A stretch of DNA of 41,589 nucleotides, taken from Thermoplasmata archaeon. GTDB lineage: Archaea > Thermoplasmatota > Thermoplasmata > RBG-16-68-12 > JAJISG01. The translations under genes were made by a program, and so were the position numbers. How positions within the stretch are numbered: the first letter of the stretch is position 1; each line of letters begins with the position of its first letter. Location: contig JAZFPV010000034.1 in the NCBI GenBank assembly GCA_036444795.1, positions 1 to 41,589 on the forward strand, given 5' to 3'. The notes beneath the pieces were generated by a model that made no database searches, was not told where the DNA came from, and worked only from the letters and a program-made list of their open reading frames with translations. Positions 1 to 41,589 of this stretch are shown piece after piece.

Positions 1-1
1 G

Positions 2-706
2 TCTGACATTCCGATGGCCGCGGGAATGGGATCTTCCGCGGCGGTGACCGTCGGCCTTCTTGCCTGCCTTCAAGGTGCGCGGGGGCGCTTACACGAGGAG
101 GAAATCGCCCGAACGGGGTTCGAGGTCGAGCACGCCGTTCAAGGCCGGGCGAGTCCCATCGACACGACGACGGCCACCCATGGTGGGGGCATTCTCCTGC
201 TCAAGCAGCGGGAGGAGAACTTCCTGTGGAGGATCGAGAAGGGTGCGACCCGCTGGAACCTGCACGGCTCCCCCCTGCCGGAAATGACGTTCGTGGTGGG
301 AACCACGGGGATCGAGGCGGCGACCGGCCCTCTCGTGGCCCAGGTCAAGAGACGCGTGGAGACCCAGCCGGGGGCCCGCAGGGCGGTGGAGCGCATTGGC
401 GAGATCGCGTTGGAAGGCGTCGAGGCCCTTCGGCGGGGCGACCTGGAACGGGGAGGTGAGCTGATGCTAGAGAATCACCGCCTCCTGAACACACTCGGGG
501 TGGGCCATGTCGCCTTGGACAAGCTCGTGGCGGCCAGTATCCCGCTCTCCTTCGGAGCAAAGCTGACGGGCGCAGGCGGGGGGGGCAGCATGATCGCCCT
601 GACGAACGACCCACTTGGGGTGACACGGGCCCTCAAAAGCGCGGGGGGGAGCGCCTTTGCGGTCTCTACGGTCCCCACGGGAGTCCAGCTTGAGCGCAGA
701 TCCTGA
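2..706 (+). CDS. mvk: Mevalonate kinase, C-terminal ~234 aa (5' end lies outside the window)
   Basis: GHMP-kinase motif II (IP.GMGSSAA) at the window edge, ASPIDTTTATHGG, and motif III KLTGAGGGGSMIAL. The frame is open back to position 2. Confidence 0.85.
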   Translation, partial: SDIPMAAGMGSSAAVTVGLLACLQGARGRLHEEEIARTGFEVEHAVQGRASPIDTTTATHGGGILLLKQREENFLWRIEKGATRWNLHGSPLPEMTFVVGTTGIEAATGPLVAQVKRRVETQPGARRAVERIGEIALEGVEALRRGDLERGGELMLENHRLLNTLGVGHVALDKLVAASIPLSFGAKLTGAGGGGSMIALTNDPLGVTRALKSAGGSAFAVSTVPTGVQLERRS

Positions 707-2003
707 AGCGACCTCAGGGACCGGGAAGGGGGGGGACCTCCTCGTTCGGAACATCGGACACCTCCTGACCCTGGGCGGCTATCGCCGGCCGAGGCGAGGG
801 AAGGACCTCCTTGACCTCGGGGTTCAGGACGGCGCGGCGATCCTCATCGAGAGCGGGATCGTCTCCGCGGTAGGCCCAGAAGTTGAAGTCAAGCGCGAGG
901 CGCGCGGCGTGGACGTCCTGAACGCCCGAGGCCGTCTGGTCCTCCCAGGTATGGTGGATGCCCACACCCACGCCGCCTTCGTCGGGTCCCGTGCGGGGGA
1001 GCTTTCGGATCGATTGAAGGGGAAATCCTACCGGGAAATCGCACAGGCGGGCGGGGGCATTCTCCGAACCGTTCGGGCGGTGCGGGCCGCCTCGGAGAAC
1101 GAGATCGTCGAGGAAACGTTACCTCGACTCCGCAGGATGATCGCCCACGGGACCACCACGGCGGAGGTCAAGTCGGGGTATGGTCTGGACGGGAAATCGG
1201 AGACCAAGATCCTCGCGGCCATCGGGCGATTGAACGAAAGGGTCCCGGCCACCGTCGTGCCAACGTTCCTGGGGGCCCACGCGATTCCCCCTGAGTTCGC
1301 CTCGGACGTCGAGGGGTACGTGGACATCCTTGTGGACAATCTCATCCCCGCTGCGGTCGACCAGGGACTCGCGCGCTTCTGCGACGTCTTCGTGGAGGGC
1401 GGGTTTTTCAGTCCCGAACAGGGACGTCGCATCCTCCTGGCCGGACAGGAAGCGGGCCTACCCTCGAAGGTGCACGCCGACGAGTTGACCGCCTCGGGAG
1501 GGGCCGAACTGGCAGGGGACGTGCGGGCCGTATCGGCCGACCACCTCCTCTTCGCCGGGGAAAGGGGACTCAACGCGTTGGCCGAGAGTGGAACGTTGGC
1601 TGTGGTCCTTCCCGGCACATCCTTCAGCTTGTTCGACCTGCCTTACGCCGACGCGCGACGGATGGTCGAGGCCGGCGTGGCGGTGGCGCTCGGCACTGAC
1701 CTCTCCCCGAACGCCTGGATCGAGTCCATGCTCTTCGTGATCTCCCTCGCGTGCTACCGCCTGAGGATGCGCCCGGAAGAGGCGGTCTCCGCGGCGACGT
1801 GGAACGCGGCGTGGGCGATTGGTCTCGCCGACGAAGTGGGCTCCTTGGAACCGGGCAAGCGGGGAGATTTGTTGGTTCTCGAAGCCAAGGAAGTCCCAGA
1901 AATTCCCTACGGCATCGCCCGGAACCTCGCGAACACCGTCATCAAAGACGGTGCGGTCGTCTCCCGCGAGGGCCGGCTCACTCCGCCGGAGGCGCCAGGC
2001 TAG
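657..2003 (+). CDS. Imidazolonepropionase-like metal-dependent amidohydrolase (HutI family)
   Basis: LVLPGMVDAHTHAAF...YREIAQAGGGILRTVRAVRAAS...HGTTTAEVKSGYGL...VHADEL...SADHL matches the HutI/amidohydrolase signature. The start is uncertain: TTG at 657 or TTG at 690, both overlapping the mvk 3' end. Confidence 0.75.
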   Translation: MRSLRSPRESSLSADPEATSGTGKGGDLLVRNIGHLLTLGGYRRPRRGKDLLDLGVQDGAAILIESGIVSAVGPEVEVKREARGVDVLNARGRLVLPGMVDAHTHAAFVGSRAGELSDRLKGKSYREIAQAGGGILRTVRAVRAASENEIVEETLPRLRRMIAHGTTTAEVKSGYGLDGKSETKILAAIGRLNERVPATVVPTFLGAHAIPPEFASDVEGYVDILVDNLIPAAVDQGLARFCDVFVEGGFFSPEQGRRILLAGQEAGLPSKVHADELTASGGAELAGDVRAVSADHLLFAGERGLNALAESGTLAVVLPGTSFSLFDLPYADARRMVEAGVAVALGTDLSPNAWIESMLFVISLACYRLRMRPEEAVSAATWNAAWAIGLADEVGSLEPGKRGDLLVLEAKEVPEIPYGIARNLANTVIKDGAVVSREGRLTPPEAPG

Positions 2004-3060
2004 CGCCTTCGAGCCGGGAGTGGGCCCGAACGTGCATCTCGTCCCCGAGGACGCTGTCGATGATTTCGACGTCCTCATCCACCCTGCAGGCGGTCGCTAG
2101 GATGCTCCCTCGCACGCGGCTCCGCCAACCGATGAGGCTCCCCTCCATCACGATGGAGTCCTGGAGGTCCACGTTCCGATCCAGGAAGACTCCGTCGTAC
2201 ACGCACGACCGGGACACGCGGACGCCTTTCGATAGGGTGGCCCCCCCACCGACGTAGCTGGGGCCCTGGATTTCGACCCCTTCGCTGATCCGCGCGTCCG
2301 GGGAGACGAGAACCGGCCCCTCGCTCTTCACGCCCTTTAGGGCCGCCTCCGTCCCCGTCCGCCGAATGACCTCCAGGCTCGCTTGCAAGAGGTCCTCGGG
2401 CCGGCCGATGTCCATCCAGAGGCCCTCCAGCTCCAGGCCGTAGAGCGCTTCCTCTTTCTCCAGCAGGAGGGGAAAGAGGTCCTTCGAGAAGTCGAAGGTT
2501 TTGCCCCTAGGCACGAACGTGAGGACTTCAGGCTCGAAGACGTAGATGCCCGCGTTGATCAGGTTGGAGAAGGCCTCCTCGGGAGTGGGCTTCTCCTGGA
2601 ATCGGACGAGACGCCCGTCCGCGTCCACCTCGACCACGCCGAACTGGCGCGTGTCCTCGGCCCGGGTGAGCGCCATGGTGGCGACCGCTCCTCGCTCGGC
2701 GTGCCCTTCGTAGAGTTTCTTCAGGTTGACATCCGCCAGGACATCGCCGCTGGCAACCACGAAGGTCTCGTCTACGAAGTCTTCGAGATTCTTCACCGCC
2801 CCGGCGGTCCCTGCCGGAGCGGCCTCGAAGGAATAGAGGATGGAGGCATCGTAATCGTGACCGTCCCCGATCCGTTTGATGACCCGATCTGACATGTAGC
2901 TCGTCGCGACAATGATTTCGCGAAAGCCTGCCGAGGCCAGCGAGCGGAGCACGTAATCGATGCAGGGCTCCCCGGCCACAGGCAACAGAGGCTTCGGCAC
3001 TGTCTCGGTCAGAGGCCGGAGTCTCGTGCCGTACCCGCCCGCCAGAACCACGGCCTTCAT
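1978..3060 (-). CDS. NDP-sugar pyrophosphorylase (sugar-1-phosphate nucleotidyltransferase with C-terminal left-handed beta-helix)
   Basis: N-terminal MKAVVLAGGYGTRLRPLT..PKPLLPV motif and a C-terminal hexapeptide-repeat-like region. Its 3' end overlaps the convergent amidohydrolase by 26 nt. Confidence 0.8.
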   Translation of the reverse strand: MKAVVLAGGYGTRLRPLTETVPKPLLPVAGEPCIDYVLRSLASAGFREIIVATSYMSDRVIKRIGDGHDYDASILYSFEAAPAGTAGAVKNLEDFVDETFVVASGDVLADVNLKKLYEGHAERGAVATMALTRAEDTRQFGVVEVDADGRLVRFQEKPTPEEAFSNLINAGIYVFEPEVLTFVPRGKTFDFSKDLFPLLLEKEEALYGLELEGLWMDIGRPEDLLQASLEVIRRTGTEAALKGVKSEGPVLVSPDARISEGVEIQGPSYVGGGATLSKGVRVSRSCVYDGVFLDRNVDLQDSIVMEGSLIGWRSRVRGSILATACRVDEDVEIIDSVLGDEMHVRAHSRLEGASLAPPAE

Positions 3061-3062
3061 GA

Positions 3063-3929
3063 CTAAAGCTCCAATTTGCCCCCCTTCTTGAGGGTGGCAA
3101 GGGCCTCCTTGAGCGCTTCGTCCAGCTTCGCCTCGTCCTCCAGCGCCTCACGCACCACGGCTTTCTGCGCCTTGAGCAGGGCCCTGCCTTCGGTGTGCTC
3201 CTGGCGTCGCGAGCGCCTGACCGAGATGACCTCCTTCCGCATCTCCATGGCGCGTTCGTGGTAGCGGTCCGCCCTCTCCCGAACCTTCAGGAAGAGCTCA
3301 TGAAGGCGGTTGGCCTCCGCGGCCAGGATGGCGCCCGCCGCGAGCTTCTCGTCCAGCTCGCCCCGCAAGGCTTGGGCCTGAGCGGACTGGTCGACCACCT
3401 CTCTGTGCTCGGTCTCGGCCCGCTGGAAGTGATCGTCGATGGCGACGTCGAGCTCTCCGACCTCATGCAGGACGGACTCGTGTTCTCGTGCCAAGGCCTC
3501 CAGCTCGGCGAGCTCCTCGCGCGCCCTTCGAATTTCCTCGAGCAGCCGGGCCTCCTCGGGGAGGCTGAGGGTTTGGGTCTCCTGTTGCGTCTCCAGCTTG
3601 GCCACCTGATTCCGGCGGTTTCGGACCTCGGCTTGGACGCCTCCCTTCATCCGACCGCGCAGTTTCTGCTTGATCTCGATGAGATCTTTGGCGCGCCGCT
3701 GGAGGTCGTTCCGTCTCCCCTTGTGCTCGCGGACCTCCTTGAGAACCCGAGACCGTCGGTCCTGAATCGCCTTCGCCTGTTGTCGGACGACCCCTTTCTT
3801 CTTGTTGAGGAGATCGCGCTCCTCCCGGACGACACGGGCATCGGCATTGAAGCGGTCTCGCTTCTCGATCAGATTCTGATAACGCCATTCGGCCTGCTGC
3901 AGTTCGGTGGGCTCCTCCTTCCGGACCAT
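3063..3929 (-). CDS. Conserved archaeal coiled-coil protein (COG1340-like), function unknown
   Basis: 288 aa, almost entirely heptad-like charged helices rich in E/R/K/L/Q. Size and composition fit the uncharacterised archaeal coiled-coil family. A TATA-like GATTAAAG lies ~30 nt upstream, inside the rsmA 3' end. Confidence 0.6.
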   Translation of the reverse strand: MVRKEEPTELQQAEWRYQNLIEKRDRFNADARVVREERDLLNKKKGVVRQQAKAIQDRRSRVLKEVREHKGRRNDLQRRAKDLIEIKQKLRGRMKGGVQAEVRNRRNQVAKLETQQETQTLSLPEEARLLEEIRRAREELAELEALAREHESVLHEVGELDVAIDDHFQRAETEHREVVDQSAQAQALRGELDEKLAAGAILAAEANRLHELFLKVRERADRYHERAMEMRKEVISVRRSRRQEHTEGRALLKAQKAVVREALEDEAKLDEALKEALATLKKGGKLEL

Positions 3930-3958
3930 CGGTGAACAACATTCACTGTGGCACAGCT

Positions 3959-4816
3959 TTAATCTTTCGAAGGAAAAATCCGGCGTGTGACTTCGGCCAT
4001 CTCCTCGGGCAACATCCCGTCGGCCCGCTTCCGGGCTCGGGGGTCGCCCCGGAGGGCTTTCTCGATGGCAGCTTCCGGCCGGCCCAAGGACGAGGCGGAG
4101 AGGCGGAGGGCATTAAGCGCCATCTTGCGCCGGTGGAGGAAGAGGGCGTCAACGACCCGGAAGTAGGCTTCCCGGTCGACCAGAAAGGGAGGGTCTCTGG
4201 TGTCAATCTGCACCACGGCCGCGTCGACTTCGGGGGCCGGCCAGAAGGCAGAGCGAGGAATCGTCCTCCGCATCTGAGCCTTCGCCCGATAGTGGAGCTT
4301 GACGGCCAACCGCGAATAGGCTTTCGTGCCGGGCCCTGCGACCATGCGCTCGGCAAACTCCCGCTGGACGGTCAGGACGGCGCGTTGAAAGGGAGCAGCA
4401 AGGAGGCGCCCCAGAAAGGGAGAGGAGATCTCGAAGGGTAGGTTGCTCACCACCTTGTCATATCGAGGCAAGGCGACCTGGAGCACATCTCCGACCAGGA
4501 GCTCGAGGTGAGGGAACCGCTTCCGGAGGTAGTCGGCCAGGAGGGGATCCTTCTCAACGGCCAAGAGGTTCTGTGTCCGCTGGAGCAAGGCCTCCGTGAG
4601 AATGCCCAGTCCCGGCCCCACTTCCAAGACAGTTTCTTCTGTCTCGATCTCGCCCAGAGCAACGATCTCCTCGGCAACGGCCTCAGACAAGAGAAAGTGC
4701 TGCCCCCAGCGTTTGGAGGGGCGGATCCCCATCTCACGCAGAATCTCCTGAATCTGCCCCGCCTTCATGGCTGCAACCGAGGTCGTGGGTCTCGCGCCGT
4801 CAGGCGATGACGACAC
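3959..4816 (-). CDS. rsmA: 16S rRNA (adenine1518/1519-N6)-dimethyltransferase RsmA/KsgA/Dim1
   Basis: GQHFLLSEAVAEEIV, SAM motif VLEVGPGLGILTEAL, and NLPFEISSP. An alternative start (Met17, position 4768) would remove the 17-nt overlap with nusA. Confidence 0.85.
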   Translation of the reverse strand: MSSSPDGARPTTSVAAMKAGQIQEILREMGIRPSKRWGQHFLLSEAVAEEIVALGEIETEETVLEVGPGLGILTEALLQRTQNLLAVEKDPLLADYLRKRFPHLELLVGDVLQVALPRYDKVVSNLPFEISSPFLGRLLAAPFQRAVLTVQREFAERMVAGPGTKAYSRLAVKLHYRAKAQMRRTIPRSAFWPAPEVDAAVVQIDTRDPPFLVDREAYFRVVDALFLHRRKMALNALRLSASSLGRPEAAIEKALRGDPRARKRADGMLPEEMAEVTRRIFPSKD

Positions 4817-5225
4817 TATGGACGTCGTGGTGCCGGCTGATGAGCTCCCGCGCGAGGCGGAGATTGCTTCCCTCCTTCCCGATGGCGCGGCCCTTCCGCA
4901 ACGGATCCACCTGGACCGAGGCGTGTGTGGTCTCGCCGCGATCCTCGAAAATCACCTCCCGCACGCCGTAGTTACGGAAGATGTTCTTGATGAATCGGGA
5001 GGGGTCCTCGCTGTGCTCCACCACTTGGACCTCCTTGTGGAGGACCTGCCGGAGCCTGTTCACGTTTTCGCCGCCCTTACCCACCGCCGGGCCGATCTCC
5101 CCTTCCTTGACCACGAAGAGGATCTTCGCCTCGGACTCCAGGCAGTCAATCGCGGGAATCCGGGTAAAGTCCTGAAAAAGGGACATCTGCCGTAGGGTGT
5201 CCCCCGTAAAGGTGATGGCCGCCAT
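4800..5225 (-). CDS. nusA: Archaeal NusA-like KH-domain transcription factor
   Basis: 141 aa with two KH-type GxxG motifs (GPAVGKGGENVNRL, GRAIGKEGSNLRLA). Sits in the conserved position after rpl30e in the RNAP operon. Confidence 0.85.
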   Translation of the reverse strand: MAAITFTGDTLRQMSLFQDFTRIPAIDCLESEAKILFVVKEGEIGPAVGKGGENVNRLRQVLHKEVQVVEHSEDPSRFIKNIFRNYGVREVIFEDRGETTHASVQVDPLRKGRAIGKEGSNLRLARELISRHHDVHSVVIA

Positions 5226-5233
5226 CCTGTCAC

Positions 5234-5509
5234 CTACCGTTTCAAGATCTTCGATTTGCCGGGGTCTAGGACGGCCACAGCGGAGACCGAGAACGGCTTC
5301 CCGCAGGCCGCCCCCAGTTCCACGTTGCTTCCCTGGAACTCCTCGATCGGCACCTCTTCGGGTGGCTCTAAAAACTCATCGGGACAGTTGCTTGCCCTGA
5401 TAACGAGGCGAGCTTGGTCGGACTGGAGGGCCCGGCGCACCTGATGGAGGCCCAGAACCACCTGGCCGGTCTCGATGGCCAGACGGAGAGAACCGGCGAA
5501 ATCCGCCAT
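5234..5509 (-). CDS. rpl30e: Ribosomal protein L30e
   Basis: 91 aa; LRLAIETGQVVLGLHQVRRAL......LVIRASNCP is typical of L30e. Canonical position between rpoA2 and nusA. Confidence 0.85.
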   Translation of the reverse strand: MADFAGSLRLAIETGQVVLGLHQVRRALQSDQARLVIRASNCPDEFLEPPEEVPIEEFQGSNVELGAACGKPFSVSAVAVLDPGKSKILKR

Positions 5510-5512
5510 GGC

Positions 5513-9850
<4,338 letters not shown>

Positions 9851-9854
<4 letters not shown>

Positions 9855-12800
9855 CGCAGGTCCTCCAGCTGGAGACGCATGGCTACGCCGAGCGACAAAA
9901 GCTCGTCCACCAAGAGCTTGAAGGCGTAGGAGGTCTGGACGGGGTAGATGTTGGAGTTGTTCCCGCAGACGTTGCAACGAAGGTTCCCCTTCCGGTCCTT
10001 CATGGCGAAATGGCCGCATTCGGGGTTCCCGCACACGTAGAGGAGGATGCCGTCGGACTCATCCAGGAGGCGGTCCTTGATGACCATGGCCGCCCCGTGC
10101 CCGATAAGGCAATCCCGCTCCATCTCTCCGAAGCGGAGGCCGCCCTGCCGAGACCGTCCCTCCGTGGGCTGACGGGTGAGGATCTGTACAGGCCCCCGAC
10201 TCCGCACGTGGAGCTTCCCGGAGACCATGTGGTGGAGCTTCTGGTAGTAGATGGCCCCGACGAAAATCTCCGCGGGAATCATCTGGCCCGTCTTTCCGTC
10301 GTAGAGGACCTCCTTCCCGTTGCTCTTGAAGCCGTTCTTCAACAAGCCCTCGCGGAGCGCGTCCTCCGTCTCCCCGCTGAAGGGAGTACCATCCACCGAG
10401 CGTCCCTCGGAGGAACCGACCTTGCCCCCGATCATCTCCAGGACGTGGGCCACGGTCATCCGTGAAGGGATGGCGTGGGGGTTGATCAGGAGGTCCGGGA
10501 CCACGCCCTGCTCCGTGAAAGGCAGGTCCTCCTGGGGGGCGATGAGGCCGACCACGCCCTTCTGGCCGTGACGGGAGGCAAACTTGTCCCCCAACTCGGG
10601 GATGCGAAGGTCGCGCACGGTCACCTTCGCGAGCTTGCTTCCGTTCTCCGACTCGGTGAGCATGACGCTGTCGACCCAGCCCTTCTCGCCATGGCGCACC
10701 GTGATGCTCGTCTCCCGCCGCTTCTGGGGGGTCAGAAAGTCCGTCTCCTCCTCAAGGAATCGTGGGGGAGAGGTCTTTCCGATGAGGACGTCGCCCCCCT
10801 CCACCCCAACCTCCGGGCTGATGAGGCCGTCATCCGGCGTGAGGCTCGCGTAGGCCAAGTCCGCGCGGGCCCCACGGACGTCCGGGCTCGGCGTCTCGAA
10901 GTGGTCCTCCTGCCCTCCCGGATAGCGACGCTCCTCGGCCTTGTAGGTCCGCATGAAGCTGGAGCGCCCCAGGCCGCGCTCCACGGAAGCCTTGTTGATG
11001 ACCACCGCGTCCTCCATGTTCCACCCGTGGTAGGACATGACCGCTACAATGAAGTTCTGGCCGGCGGGCCGTCGGTTGAAGTTGAGGAAGTGCATGGCTT
11101 CCGTCTGAACCATGGGGGCCTGCGGGTAATGGAGGAGGTGGCTGCGCGTGTCGGGCCGCAGGCGGTAGTTGGACGCCGCGAGGCCCAGAGACTGCTTGAT
11201 CATGCCGGCCCCCATCGTGACCCGGGGCGAGGAGTTGTGCTCCGCGTAGGGAACCAGACCCGCACTGACCCCAAGGATGACCAGAGGATCGATTTCCATG
11301 TGGGTGTGTTCCTTCGTGAGGAGGCTCTCCCCCTCCAGCGTGGATTTACAGAAGTGACACTGCAGTTCGACGAGGACCGACTCGCTGCCCGGGTTGAGCC
11401 AGTCCACGTCCCCCCGAGAGAGGGCGTGTCCACAGTGCGGGCAGTCGGGAGGCACCCCGTATCCGTAGAGGGAGATGAAGGTGTCCTCTTCTTCCTCTGC
11501 ATCGATCCATTCTACGATCCCGTTGTCGATGATATCGGTCCAGCGGAGCTTCCCGATGCGCAGGTCTTCCAAGTCCTTCCGGGTGAGGACCGGGCGGCCC
11601 TCCCGCAGAACGAGGAGGGGACGTCGCATTCGGCCTCGGTCGCAGTTGATGATGATCTCGTTCATGGAATGGTCGAAGCGGATGTTGACTTCGTGGCTCA
11701 AGAGTCCGGAACGACGGCGGCCCCGAATTTCCTCCACGAGCGTCTCCGGTTCCTCGTGCAGGCCCACCAGGTCTCCGTTGACGTACACGCGGGTGAGCTG
11801 GGTCTGCTGTCCGGCCACGCGGCGGGTCCCCAGATCGGCCAAGAGGAGCTTGACGGTGTCCTCGTCAAACCCTTCGGAGACGTCGATGACAAGGGCGGCA
11901 TTCTTGACCAAACCGCAATTCTGCCCCTCCGGGGTCTCGTTGGGACAGAGGCGACCCCACTGGGTCGGGTGAAGGTCCCGCGCCTCGAAGTGGGGCTGAC
12001 TCCGCGTCAGGGGCGAGGTCACCCGACGCAGGTGGCTCATGGCGCTCATGTGCGAGGTCCGATCCAAGAGCTGGGACACCCCGGCCCGTCCGCCCACCCA
12101 GTTTCCCGTGGATAGCGCGTGCAGGAGCCGCTGCGACAGGAGGTCCGGCCGGATCGCAGCCGAAATCTTCAGGCCCTTGCCCCGGGCGTAACCGCGCTCC
12201 AGCTGGTATTTTAGGTCCTTGATGAGGTTCGCGAAGGCGACCCGGAAGAGGTCCTCCATCAGGTCCCCCGCCAGCTTGAGACGCTTGTTCGCGTAGTGAT
12301 CCTTGTCGTCTTCGCGCCGCAAGTCCAAGGAGAGTTCGAGGATGGTCCGGGCGATCCGGCCGAGGAAGAGGGACTTTTTGAACCGATCTTCCTTCGTGTC
12401 GCCCAAGTGGGGGAGGAGGGAGCGGTCCAGGATGGAGTCCACCTTGCGGATCCGGTATTCCCTGGCCTGTCCCGTGGCGAACTTCTTCTCCAGATAAAGG
12501 AGCGCGTCCTCCTGGCTGAAAATCCCCGTGGGCGGGTAGAGCTTCTTGTTCTGGACCTCCTCTAGGTTCGCAAAGACGATGTTGCCCATCTGGGGCGTGG
12601 CGACGATGGCGTTGAAGATGTCCTCGTCCTTGTCCATGCCCAAGGCCTTGAGAAGGATGACCAGAGGAATCTGGCCTGACGCGGTGGGGACGGTGACCAT
12701 GAGCATGCTGTCCTTCTTCTTCTCCACCAGGGTCAGGGCGCGGTACCCCTCACGCTGGGAGAAGACCTTGGCCACCTCCATCCGGCGGCCGTACCGCATG

Positions 12801-13444
12801 CTGAATTCGACGAGAACGCGGTTGGGAGCCAGGTCCTCCAAGGAGATGAGTACCCGCTCCGTTCCGCCGATAATGAAGTAGCCGCCGGGGTCGTGGGGAT
12901 CCTCGCGGAGGTCTATGAGCTTCCGATGATATTCTTCGTCGAGGAGGTCGTACCCGTCCTCCAGATTCTCCCGGTAGAGGCGGCACTTCTTCGTCTTGAC
13001 CATCACCGGAAGGTTGCCGATGAAGACCCGCGCCGGCTCTCGCTCGATGCCGTCCTCAACCACCGTGAAGTCCAGGTAGAGGGGAGCTTGATAGGTCAGG
13101 TTCCGTAGGCGGGCCTCCATGGGGGTCAGAGGGTGAGAGGCCCCGTTGGCCTCCTTGACTTCCGGCAATTTCACGTGAATGGTGGGTTTCGCATCGAGAG
13201 GAATCCTCCCGTTGTCGTCGGTCCGCCGACCGAAGTGAATCTCAACCTTCCGACCGTCGGTCCGATCTTCGTCGAGTTTGATAATGCCTCGTCGCTCGTC
13301 ATCCACCATGGCCCGAAGGCTGTCCACGATGCCCTGCATCCGGCTGTTCAGGTTGTCCTCCGATGCCAGGAAGTCGTTGAAGCTGGCAATGTGGTGGTTG
13401 ACGATGCTTCGCTCCCGAAAGAACGCGTGTACGAGTTCCCGCAT
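9851..13444 (-). CDS. rpoB: DNA-directed RNA polymerase subunit B (unsplit Rpo2)
   Basis: 1197 aa. Contains [48 protein letters not shown] and a C-terminal Zn ribbon CGNPECGH...CNVCGN. Not split into B'/B''. Confidence 0.95.
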
Positions 13445-13446
13445 GC

Positions 13447-13701
13447 TTATCTCTCCACGACGACCCGGTAGGCCACGAACACCCCCGCCGTGGGGCTCAG
13501 GCGAATCACCTTGATGACACGTCCCTCCGCGATGGGCTCGCCCACCACCTCTTCGAGGAAGCGGATGGCGGGGTCCGCGCGCTTGATCTTCGGCAGCTGC
13601 TCCCGACCCACTCGCAGCTCGGTCAGGATGCCATCAGCCTCCTTCTCGGAGAGGAGGTGATGCTCGGGAACCATGTCGTGCTCCATCACGTTAAAGCCCA
13701 T
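13447..13701 (-). CDS. rpoH: DNA-directed RNA polymerase subunit H (Rpo5)
   Basis: 84 aa starting at internal Met45 of the tracked ORF ([21 protein letters not shown]...), typical RpoH size and sequence. GGAGG lies 6 nt upstream of the ATG. The longer ORF would run into the tRNA gene. Confidence 0.85.
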
Positions 13702-13729
13702 GTGTGTCCTCCTACCCCTGGCCGCCCGA

Positions 13730-13902
13730 CGGGCCCGCGGGGACTTTCGCTGCGCCTCCGGACGAGGCGCAATTTCGAACCCCGGACCATCTGGTTTCAG
13801 CGCAATCGCTCCCAGGAATTGCTCCCAGAGCAATGCCTAAAAGCCAGACGCTCTTTCTAGGGACCAGCCTCCGGCCGTCCAACCTAGCTGAGCTACGGGC
13901 CC
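13730..13902 (-). tRNA. tRNA-Lys (anticodon UUU) with three predicted introns: D-loop 13855-13881, anticodon loop 37/38 13796-13837, T-loop 59/60 13744-13773
   Basis: The reverse complement reads GGGCCCG TA GCTC AGCTAGGT[27]A GAGC G TCTGG CTTTTA[42]A CCAGA TGGTC CGGGG TTCGAA[30]T CCCCG CGGGCCC G. Splicing in silico gives a 74-nt canonical cloverleaf. The D-loop and T-loop inserts fold into bulge-helix-bulge motifs by eye. Confidence 0.75.
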
Positions 13903-14068
13903 AGGGGGCGGCGGTGCGCAGGGTCAATTCACGCTCCAGGCTCGGATAAACCTTACGGTGTGTCATGTCGGGCCAAGGCGCCTTCGATGCGCCGGGCCGT
14001 GGGGTGGCTGCGAGCCATAATCGGGGTCGTTCTTTTAATCCTCTCCTCCCGAAACGGGCCGGGAACCC

Positions 14069-14076
14069 TTTTATGC
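14069..14076 (+). promoter_or_regulatory. TATA-like box (CTTTTATG) ~29 nt upstream of the GTG at 14098; implies a leaderless or near-leaderless transcript
   Basis: An isolated AT-rich octamer in a GC-rich spacer, at the distance expected for an archaeal TATA box relative to a start-codon-proximal TSS. Confidence 0.4.
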
Positions 14077-14097
14077 GCCTTGGGGCTAGAACAAAGG

Positions 14098-14271
14098 GTG
14101 TTGGCCTGGATCGAGACCCAATGCACCACCTGCGGTCGTCCCTTGACGGAGCAGGGCTCCGTGATCTTCCGGTGCCCCCGATGCGGAGATACGACCATCG
14201 GACGCTGTGTCCGCTGCCGGGATCAGAGCGTACCCTACGCCTGCAAGAAGTGCGGCTTCCAGGGTCCCTAG
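14098..14271 (+). CDS. Small Zn-ribbon protein with four CxxC pairs (COG2888 / HVO_2753-like, translation-associated)
   Basis: 57 aa from the GTG at 14098: CTTCG...CPRCG...CVRCR...CKKCG. Lies immediately upstream of aEF-1beta, a pairing I recall as conserved in Euryarchaeota (recalled, not checked). The longer 103-aa ORF from 13960 was judged an artefactual extension. Confidence 0.7.
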   Translation: MLAWIETQCTTCGRPLTEQGSVIFRCPRCGDTTIGRCVRCRDQSVPYACKKCGFQGP

Positions 14272-14279
14272 GTGATCGA

Positions 14280-14540
14280 GTGGGGCGCGTGGTCGTCACC
14301 TTCCGGGCCATGCCGTCGGGGCCCGACGTGGAAATTTCTGCAATCCGGGCGGATTTGCACGCGTTCTTTGGAGAGGATCTGCGGGATCTTGTCGAGAAGC
14401 CGGTGGCCTTTGGCCTCGTCGGGCTGGAGGCCGTCGTCCTCCTGGAAGACGCGGGGGGACGCCTGGAAGCGGCGGAATCGGCCATTCGAGGGTTGGAGGG
14501 CGTCGGGAGCGTGGAAACCCTCTCCGTGGACCTTGTCTGA
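14280..14540 (+). CDS. Translation elongation factor aEF-1 beta
   Basis: 86 aa from the GTG at 14280: (M)GRVVVTFRAMPSGPDVEISAIRADL...VAFGLVGLEAVVLLEDAGG...VGSVETLSVDLV, matching the typical aEF-1beta length and pattern. Confidence 0.8.
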   Translation: MGRVVVTFRAMPSGPDVEISAIRADLHAFFGEDLRDLVEKPVAFGLVGLEAVVLLEDAGGRLEAAESAIRGLEGVGSVETLSVDLV

Positions 14541-14573
14541 CCTTGTTATCCCCCCCGCGCCTCGTGGAAAAAG

Positions 14574-14583
14574 GATTATATAA
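14574..14583 (+). promoter_or_regulatory. BRE/TATA-like element (GGAAAAAGG-ATTATATAA) upstream of the MscS gene
   Basis: The strongest AT-rich island in the spacer, ~30 nt upstream of the GTG at 14608. Confidence 0.45.
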
Positions 14584-14607
14584 CTGCCTCTGGGTCTTCC
14601 GGAGGCC

Positions 14608-15963
14608 GTGTCGCCCTATCCCCTCACCCTGCTGGACGACCTCACCCAGTTCGTCCTGACGTTCTGGCCGGCGTTCGTCCTCACCTTCTTCATCTTCGTG
14701 GCCTTCCTCTACATCTACGCCTACCTGAACCGCTTCTTCGAGTACCTGAAGGCCCAGGAGAGCCGGTACCTGGACGGTCGAGCCTTGGAGCTCATCAAGC
14801 GGGTCCTCATCGGCTCATGGACGTTCCTCGGCCTGGCTGTGGTCCTGGTGGCGTTTTCGGCCGGCTCCCCCCTGATCCGGGACTACACCATGCAGGTCAT
14901 CCTGCACCTGCCCTCCATTCTCTTCGTCACCTTCGTCTTGATGGCGGCCATCGTTGCCCCGGGCGCGGTGCGTCGTTACCTGACCTATCTCCGAGGCCAG
15001 CTGGAGGAGAAACCCGAGAAGGTCATCCCGGCCCGATCTTTCGCCGTCACGGAGGTCCTCGTCCGGTACGCCCTCTACCTGTTCGGGATCGTGGTGGCCA
15101 TCATCGGCGGCCTGGCCTTGCTCCCCCCGCAGAATTCGACCGTGGCGGACTTCATCGATCGGTTCATTCTGGCGCCCCTCGCACCGTATCTGAGCGCTTC
15201 CTTCCTCACGGTACTCATCGCCACCTTCGTCATCATGGCCATTGCCGTGCGGGTGGCGGATTCCTTCTTCTCGGACTTCAAGGTTCGAACGACCAAGTAC
15301 AACCCCCGGGTCCTGGAGCTCTTCCGAACGACGACGAAGTACGCAATCTCCGCGGGGGCGGCCCTGGCCATCATCTTCCTCGTCCTCTCCGTCAACTTCT
15401 CCGCCGATCAGTTGCTCCTCATCGGGCTCATCTTGATCATTGGGGGCTTCGCAGGTGTATTGGTCTTGTACGAAGCCATCAGCGACGCCCTCGCGGGGGT
15501 CGCCCTCATCAACGCGGACCCCTACCAGGAGGGAGACCGCATCAAGATCGGAGAGAACATGGTCGCGGACGTCCTGGAGGTCAACCTCACCCTCACGAAG
15601 GTGAAAAACCTCCGGGGGGAGGTGGTGAACCTCCCGAACAAGGCGCTGCTGGCCGAGACCATCACGAACTTCAGCCGGTCCAAGACCTACGCGATGACGG
15701 TGGACATTACGGTGAGCTTCGACCGGCCCCACCGGAAGGTGGAAGCCCTCCTGACGGAGGCAGCCCAACGGGTGGAGGGTATCCTCAAGGATCCCGCACC
15801 TGTCGTGTACGCCCGGGAAATTCACGGGAACGCAGTAAGCTACCAGCTCTGGGCCTACATCTCGGATCCGGCCCAGATGAAGCAGATCAAGAGCGAGCTC
15901 ATCTCCCGGGCCCAGGAGCTGTTCCACGAGGAGAACATCAAGCTTCTGTTTCTACAGGTTTAG
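14608..15963 (+). CDS. Mechanosensitive ion channel, MscS family
   Basis: Multiple N-terminal TM helices followed by the MscS beta-domain signature GDRIKIGENMVADVLEVNLTLTKVKNLRGEVVNLPNKALLAETITNFS. Confidence 0.85.
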   Translation: MSPYPLTLLDDLTQFVLTFWPAFVLTFFIFVAFLYIYAYLNRFFEYLKAQESRYLDGRALELIKRVLIGSWTFLGLAVVLVAFSAGSPLIRDYTMQVILHLPSILFVTFVLMAAIVAPGAVRRYLTYLRGQLEEKPEKVIPARSFAVTEVLVRYALYLFGIVVAIIGGLALLPPQNSTVADFIDRFILAPLAPYLSASFLTVLIATFVIMAIAVRVADSFFSDFKVRTTKYNPRVLELFRTTTKYAISAGAALAIIFLVLSVNFSADQLLLIGLILIIGGFAGVLVLYEAISDALAGVALINADPYQEGDRIKIGENMVADVLEVNLTLTKVKNLRGEVVNLPNKALLAETITNFSRSKTYAMTVDITVSFDRPHRKVEALLTEAAQRVEGILKDPAPVVYAREIHGNAVSYQLWAYISDPAQMKQIKSELISRAQELFHEENIKLLFLQV

Positions 15964-18307
15964 CGGCCTCCAAGGCCTTGCGCACCATCAGGACGGGGGT
16001 GGTGACGCGCTTCGCGATGCGGTCCTCCAAGGGACCGAAGGCGTACTTCCGCAACACCCAGGTCGGGCTGGCCCCCATGACCAGGAGGTCGGTGTCGCGG
16101 GCGGCCCGCTCCACCGCGCTCAACACGGAGCCGGAGTAGACGATCTTGTGCTCATGGGGGACCTCCGCCTCCTCAAACACCTCCATGAGCCGGTGCGCCA
16201 GAGCGATGGCCTCCTCCTCCTGGGCCCGCTGGGGAACCACGGAGAGCACGGTGACCCTGGCGTCGTTCTCGCGTGCCAATTGGGCGGCGATCCGGGCCGC
16301 GTAATTCACGTGGGAGGCGCGACCCGCCAGGAGGGTCACCCGCTCCAGCTTCTCCTTCATTCCGGCCGTCTTCATGACGACGACGTCCACGTTGGCCCGC
16401 TGAACCAGGAAATCGATGTTGCTGCCCAGGATCCGACCGCCGCGGGCCGGCCGCTCCCCCCGCCAGCCGAGCAGGAGAAGATCCGCGCCCTCCTGCACCA
16501 CCGCCTCCAGGATCGTGTCGTAGACCCGGTGGGTGATCTTGACGACGACGGATACGGGAACGCCCACGTCGCGGGCGACCTGCTCGGCCGGACGGAGGGT
16601 GCGAATTCGGTCGTTCACGTACGAGAAGCGCACCGACTTTGGAGGCATGTTGCGAGGAACCTCGATCACGTGGAGAAGGAGGAGCTCGGACTCCCTCTCC
16701 TTGGCAATCTGGGCGCCGGCGCGGACCATCGCGAGGTTACTGGGATCCCGGATGGGAAGGAGGACACGGCGGCCCGCACGCACCCGTTTTCGAACCGGGG
16801 TGGCGATGACCTCCAGGATCTCCCGCCGAACGACAGGGGGGGTCTCGATTTCGGTCCGTCCTCCGGAGAAGAAGCGATACGCGAGGCCAATGCTCAGCCA
16901 AAGGATTGCGATGTACCAGGCGACCTGACCGGAGCTCACGCCGCCGATTTCTTGGCCAGAGAAGTTCAGCACATAGAGGGCGAGGGCGATGTTCGCGACG
17001 ATGCCTACGATCGGGATATACGGAAAGAGAGGAACCCGGAAGCCCGGATCGAGGTCGGGCCTCTTCCGACGGAGGGCGATGAGGCTCATGTTGGCGATGG
17101 CGAAGAGGAGAAGAAACATCACGGCCGCCGACGCGGCGATCTGTTCGATGGGAAGGACGAGGGCAAAAATGACGATGATGATCCCACTGACGAGGACCGC
17201 GTTCCCGGGTGACTGCCGCTTGGGGTGAACCCGTCCCAGGACGCGCGGCAGGGTCCCGTCCCGCCCCATGGCGAAGCTGACGCGTGAGGCGGAATAGAGG
17301 GTGGCATTGAGCGCCGAGGTGGTCGCGAGGAAACCCCCGACGAGCATGAGGCCGAGTCCGAAGGGGCCCGCGAGGGATTCGCCCGCCCGGATCATGGCGA
17401 GTTCCGGGTTTGCGGGAGCGCCCAGACACAGATAGGCCTGGGAGGGAACCGCGCACTCGATGACCCCCAGAGCCACGACGAAGGTGAGGATGTAAAAGAT
17501 GACGACCACGAAGATCGACAGGAAGATGGCCCTCGGGATGTTCCGTCTCGGATCCTTTACCTCCTCCCCGGACTGCGCGATGATCTCGTATCCCTCGAAG
17601 GCGATGAACGTGATACCCATCGCGAGGAGGATGCCCGCGCCTCCTGCGGGGGCGAAGTCGACCAGAAAACGCTGGGGGAGGGTCGGGTCCCGCAGCATCG
17701 CGCTGATCCCGATGACGATGAAGAGGCCGAGGACGAGCATCTTGCCTATGGTCATGGCGCTCTCGGTCCGGCCCGTGGACTGGGCCCCGATGTAGTTGAC
17801 CAAGACGAAGAAGATGACGATGAAGGCCGTGACGCCCTTGGTAAGCGGGTTGAACGTGAGGCCGCCTAAGGAGATGTCCGGGGGGAGAACGGTCGATCCG
17901 ACCGCCAGGACCTCGAGCGCCAACGCGAGAAAGCTTCCAAATGCCGCCGCGTACAGGGCACAGGCGATGAGCGTGGCGGCCCAAGAGAACCACCCGCTGA
18001 TGAAACCGACCGGGGGAGGCAGGCTCTCACGAGCCCACACATAGCCTCCTCCGGCCTGGGAATAGGCCGAGCCGAGTTCCGCGTAGGTGAACGCCGTCAA
18101 GAGCGTGACGATGCCGTTGACGGCGAAGGCGATGAGGGCCGCCGGGCCCGCAACGCGAGCCGCGGAGCCGGTCAGAACGAAAATCCCGGCCCCAATCATG
18201 GCCCCGATGCCAATCATGGTGATGTCGAAAAATCGAAGGTCACGACTCAGCTCGATGCGAACCTCGCTGCCCGCGGGTCCGCGCGCCTGCAGGACCTCCG
18301 CTGCCAT
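15938..18307 (-). CDS. APC-superfamily amino-acid/polyamine permease fused to two C-terminal universal stress protein (UspA) domains
   Basis: About 470 aa with ~12 TM segments (GAGIFVLTG, FEGYEIIAQSGEE), then two USP-like modules (RVLLPIRDPSN...LLLLGWRG and RVTLLAGRASH...DLLVMGAS). Confidence 0.85.
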   Translation of the reverse strand: MAAEVLQARGPAGSEVRIELSRDLRFFDITMIGIGAMIGAGIFVLTGSAARVAGPAALIAFAVNGIVTLLTAFTYAELGSAYSQAGGGYVWARESLPPPVGFISGWFSWAATLIACALYAAAFGSFLALALEVLAVGSTVLPPDISLGGLTFNPLTKGVTAFIVIFFVLVNYIGAQSTGRTESAMTIGKMLVLGLFIVIGISAMLRDPTLPQRFLVDFAPAGGAGILLAMGITFIAFEGYEIIAQSGEEVKDPRRNIPRAIFLSIFVVVIFYILTFVVALGVIECAVPSQAYLCLGAPANPELAMIRAGESLAGPFGLGLMLVGGFLATTSALNATLYSASRVSFAMGRDGTLPRVLGRVHPKRQSPGNAVLVSGIIIVIFALVLPIEQIAASAAVMFLLLFAIANMSLIALRRKRPDLDPGFRVPLFPYIPIVGIVANIALALYVLNFSGQEIGGVSSGQVAWYIAILWLSIGLAYRFFSGGRTEIETPPVVRREILEVIATPVRKRVRAGRRVLLPIRDPSNLAMVRAGAQIAKERESELLLLHVIEVPRNMPPKSVRFSYVNDRIRTLRPAEQVARDVGVPVSVVVKITHRVYDTILEAVVQEGADLLLLGWRGERPARGGRILGSNIDFLVQRANVDVVVMKTAGMKEKLERVTLLAGRASHVNYAARIAAQLARENDARVTVLSVVPQRAQEEEAIALAHRLMEVFEEAEVPHEHKIVYSGSVLSAVERAARDTDLLVMGASPTWVLRKYAFGPLEDRIAKRVTTPVLMVRKALEAAKPVETEA

Positions 18308-18429
18308 CTGGCGCTCCCGGCGCGCGGCTAGCAGGCCCTCCGGTTAAAAGCTTTGGCCGGTGGTTCTCGAGAGCGACCCCGCCTCCTGCTCAGAAGGAAC
18401 TTCGAGGTGGTTCAGCTTATGTAGGCCGA

Positions 18430-19337
18430 TGGACCTCCGGCCCCCCGTGCTCCTCTCGCTCGTCCGCCTCCTGGTGGGGGTGCTCCTCCTCTCCTTCGCA
18501 TCCCTCGCTGACTGGCGCACGAGACGGGTCGGGGACGCGCCCTGGGGCCTCATGGCGGTCGTCGGGCTTGGCCTCCTTGCCGTCGAGCTGATCTTGGTCA
18601 CGAGCGACCCTCTCCCGTTCCTCGTCCTTGTGCCTCCCGCGCTCCTCTTCCTTGACGTCCTTTGGGAACGGGGCGGGGGCGGATTCGCTTACGCCTCCAC
18701 CCTCCTCTTCTACGGTCTGAGCGGCCTCGCGGTCCTCGTCCTTATCTTGGGGTTTTCAGGCCAGGGACCCACCGAGCAGGCGCTGATCATCCAAGGCCTG
18801 GGCATCCTCACGGTCATCCTCCTGGGGTACGTTTTCTACTACCTCGGTCTCCTCAAGGGTGGGGCCGACGCCAAGGCCTTCATGGCCATCGGCATCCTGG
18901 TCCCGGGCTATCCTGACCTTGGACCCTTTCCGGTTCTCGCGGTCGGGCCCCCCCTCCTGGCCCCCTTCGAGCTCTTGTTCCCCTTCGCGATGACGACCCT
19001 TCTCTGGGGAGCCCTCCTCCTCATCGGGTTGCCCCTGGCTTTCCTCGTCCGGAACCTCGCGAGGGGAGACCGTCGGTGGCCCCAGCTCCTCCTCGGGTAC
19101 AAGGCACCCGTGGACCAGCTCCCCCGGTTCGCCTGGACGCTCCAAGAGATGAAGGACGGGCGGATGCGCCACCGGGTCGTCCCCCGCACAACCACCGAAG
19201 AGGCCGACCTGGAGACGTTTCGAGCTGCCGGGGTGCGCCGCGTATGGGTGACCCCACAGATCCCCTTCCTCATCCCGCTGACGCTGGGGTTCCTCCTCGC
19301 GTTTCTCGTAGGGAACCCCCTTTTTGCGCTCTTCTGA
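18430..19337 (+). CDS. A24-family aspartic peptidase (prepilin/preflagellin peptidase-like, FlaK/PibD type)
   Basis: Polytopic membrane protein with the two catalytic Asp motifs DWRTRRV and GGADAKAF. The ATG at 18430 (MDLRPPVLL) is preferred over the tracked alternative start at 18360. Confidence 0.75.
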
Positions 19338-19352
19338 GCCTGTCGGCCTCGA

Positions 19353-19361
19353 GTTTATATG
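19353..19361 (+). promoter_or_regulatory. TATA-like box (GTTTATATG) upstream of hppA
   Basis: AT-rich island ~47 nt upstream of the ATG at 19408. Confidence 0.35.
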
Positions 19362-19407
19362 CGGCTCACACCTCCTGCGCACGAGACACCCCGCGAGAGA
19401 GTGCGTT

Positions 19408-21480
19408 ATGTTTCACATCATCCTCATCGCCCTCGGGGCGGCGGGCCTCACCTTGGTCTTCGCCGCCTTCCTCATTCGGGCCATTCTCAAGGAGTCCCCG
19501 GGGGACGAGAGGATGCAGGAAATCGCCCGGGCGATTCAGGACGGGGCGGGCGTGTTCCTGCGTCGGGAGCTCACACCCCTCCTCATCTTTACCGCGGTTC
19601 TCGTCCTCGTTCTTACCTTCCTCATCCCAATCGAATCGGACTTGCTGTACCCCACCTTCCACCCGGAATTCGGACTCGCTTTCGCCCTCGGCACCGCCGC
19701 CTCCTTCGGTTCTGGCTACCTGGGGATGTGGATCGCCACCCGTGCCAACGTTCGGACCGCCAACCTGGTCGCCGGGAGCTTCCCGCGGGCGATGCGCACG
19801 GCCTTCTTTGGCGGGGCCGTTATGGGGTCCGTCTCGGTGGCCTTTGGCCTATTTGGGCTCACGAGCCTGTTCGCGGTCTTCCCCGAGGAACCGGAGGTAT
19901 GGCTGGCCTACGCCTTCGGGGCCAGTGCCGTGGCCCTCTTCCTACGCGTCGGCGGGGGCATCTTCACGAAGAGTGCGGACGTGGGGGCAGACCTCGTGGG
20001 GAAGCTCGAGGAAGGCATACCCGAGGACGATCCACGGAATCCCGCGGTGATCGCGGACAACGTCGGGGACAACGTCGGGGACGTGGCGGGCATGGGCTCC
20101 GACCTCTTCGAGTCCTACGTCTCCGCCATGGCGGCCACCATGGTCCTCGCCATCGCGCCCGCCGCCAATCTTGGCCTTGACTACGCGCTTTTCCCGCTCC
20201 TCATGGGTGCCGTGGGCCTCGTCGCCTCCATCGCGGGCATCCTCGTGGTGCGCCCCAGACAGAGGGGGAAGGGGTACGAGCAGGAGGCAAAGGCCGCCCG
20301 ATCGGCCCTGAACCTGGGCGTGTACGTGAGCACGGCCGTCATGATCCTTATAGGCTTCTTCGCCGCCCAATTCCTGCTGGGACCTGCCGGTCTGCGGCCC
20401 TTTCTCGCCTTGGTGGCGGGCCTGGTTGGAGGCTTCCTCATTGGCCTCTCCACCCAGTACTTCACCTCCGAGTACGGGCCGGTACGGGGCATCGCCGCCG
20501 CGAGCGAGAGCGGCGCCGCCATCAACGTAATTGAGGGGGTATCCATGGGGTTCCTCAGCACGGTCCCTCCGATCCTCGTGGTGGCCGGGACGACCGTAGT
20601 AGCCTTCCTTCTCGCGGACCTGTACGGCATCGCGGTCGCCGCCGTGGGCATGCTGGTCACCTTGGCCATGCTGCTCTCCACCGACGCCTACGGCCCGATC
20701 GCCGACAATGCCGCCGGCATCGCTCAGATGAGCGGACTGGGACCCGAGGCCCGAGAACGGGCGGAGGCACTCGACTCCGTAGGTAACACGACGGCGGCTA
20801 TCGGGAAGGGGTTCGCCATCGCCTCGGCGGCCCTCGCGTCGCTTGCCTGGATCGCGACGTTCCTCGTTCTGGCAGGCGTGACCGAGGTAGTCGTCTTCCA
20901 CATTCCGTTGCAGCTCACCGATGTCTACGTCTTCATCGGCCTCCTCATTGGGGCTCTCCTCGCCTTCGTCTTTTCCGCGCTGACGATGCGGGCGGTCAGC
21001 CGGGGGGCCTTCGAGGTGGTGCGCGCTGTGCGAAAGCAGTTCCGCGAGACCCCCGGACTCCGGGAGGGGAAGGTCAAGCCCGATTACGAGGCGGTCATCT
21101 CCCTCGTCACCAAGCGGGCCCTACGGGCCATGTTCCTCCCCGGGCTTCTGGTCCTCCTCGTCCCCTTGATCATCGGCTTCACGCTGGGACGGGAAGCGCT
21201 GGCCGGCCTCCTCCTCGGCGCCCTCATCGTGGGGTTCCTCCTCGCGGTGATGATGGCGAACTCAGGAGGGGCCTGGGACAACGCGAAGAAGCTCATCGAA
21301 TCCGGTCTCTACGGGGGGAAAGGAGGGGAGGCCCACAAGGCCGCCGTCATCGGGGACACCGTGGGGGATCCGTTCAAGGACACGGCTGGACCGTCCCTCA
21401 ACATCCTGATCAAGCTCGTCGGGAAGGTGGCCGTGATCTTTGCGCCCCTCTTTCTCCTCGTGGCGACGGCCTTCCCGTGA
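19408..21480 (+). CDS. hppA: Membrane-bound proton/sodium-translocating pyrophosphatase
   Basis: 690 aa from the ATG at 19408. Contains [52 protein letters not shown] and [20 protein letters not shown]. Ala in [10 protein letters not shown] (rather than Lys) suggests the K+-dependent subfamily, as I recall the rule. Confidence 0.9.
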
Positions 21481-21529
21481 GCGAGGTCCACAATCCTTAA
21501 GGCGCCCCGTCGAATACCGGATGGGGAAG

Positions 21530-21650
21530 GGTGTGACGGCCATAGCGGCGGGGATACACCCGGTCCCATCCCGAACCCGGAAGTTAAGCCCGCCTGCGTT
21601 CCCTCTGGTACTGCGGTGCGAGAGCCCGTGGGAAGGTTGGCCTGCAAGGG
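21530..21650 (+). rRNA. rrf: 5S rRNA (stand-alone; boundaries approximate, +/- 10 nt)
   Basis: GGCCATAGCGGCGGGGATACACCCGGTCCCATCCCGAACCCGGAAGTTAAGCCCGCC...GTACTGCGGTGCGAGAGCCCGTGGGAAG matches the universal 5S loop C / helix III-IV consensus. Helix I pairing is imperfect by eye, so the ends are uncertain. Confidence 0.8.
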
Positions 21651-21735
21651 TCGTGGACCCCTGGTCTAGGCGCGCTACCCTGGTTACTTCGGTAACCGGG
21701 TGAACCGTTGCCGTTGACGGCCAACGGGTCCGTGG
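21651..21735 (+). ncRNA. Structured, tRNA-like-shaped element immediately 3' of the 5S rRNA (candidate processing element or small RNA)
   Basis: A 9-bp hairpin with a UUCG tetraloop (21679-21700, CCTGGTTAC-TTCG-GTAACCGGG). An interrupted 9-bp hairpin (21705-21727, CCGTTG-CCG-TTGA-CGG-C-CAACGG). A possible closing helix TCGTGGAC / GTCCGTGG (21651-58 with 21728-35). No tRNA consensus nucleotides. Confidence 0.3.
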
Positions 21736-21754
21736 AACGCTGTCAGCCCTTCCC

Positions 21755-22084
21755 TCACGCTGACTCGGCCCCGGCCAGGAGGTCCTCTAAGTTGGCCTCG
21801 GTGAGGCCCTTCCCGAGGATCCCATCGGCCCGACCCAGGATATTCCCACCCTCAAAGAGGATCAGCGTGGGCACCACGTCGATGCGGTACGTGTCCCACA
21901 ACGGGTTGATCTCTTCGGAGAGGTTCACTTCGACCTTCCTGATCGGGGCTGTCTCCTTCCCGCGGAAATGGGGGAGAAAGTCCTGGCAGTAGCCGCACCA
22001 AACCGCGTGGAAGAGCGCGAGGACCGGTCCCTCCGCGTCGACGACGGCTTCGTGAAACTCGTCGGGCGTAGTGACCTGCTCCAT
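21755..22084 (-). CDS. Thioredoxin-fold protein (WCGYC active site)
   Basis: 109 aa; VLALFHAVWCGYCQDF followed by a cis-Pro region VVPTLILF, typical of thioredoxin. Confidence 0.8.
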   Translation of the reverse strand: MEQVTTPDEFHEAVVDAEGPVLALFHAVWCGYCQDFLPHFRGKETAPIRKVEVNLSEEINPLWDTYRIDVVPTLILFEGGNILGRADGILGKGLTEANLEDLLAGAESA

Positions 22085-22184
22085 CGCTGCGAGCTAGCCC
22101 TTCCTTCCATATCAAGGGGGCGGACACCCCCCGGAGGAGCCTTTATAGCGTTCCCTCCATACCTCTGCCCTTCTGTGTGATGGG

Positions 22185-25100
22185 ATGACTGACCTTAGCT
22201 CAAGCCAGGCAATGAGGGCCTACCTGGAGGGGCTGAATCAGGAGGCCGAGGCGTGTTACGCCATCGCCCGCCGCGCCCGTGCCCAGGGAATGGACCCGGA
22301 ACTCACCGTGGAAATCCTCGCGGCGGAAGATCTGCCAAGTCGGGTGGAACGCCTCCTGGAAGCATACGGCCTGGAAGGGGTCGGAGAACGAATCCGGGAG
22401 TTGAGCGCCCACCACGACCGAGAGGAGACTTCCCTCCTCCTGGCGCGGGAACTGGCGCAGGAGCCAGGACGGAGCGTGGAGGAGCGCATTGAACGCGCGA
22501 TCCGGGCGGGGCTCGCCCTGCTGACCGAGGGGGTCGTGGTGGCCCCCCTGGAGGGGCTGGGGGGCGTCCGAATCAAGAGGAACGAGGACGGCACCAACTA
22601 CCTGGACGTGTTCTACGCCGGTCCGATTCGGTCCGCCGGAGGGACGGCTCAGGCTCTCAGCGTCCTCATTGCCGACGTGGTCCGACGAGAGCTCGGGATC
22701 GGGGCCTATCGACCGACGAAGGAGGAGGTGGAACGCCTCAAGGAGGAGATTCCCGTCTACAGGCGCCTCCAGCACCTGCAACACACCCCTTCCGGGAACG
22801 ACATCGAGTTGGTCGTGGGTCACTGTCCCGTCGGGATCAACGGGGAGGGTACGGAGGAGGAGGAGATCAGTGGACACCGAGACCTGCCCCGTATAGAGAC
22901 GAATCGCATCCGCGGTGGCGCCTGTCTGGTGATTGCCGAGGGGCTCTGCCTCAAGGCACCCAAGATCCTCAAGCACGTCCGAAATCTAAAGATCGACGGG
23001 TGGGACTTCCTAACTCGATACCTCGAGGAGCGAAAGAATGACGGGGAGGACACGGAGAAGGAGCCCAGCTTCATGCAGAACATCATCGCGGGTCGACCCG
23101 TGCTGGCCCACCCGAGCCAGAAGGGCGGTTTCCGCCTCCGGTACGGCCGTACGCGGGCGACAGGACTCGCGGCGCTTGGGGTCCATCCCGCCACGATGCA
23201 TCTTGTCGACGAGTTCCTTGCCGTCGGGACCCAGATCAAGGTCGAGCGGCCCGGGAAGGCGGGAGCCGTCTCCCCCTGTCCAACCATCGAAGGGCCCTTG
23301 GTCCTCCTGAAGGACGGTAGCCTGACTGAGGTGTCCACGCTGGAGGAGGCACGCCGCCTTCGACCTGACGTCGTGACCCTGGTAGATCTAGGGGAACTTC
23401 TCGTGGCCGTCGGGGAGTTCCTGGAGAACAACCATGTCCTACTCCCTGGAGCCTACGGCCTCGACTGGTATCGGACTGAGCTCGAGGTCCACCTCGACCG
23501 CCTGCCCGAGAACTGGCAGCGTCCGTCCTTCGAGGAGGCGGAGGCTTGGTCTCGTGAGTACGGCGTCCCGATGCACCCCCGTTTCAACCTCTTCTGGCAC
23601 GAGCTCTCCGTCCAGGAGTTACGGGAGCTGCGGGCAGGACTCGCCGACCGCGGCCGTTGGGCCGGGGGCCACCTCCTGGTGCCTGCTGACGAGGACCTGC
23701 AGGCGTCCCTCGTGGACCTGGGCGCTCTCTTCCACAGGGAAGGCGACACCCTTCGGGTCGAGCGCCATGCTGGAGCCCTCCTCCTCGGCCTCGGGCTTCA
23801 TGTGGTGGATGGCGGGCTTCGGGCCGAGACGGACGCGGAGGCGCAAGATCCCCTCGGGTACGTCTCGCATCTCTCCGGGATCGCCCACCGGGCCCGGGCT
23901 CCCACACGGATTGGAGCGCGCATGGGCCGCCCGGAGAAGGCGCGTCCTCGGCTGATGAAGCCCCCTCCCCACGCCCTCTTCCCCCTCGGCGTTCAAGGAG
24001 GTCCCCAACGCCTCCTCGACAAGGCGCTGGAGAGAAACCGGGTCATCGCGGAGGTCGGGATTCGGAAATGTACCGAGTGCGGTCGGTCTTGGTTCCTATC
24101 AAGGTGCCCCTGCGGCGGTCATACGGTTCCCGTGGGCCGAACCGTGGAGGAGAGTGTCCCCCTCCGGAAGGTCTACAACCGGGCCCTCCAGGCGTTGGGA
24201 CTCAGGCGAATGCCGGGCGTAAAGCTCGTCCAGGGCATGATCTCCCGGCTGAAGACCCCCGAGGCCCTGGAAAAGGGACTGTTGCGGGCGAAGCACGAGA
24301 TCCACGTGTTCAAGGACGGAACCTGCCGATTCGACATGACGAACCTCCCCCTCACCCACTTCCGACCGGGAGAGGTCGGCCTCTCCGTCGAGCGGGCTCG
24401 GGAGCTCGGGTACGAATTCGATGTCAAGGGGCGGACTCTGGAAGATGAGCACCAACTCCTCGAGCTGCGACCCCAGGACCTGGTCGTCTCCGAGGACTGC
24501 GCAACCCACCTGGTCCAGATCGGGCGGTTTGTCGACGATCTCCTCACCCTTGCCTACGGACTGGAACCTCACTACGGGTTCGAGAAGCCGGGGGATGTCG
24601 TCGGTCATCTCGTGATGGGCCTGGCCCCCCACACCTCCGTCGGGGTCCTGGGTCGGGTCGTGGGACTGACCCCGGCTCGGGTATGCTTCGCACATCCCTA
24701 TTTCCATGCAGCCAAGCGTCGGGACGCGGACGGGGACGAGGACTCGGTCATCCTCCTCTTGGACGGCCTCCTCAACTTCAGTCGCGGGTTCTTGCCGGAC
24801 AAGCGAGGCGGGCTCATGGACGCCCCGTTGGTCTTGAGTACCCGCATCGATCCGTCAGAAGTCGATCGTGAGGTCTACAATCTGGAGGCGTGTGGCGCGT
24901 ACCCCCTCGAGTTCTTCGAGGCCGCCGAGCGGGGGCAGCACCCCCGCGAGGTGGAAGACTTGGTGGACACCGTGGCGCAGCGGGTCGGTTCCGTCCTCCA
25001 GTTCGAGGGGTTTGGGTTTACCCACGAGGTGGACCGGCTGGACGAGGCGCCGTTGCACACCGCCTACACGGAAGGGAACATGCTCGCCAAGATTGAGGGC

Positions 25101-25502
25101 CAGTTGGCCCTGGCAAATCGGATCCGGGCCGTCAACGCCGAGGACGTGGTCGCTCGGATCGTGAATCACCACTTTCTTCCCGACCTCATCGGCAACCTTC
25201 GGGCCTTTACAACCCAGCGGTTCCGGTGCACGAAGTGCAACACAAAATACCGACGCATGCCTCTCGCCGGGAGATGTCTCCAATGTGGCGGCAAGCTGAC
25301 GTTGACCGTCCACAGGAGGGGGGTCATAAAGTACTTGGAACTCTCGAAACGCATCGCGGAGGAGTACGAGATTTCTCCCTACCTGCGGCAACGCATAGGC
25401 CTCGTGGAAGAGGCCATTGCCTCCCTCTTCTCCGACGAGAGCCGGCAGGTCGTCCAGTTGGAGGATTTCCTCGCATCGGGGTCCCGGTCGGACGGTGCCT
25501 AG
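22185..25502 (+). CDS. polC: DNA polymerase II (PolD) large subunit DP2
   Basis: 1105 aa with motifs recognised as DP2-like (YAGPIRSAGGTAQA, GEGTEEEE, GRPEKA, CxxCG Zn clusters, C-terminal FRCTKCNTKYRRMPLAGRCLQCGGKL). The continuous frame and ordinary length leave no room for an intein. Confidence 0.95.
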   Translation: MTDLSSSQAMRAYLEGLNQEAEACYAIARRARAQGMDPELTVEILAAEDLPSRVERLLEAYGLEGVGERIRELSAHHDREETSLLLARELAQEPGRSVEERIERAIRAGLALLTEGVVVAPLEGLGGVRIKRNEDGTNYLDVFYAGPIRSAGGTAQALSVLIADVVRRELGIGAYRPTKEEVERLKEEIPVYRRLQHLQHTPSGNDIELVVGHCPVGINGEGTEEEEISGHRDLPRIETNRIRGGACLVIAEGLCLKAPKILKHVRNLKIDGWDFLTRYLEERKNDGEDTEKEPSFMQNIIAGRPVLAHPSQKGGFRLRYGRTRATGLAALGVHPATMHLVDEFLAVGTQIKVERPGKAGAVSPCPTIEGPLVLLKDGSLTEVSTLEEARRLRPDVVTLVDLGELLVAVGEFLENNHVLLPGAYGLDWYRTELEVHLDRLPENWQRPSFEEAEAWSREYGVPMHPRFNLFWHELSVQELRELRAGLADRGRWAGGHLLVPADEDLQASLVDLGALFHREGDTLRVERHAGALLLGLGLHVVDGGLRAETDAEAQDPLGYVSHLSGIAHRARAPTRIGARMGRPEKARPRLMKPPPHALFPLGVQGGPQRLLDKALERNRVIAEVGIRKCTECGRSWFLSRCPCGGHTVPVGRTVEESVPLRKVYNRALQALGLRRMPGVKLVQGMISRLKTPEALEKGLLRAKHEIHVFKDGTCRFDMTNLPLTHFRPGEVGLSVERARELGYEFDVKGRTLEDEHQLLELRPQDLVVSEDCATHLVQIGRFVDDLLTLAYGLEPHYGFEKPGDVVGHLVMGLAPHTSVGVLGRVVGLTPARVCFAHPYFHAAKRRDADGDEDSVILLLDGLLNFSRGFLPDKRGGLMDAPLVLSTRIDPSEVDREVYNLEACGAYPLEFFEAAERGQHPREVEDLVDTVAQRVGSVLQFEGFGFTHEVDRLDEAPLHTAYTEGNMLAKIEGQLALANRIRAVNAEDVVARIVNHHFLPDLIGNLRAFTTQRFRCTKCNTKYRRMPLAGRCLQCGGKLTLTVHRRGVIKYLELSKRIAEEYEISPYLRQRIGLVEEAIASLFSDESRQVVQLEDFLASGSRSDGA

Positions 25503-25768
25503 GCGCGGCGGGCTCGGCCGATGAGGACGCCCGAGGTGACAAGGGCGCCGAGGCCGATGACGAGGGCGAGGATGCCGGCGAGGAGGATGTTGACCCAAAT
25601 CTCCTCGGGCAGGAAGAGGGCGACAAGGAAGGCAAGCAAACCGATGCCGAGAAGAGCGGCCCCCGCCTTCCCCACGGCCGGGAACCGGAGGGCGTAGTTG
25701 CAATTCGGACAGACGAGGTTGCTGGGATTCTCAAGTGCGACACGGCAACGAGGGCAACGGTCCGGCAT
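25499..25768 (-). CDS. Small membrane protein with an N-terminal Zn ribbon (CPRC...CPNCNYA) and two TM helices
   Basis: 89 aa; MPDRCPRCRVALENPSNLVCPNCNYAL followed by two hydrophobic stretches. Shares the CxxC..L....CxxCxYA pattern with ORFs at 30743-32343. Confidence 0.5.
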   Translation of the reverse strand: MPDRCPRCRVALENPSNLVCPNCNYALRFPAVGKAGAALLGIGLLAFLVALFLPEEIWVNILLAGILALVIGLGALVTSGVLIGRARRA

Positions 25769-25794
25769 CCCGCCGAAACGAGGACTCGGAACTA

Positions 25795-26898
25795 CTAAAA
25801 GCTGGCGCCGCGCGCGGCGGCCTCCAAGATCCCCTTCATCGCCGTCACGAATGGCTTCTCTCCAAACCGTTCCGCATGCCTCTCCGCCGCCCTCCGCAGG
25901 TCGAGCAACGTGGAATCATCCAAGCTTCGGATTTTTCGGACAAACGCCTCGGGTTCCGGAGGGAGGAGCCATCCCGTCGCCCCGTGACGCACGCTTTCCC
26001 GGTAGCCCCCCTCGTTCGTTGCCAGGACCGCCTTGCCTGAGGCCATCGCTTCGACGGGCGTCAGGCCGAAATCCTCGTCGACGGCCGTGGCGACAACCCC
26101 GCGACATCGGGCGTAGAGGTCCACCAATTCCTCCTCGGTGACTTCGCCCCGTAGAGTCACGTTGGAGGGCGGGTCGAGGGCCGCGACGTAGCGGGCGCTG
26201 TGGTCCCCGGGAGCCCAACCCCCTACGACCACCAGGCGTTCCTCCGGAAGGTGTCGGAAGACCTCGAATTGCAGGTCGACCCGCTTCTCCGGATAGAGTC
26301 GGTTCACGCTAAGCCAGAAATCCCCCAGCTCCCGGAACCGGAACTGGGAGGTCGCCACAGGAGGGTACACGATGGGAGCTTCCCGATCGTAATACGTGCG
26401 TATCCGTCGCCGAACGTTCTTGCTGATGGCGACGATCCGGTCGACACCGTTCACCGAGGCTCGATCGAGACTAGCATGGACCCGGGTCCAGGCCCGGTAG
26501 AAGGGTCGCTGGGGGGGCGGGAGGCTCGAGAGAAGGGCCTTGCGTCGATCGTAAAAGGCCCGCACCGGGGTGTAACAATACAGGACGCCCGGACGGTGTC
26601 GCTCTCCTGCATGGTGGGCCCAGTTCCCCGAGAAGACGAAGGCATCAAACCCGGATATCCGGGCCCGCCGAAAGCGCCCAGAGGCGTGAATCTGCTTCAG
26701 GGGGGCCGTCAGGACCAGGGGACCGAGGTCGTGAATCCGGACGCGCTGCTCTCCCAGGCGGGTCAGAACGTCCGGCCGAAGGTTGGTGGTGAACAAGTCT
26801 GCATCGAGGGCCCTGGCCAGGGTGAGCATGGCCTTCTCTCCGCCCCCGATCTTGTCGAAGTAGTCGTGGAATATGGCGACCCGCATGGACTCTCGCAC
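25795..26898 (-). CDS. Glycosyltransferase, GT4 family (GT-B fold)
   Basis: C-terminal EDFGLTPVEAMASGKAVLATNEGGYRESV (E-x7-E region). The start is either the GTG at 26898 or the ATG at 26886 (MRVAIFHDYF). Confidence 0.85.
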   Translation of the reverse strand: MRESMRVAIFHDYFDKIGGGEKAMLTLARALDADLFTTNLRPDVLTRLGEQRVRIHDLGPLVLTAPLKQIHASGRFRRARISGFDAFVFSGNWAHHAGERHRPGVLYCYTPVRAFYDRRKALLSSLPPPQRPFYRAWTRVHASLDRASVNGVDRIVAISKNVRRRIRTYYDREAPIVYPPVATSQFRFRELGDFWLSVNRLYPEKRVDLQFEVFRHLPEERLVVVGGWAPGDHSARYVAALDPPSNVTLRGEVTEEELVDLYARCRGVVATAVDEDFGLTPVEAMASGKAVLATNEGGYRESVRHGATGWLLPPEPEAFVRKIRSLDDSTLLDLRRAAERHAERFGEKPFVTAMKGILEAAARGASF

Positions 26899-26921
26899 GA
26901 TGGCCCTCCTGGTGCATCAAG

Positions 26922-26929
26922 GTTAATAT
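26922..26929. promoter_or_regulatory. AT-rich element (GTTAATAT) in the 53-nt divergent spacer between the GT4 gene and the polytopic membrane gene; possible bidirectional TATA
   Basis: The only AT-rich stretch in the spacer, ~30 nt from the GTG at 26952 and ~25-40 nt from the minus-strand start candidates. Confidence 0.35.
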
Positions 26930-26951
26930 CGCCCGCTCCGGATGCGGGGGG

Positions 26952-28604
26952 GTGCGTAGGTCGACCGGATTCGCTCTTCTCGCGGTGCTCTTCCTCTCCC
27001 TCTACATCCGCCTCATTCCCGTGACCCAGTTTCTCTACTGGGGGGCGGACTTCGGGGAGTACTTTGGCCTTACGCGGACCGTCTACGAGGTCCAGCCGTT
27101 GCCCGCTCCGTACCTAGGCTGGGGCGTGACCTATCCCGAGTTCCCCGGACTGTTCATCCTCAACGCCGTGGCCGCGTGGACGGGAATTCCGATCGAGGCC
27201 GCTGCCGTGCTCCTCGTGCCCATCTTGGCCGCTCTCGTCGTGATCCCCGTCTTTCTGCTGACCCGCGAGGTGACCCAGAGGGACGGGGCGGCCCTCGTGG
27301 CCGCGGCCCTCGTGGCCGTCCTGAGCCCCCATGCCTACCCGACTTCCCACGCCATCCCCGGGGCCTTGGGGGACCTCCTCTTTGTCACAGGCCTCCTCCT
27401 TCTCATCCGACTCCGCTCGGACGCCCGAATGCTGGGGCTGCTCATCCCCGTCGCCCTCGCGCTCGTCCCCCTCCACCACCTCTCGAGCTACTTTCTGATC
27501 GTGACGACCTTCTTCGTCGCGTTCTTCCGGGTGGTCGTCTGGCGAGCCCGTTGGGAGGAGATTCGGAGAGAGACGGGTTTCCTCGCCTTTCTCGTCGCCA
27601 TCAACGTGATCTATTGGGTCGCCTACGCGGAGACCTTCCGCCTCTTCCTCGGGTTCGAGCGCATCTCGCCTTTCCTGACGGCCGGGTTTCTTCTCGCGCT
27701 TCCGTTTGTACTGTACCCCCTCGCCCGGCTCCGGGCCCGAGTCGCCTGGAGGTTCCGTCCGCGCTGGCCCCCGGCGCGTCAATCTTGGCGCGTCCTCCTT
27801 GGCGTTGCCCTCGCCGTCGCAGGCCTCCTCGCCTTCGTTACCCTGGTTCAGGTGCCCGGGACGAACATTTCCATCCCGGTTCCGGGCCTCCTCTACGCTG
27901 CGGCCTTCCTACCCCTGCTTCTCCTCGCAGCCCCCGGTCGGAAGGCGTTCGACTTCCTCCTGCAAGGCGTCTTCATCACGGGAGCCTTCCTGGCTCTCAC
28001 CCTGTCCTGGATCGTGGGAAGCGGGATTGCTCCCGCGTTCCTGGTCCCATACCGACACTTCCAGTACATGGTACCCCTCATGGGTGCCTACGCGGGGATG
28101 GGCGCGGTGCTCCTACACCGCAGGACCGGGACCCGGATCATCGTCCCGCTCCTCGTCGGGCTGGTCGTTCTCGCCGCCGCGACGGCCATCCCGCCTCGCG
28201 AGGCCCTGGCCAACCACTTCGAAGGCACGCGACCGGAGGCCCTCGTAGGGGTCCAATGGGCGGGGACCCGTATCCCGACGCTCACCGCCACCGATCACCG
28301 GGTCTCCACCATCCTCTTCGGCTTCGTCGGCGTCCTCGGCACATGGGATACGGTGTCGGCCCCCCTTCACGCTCCCACGTTTGAGGGGGCCCGTGCTGAG
28401 ATGGTCGCGATCCCGGGCGGGCGTGAACGTATTGACTTTGTCGTTCTCGATGTGGATCTGATCGCGGGTGCGACGCTTTTGCCTTGGGATCCCGCTCTGC
28501 CCCTCTCCGCGGCGGCCCAGGCCAAGTTCGTAGGGACGCACTACCTCAAGCTCTACGACGACGGGTACGCTCAGGTCTACTGGGTGAATTGGGGCAACGC
28601 ATAA
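26952..28604 (+). CDS. Polytopic membrane protein, possible GT-C-fold glycosyltransferase (PMT_2/ArnT-like), with a C-terminal soluble domain
   Basis: About 12 predicted TM helices followed by a ~130-aa hydrophilic C-terminus. Divergently paired with a GT4 gene. No diagnostic motif (for example WWDYG) was recognised, so the functional call is weak. Confidence 0.45.
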   Translation: MRRSTGFALLAVLFLSLYIRLIPVTQFLYWGADFGEYFGLTRTVYEVQPLPAPYLGWGVTYPEFPGLFILNAVAAWTGIPIEAAAVLLVPILAALVVIPVFLLTREVTQRDGAALVAAALVAVLSPHAYPTSHAIPGALGDLLFVTGLLLLIRLRSDARMLGLLIPVALALVPLHHLSSYFLIVTTFFVAFFRVVVWRARWEEIRRETGFLAFLVAINVIYWVAYAETFRLFLGFERISPFLTAGFLLALPFVLYPLARLRARVAWRFRPRWPPARQSWRVLLGVALAVAGLLAFVTLVQVPGTNISIPVPGLLYAAAFLPLLLLAAPGRKAFDFLLQGVFITGAFLALTLSWIVGSGIAPAFLVPYRHFQYMVPLMGAYAGMGAVLLHRRTGTRIIVPLLVGLVVLAAATAIPPREALANHFEGTRPEALVGVQWAGTRIPTLTATDHRVSTILFGFVGVLGTWDTVSAPLHAPTFEGARAEMVAIPGGRERIDFVVLDVDLIAGATLLPWDPALPLSAAAQAKFVGTHYLKLYDDGYAQVYWVNWGNA

Positions 28605-28623
28605 CCCGGGGATGCCGAGCGCG

Positions 28624-29019
28624 CTACTGAGGCACCGCTTCGTAGCACACGTTGCAGTTGTCCAGGTCGGCAATCTTTCGGTGGTAATTGCAGAATCGGT
28701 CGGTGTACATGATCTGCCAACAGATGGTGCTCATCCGGCCCACCTGGGCGGGCCGGGAGAGTCCCCCCGCGATGTCCTGTGCCAGATCCACGACGAACCC
28801 CTCGATCTCCGGGAACAGGGACAGGACACCGTCGTCCTCGCCGCGCGCGTGGGTGTGGTAGTGACTGACCGTAGCCTGCGTCACTCCAAGATGGCCGGCG
28901 ACCTCCACCTGTTTCATCCTGTACTCCTCGAGAAGGACCCGCGCGAGGCGGGCCCGAATGGTGGGGAGCACCTTGTGGACAACGAGTTCATAGGGCTGGA
29001 GCATCGGGCCCCCTGACAC
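28624..29019 (-). CDS. HTH transcriptional regulator with a C-terminal Cys-rich domain (COG2522-like)
   Basis: XRE-type HTH MKQVEVAGHLGVTQATVSHY and C-terminal C...C....CNVC. A TATA-like GATTAAATAT at 29041-29050 lies 22-31 nt upstream of the GTG at 29019, consistent with a leaderless transcript. Confidence 0.7.
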   Translation of the reverse strand: MSGGPMLQPYELVVHKVLPTIRARLARVLLEEYRMKQVEVAGHLGVTQATVSHYHTHARGEDDGVLSLFPEIEGFVVDLAQDIAGGLSRPAQVGRMSTICWQIMYTDRFCNYHRKIADLDNCNVCYEAVPQ

Positions 29020-29091
29020 GTGGTGAGAAACGGTTCGTCAATATTTAATCGTATCTTGGGCGCCCGGATTGGCCATCGTTGGAGGGCTACG

Positions 29092-29673
29092 CTAGCCTGG
29101 AAGAAGCCACGACCGGAAACGGCACACGTCGTCGCCCCGGGCGAGGCAATCCGTCTCGGCGATGCGGAGGTTCAGCCCCAGGCTCCCCTTGGCCCATCCC
29201 GCCGCGAGGCCCTCGAAGAATGCACACACGGGCGTTTCTAGCCCCCCGTTCTCGCGCCCCGACTTGCCCATCACCGTCCCCAGATCGAAGGTCCACACAA
29301 GGCGTTCCTGCCGGTCATCGTACACAAGCTCGCTCGCCCCGAATCCCGTCCCCGCGAGGATGGGTGGCATCGCCAGAAGGGTCTCCGCCTTAGGCATGCT
29401 GGAATCCCGGGCCCGGTCCAGGGCCTCGGCACTCTCCAGCCCAACGTGGTAGCCCATCTCCCGACAGAGGTCTCGAGCCGGGGGATGGAGGGTCACATCT
29501 TCTAACACCTCCATGAGCTCGAGAATGAGGGACGACCAGACCACCGCAGGAGAACCGGGTCCCTCCCCACTCGAGGGCCCTCGTTTCGAATCCCGAGGGA
29601 ACCCCTTGGCGAGGCCAGTCCCGAAGTAGTCCTCGACCGAGTCGACGGTCAGGTTGACCTTGTAGACGGTCAT
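29092..29673 (-). CDS. V4R-domain protein (small-molecule-binding domain)
   Basis: The C-terminal CAFFEGLAAGWAKGSLGLNLRIAETDCLARGDDVCRFRS matches the V4R C..G...E..C...G...C.F pattern. Confidence 0.65.
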   Translation of the reverse strand: MTVYKVNLTVDSVEDYFGTGLAKGFPRDSKRGPSSGEGPGSPAVVWSSLILELMEVLEDVTLHPPARDLCREMGYHVGLESAEALDRARDSSMPKAETLLAMPPILAGTGFGASELVYDDRQERLVWTFDLGTVMGKSGRENGGLETPVCAFFEGLAAGWAKGSLGLNLRIAETDCLARGDDVCRFRSWLLPG

Positions 29674-29760
29674 CCCAGAGATCCTCGAGACGATTCATGC
29701 CGGGGGCCCCCGTATAAGGATTTCTCGCTCAGAATCCAACTTGCAACAGGGCGAAAGGTC

Positions 29761-30540
29761 CTAACCAGTGACTTCCAGACGGGCTGAGCCGTCGACACCC
29801 TCATGGTGTGCCAACACGCGGTAAGCCCCGCGGGGTGCGGTACGAGGGATCTGCAGTTCGACCCGGAAACGGCCGTTCGCCTCTGTGATTGTCTCCCCTC
29901 GGGTCTGCTCGGCGCGCTGCGGGTCGAGGATGGTCACTTCGATGTCCATGGAAGCGGAATCCTTCAGCATCAGTTCACCTGCGATGAGAACACGGTCGCC
30001 CGGAGCCACGGTGGATGGAGTGGACGCCACGGCCACCACATGCTCTCGCACAATCCTTTCGCCCGCGCGTCTGGCTCCCTTGTGCAGGACCACCGGCCCT
30101 TGAGAGCTGTCCACCGAGAAGGCGACGACCTCACCGACGAAGGCCGTGTGGTCTCCCATCGGGACCTGCTGCACGACCCGGCACTCGGCGTTCAGAGTGG
30201 CACCCCGAATGAGGGGTGCCCCGATCTTCTCGGCGGGGTAGGTGTCGAACAGGTCGCTGGAAACCTTGTCGATCTCCCGTCCGCTGAAGTGACCCGCGAA
30301 GGACATGGCGTTGACCAAATCCTCGGGCACCATGTTGACCCCAAACTCGTGGGTCTCTACAATCGCTTCGTAGGTCGCCTTCCCCGGACGGATGTGTACG
30401 GACACGAGAAAAGGATCATAGGAGACATGGAAGGTCCACTCCGCGGCCATGACGTTGTCCCCGCTGGAGCCGCGGGTGGTCACAAGAGACACGCCCGTCG
30501 TGAACTGCCGGAACGCATCGCGTACGTTGGCCGATACCAT
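29761..30540 (-). CDS. Flavin reductase-like FMN-binding protein with a C-terminal beta-sandwich-like extension
   Basis: FRQFTTGVSLVTT...NVMAAEWTFHVSYDPFLVSV is the split-barrel flavin reductase signature. An extra ~90 aa follows at the C-terminus. Met20 (30540) is preferred as the start; the tracked ORF extends to 30597. Confidence 0.7.
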   Translation of the reverse strand: MVSANVRDAFRQFTTGVSLVTTRGSSGDNVMAAEWTFHVSYDPFLVSVHIRPGKATYEAIVETHEFGVNMVPEDLVNAMSFAGHFSGREIDKVSSDLFDTYPAEKIGAPLIRGATLNAECRVVQQVPMGDHTAFVGEVVAFSVDSSQGPVVLHKGARRAGERIVREHVVAVASTPSTVAPGDRVLIAGELMLKDSASMDIEVTILDPQRAEQTRGETITEANGRFRVELQIPRTAPRGAYRVLAHHEGVDGSARLEVTG

Positions 30541-30656
30541 GGCTGAAACACGGGGGGCATCCGTGAAATACGTGACGCGTCGCCAATTTGACAGCATCCG
30601 TCTCCGGCCCCTAGCCCGACAATTACTTTTACGCCCGCCGCTCCTTTCGGGCCCGC

Positions 30657-30742
30657 GCCGCCGTAGCTCAGCTGGCGAGAGCGACGGTCTTGTAACCGCG
30701 CAAGAGAACCGTAGGTCAAGGGTTCGAATCCCTTCGGCGGCT
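30657..30742 (+). tRNA. tRNA-Thr (anticodon UGU) with a 12-nt intron at the canonical 37/38 position (30695-30706)
   Basis: GCCGCCG TA GCTC AGCTGGCGA GAGC G ACGGT CTTGTA[ACCGCGCAAGAG]A ACCGT AGGTC AAGGG TTCGAAT CCCTT CGGCGGC T. All stems are Watson-Crick. The anticodon-intron helix is CTTG:CAAG with a 3-nt 3' bulge AGA. A TATA-like AATTACTTTTAC lies ~30 nt upstream. Confidence 0.85.
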
Positions 30743-31270
30743 TCACCTCATTGGGGTCCACGGACGCTGGGCGGACCTGTTTTCCCACATCAAGAACTCG
30801 GCCGGATTGAACGAATCCCCACTCCGGACGGCGTTCCTGGCAGCCGGGGCATATTGGAATCCACAATTCGCGCACCGAGCAGTACGCTCCTCGTGAGGAC
30901 CACCCTGCGGGCAACGTACGCCTCCGGTGGTTCGCGCCGCCCAGTAGATGAACACAGCGAGAAAGATGCCGAGGAGGAGGACGGTGGGGTGGGGAGGGAC
31001 GGTGATGAAGGCGAGCAAGGCGGACATGAGGACAATCACCGCCGCGATCACGATCGCTCCCGTCAGCCTCACCTGATGGCCAACGATCCTCTCCTTCTCC
31101 TCCAAGGCTCCAGAACCCTCGTCATTCGTCAAAAAATGGTTCCCCCGAGGGGGGACGGGCGGGGGGTTTCGCCCGAGCAGAGCCGTATATGCGGGCAGGG
31201 ATTTTGAGAAGTTGCCCCTCTGTTTCCCTCCTCTGGGTTCCGATTTTGATTTCAAGCCACAAAGCCTCAA
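30743..31270 (-). CDS. Hypothetical membrane protein with a C-terminal Zn-ribbon-like motif (start uncertain; possibly the TTG at 31132)
   Basis: Two hydrophobic helices followed by RCPQGG...RCANCGFQYAPA, which resembles the CxxCxxYAP half-motif of the neighbouring Zn-ribbon genes. The stop abuts the tRNA-Thr 3' end. Coding status is tentative. Confidence 0.4.
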   Translation of the reverse strand: MRLCGLKSKSEPRGGKQRGNFSKSLPAYTALLGRNPPPVPPRGNHFLTNDEGSGALEEKERIVGHQVRLTGAIVIAAVIVLMSALLAFITVPPHPTVLLLGIFLAVFIYWAARTTGGVRCPQGGPHEERTARCANCGFQYAPAARNAVRSGDSFNPAEFLMWENRSAQRPWTPMR

Positions 31271-31302
31271 ATAGGGAACTATGGCAGCACAAGATCGGTG
31301 AG

Positions 31303-31614
31303 ATGCCTGGTTGCCCCACCTGCGGTGCGGAGCTCACCTACCTCGAGCCTTACGCACGCAGTTACTGCCATCACTGCCGGGCCTATGCCCCGGAGGAGAT
31401 CGTTCCCTGCGGCGCATGCGGCAGGGTGCTCGTCTATGTCACGGAGCACGGTCTCTACTATTGCTACGGCTGCCAAGAGTACAAGCAGGGCGCTCACCTC
31501 GCGGATCGGCCCTGTCCGAGATGCGGAAGAGAACTCCTCTTCGTTGCCGAGTACGAACGGCTCTTCTGCACCCGCTGCAACGTATACGCTCCGACAGACC
31601 CGCAACCCACCTGA
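31303..31614 (+). CDS. Small protein made of three tandem Zn-ribbon modules
   Basis: 103 aa from the ATG at 31303 (GGTGA 5 nt upstream). Modules: CPTCGAELTYLEPYARSYCHHCRAYAP / CGACGRVLVYVTEHGLYYCYGCQEY / CPRCGRELLFVAEYERLFCTRCNVYAP. Confidence 0.6.
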   Translation: MPGCPTCGAELTYLEPYARSYCHHCRAYAPEEIVPCGACGRVLVYVTEHGLYYCYGCQEYKQGAHLADRPCPRCGRELLFVAEYERLFCTRCNVYAPTDPQPT

Positions 31615-31632
31615 CAGGACAGGAGGCAAAAC

Positions 31633-32343
31633 TTGACGGAAACGACAGGAACCGTGACGGGCTTTGCCCCCTTCTCGCGCGAAGAGATGGACCTGGCATC
31701 CAAGGATCAGCTCATCCGCTGGTCTAAGGAGTACGGGCTGGACGAGGGCGGAATGAAGTACGAGCTTCGCCTTCGACTCCTCGAGTACATCCGGCGGCAG
31801 GGACTCCTGCTCAAGGGAGAAGAGCCTCTCGAGGAGGAGTCGGCCGCCTCCTCCGACGGCGAGGCAATGGCCGCGGTACCAACCCCTCCCCCGGAGCCGG
31901 CGAGCGGAGGGAGGGAGGCGGGCCAGGTCGTCGTGGAACTCCCGGCGGAGTCCGCTTCAGCGGAATCGCCAGGGGCTTGCACAAACTGCGGCGGGGAGCT
32001 CAGCTACATCGCCGAATATGAGCGCTGGTACTGCTACAACTGCGACACGTACGCAGGTTCCCCCGCCGGAGGCGGGGGTGACATGGCTTCGGAATCTTCC
32101 CGCGCGATCTCACACCGCAGGCCAAGTGGAAAGGGAGGAGCCGGCGCGGGCATTGCCCTGGCTCTTGCGGGCGTCCTCATGTTCCTCGTGTATCAAATCC
32201 TCTTCGTCGCACCCGGCCTCTTCCCGATTCCTGTCTTCGTCACGGTGGCCCCCGAGGTCCTCTTCGCCCTCCCCCTCGTCGCTTTCGTCCTCCTTGGCGT
32301 CGGGGTAATCGCCGGTCTCCGAGGTCTGGGTCAGCGCGCGTGA
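31633..32343 (+). CDS. Membrane-anchored protein: N-terminal SAP/HeH-like motif, acidic/Pro linker, one Zn-ribbon module, two C-terminal TM helices
   Basis: SAP-like KDQLIRWSKEYGLDEGGMKYELRLRLLEYI; Zn ribbon CTNCGGELSYIAEYERWYCYNCDTYA; hydrophobic segments GAGIALALAGVLMFLVYQILFV and VLFALPLVAFVLLGVGVIAGL. TTG start at 31633. Confidence 0.6.
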   Translation: MTETTGTVTGFAPFSREEMDLASKDQLIRWSKEYGLDEGGMKYELRLRLLEYIRRQGLLLKGEEPLEEESAASSDGEAMAAVPTPPPEPASGGREAGQVVVELPAESASAESPGACTNCGGELSYIAEYERWYCYNCDTYAGSPAGGGGDMASESSRAISHRRPSGKGGAGAGIALALAGVLMFLVYQILFVAPGLFPIPVFVTVAPEVLFALPLVAFVLLGVGVIAGLRGLGQRA

Positions 32344-33392
32344 AGGTTTTAACGGCCCGGCCGCTAGCGCGGTGGATGACGGAGCTGACTGCCCTCATCG
32401 AGGAAACTCGGGCTACACGGCCCCACGACCCTACGCAGTACATCTCCGCCTGGACGGAACGAGAGCTTCTCGATGGGAACGTGGTGGACGCCTTTGTCCT
32501 CATCTTGCGAACCAAGGGGTGCTATTGGGCCCGGAAGAGCGGCTGCTCCATGTGTGGGTACGTGAGCGATGGGTTTGTCAACGTGTCGGAGAAGGATCTC
32601 CTGACGCAGTGGGCCGCGGCCCTCGAGGCGTATCAGGGTCAGCCCGTCGTGAAGTTGTACAACTCGGGCAACTTCTTCGACCCCAGTGAGATCCCTGCGG
32701 CGGCCCGCAGGCGCATCCTGGGAGACCTGGGAGATCGTTGCCAGAAGGTGGTGGTGGAGAACCTGCCACAGCTTGTTCGGGCGCCCCTGTTAGAGGAGGC
32801 CCTCAGCCTCTGTCCGCGCTTTGAGGTAGCCATCGGCCTCGAGACGGCCAGCGATTACCTCCGAGACCACACAGTCAGCAAGGATTTCACGTTCGCACAA
32901 TACGAGGAGGCCGTCCAAGTCGCGCACACAGCGGGGGTCTCCGTGAAGACCTACCTTCTGTTCAAACCTCCCTTCCTCTCCGAACGGGCGGCCCTGCGCG
33001 ACACGATCGCGTCCGTCCGGGCAATCGACGGGCTTTCGGACACCATCTCCATCAACCCGACGAACGTCCAGAGGGACACCCTCGTGGATCGGTTGTACCG
33101 AAGGGGCGAGTATCGCCCTCCCTGGCTCTGGTCTTTGGTCGAAGTACTAAAGGCCGTTCGCGGGGCGGAATCCCGGATCCTATCGAAACCCACGGGAGGC
33201 GGCCATCATCGGGGAACGCACAACTGCGGGCACTGCGACGCCGTGGTCTTGCAGGCCGTCGAGGACTACTCCTTGCAGCGGGAGGATTGGCTCGATGAGC
33301 CGACATGCACCTGCAGGGAGGATTGGGACACGTACCTTCGGATCGAGGAACTTGGCCGTTCGTCCGTGGACCTGGATCGGTTCCTCGCCTGA
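32340..33392 (+). CDS. Radical SAM-type Fe-S protein, COG1244/TIGR01210-like (family that I recall includes the archaeosine-synthesis partner RaSEA)
   Basis: Cys triad GCYWARKSGCSMCGY (C-x8-C-x2-C) near the N-terminus, in a ~350-aa TIM-barrel-sized protein. The GTG start overlaps the upstream stop (GTGA). Confidence 0.65.
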   Translation: MKVLTARPLARWMTELTALIEETRATRPHDPTQYISAWTERELLDGNVVDAFVLILRTKGCYWARKSGCSMCGYVSDGFVNVSEKDLLTQWAAALEAYQGQPVVKLYNSGNFFDPSEIPAAARRRILGDLGDRCQKVVVENLPQLVRAPLLEEALSLCPRFEVAIGLETASDYLRDHTVSKDFTFAQYEEAVQVAHTAGVSVKTYLLFKPPFLSERAALRDTIASVRAIDGLSDTISINPTNVQRDTLVDRLYRRGEYRPPWLWSLVEVLKAVRGAESRILSKPTGGGHHRGTHNCGHCDAVVLQAVEDYSLQREDWLDEPTCTCREDWDTYLRIEELGRSSVDLDRFLA

Positions 33393-33403
33393 AGACGTTC
33401 GAA

Positions 33404-33413
33404 GCCTTTTTCC
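33404..33413 (+). terminator. Oligo-T tract (CCTTTTTCCC) 12 nt after the radical-SAM gene stop
   Basis: A T5 run at 33407-33411. Archaeal intrinsic terminators are oligo-T tracts. Confidence 0.3.
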
Positions 33414-33440
33414 CGAGTCTCGCCTTGGCCCCACGATTCC

Positions 33441-33740
33441 ATGCGGGCCTACGGCATCAAGCGTGGCCACGGCAAGACCCTGGAGGGAGACGGGCTCCTG
33501 ACCATCCTCCAGGACTGTTACGACTCTGTTTCGAAGGAAAACGCGGGATTCCTCGTTCGTCACGGGGCGATCCACGAGATGAGGGTCTGGGTGGAGGGTA
33601 ACCAGCTGCACGTGGACATGAGCATGAACCCAGGAGTCGACGACGCGACGGCGGCGGACACGATCCGGGCCCACAACGCCTTCCTCGAACGCGCGACGGG
33701 CTTCAACTCCAAACAGCGTCGGAGTCGAATGAAGAAGTAA
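33441..33740 (+). CDS. Conserved-looking small hypothetical protein (99 aa)
   Basis: Clean ATG ORF with protein-like composition and a basic C-terminal tail (KQRRSRMKK). No family recognised with confidence. Confidence 0.5.
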   Translation: MRAYGIKRGHGKTLEGDGLLTILQDCYDSVSKENAGFLVRHGAIHEMRVWVEGNQLHVDMSMNPGVDDATAADTIRAHNAFLERATGFNSKQRRSRMKK

Positions 33741-33801
33741 GCGAAGAACGGAAGCTCTGAGCGCTGTCATCTCTATGTAGGTCCGGGCGCCTAGAACGAA
33801 C

Positions 33802-34698
33802 GTGGACCTGCTCCCGAACCTGGGCGACCCGAAAGACCCCAAGATACGTGCCCGGTACGGGTACCTCCAGTCGGGCGTTTCGATTGGGGTGAACCTCTCC
33901 CTGTTCGCCACGAAGCTGATCCTGTGGTCCGCGTTGGGGAGCATCGCCGTCCTTACGGACGCTTTCAACGGGCTGGGGGACGTGGCGATCTCGGCAACGA
34001 TCCTCCTCACCTTCCGCTACGCCAGCCTCGAAGCGGATGAAGCGCACCCTTTCGGCCACGGGAGACTGGAACAGATCGCCGCCGTCATCGTGGCGGCCTT
34101 CCTGATTTTCATCGCCGTCCTCCTCGTCATTCAATCCGCGTTCGAGTTGGTCGATCCGACGGTGCAGGGGAGCCTGGTGCTCGCCCTCGTCCTGGCCGTG
34201 TTGGCGGGGGTCAAGGAACTCCTCGCCCGCTTTTCTTTTGCCATCGCCCGGCGGCTGGACAGCGACGCCCTCCGCGCGGATGCGTGGAACCACCGGTACG
34301 ATGCGTTGCTGACGGCATCCATCGCCCTTGCAATCTACCTGGTCAGCCTGACGCCGTCCCTACAGATCCTGGATCCCATCTTCGGGATTCTCGTCTCCCT
34401 GTTCATCGTCTATACGGGAGCCAGCCTTCTGTGGACGTCCGGAGAAAGACTCCTGGGTCGCGCCCCGAGCCCGGCCGTCCTGAGGCGAATTGTGGAACTA
34501 ACCCACGCGGTGCCCGGCGTACGCCGGTGTCACGACATCTCGATTCACGATTACGGGACGCAGCGAGCGATCTCCCTTACCATTCAGGTCGGGGGCGACC
34601 TGACCGTCGAAGAGGCGCACGGCATCGCGACCGAGGTCAAACGGGTCGTCAACCGGGAGCTGGGAGCGGAGACGACCGTGCATGTGGAGCCGCCGTGA
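33802..34698 (+). CDS. Cation diffusion facilitator (CDF) family divalent-metal efflux transporter
   Basis: Six TM helices with LTDAFNGLGD and HPFGHGRLE motifs, plus a C-terminal cytoplasmic domain (HDISIHDYG...TVHVEP). Confidence 0.85.
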   Translation: MDLLPNLGDPKDPKIRARYGYLQSGVSIGVNLSLFATKLILWSALGSIAVLTDAFNGLGDVAISATILLTFRYASLEADEAHPFGHGRLEQIAAVIVAAFLIFIAVLLVIQSAFELVDPTVQGSLVLALVLAVLAGVKELLARFSFAIARRLDSDALRADAWNHRYDALLTASIALAIYLVSLTPSLQILDPIFGILVSLFIVYTGASLLWTSGERLLGRAPSPAVLRRIVELTHAVPGVRRCHDISIHDYGTQRAISLTIQVGGDLTVEEAHGIATEVKRVVNRELGAETTVHVEPP

Positions 34699-34713
34699 GC
34701 AGAACCGAGGGGT

Positions 34714-34724
34714 CAGAAAAAGTC
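34714..34724 (-). terminator. Oligo-T tract (T5 on the minus strand) ~60 nt downstream of the P1 gene, in the convergent spacer
   Basis: The plus strand reads CAGAAAAAGTC (A-run 34717-34721). This would terminate the ftsZ-to-P1 ribosomal cluster. Confidence 0.35.
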
Positions 34725-34781
34725 CTGCGGTCCAGTCGGGGCTGACGCTACCCAACGAGGAAGCTCGAGGGCCCTGGGGGC

Positions 34782-35099
34782 CTACATGCCGAAGAGGGCG
34801 CCAAGGCCGGCGGCGGCCTCCTCCTCGCTGACCTCTTCCTCTTGCTTCTTCTTCTTTTCCTTCTTGTCCTTCGGCTTCTTCTCCTCCGGCGTGGGCGCGG
34901 GGGCCACAGGGGCCACGGGGGCGGCGACGGCCCCTTTGATGGCCTCCTCGATGTCGACGTCCTCGAGGGACGCCGCGAGCGCCTTGAGGCGGGCGTCGTT
35001 GGGCTTCAGGCCCGCCGCCTTCAGGACACTCTTCAGGTTGGCCTCGTTGACCTCCTGCCCTGCGGCGTGGAGGAGCATGGCGCCGTAGATGTATTCCAT
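34782..35099 (-). CDS. rpl12: Ribosomal stalk protein P1 (L12e)
   Basis: 105 aa from the internal ATG at 35099 (MEYIYGAMLLHAAGQEVNE...) with the stalk tail EEEAAAGLGALFGM. GGAGGTGA lies upstream. Confidence 0.85.
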   Translation of the reverse strand: MEYIYGAMLLHAAGQEVNEANLKSVLKAAGLKPNDARLKALAASLEDVDIEEAIKGAVAAPVAPVAPAPTPEEKKPKDKKEKKKKQEEEVSEEEAAAGLGALFGM

Positions 35100-35118
35100 A
35101 CGTTCACCTCCTCGATCT

Positions 35119-36144
35119 TCATCCAAAGAGGGAGCTGAGGCCTGCAGCGGCCTCCTCCTCGTCGTCCGCTCCCTCCTCCTTCTCTTTCTGCTTCTTCTCC
35201 TTCTTAGGGGCCTTCTCGGGCGGGGTCTCCGCCTCCGAGGGTCCCTCCTCCACTGGGGGCGTCCCCAGGCGGGCCTTCAACTCGTCATCCAAGGCCTCGG
35301 GGACGTGACTCGCCAGGGCGGTCATCCGGGCATGGGCCTCCGATAGGAGGCGGGGCAGCACCTCGTCCACGGGATACTGCGCGGCCAAGGCCAGGGCGAG
35401 GGCCCGTTCTTGGGCACGGCCCAAGAGGGCAGGCGTCGTTTCGCGGGTCGGGTACGCCATTCGGAGGGCAAGCCCGTAGGCCTGCGAGGCCGCGGTGGCA
35501 AGGTCGTTTCGGAACCCCTCCTCGTCTAGGGCGAGGTGTTCGGGGGTGTAAAGTTGACCGTCCTCGAGGACCCCTCGCAGGTCGAGACCCACGGTCAGGG
35601 GGAGGATCTCCATTCGCGTAAGGACCCGGGCGACCTCAGGCCGAATTTTCTGGCCCGCCTCGACGAGGACCTTGTCCTTCTTGATGACCACCTTCCCCCG
35701 CTCGATGGCGGCCGGGATGCCGGCCTTCTGCAAGTCTCCCACGATCGGGCCCGGTTTGAAGGGCGTGTCGCCCGCCCGGACCACGATGTCCTCCTGGGCG
35801 ATCTCTCCGCCTCGTGCCGGCGCCTGGATCTTGGTGGCCTCGAGATCCTTGTAGAGGCGAAAGGGATTCTCCTCCGTAGCAACGACGGCGGTGGGACCGG
35901 TGAGAAATCCCTCGAGCCCCGCAATACCTGACCTCTCCGGGGCCATCGTGTCGAGGGCCCGCTGAAGCAGCCGGTTCTTGGTTATGCGGAATTCAACCGT
36001 CCCCCGAAGACGAGCCCGGATTTGTTGCATCTGCGGGGCCGGAATCCCCTCGATGCCGGCAAGGCCGATAACCCTAGCCTGGGTCAGCCAGGCAGCCAGC
36101 TCCCGCACCGCGGCCGCCTTTGGGTGCTCCGTGGCTTCCGCCAT
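35119..36144 (-). CDS. rpl10: Ribosomal stalk protein P0 (L10)
   Basis: 341 aa with the C-terminal K/E-rich tail and AAAGLSSLFG. The ATG overlaps the L1 stop (TGATG). Confidence 0.9.
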   Translation of the reverse strand: MAEATEHPKAAAVRELAAWLTQARVIGLAGIEGIPAPQMQQIRARLRGTVEFRITKNRLLQRALDTMAPERSGIAGLEGFLTGPTAVVATEENPFRLYKDLEATKIQAPARGGEIAQEDIVVRAGDTPFKPGPIVGDLQKAGIPAAIERGKVVIKKDKVLVEAGQKIRPEVARVLTRMEILPLTVGLDLRGVLEDGQLYTPEHLALDEEGFRNDLATAASQAYGLALRMAYPTRETTPALLGRAQERALALALAAQYPVDEVLPRLLSEAHARMTALASHVPEALDDELKARLGTPPVEEGPSEAETPPEKAPKKEKKQKEKEEGADDEEEAAAGLSSLFG

Positions 36145-36782
36145 CAGACCACCTTCACGGCAGGTCCCATCGTCGTCTTCACGTAAACGGACCCGATGTT
36201 CATCCGACCCCTGGGCAGCCGGGCTTCCACGCGCTTCAGAATCGTCTCCAGGTTCTCCGCCAGGTCCTCGGGTTTCATGTCCCGGGTCCCCACCGCGGCG
36301 TGAAAGGTGGGGCGGTCCTTGGAACGCAGACGCACGCCCCTCTTCAGATTCCGGATGACCCGGACGGGATCCCCACCCGGCGGGAGGGGACGGGGCATTT
36401 TCCCCCGGGGGCCCAAGACGGTCCCGAGGCGCCGACCTATGGCGGGCATCAGGGGAGCTTCGGCGACAAAGAAGTCGTGGTTCTGGGCCAGGTCCTTGGC
36501 CTTAGCCTTGTCTTCTGCCAGGGCTTCGATGTCCTCCGGGCCGATGATGGCGTCGGCCGCATCCCGCGCCTTCACGGCCATCTCCCCGCTTGCGAACACA
36601 GCGACCTTCACGTCGCGGCCTCGGCCCTTTGGAAGGATAATCTCTTCCTCAATGCGATTCGAAGGAACGCTTAGGTCGACGTCCCGTAGGTTGATGGCGA
36701 CCTCGACGCTCTCGGTAAAGTTTCGGGGCTTCGCCTGCTCCAAGGCCTTCTGAATGCCTTCGATAAACCCCTGTTCTGCCAA
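36144..36782 (-). CDS. rpl1: Ribosomal protein L1
   Basis: 212 aa; NFTESVEVAINLRDVD...GRRLGTVLGPRGKMP is typical of L1. TTG start at 36782. Confidence 0.9.
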   Translation of the reverse strand: MAEQGFIEGIQKALEQAKPRNFTESVEVAINLRDVDLSVPSNRIEEEIILPKGRGRDVKVAVFASGEMAVKARDAADAIIGPEDIEALAEDKAKAKDLAQNHDFFVAEAPLMPAIGRRLGTVLGPRGKMPRPLPPGGDPVRVIRNLKRGVRLRSKDRPTFHAAVGTRDMKPEDLAENLETILKRVEARLPRGRMNIGSVYVKTTMGPAVKVV

Positions 36783-36845
36783 CGCGATCCCTCTGTAGTC
36801 CCTGCGGCCTGCGCCTCCTACAGGGTTCTCGAACTAGCGAGTAGG

Positions 36846-36862
36846 CGATAATAAGCTTTTGG
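36846..36862 (-). promoter_or_regulatory. BRE/TATA-like element (CCAAAAGCTTATTATC on the minus strand) in the L11-L1 spacer; internal promoter of the L1-P0-P1 unit
   Basis: The only AT-rich segment in the 154-nt spacer, ~65-80 nt upstream of the L1 TTG. It would give a ~40-nt structured leader. Confidence 0.4.
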
Positions 36863-36936
36863 CGAGGGTTGGCCACCCCGGGGGGGAGCCTCGTCCGGCT
36901 ACTGAAGGCCGCGAGCCCCTGGAGGACGTCCGTATC

Positions 36937-37413
36937 TCAATCCGGGAAACGCCGATCGTGCAGACCCTCTTTCACCTCAGCCTGGATCTCCCGAGGCTCT
37001 TTGTTCTCTACGGTGACCCCGATTGAGACGCAGGATCCCAAGACTTCGAGGGTCTTTCCCTTGAGGTCGGCGCCCAGGGTTCCGTCGAACTTCATTTGGG
37101 CCACCTCGACGACCTGCACCAGGGTGAGGTTGCCCACGGGTTCGGTCCGAGGATTGCCGGACCCCTTCTCCAAGCCCGCCGCCTTGAGGAGCAGGGCGGA
37201 GGTCGTGGGGGTGCCCACCTCCAAATCAAAGGTGCCCTCGGTCGGGTCCACGAGAATCTTTACAGGGACTTTCATCCCGTCGAAGGCGGCCGTCCGTTCG
37301 TTCACCGCCTCCACCACCTGGAGGATGTTCATCCCGAGCGGACCCAGGGCGGGGCCGAGGGGCGGACCGGCCGTGGCCTTGCCGCCCTCTACGAGGACGT
37401 TGATGGTCTCCAC
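36937..37413 (-). CDS. rpl11: Ribosomal protein L11
   Basis: 158 aa; GGKATAGPPLGPALGPLGMN is the L11 N-terminal signature. The start directly abuts the spt5 stop. Confidence 0.9.
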   Translation of the reverse strand: METINVLVEGGKATAGPPLGPALGPLGMNILQVVEAVNERTAAFDGMKVPVKILVDPTEGTFDLEVGTPTTSALLLKAAGLEKGSGNPRTEPVGNLTLVQVVEVAQMKFDGTLGADLKGKTLEVLGSCVSIGVTVENKEPREIQAEVKEGLHDRRFPD

Positions 37414-38325
37414 TTAGCTCGTCTCCTTCTCTAGGACCCGCACGTGGTCCCCCCGGATCGTCACGGGAATGGGGACCATGGCCTCGAAGAGTTCCACGGT
37501 AATCTCTTCCTTGGCCTCATCGATGTGCATGACCCGGGCTTTTTCTCCCTTGAAGGGACCCGAGATGAGCTCGACGATGTTCCCTTCCATCATCCCAGAG
37601 ACCAGAGGCTTAGGCTCGAGGAAGTGGTCGATCTCGTCCAGGCTCGTGTCCCCTTGGACCAGGCCCCGGGCGCGTCGGATGCCCTTGACCATCTGCTGGA
37701 GCTTCTCCGCGTTCAAGACCTCGACGAAGACGTACCCTCGCATGGTCGTTGGGGAGAGGATGGAGTAGATCCCCACATCCCCTGACTTCGCTCGGGACGC
37801 GATCGAGTCTGCCACGGCCCGCTCGTAGCCAATGGAGGTCTTTACGGCCATGACGGCCTGCTTCGTGCCCGTGGAGAGGGTGATGGCATCCGTGACGGCC
37901 GGGTCCTCCTGGGATGTGAGGGTGACGATGACGTTGAGACGGTCCCCGTACTGGGCGCCGCGGGGGGCAGTAACGGAGAGGGTGATGTTCTTGGAGGCCC
38001 CCTGCTTCAGGGTCATCTCCTTCTCATAGACCCCCGTGAAGGTGAGATCCCACACCTTGGGTTCGACGCCCGTCACCTTGATGATCCAGTCCGAGGGCTC
38101 CGAGACGTCGGAACCGGCGACGAGGTCCACCTTGAGGATCGGCACCTCGTTCCGATTCCCGACGTTCTCCACCACGAGGGGGTAGTCCACGTTCACCCCG
38201 GCGGTGACGATGGCCTTCGCCTCCCCCTCCCGGAGGCCGATACGGAGGCCGTGCTTGACGATGAGGGGCTCTTCTCTGCCCTCCTTGGGAGCATCCTCCG
38301 GACGGACTTCGTCGAACAGGCCCAC
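37414..38325 (-). CDS. spt5: Transcription elongation factor Spt5 (NGN + KOW) carrying a ~155-aa N-terminal beta-rich extension
   Basis: Residues ~159-303 (MAVKTSIGYERAVADSIASRAK...GPFKGEKARVMHIDEAKEEITVELFEAMVPIPVTIRGDHV) align with my recollection of M. jannaschii Spt5, which is ~150 aa. Residues 1-158 are in the same frame with no stop codon. Confidence 0.8.
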   Translation of the reverse strand: MGLFDEVRPEDAPKEGREEPLIVKHGLRIGLREGEAKAIVTAGVNVDYPLVVENVGNRNEVPILKVDLVAGSDVSEPSDWIIKVTGVEPKVWDLTFTGVYEKEMTLKQGASKNITLSVTAPRGAQYGDRLNVIVTLTSQEDPAVTDAITLSTGTKQAVMAVKTSIGYERAVADSIASRAKSGDVGIYSILSPTTMRGYVFVEVLNAEKLQQMVKGIRRARGLVQGDTSLDEIDHFLEPKPLVSGMMEGNIVELISGPFKGEKARVMHIDEAKEEITVELFEAMVPIPVTIRGDHVRVLEKETS

Positions 38326-38335
38326 GCCTTCCCCC

Positions 38336-38572
38336 CTACGGGAACAGGCCCTGCAGCAGCTTCGGGAGCTCCGTGGCCATGAGGAAGATGCCGAAGCCGA
38401 GGCCCCCCAGCAGCAGGAGGCCGATGCCCGTAATCTGGAGGGTCTTGTTGAATTCTTCCGAGGTGGGCTTCCGAGCCATCCGCAGGACCCGGCCGTACTT
38501 CCCTCGGCCCAGCCGCTTGGCCCGCTCCTCGACGCGCTTTTGGAATTCCCATGCGCGGTCTACGATGTCCAT
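38336..38572 (-). CDS. secE: Protein translocase subunit SecE (Sec61 gamma)
   Basis: 78 aa with a basic N-terminal region, KPTSEEFNKT and a single C-terminal TM (ITGIGLLLLGGLGFGIFLMA). Conserved position upstream of spt5. Confidence 0.75.
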   Translation of the reverse strand: MDIVDRAWEFQKRVEERAKRLGRGKYGRVLRMARKPTSEEFNKTLQITGIGLLLLGGLGFGIFLMATELPKLLQGLFP

Positions 38573-38587
38573 CCGCCTTCAACCAGC

Positions 38588-39676
38588 CTAGCGCACAAAG
38601 TCAACAAGGGGTGCGCGCGGGTCGGCTTCCGGGGATCGACCCAGAATCTGCCGGCTCTCCACGCCGGTGAGGACCACCATAACCCTCAGCCTGTGCTCTA
38701 GGCTTTTATCAACCGTCGCGCCCCATATAATCCTTGCGTCGGGGCTGATTCGCTCCTGGACGTACTCCGCTACTCGCTCCGCCTCGTAGACGCTCATGTC
38801 CATCCCGCCCGTGACGTTCACGAGGGCCGCGGACGCCCCGCTGACGTCGACCTCAAGGAGGGGGGAGTTGATGGCCTGCTCCACCGCCTCTTCGGCGCGC
38901 TCTTCGCTATGGCTCTCCCCCATCCCCATCATGGCGACGCCCCCCTCACCCATGACCGTCCGGATATCGTTGAAGTCCAGGTTCACGAGTCCAGGGCGGG
39001 TGACGATCTCGGAGATGCCTTTGATCGAACGCATGAGAACCTCGTCGGCGACCTTGAAGGCCGCGGCCAGCGGCAACCGAGGCACGAGTTCCAGAAGGCG
39101 GTCGTTGGGGATCATGATGAGCGTGTCCGCATACCGCCGGAGCTTCTCCAAGCCCCACTCTGCGTTCTCCATCCGGATGACGCCCTCCGCCCGAAAGGGG
39201 AGGGTGCAAATGGCCACGGTTAAGGCGCCCATCTCCTTGGCAACTCGGGCCACGACCGGGGCCCCGCCTGTGCCGGTCCCTCCGCCTTCTCCGCAGGTAA
39301 CGAACGCAATGTCGGCCCCTTCCATGAGGGCACGGATCTGGGGTTCCGCCTCTCGCGCGGCCTCCTCGCCCACGTGGGGGAGGGCGCCTGCGCCGAGCCC
39401 ACGCGTCGTGTGGCGACCCAGGAGAATCTTGTTCGGAGCTCGGACGTGGAGCAAGTGCTGGGCATCCGTATTGGCGGCGTAGAGATCCGCCCCCTCCACC
39501 CCCGCCTGGACGGTTCGGTTGATCGTATTGCAGCCGGCGCCCCCGATCCCCACGATCTTGATCGTGGTTCGGAGGCCCCGAAGAACCGCCTCCAGCTCCT
39601 CGTCCACCGAGAGCGGGGTCTCGGCGAGGACGTCCTCCTCCTGGCGAAAGGCGAGGGCTTCGGCGAAGACCCCCAT
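38588..39676 (-). CDS. ftsZ: Cell division GTPase FtsZ (downstream copy of a tandem pair)
   Basis: [13 protein letters not shown], tubulin signature [19 protein letters not shown] (T7 loop), NSPLLE. 362 aa. Confidence 0.9.
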
Positions 39677-39681
39677 ATGCG

Positions 39682-40803
39682 CTACCCCACGAAATCGATG
39701 CCCAACTTTTCCTTGACCTCCTGGGCGGTCTTGCGGCCCAGGATCTGCTTCGACTTCACGCCGGTCGCGACGAGCATAATCCGAAGCACGTGACGGAGGC
39801 CAGGGTCCACGGTGGCACCCCAGATGATGCGGGCGTTTGGGCTCACACGGGCCTGGACCTCTTCGGCGACGCGTTCGGCCTCGGAGACGGTCATGTCTTC
39901 TCCGCCGACGACGTTCACCAGGACGCCCGTGGAGGAGGAGACGTCGACCTCCAGCAGGGGAGAGTTGATCGCCTCGTCGATGGCCTCGATGGCCCGTTCC
40001 TCTCCCGTCGCCTGGCTCTCCCCGAGTCCGATCATGGCGACTCCTCCGCCCTTCATGATGGTCTTGATGTCATTGAAGTCGAGGTTGACCATGCCGGGCT
40101 TCGTGACCAGCTCGGTGATGCCCTTGATGGAACGCATGAGGACCTCGTCGGCCACCTTGAAGGCGGCGTTGAGGGAGAGGCGCGGGACCAATTCCAACAG
40201 CCGGTCGGTGGGGATGGCAATAACCGTGTCGGCGTTCTCTCGCAGCTTCTCCAATCCCCACTCCGCGTTCTCTGCCCGGATGCGACCTTCCCCGGTGAAG
40301 GGCATGGTGACCACGGCCACGGTCAGGGCGCCCATCTCCCGGGCGACCTGCGCCACCATCCCGATGGCCCCCGTCCCCGTGCCGCCCCCCAACCCGCACG
40401 TGACGAAGACCATGTCCGACTCGGCCAGTGCCGAACGGAGTTCTTCCTCCGCCTCCTTGGCGGCCTGGCTGCCCACGTGCGGAAGCGAGCCGGCCCCGAG
40501 GCCGCGCGTAAGGCGCTTGCCTAAGAGGAGTTTATGCGGGGACTTCGTGTGAAGGAGATGCTGGGCGTCCGTGTTGGCGGCGTACAGCTCTCCTCCCGTG
40601 ACCCCTTCTTCCACGATGCGAGAGATCGTATTGCAGCCGGCGCCTCCGATCCCCACGATCTTGATGCGGGTCTTGAGCGAGGCCAGAACCTCTTCCAATT
40701 CCTCGTTCGCTTCCGTGTCGTCGGCGCTAGGGACCGGAGCGGTAAGGTCCTCCGACTCAAAGCCGAGAGCATCCCTTGCGAGTGATTCCATAAGGTATCC
40801 CAT
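39682..40803 (-). CDS. ftsZ: Cell division GTPase FtsZ (upstream copy of a tandem pair)
   Basis: [38 protein letters not shown]. 373 aa. Separated from the next ftsZ by 5 nt. Confidence 0.9.
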
Positions 40804-40833
40804 CCCTTGGGAGCGGCGTCAATGAGGCGGTCC

Positions 40834-40845
40834 GTATAAAAAATC
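40834..40845 (-). promoter_or_regulatory. TATA box (GATTTTTTATAC on the minus strand) upstream of the ftsZ-secE-spt5-ribosomal cluster
   Basis: A strong AT-rich island 30-40 nt upstream of the ATG at 40803. Confidence 0.45.
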
Positions 40846-40954
40846 TATGGAGGCGCCACAGGGGGAGCGAACCGGGTTGAGGGGCCTGCCCGCAAGCACA
40901 CGCCCGGGGCGCGTTAAGAACGCTTAAACATGTGGACGGATTAACGGCCACCGC

Positions 40955-41272
40955 ATGGGGGAACTCGTCAAGCTCTGCACCCTTGCCGAGGTGGAGGAGG
41001 GCAAGATCCTCTATGTCGAGATTCTGGGCTGCGATTACATCGTCGTGCGGCAGGCCGAGGAGGTTTTCGCCTTGGACGGCACGTGCACGTACGACTGGAC
41101 CCGCCTGGACGGAGGATCTCTGGACGGCGAGGTGGTCACCTGCCCGGACGGCGGAGGCCAGTTCAACATCAAAACCGGGGAGGTCGTGAAGGCGCCACCC
41201 AGCTTTCCTTTGCAGACCTATCGAGTCACAGTCAACGGGGAGGACGTCCTCGCCGAGGTTACCGGATACTAA
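40955..41272 (+). CDS. Rieske-fold small protein lacking both His cluster ligands
   Basis: 105 aa with the layout of small Rieske ferredoxins, but the motifs read CTY (not CxH) and CPDGG (not CPxHG). A TATA-like CGCTTAAACA lies ~27 nt upstream. Confidence 0.6.
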   Translation: MGELVKLCTLAEVEEGKILYVEILGCDYIVVRQAEEVFALDGTCTYDWTRLDGGSLDGEVVTCPDGGGQFNIKTGEVVKAPPSFPLQTYRVTVNGEDVLAEVTGY

Positions 41273-41589
41273 ACGAACTCGATCAGAACGGCGGGAATCC
41301 GGTCCAAGAGGTCCGTGGCGGTCATCCCGTAGCTCAGCTCCCGAAACGCGATATCGCCCGCAAATCCGTTGGAGAATGCGGCGATCCGGGCGGCGTTGAA
41401 GGGCTCCACTCCTTTCCCCAGGAGGGCCCCCACCAGACCAGCCAAGACATCCCCTGTCCCCCCCACGCTCATGCCGGGATTCCCGGTGATGTTCACCTTC
41501 GTCGAACGCCCGTCCGAGACGATGTCATGGCGGCCCTTTTGGAGAATCGTGAGCCCCAACTCCTTGGCGAAGGAGGCCACCTGTTCCAT
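41269..41589 (-). CDS. ADP/ATP-dependent NAD(P)H-hydrate dehydratase (YjeF C-terminal/carbohydrate kinase family), C-terminal part; N-terminus outside the window
   Basis: GNPGMSVGGTGDVLAGLVGALLG is the diagnostic NnrD/YjeF_C motif. The ORF runs to the window edge. Confidence 0.8.
   Translation of the reverse strand: MEQVASFAKELGLTILQKGRHDIVSDGRSTKVNITGNPGMSVGGTGDVLAGLVGALLGKGVEPFNAARIAAFSNGFAGDIAFRELSYGMTATDLLDRIPAVLIEFV

Follow-up and report, generated by a model that had tools for sequence, protein, structure and literature searches.

tRNA genes interrupted by several introns at non-canonical positions are typical of the Thermoproteales and of a few lineages with heteromeric or epsilon-type splicing endonucleases. 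In the Thermoproteales (Pyrobaculum, Thermofilum, Caldivirga; Sugahara et al. 2008, reviewed in PMC4033280), up to three introns flanked by bulge-helix-bulge (BHB) motifs occur per tRNA gene. The Thermoproteales resemble the system analyzed here in having introns at both canonical and non-canonical sites, the D- and T-loops among them, in the presence of relaxed HBh'-type motifs and in being missed by standard finders. However, the Thermoproteales are Crenarchaeota whose (αβ)2 splicing endonuclease (EndA) carries a crenarchaeal specific loop, whereas the present locus belongs to a Thermoplasmata euryarchaeon whose relatives encode an α'2 EndA. In addition, many tRNA genes are affected in the Thermoproteales, with similar introns transposed between them, in contrast to the old and position-stable introns inherited at the one syntenic locus described here.

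Within the euryarchaeotes, the pre-tRNA-Glu(UUC) of Methanopyrus kandleri contains both canonical and non-canonical introns (Kaneta et al. 2018, PMC5829648). Here too, a euryarchaeal tRNA has multiple introns and the EndA of M. kandleri is without the known specificity loop, but M. kandleri has an enzyme of the (αβ)2 type and is assigned to 'Cluster I', whereas Thermoplasmata belong to 'Cluster II', described as exclusively α'2 (PMC5829648). ARMAN-1 and ARMAN-2 (Micrarchaeota) likewise show non-canonical, relaxed motifs outside the Crenarchaeota and combine them with an ε2 EndA whose broad specificity comes from a basic insertion immediately ahead of the catalytic His (PMC3239211, PMC3488258). 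The ARMAN enzyme is a three-unit ε2 protein, whereas most Thermoplasmata EndAs do not contain the basic insertion. Among non-methanopyral euryarchaeotes, a tRNA gene with more than one BHB intron has been described before: in Candidatus Methanohalarchaeum thermophilum HMET1, tRNA-Pyl genes carry one or two such introns (PMC9071458). They concern a different tRNA and lineage, have at most two introns and come without an analysis of motif strictness or EndA type. A eukaryotic nuclear tRNA gene with three introns distributed over the same three arms depends on the eukaryotic heterotetrameric endonuclease and is evolutionarily unconnected. Both α4 and α'2 enzymes have been reported to cut canonical BHBs only (PMC4033280, PMC5829648). 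Our literature search, with GtRNAdb and tRNAscan-SE 2 output outside its scope, returned no work linking Methanomassiliicoccales or Thermoplasmata to tRNA introns or EndA specificity. The three-intron tRNA-Lys gene reported below is a known kind of gene, now found in Thermoplasmata, where it is unexpected.

Identity and genomic context of the tRNA-Lys(UUU) gene

The window (the whole stretch of DNA analyzed, 41.6 kb) encodes on its minus strand, from 13902 to 13730, a tRNA-Lys(UUU) gene consisting of four exons and three introns (Table 1). The sequence-only reading of this strand was exact, letter for letter. Joining the exons in silico yields the 74-mer GGGCCCGTAGCTCAGCTAGGTAGAGCGTCTGGCTTTTAACCAGATGGTCCGGGGTTCGAATCCCCGCGGGCCCG, identified by ARAGORN as tRNA-Lys(ttt), which bears out the gene identity and three intron positions proposed earlier. 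The cloverleaf has a 7-bp acceptor stem, G18G19, U33 and the T-loop TTCGAAT, with every stem intact. The suggested ARAGORN run called the spliced 74-mer and missed the unspliced gene, which was also undetected by the Rfam tRNA model, both at the gathering score and at E ≤ 1. Syntenic intron-less Thermoplasmata genes score 69–72 bits with the Rfam model (threshold 29) and are 93–96% identical to the spliced product. ARAGORN and Rfam were blind to the hidden tRNA-Lys gene at all loci tested. Judged by comparative sequence data, the tRNA-Lys with three inserts can be regarded as confirmed as a real gene, far beyond chance, because these intron-less orthologues share the syntenic site and because the introns recur at the same positions.

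Table 1 Features of the tRNA-Lys(UUU) locus in the window
Feature	Position	Strand	Description
rpoH (RNA polymerase subunit H)	13447..13701	-	Pfam Rpb5_C, E = 1.8e-24
Whole tRNA-Lys(UUU) gene	13730..13902	-	173 nt; CCA not encoded; ARAGORN on spliced 74-mer
Exon 4	13730..13743	-	U60, T-stem 3' strand, acceptor 3' strand, discriminator G73
Intron 3	13744..13773	-	30 nt, T-loop 59/60, strict hBHBh'
Exon 3	13774..13795	-	A38, anticodon stem 3' strand, variable loop, T-stem 5' strand, T-loop U54-A59
Intron 2	13796..13837	-	42 nt, canonical position 37/38
Exon 2	13838..13854	-	A21, D-stem 3' strand, G26, anticodon stem 5' strand, C32-A37 incl. anticodon UUU
Intron 1	13855..13881	-	27 nt, D-loop 20/21, relaxed HBh' motif
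Exon 1	13882..13902	-	Acceptor 5' strand, D-stem 5' strand, D-loop up to U20
BRE/TATA-like promoter box aaggTTTATc	13945..13954	-	43–52 nt upstream of mature 5' end; function inferred

The host is a Thermoplasmata archaeon placed near the Methanomassiliicoccales. Its RpoB is not split and shares 87% identity with that of uncultured Methanomassiliicoccales MAGs, and the 80 nearest loci all come from Thermoplasmata/Thermoplasmatota, in agreement with the euryarchaeal context recognized from gene content. The start of rpoH, the first gene of rpoH-rpoB-rpoA'-rpoA'', is located 28 nt downstream of the tRNA gene, and this synteny is found at 70 of 80 loci. Since the 28-nt spacer contains no T-run, co-transcription of tRNA-Lys and rpoH is possible. 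Promoter boxes of the same type as that in Table 1 (e.g. aaacTTTAATA, atcTTTATATA) occur at equal distance in most relatives displayed. In 12 of the window's genes, AAA accounts for 38 of the 300 Lys codons, and a tRNA with a UUU anticodon is therefore needed.

D-loop and T-loop introns and their conservation

Intron 3 forms a BHB in which the exon-side helix h is the 5-bp T-stem, the central helix H is UUCG:CGAA (4/4), the bulges are AA|A and AG|U (cut sites indicated) and the intron helix h' has 9 bp; this BHB is also present within the minimum free energy (MFE) fold of the whole precursor. The motif of intron 1 consists of a fully paired central helix (C16-G18:CUAG, 4/4), the bulges GU|U and AA|A and a 4-bp h' (GGAC:GUCC). 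As A14 and G15 intervene and face the 3' bulge, a contiguous exon-side helix is absent. The D-loop BHB is relaxed in every case, with two unpaired bases opposite the 3' bulge. BHB parsing bears out both motifs as they had been drawn from the window sequence, and in almost all orthologues the parsed H is 4/4.

When 70 related loci are aligned in spliced form, the copies have 0, 1, 2 or 3 introns, always at the same three positions. For these 70 related species and the window together (n = 71), the respective numbers are 20, 5, 33 and 13. Introns at these positions are present in 50 related species, and each of the 51 copies with at least one intron includes a non-canonical one (51 of 51). The view that such genes are rare in euryarchaeotes fails within the Thermoplasmata, where 51 of 71 copies contain introns. 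Both the D-loop and the T-loop intron are old and widely inherited. As to intron mobility, no further copy of any of the three introns was found in the 41.6 kb of the window at up to 5 differences.

Covariation was evident for each motif. The intron 1 motif is paired in 96% of cells (33 distinct orthologues), that of intron 2 in 92% and that of intron 3 in 92% (37 orthologues), with 0 of 500 shuffles reaching the score in any of the three. Both-side changes were found in 70, 83 and 31 cells of alignments A1, A2 and A3 (96, 92 and 92% paired), as compared with 24–68% pairing in slid controls. The H helix of intron 1 covaries with D-loop exon bases, changing from UA to CG in 9 sequences and from AU to CG in 7. 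These alignments show that all three BHBs are kept by compensatory substitution across dozens of species.

The 37/38 intron and a model for processing of the precursor

Intron 2 has both an exon helix (the anticodon stem) and an intron helix, but its central helix opposes CUUU to GCUG, so that 2 of 4 positions pair, namely C32:G and U35:G, while U33 and U34 face U and C. The MFE structure of the window's intron 2 is a rod of -28.0 kcal/mol (RNAfold), and when both bulges are held open, the fold has -22.0 kcal/mol and H is not formed. The sequence-only reading had conceded that a clean BHB could not be drawn for the 42-nt insert, rightly so, given an H of 2/4. Nested or alternative BHBs were sought by an exhaustive scan of the precursor, which left 37/38 as the only solution yielding a tRNA; a shifted 42-nt BHB (TTTA:TGAA) was discarded, as the anticodon stem would be destroyed. 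More distant relatives have an intron 2 with a strict hBHBh' motif.

We favor, at a probability of roughly 0.86, the reading that this is a functional tRNA-Lys(UUU) gene of a Thermoplasmata archaeon close to the Methanomassiliicoccales, spliced via EndA at BHBs. Transcription of the gene would be driven by its own BRE/TATA box, some 45 nt upstream, and might run on into rpoH. In the resulting 173-nt precursor, each insert together with adjacent exon bases would fold into a bulge-helix-bulge, EndA would cut at all six bulges, two nucleotides into each, and an RtcB-type ligase would join the four exons, with RNase P, RNase Z and the CCA-adding enzyme completing the 74-nt tRNA. EndA cleavage, ligation and the order of steps are inferred. 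Several points count against this explanation: the intron 2 of the window forms no BHB unaided, and the D-loop motif is without an exon-side helix, while α4 and α'2 enzymes are reported to be restricted to canonical BHBs.

The alternative that survives best, although we consider it unlikely, is that the locus is a decaying copy, a pseudogene whose 37/38 intron lost its central helix in the window's clade and can no longer be removed, with another tRNA-Lys(UUU) serving the cell. The failure of the intron 2 BHB to form in RNAfold would fit such decay, and with genome coverage amounting to the 41.6-kb window, a second, intron-free tRNA-Lys(UUU) could lie elsewhere. A central helix reduced to its outer pairs (H 2/4), as also seen in L001, L095, L100 and L112, would fit it as well. 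Against decay, no clade member has lost C32:G, U35:G/A or either of the 3-nt bulges. On the intron strand, the two inner positions hold, without exception, two purines, which pair, or else two pyrimidines, a pattern unlike free decay. The same conclusion is suggested by sequence divergence within the clade. Among eight near-identical strains, differences are confined to intron 2 and the exons are invariant; over six further species, the exons change at no more than 3 positions, whereas the interior of intron 2 varies with compensated changes in h'. The exons are frozen and the intron interiors drift. Broken stems, lost invariant bases and neutral exon drift, as would mark a pseudogene, are not what is seen: the stems are intact, the exons are near-invariant and the promoter box is kept.

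It is also conceivable, but in our judgment very unlikely, that removal of the 42-nt insert takes two steps, as for a nested intron, or follows a route other than a single BHB cut, such as a eukaryote-like ruler needing only C32:G(-3). C32:G at intron position -3 is the sole strong feature kept beside the 3' splice site, at what we take to be the position of the eukaryotic A-I pair, and intron 2 carries an imperfect 13-nt direct repeat (CTGGGAGCAATTC / CTGGGAGCGATTG) that might point to nesting. The BHB scan, however, contained no inner BHB that brings the purine-rich strand beside the 3' bulge, and L107 and L116, members of the same clade, combine an ordinary central helix (4/4, with AGAG in L107) with the same intron ends. 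We know of no ruler mechanism for archaeal enzymes. A chance resemblance or assembly artefact, for which nothing speaks beyond the failure of standard detectors to report the gene, is already refuted by the comparative data, namely the same architecture in independent NCBI, ENA, JGI and Logan assemblies, the covariation and the intron-less orthologues at the same locus.

Splicing endonucleases of the Thermoplasmata

If the gene is functional and spliced at BHBs, the EndA of this lineage would need to accept the relaxed D-loop motif, and that of the window's clade would also need to tolerate two pyrimidine-pyrimidine mismatches in the central helix. EndA was searched for with an α'2 profile against cluster representatives, followed by a focused search. 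No EndA gene was found in the window or in 1.2 Mb of related loci, and a PDB catalytic-domain profile gave only α4 and ε2 proteins among its best 120 listed matches. Every Thermoplasmata EndA reached is a single two-repeat α'2 polypeptide without CSL- or ASL-like insertions. The CSL site comprises 6 residues in the 101 of 120 EndAs readable by pattern, compared with 16 in the CSL chimera 3p1y. Just before the catalytic His, 7 residues are found in 108 of 120 Thermoplasmata EndAs, and a 6-residue basic insertion, RTKRES, is limited to a small subclade (P0294, P0331 and others). The N-terminal repeat is complete and contains a conserved FPRGG-x-P loop, which Archaeoglobus EndA lacks.

The EndA loci show no synteny with the window, and the assemblies of P0331, P0294, P0348, P0405, P0376 and P0431 lie outside the RpoB locus set. 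One α'2 EndA is encoded about 50 kb from a tRNA-Lys gene with D- and T-loop introns on the same 955-kb contig. The EndA in the window's lineage is most likely of the α'2 type, since this is the sole type found in Thermoplasmata and once occurs on a contig with an intron-bearing orthologue. The broad-specificity EndA postulated by the sequence-only reading would accordingly, at least in relatives, not be one of the known broad types: because the relatives' EndAs are α'2 enzymes without CSL- or ASL-like insertions, broadened specificity is something we continue to infer.

We see even odds that Thermoplasmata α'2 EndA is not limited to strict BHBs and routinely cuts the relaxed D-loop motif, with its 3' site in a 2x3 internal loop, the outer-pairs-only central helix, essentially a eukaryote-like C32:G(-3) pair, and a 12-nt tRNA-Thr intron of the bulge-helix-loop type. 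The N-terminal 'structural' repeat with its FPRGG-x-P loop might then be a new specificity element. Non-canonical or multiple introns are generally coupled to heteromeric, ε2 or loop-bearing endonucleases, and here they would coincide with an α'2 enzyme without those loops. If this holds true, broadened specificity would be a new property of α'2 enzymes, and the notion that intron diversity tracks EndA subunit type or the L1/L2/L3 loops would fail for a whole euryarchaeal class.

Implications for tRNA annotation and intron evolution

No tRNA-Lys was detected in Methanomassiliicoccus luminyensis by four programs (Borrel et al. 2014, PMC4153887). An intron-bearing gene of the kind described here probably explains this absence, and the report fits such a gene being the sole copy in that family. 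When M. luminyensis B10 was sought via RpoH, no match or cluster member of that name was found, so the link is made through genus- and family-level MAGs (L016, L020, L024, L089). As M. luminyensis is in culture, what determines EndA specificity is open to direct testing by a simple in vitro assay.

If α'2 EndA does have the broadened specificity considered above, an essential single-copy tRNA gene of this class would have passed on non-canonical introns stably and without their being noticed. The series from 0 to 3 introns at one syntenic locus in about 70 species constitutes a clean natural dataset on tRNA intron gain and loss. An essential tRNA would be hidden from routine annotation in gut and soil Methanomassiliicoccales and in soil Thermoplasmata, part of a large archaeal class of environmental and medical relevance. 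As detectors miss the gene, analyses of completeness, codon usage and tRNA sets of these genomes would be biased.

The stem formed between leader and trailer was also considered as a tRNA-excising BHB and rejected, because it contains no 3-nt bulges; in the window, its z of -1.5 is not significant. In L003–L006 and L073, the leader-trailer processing stem is significant, with z = -4.3 to -5.9.

A tRNA-Lys(UUU) gene interrupted by three introns

Judged by its sequence, the tRNA-Lys(UUU) gene is a multi-intron tRNA gene predicted to be spliced at bulge-helix-bulge (BHB) motifs, which supports the interpretation proposed in a sequence-only reading and confirms its observation. The transcription given there matches window positions 13902..13730 (minus strand) exactly. 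Removal of the three inserts yields, as claimed, a 74-mer that ARAGORN folds as tRNA-Lys(ttt), with acceptor, D, anticodon and T stems of 7, 4, 5 and 5 bp, and that carries G18G19, U33 and a TTCGAAT T-loop. The unspliced gene gave neither an ARAGORN call nor an Rfam tRNA covariance-model match at the gathering score or at E<=1. Intron-less orthologues 93-96 % identical to the 74-mer reach 69-72 bits with the Rfam tRNA model (threshold 29). A tRNA with a UUU anticodon is required by the window genes, since 38 of the 300 lysine codons in twelve of them, rpoB included, are AAA. Long spurious ORFs overlap the tRNA gene (13447-13833 and 13712-14485, both minus strand) and a 161-aa gene was called across the tRNA locus in one public assembly (L081, 2505-2990), so that annotation pipelines mask the locus.

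Coordinates of the features discussed (window positions unless a locus from a related genome or metagenome, L-number, is given)
Feature	Position	Strand	Details
Intron 1 (D-loop)	13881-13855	-	27 nt, Sprinzl 20/21
Intron 2 (anticodon loop)	13837-13796	-	42 nt, Sprinzl 37/38
Intron 3 (T-loop)	13773-13744	-	30 nt, Sprinzl 59/60
TATA-like box aaggTTTATc	13954-13945	-	43-52 nt upstream of tRNA
rpoH			28 nt downstream of tRNA end; Rpb5_C, E = 1.8e-24
5S rRNA	21532-21649	+	81.9 bits; between H+-pyrophosphatase and thioredoxin genes
tRNA-Thr(UGU)	30657-30742	+	12-nt intron accgcgcaagag at 37/38
FtsZ, tandem paralogue	38588-39676	-	Tubulin + FtsZ_C, each E = 1e-45 or better
FtsZ, tandem paralogue	39682-40803	-	Tubulin + FtsZ_C, each E = 1e-45 or better
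EndA with insertion, P0331	L118 1132-2178
EndA with insertion, P0294	L119 2285-3325

The BHB previously drawn for the T-loop intron is a strict hBHBh' motif (h, H and h' being the exon-side, central and intron-side helices), with H = UUCG:CGAA and bulges AA|A and AG|U; h is the 5-bp T-stem, the intron helix comprises 9 bp, and the motif also appears when the entire precursor is folded to its minimum free energy. The proposed D-loop motif, with 4/4 paired positions in H and an intron helix GGAC:GUCC, also stands and is a relaxed HBh' motif. Its 3' splice site lies within a 2x3 internal loop (A14 and G15 between D-stem and H), an arrangement without a contiguous exon helix (h = 0) that all 48 orthologues with the intron share.

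Conservation and covariation in related genomes

Spliced alignment of the 74-mer to 80 oriented RpoB loci (L001-L080), each with 6 kb of upstream flank, identified a syntenic tRNA-Lys(UUU) directly upstream of rpoH in 70 of them, some 300-500 nt ahead of the rpoB match; the tRNA-Lys(UUU)-rpoH adjacency is conserved class-wide. No intron was found in 20 of these 70 loci, one in 5, two in 33 and three in 12, making 13 three-intron copies with the window counted in. Introns in relatives occupy only the window's three positions. Those in the D- and T-loops are widespread among class members whose RpoB shares roughly 60-87 % identity with that of the window, the 37/38 intron has a patchier distribution, and the most distant loci, including those labelled Thermoplasmatales, lack introns.

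In virtually all cases BHB parsing places the cuts 2 nt into 3-nt bulges. Pairs were counted in length-matched 'mini-BHB' alignments, one per intron class: 96 % of cells are paired for the D-loop intron (33 sequences) and 92 % for both the T-loop (37 sequences) and 37/38 introns (16 sequences), and for each class none of 500 shuffles reached the covariation score. When structures were slid by 1-3 columns as a control, only 24-68 % were paired. Most telling is H of the D-loop intron, formed by D-loop exon bases 16-18 and the intron 3' end, both sides of which co-vary (CUAG:CUAG, GUAG:CUAC, CCCG:CGGG, CCAG:CUGG).

A mismatched central helix at 37/38

The sequence-only reading found no clean BHB for intron 2, and rightly so: C32 U33 U34 U35 faces G C U G, and only the outer two positions of H are paired. 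One flank of the motif is the anticodon stem, the other an intron helix that is shorter in the window (3 bp) than in strains and sister species (4-11 bp). The RNAfold optimum is an extended rod (-28.0 kcal/mol); keeping the six bulge bases unpaired gives -22.0 and no H. Such a helix might be taken as a decayed intron in a pseudogene, a reading that the variation within the clade argues against. Searching metagenome contigs with a pattern of the intron ends yielded six further species-level variants of the window clade, in which exons are identical or changed at <=3 positions and intron 1 is almost invariant, whereas the interior of intron 2 varies freely, its pairs being compensated (GCAAUG:CAUUGC, GCAGUG:CGUUGC; 11 bp in L100). 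In H, the intron strand reads GCUG, GUCG or ACUG, which form the outer pairs alone, or AGAG, which pairs 4/4; the outer pairs and both bulges are always kept, and the two inner positions are both purines or both pyrimidines. Among eight near-identical strains (L081-L088), all differences fall inside intron 2 (gene positions 70, 71 and 83 and one 1-nt insertion). The kept outer pairs and bulges, near-frozen exons and compensated drift of intron 2 argue for a functional gene and an enzyme that would tolerate tandem pyrimidine mismatches.

The retained C32:G pair, at intron position -3, coincides with the site of the anticodon-intron pair in eukaryotes, a likeness that is only a lead. Intron 2 also contains an imperfect 13-nt direct repeat (CTGGGAGCAATTC / CTGGGAGCGATTG), suggesting a small internal duplication. 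The intron-end pattern additionally matched an unrelated low-G+C repeat of ~70 nt (GGCTTTTAGGCAGAAAATCACC...GTTGCTATAAAACC), found in L103 (1521-1954), where three copies are spaced 182 nt apart, and in ~18 other Ga0209755 contigs (L092, L097, L098, L101-L105, L108, L109, L111, L114, L117); it is not a tRNA and belongs to a different organism.

By its predicted fold, the intron of tRNA-Thr(UGU), a gene that ARAGORN labels tRNA-???, gives this genome a further relaxed substrate. It has H = CUUG:CAAG and a 3' bulge AG|A, and its intron-side helix consists of one C:G pair that closes a 3-nt loop, which puts the 5' splice site in a hairpin loop (bulge-helix-loop).

Splicing endonucleases of Thermoplasmata

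Splicing endonucleases (EndAs) of the alpha4 and alpha'2 (two-repeat single polypeptide) types are reported to cut only canonical BHBs, broad specificity being associated with (alpha-beta)2, epsilon2 or loop-bearing enzymes, and 'Cluster II' Euryarchaeota, including Thermoplasmata, to have exclusively alpha'2 enzymes (PMC4033280, PMC5829648). Neither the window nor 1.2 Mb of retrieved loci contained an EndA. Thermoplasmata EndAs were recovered by searching cluster representatives with an alpha'2 profile and then by a focused search; the named proteins in the focused top 120 are all from Thermoplasmata, Methanomassiliicoccales or Thermoplasmatota, with lengths of 334-383 aa for 118 and of 321 and 326 aa for the other two. 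Domain order is N-C-N-C, i.e. alpha'2 type, in all nine EndAs whose contigs were inspected. The gap between FRxY and the catalytic His is 7 residues in 108 of the 120, compared with 10 in A. fulgidus and 14 in ARMAN-2, which has a specificity loop. At the crenarchaeal-loop site, 101 have 6 residues, as does A. fulgidus, and 3 have 10-11, compared with 16 in the loop-grafted chimera 3p1y; the pattern was unreadable in 16.

A small subclade of Thermoplasmata alpha'2 EndAs (P0294, P0328, P0329, P0331, P0284) carries a 6-residue basic insertion (RTKRES; e.g. DSMPRTKRESDRT) directly before the catalytic His, where ARMAN-2 has its specificity loop. The N-terminal 'structural' repeat is complete in aligned Thermoplasmata alpha'2 EndAs (P0339, P0382, P0389, P0431, P0348, P0332), with FRVF replacing FRVY, a conserved FPRGG-x-P loop and His and Lys retained, whereas the corresponding stretch of A. 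fulgidus EndA bears deletions. A role of this repeat in substrate recognition is speculation.

One contig links enzyme and introns directly: the 955-kb JGI contig Ga0208297_1000002 encodes P0339 (351 aa, alpha'2, no insertion) at 174.6-177.7 kb and rpoH at about 123-126 kb, with a tRNA-Lys(UUU) just upstream that contains a relaxed D-loop intron (33 nt) and a T-loop intron (31 nt). The plain alpha'2 enzyme P0332 occurs, at similar G+C, in the two metagenome assemblies that also contain the window-clade three-intron genes, a link that is only circumstantial.

Host, genome neighborhood and transcription

The host is a Thermoplasmata euryarchaeon, based on RpoB relatives (87 % identity to two uncultured Methanomassiliicoccales MAGs), the labels of the best 80 species-level RpoB loci (nearly all Thermoplasmata, Thermoplasmatota or Methanomassiliicoccales, the remainder being generic or evidently mislabelled titles) and RpoH proteins identical to the window's in MAG GCA_036444635.1 and several metagenome assemblies. 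A euryarchaeal host had already been proposed from gene content. Downstream of rpoH follow an unsplit 1197-aa rpoB, rpoA' and rpoA''; the opposite flank of the tRNA encodes aEF-1beta with a small Zn-ribbon protein, a mechanosensitive-channel protein and a permease. Elsewhere the window (64 % G+C) contains PolD DP2, an H+-pyrophosphatase, a lone 5S rRNA, two FtsZ genes and a uL11-uL1-uL10-P1 cluster. No 16S or 23S rRNA gene lies near this 5S rRNA, fitting the unlinked rRNA genes described in Thermoplasmata and Methanomassiliicoccales (PMC4153887).

The TATA-like box has counterparts at equal distance in most relatives displayed. The 28-nt spacer to rpoH (13702-13729) contains GGAGG and no T-run, making read-through possible, and tRNA-Lys and the RNA polymerase operon may be co-transcribed. 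In L003-L006 and L073, leader and trailer (~25 nt on each side of the tRNA) are complementary, forming a ~20-bp stem (z = -4.3 to -5.9 vs shuffles). The window counterpart (13903-13912, 13721-13728) has only 7 bp (GCCGCCC:GGGCGGC; z = -1.5, not significant). This stem lacks 3-nt bulges and was ruled out as a BHB.

Relation to known multi-intron tRNA systems

Thermoproteales are well known for tRNA genes with as many as three introns, and multi-intron tRNAs are also listed for a few other lineages, namely N. equitans, M. kandleri, M. thermautotrophicus, Korarchaeum, ARMAN-1/2 and the red alga C. merolae, a list from which Thermoplasmata are absent (PMC4033280). Our literature search found no paper tying Methanomassiliicoccales or Thermoplasmata to tRNA introns. 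The window gene would work like the Thermoproteales system, yet falls outside it because host and enzyme type, the latter taken from relatives, differ. Unexpected are the lineage, the deep conservation at one locus, the relaxation of the motifs and an enzyme repertoire that in relatives is alpha'2 only.

Borrel et al. 2014 could not detect a tRNA-Lys in M. luminyensis with tRNAscan, TFAM, ARAGORN or BLASTN and ascribed the gap to 17 kb absent from the sequence (PMC4153887). A gene with D- and T-loop introns lies upstream of rpoH in L020 and L024, both labelled Methanomassiliicoccus, in the closely similar L016, and in L089/L090 (RpoH 81-87 % identical to that of L024). Judged from these loci, the 'missing' tRNA-Lys is more likely an intron-bearing gene than a consequence of missing sequence.

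Follow-up and report, generated by a model that had tools for sequence, protein, structure and literature searches.

Spt5/NusG, built from an NGN and a KOW domain, is the sole transcription factor conserved across all cellular life. Canonical archaeal Spt5 (147 aa in M. jannaschii, 152 aa in P. furiosus and T. kodakarensis; PDB 3p8b, 4zn1, and 9bct) consists of NGN followed by KOW, begins only 4 to 6 residues ahead of strand β1, and is encoded at a secE-spt5-rpl11 locus. To our knowledge, the literature regards archaeal Spt5 as minimal, with two domains and a length of about 150 aa. Throughout the Spt5/NusG family, the NGN domain binds the clamp coiled-coil of RNA polymerase (RNAP) and closes or spans the cleft, with the KOW domain serving as a platform for binding partners (PMC3094117, PMC7819879).

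Two described systems come closest to the protein reported here, which shares the domain order and locus of canonical archaeal Spt5 but has 156 residues, comprising a peptide, a tether, and a predicted Ig-like domain, ahead of strand β1. NusG from Thermotoga maritima and Aquifex aeolicus contains domain II (DII; PDB 2xhc and 1m1g), likewise a lineage-specific extra folded domain, which in T. maritima is reported to aid recruitment to the elongation complex and to make the NusG:RNAP complex more stable (PMC7819879). Eukaryotic Spt5 (DSIF), also a partner of a multisubunit RNAP, has an acidic region that likewise lies directly N-terminal to NGN (PMC7819879). Precedents for extra Spt5/NusG modules therefore exist, but none is homologous or in the same position. 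DII is bacterial and inserted inside NGN, whereas the archaeal extension is N-terminal and acidic, its folded part preceded by a peptide and tether, and we detected no sequence relationship between DII and the extension. The eukaryotic acidic region, in contrast, is long, disordered, devoid of a folded domain, and non-homologous, and the additional KOW domains and CTR of the eukaryotic protein are absent here. We found no description of an N-terminal folded domain in archaeal Spt5 in the literature searched, including recent surveys of Spt5/NusG architecture.

We analyzed a 41,589-nucleotide stretch of DNA from a Thermoplasmata archaeon (contig JAZFPV010000034.1), referred to here as the window. 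Its spt5 gene sits in a conserved archaeal cluster, ftsZ-ftsZ-secE-spt5-rpl11-rpl1-rpl10-rpl12, and the secE-spt5-rpl11 order is kept in relatives (Table 1). The secE gene ends in a TAG stop codon, and the spacer of 10 nt that separates it from spt5 is purine-rich (GGGGGAAGGC). As the preliminary description of this DNA had read it, the 303-aa frame runs without a stop into the Spt5 core, with the ATG of Met159 in frame at 37851-37849.

Table 1. Features of the spt5 locus, with positions numbered from the first nucleotide of the window.
Feature	Position	Strand	Basis or remark
ftsZ	39682..40803		cluster gene upstream of spt5
second ftsZ	38588..39676		cluster gene between first ftsZ and secE
secE (Sec61-gamma)	38336..38572	-	TIGR00327, 43.7 bits against a cut-off of 36.2
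Shine-Dalgarno (SD)-like site GGGGGGAAGGC, purine-rich	38326..38336	-	secE-spt5 spacer; first base is the last base of the secE stop
spt5, complete gene	37414..38325	-	single uninterrupted ORF of 303 codons + TAA (stop at 37414-37416; ORF listing and sequence); identical protein called on two further assemblies
GTG start codon	38323..38325	-	sequence; homologous first codon tallied in 84 family sequences
N-terminal peptide G-L-F-D-E, residues 2-6	38308..38322	-	column conservation, 84 sequences
Pro/Lys/Glu-rich charged tether, residues 7-25, predicted disordered	38251..38307	-	AF2 pLDDT, charge, dN/dS
predicted acidic Ig-like β-sandwich, residues 26-156	37858..38250	-	AF2, Foldseek, profile matches, dN/dS, charge
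NGN domain, residues 157-240	37606..37857	-	Pfam PF03439, PDB alignment, conservation
in-frame ATG (Met159)	37849..37851	-	start picked by some annotation pipelines; use without support from comparative data
KOW domain and C-terminal tail, residues 248-303	37417..37584	-	Pfam PF00467; AF2 strands 250-299
rpl11 (L11)	36937..37413		begins at 37413, immediately past the spt5 stop
rpl1	36144..36782		cluster gene; rpl10 and rpl12 also in cluster

The core that follows the extension is the canonical NGN-KOW protein that had been proposed. TIGR00405, the archaeal Spt5 equivalog model, matches residues 160-302 over model positions 2-144 of 145 (169.9 bits against a cut-off of 69.95; E 3e-50), and the Pfam models for NGN (PF03439, residues 160-236, 58.6 bits against a threshold of 22.4) and KOW (PF00467, residues 248-278, 34.0 bits against 22.3) likewise score well above threshold. 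Residues 158-301 align gap-free and with 46% identity to positions 5/6-149 of the solved 152-aa Thermococcus/Pyrococcus Spt5; for 9bct_G the alignment has 46% identity and E 6e-43. By every family criterion that sequence can address, the protein qualifies as a genuine Spt5.

To establish whether the fusion is real and how widely it occurs, we compared the locus with other assemblies and relatives. Two other assemblies, GCA_044230885.1 and GCA_044232445.1, encode an identical 303-aa Spt5. Their DNA differs from the window by mismatches but by no gap, with identities of 99.7% over 6.9 kb and 99.5% over 4.7 kb, respectively. The species has thus been assembled independently three times with no gap between the results, which excludes an assembly indel, a concern raised earlier for positions 37840-37870. 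The frame is also open throughout the extension in a relative (L001/L002) with ~74% DNA identity, in which the linker indel is a three-codon multiple. When the profile covered nothing but the extension, an exhaustive search returned proteins of ~290-400 aa in which the matching N-terminal part is followed by NGN-KOW. We further scanned one genome per GTDB species for the junction peptide pattern, which matched 127 species, and kept 80 loci. The extension is in frame at all 80 (tblastn), and at 79 of them the extension HMM matches the KOW-containing stop-to-stop frame at near full length (E 1e-30 to 1e-62); the 80th (L015) is a contig-end fragment that still contains the extension and the beginning of NGN.

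All scanned loci are labelled as Thermoplasmata/Thermoplasmatota MAGs, among them "Methanomassiliicoccales", Ca. Proteinoplasmatales SG8-5, UBA10834, and UBA147. In Ca. Methanomassiliicoccus intestinalis, from a cultured lineage of human-gut methanogens, the reading frame likewise includes the extension, as it does in two complete genomes (CP058896.1 and CP070672.1). Relatives thus encode the extension fused to the core, with no separating stop or frameshift at any of the 80 GTDB loci or in Ca. M. intestinalis. The resulting family alignment comprises 84 distinct sequences, with identity in the extension as low as about 25%. A word-indexed homology search recovered only 2-6 relatives of the extension, far fewer than either the genome scan or the exhaustive HMM search; the small number reflects sensitivity and annotation rather than rarity. 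Two sequences in which the sandwich appears to be joined straight to KOW with no NGN (P0003 and P0016) are singletons of a read-level catalogue and probable chimeras, and we set them aside.

One related lineage, with a core 62% identical, lacks the module. Its Spt5 (L092) is a plain 163-aa protein encoded 86 nt past secE, with no match to the domain, and the extension is therefore clade-specific rather than phylum-wide and, in principle, dispensable. Compared at the sequence level, these genomes show the extended architecture to be ancestral in a wide range of uncultured Thermoplasmata and in the Methanomassiliicoccus lineage, within a sampling that lay outside the Thermoplasmatales, Poseidoniales, and Aciduliprofundales. 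Of the two possibilities raised in the preliminary description, the lineage-specific accretion of a β-domain onto Spt5 is the one that the data bear out, given an extension that is present in at least 80 species-level genomes, reproduced in independent assemblies, constrained in sequence, and predicted to be a β-sandwich.

Public annotations largely hide this architecture. When we searched with the core only, we found 1628 relatives with annotated lengths of 144 to 253 aa, and the 145-aa ENA entry P0154 is the Spt5 of the window called from Met159. The annotated Spt5 of Ca. M. intestinalis has 144 aa and follows 455 nt of "intergenic" sequence past secE, yet its true ORF encodes 291 aa, with a domain that has diverged further but can still be recognized (AEW…AP.GA…). 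The same pattern of a short call and an unannotated stretch past secE recurs in L087, CP058896.1, and CP070672.1; across Ca. M. intestinalis and the complete genomes, the annotated calls span 144-172 aa and the apparent gap 440-480 nt. Two features lead public annotations to truncate Spt5 to 144-250 aa, namely a start codon that in most cases is TTG or GTG and family models with a length of 145 aa, and domain-architecture surveys consequently miss the extension.

To characterize the extension itself, we examined its composition, predicted structure, and profile matches. Residues 1-158 contain no transmembrane helix or signal peptide (the maximum Kyte-Doolittle value over a 19-residue window is 0.98), confirming the earlier reading. 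The extension has a pI of 4.8 and a net charge of -7; the family medians are -7 for the sandwich, -2 for the tether (range -15 to +1), and +4 for NGN. An AF2 model computed without an alignment was unusable (pLDDT 43), so we used a run with a 13-sequence alignment, which gave a mean pLDDT of 78.5 and a pTM of 0.54. This model places nine β-strands within residues 27-154, with block pLDDT values mostly of 75-91, and the last sandwich strand (145-154) nearly abuts NGN β1 (157-163). Foldseek against the PDB returned, after Spt5/NusG chains, the β-sandwiches of GH123 glycosidases (5fqh, E 2e-6), NgaCa (8k2g), and TTHA1873 (7wwo), all at E values of about 2e-6 to 5e-6. The upstream segment had been described as all-β, and both the model, with a predicted β-sandwich from residue 27, and the Foldseek matches agree. 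Across the family, the sandwich is marked by N54, W80, and the motif P121-x-G-A-x-Y-G-D128, and its junction with NGN, A-R/K-Q-x-Φ-Φ-A-V-K-T, is among the best-conserved stretches of the protein in the 84 sequences. Some clades carry a 45-aa insertion inside the sandwich.

Profile comparisons assign the domain to a superfamily more readily than to a family. The Pfam matches of residues 1-158 are all sub-threshold: DUF7927 at 19.4 bits, NEW3/NPCBM_assoc (PF10633) at 17.8 bits against 24.4 (E 0.0039, residues 87-129 only), and FixG_C (PF11614) at 16.6 bits against 25.6. CARDB (PF07705) gave no match at E<=10 for the 303-aa Spt5 and none at E<=0.1 among 19 family members. For 19 diverse Spt5 N-domains, matches at E<0.1 were to FixG_C in 11 (best E 5e-5), NEW3 in 6, and fn3_5 in 2, and no whole-protein score above a gathering threshold was seen among them. 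The N-domain profile also retrieves about 200 large multi-repeat proteins at E values of 1e-22 to 1e-9, mainly through positions 100-155 (…L.V.AP.GA.YGD…V.V.A.S); their repeats belong, by Pfam, to FixG_C, NEW3/NPCBM_assoc, Ig_VWA7, CARDB, and DUF11, and they also score against the MSP family. Against PDB sequences, the same profile found nothing below E 0.14.

The nine AF2 strands, the Foldseek matches, and the profile together predict an E-set/Ig-like sandwich fold. On the strength of these models, we assign the extension domain as a divergent E-set Ig-like member of the FixG_C/NEW3/CARDB group that lies outside the curated threshold of each family. It shares with that group a signature (…V.N.G… and …L.V.AP.GA.YGD…V.V.A.S) as well as the predicted β-sandwich, but whereas FixG_C, NEW3, and CARDB domains are typical of secreted or surface proteins, the Spt5 domain is cytoplasmic, sits on a transcription factor, and scores sub-threshold. 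The label "CARDB/NEW3-like" given in the preliminary description accordingly holds at the superfamily level and fails at the family level, where NEW3 and FixG_C stay below threshold and CARDB does not match. Similarly, the proposed all-β extension of ~155 aa does contain a β-domain, but it begins with a conserved peptide and a charged tether that had been overlooked.

The N-terminal peptide follows the consensus M-[GS]-Φ-F-[DE], or in expanded form M-[GS]-[LIV]-[FL]-[DE]. Among the 84 sequences, position 2 is Gly in 58 and Gly or Ser in 71, position 3 is Leu, Val, or Ile in 79, position 4 is Phe in 66 and Phe or Leu in 78, and position 5 is Asp or Glu in 75. The tether varies from 14 to 40 aa across the family and is almost absent in the Methanomassiliicoccus branch, where the N terminus is also different. 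In the AF2 model, pLDDT is below 50 for residues 1-8 and 13-20 and averages 46-47 over residues 1-20 as a whole. Pairwise Nei-Gojobori estimates at dS 0.3-0.9 gave dN/dS values of 0.10-0.25 for the sandwich in most of ~30 pairs from several clades (highest 0.46), about 0.2-0.55 for the tether, 0.03-0.08 for NGN, and 0.02-0.05 for KOW. These low values, together with the conserved SD-like site and first residues, indicate that the extension is coding and selectively maintained; judged from the sequence comparisons, it is under purifying selection and evolves a few-fold (3-5x) faster than the core. The earlier argument that the segment beginning 10 nt past secE is coding rather than spacer is thus upheld, both by the frame kept in relatives and by this selection.

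Taken together, these data make it very probable that the gene encodes the ordinary, single-locus Spt5 of this lineage as one 33-kDa polypeptide read from the GTG at 38325. The polypeptide comprises four modules, namely the peptide M-G-L-F-D-E, a charged disordered tether of ~20 aa, a predicted acidic nine-strand Ig-like sandwich, and NGN plus KOW, and, on the comparative evidence, is translated from an SD-preceded start that across the family is usually non-ATG. Because only 2-3 residues link the sandwich to NGN β1 and the junction is conserved, we infer that the sandwich travels with NGN on the elongating polymerase, directly beside it. Its acidity would make it unlikely to hold nucleic acid and favors contacts with protein.

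By analogy with the systems described above, we tentatively propose that the extension may be an extra protein-protein interaction module that tunes or stabilizes Spt5 on RNAP, presents the tethered Φ-F-[DE] peptide, or does both, a proposal we rate as about as apt to fail as to hold, if not slightly more so. The sandwich could stabilize Spt5 on RNAP or tune its action there, the role reported for domain II of Thermotoga NusG, or the tethered peptide could recruit a partner or fold back onto the sandwich. We found no co-varying insertion in the RNAP clamp coiled-coil, where Rpo1N is collinear with that of T. kodakarensis, and, in a search prompted by the possibility that the sandwich takes the place of Spt4, no Spt4 candidate within the 41.6-kb window. 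An insertion of ~46 aa in Rpo2 (662-709) was considered as a co-evolved contact and set aside, as nothing places it near Spt5.

The fold-back option can be taken further, to a form of autoregulation in which the Φ-F-[DE] peptide docks in cis on the Ig-like domain or on the RNAP-binding face of NGN and keeps Spt5 closed as long as neither RNAP nor a partner has displaced it, comparable to FFAT motifs on MSP-type sandwiches and to the KOW domain of RfaH masking its NGN. Autoinhibition is known among NusG homologues (PMC7819879), a hydrophobic-acidic peptide is conserved at the extreme N terminus on a tether of sufficient length to fold back, and the MSP scores of the related repeat proteins fit the comparison. 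However, AF2 leaves the peptide undocked at pLDDT <50, and the Methanomassiliicoccus branch, with its different N terminus, nearly does without the tether; we consider such a mechanism unlikely.

Somewhat less probable is that the domain, captured a single time from a repeat of a surface protein, has been kept as a neutral passenger with no specific role. Its closest relatives are indeed extracellular repeat domains, its rate exceeds that of the core 3-5 times, one related lineage lacks it, and some clades tolerate the 45-aa insertion. Against this, most of the ~30 pairs have a dN/dS of 0.1-0.25 (highest 0.46), the hallmark residues and the junction are conserved family-wide, and the N-terminal peptide and SD-like site are kept in nearly all members. 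Moreover, a useless 17-kDa appendage on an essential, abundant, cleft-bound factor would be expected to disappear.

Our main reading has a single product, whereas the preliminary description had also raised dual isoforms, in which an internal start at Met159 would yield a 145-aa Spt5 alongside the 303-aa protein and the weak GTG/TTG start would set their ratio. An in-frame ATG does lie precisely where the core begins, and ATG, GTG, or TTG occurs somewhere in columns 154-161 in 69 of the 84 sequences. The first codon, which is TTG in 43, GTG in 16, ATG in 13, CTG in 3, and ATA in 2, differs from ATG in about 80%, a feature that in principle might allow ribosomes to load at other sites, and several pipelines annotate the short form (P0154 and P0171). 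However, column 159 is variable (Leu in 50, encoded by CTC, CTG, CTT, or CTA and never TTG, Met in 27, Ile in 6, and Phe in 1), so that 57 of the 84 carry Leu/Ile (CTN-encoded Leu included) rather than Met, and 15 have no canonical start in columns 154-161 at all. This column aligns with a Phe of Pyrococcus Spt5 and forms a hydrophobic residue of NGN β1, which explains the Met structurally. In 76 of 84 sequences, codon 1 is preceded at a distance of 3-18 nt by an SD-like motif, which is found ahead of none of the 69 internal candidates. The short annotations, for their part, arise where starts are picked under the guidance of an HMM whose family model is 145 aa long. A conserved internal start therefore finds no support in these comparisons, and we regard a second product as quite improbable.

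Still more remote is a reading in which the peptide and tether mirror the tail of the ribosomal P-stalk, so that a stalk-like bait on RNAP would link the polymerase to translation factors or the ribosome. The archaeal stalk tail recruits aEF1A, aEF2, aIF5B, and ABCE1 (PMC4267659, PMC6125642). In the same operon, aP1 ends in a K/E-rich linker-EEEAAAGLGALFG, and the N terminus of Spt5 reads MGLFD[DE], with a K/E/P-rich linker behind it. At all 22 captured loci, the aP1 tail is the same (AGLGALFG), leaving co-variation with the Spt5 peptide nothing to compare. We think this very unlikely; if true, the stalk-mimic bait would constitute an archaeal, NusG-independent form of transcription-translation coupling, with the Ig-like domain as spacer or platform.

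Finally, that an assembly indel or lost stop joined an unrelated ORF or non-coding spacer to a normal spt5, an artefact to which a genome with 64% GC and its long chance ORFs, and an extension with no significant Pfam match, might seem to point, is refuted by the comparative sequence data and scarcely credible, given three gap-free assemblies, 84 distinct sequences that keep the frame with indels in multiples of three, dN/dS well under 1, and conservation of the SD-like site and N-terminal peptide.

The extended Spt5 exposes a systematic annotation error. A whole branch of the Thermoplasmata, including the Methanomassiliicoccus lineage, has an Spt5 of double the usual size, which revises, for a major archaeal group, the picture of Spt5 as a minimal protein. 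The family also offers a natural experiment in the gain of accessory modules on the elongation factor, a counterpart to the eukaryotic acidic region and Thermotoga domain II.

One lineage's Spt5 (protein P0005 at the related locus L088; also seen at L089) carries, on top of the Ig-like domain, an insertion of ~95 aa between helix α1 and strand β2 of the NGN domain. The inserted segment shares homology with the middle portion of ribosomal protein L1, being 30% identical to the L1 of the window (pairwise E 1e-10) and 33% identical to the lineage's own L1 (pairwise E 4e-11). Its divergence is too great for an assembly chimera. In the same lineage, the L1 gene encodes just 183 aa, and an acetyltransferase gene separates spt5 from rpl11.

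Spt5 variants at related loci and RNA polymerase (RNAP) subunits in the window
Feature	Locus	Coordinates	Strand	Length (aa)	Remark
Spt5 with extra insertion (P0005)	L088	48-1268		406	
Spt5 with extra insertion	L089				
Methanomassiliicoccus-branch extended Spt5	L085/L086	2060-2935			
Methanomassiliicoccus-branch extended Spt5	L087	748-1623			
Methanomassiliicoccus-branch extended Spt5	L090				
Plain Spt5	L092	1501-1992		163	86 nt after secE
Rpo2 (RNAP subunit B)	window	9851-13444	-	1197	
Rpo1C	window	5513-7081		522	

The Ig-like domain and its tether also vary. One clade (L058, L080, and the 363-aa protein P0006) has a K/E-rich, probably helical insertion of ~45 aa inside the Ig-like domain, flanked by the W80 region on one side and the P-x-G-A-x-Y-G-D hairpin on the other. 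The extension of the Methanomassiliicoccus branch is far more divergent (HMM E 1e-9 to 1e-15 at L085/L086, L087, and L090); Spt5 of this branch lacks the long charged tether, and an LSLIFDE-like motif is found directly before the first strand, not at the extreme N terminus. The Ig-like domain is absent from the plain Spt5 of L092, which lies on a 1.26-Mb metagenome contig and whose core is 62% identical, so that this lineage either falls outside the gain of the domain or has lost it. In P0003 (213 aa) and P0016 (187 aa), the Ig-like domain seems to be fused straight to KOW with NGN absent; both proteins are singletons from read-level catalogues (SRR2546427 and SRR3989304) and are probably chimeric.

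Within the window, residues 662-709 of Rpo2 include an insertion of ~46 aa relative to Thermococcus kodakarensis Rpo2 (633-635), at about the B''/B' split point of some archaea, and Rpo1C is long for an A'' subunit. Tandem ftsZ paralogues (38588-39676 and 39682-40803, both on the reverse strand) stand immediately upstream of secE-spt5, an arrangement kept in the relatives L001-L004 and L085. The forward strand encodes a stand-alone 5S rRNA (21532-21649; 81.9 bits), distant from any 16S or 23S gene, and an 86-nt tRNA (30657-30742) whose anticodon ARAGORN did not name.

The start-homologous codon is CTG, preceded by GGAGGTG, in L001 (5833-5835), L002 (identical in sequence to L001), L010, and L011; in L011, a GTG lies two codons 5' of it. 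The first in-frame ATG, GTG, or TTG of L001 and L002 is codon 46, within the initial strands of the Ig-like domain; these lineages either initiate at CTG or make a shortened domain. Codon 1 of the extended Spt5 is TTG in 43, GTG in 16, and ATG in 13 of 84 sequences across the family (L005-L084; in the window, 38323-38325), counts uncorrected for phylogenetic relatedness. This strong skew toward weak codons could stem from translational coupling to secE or from deliberately low initiation.
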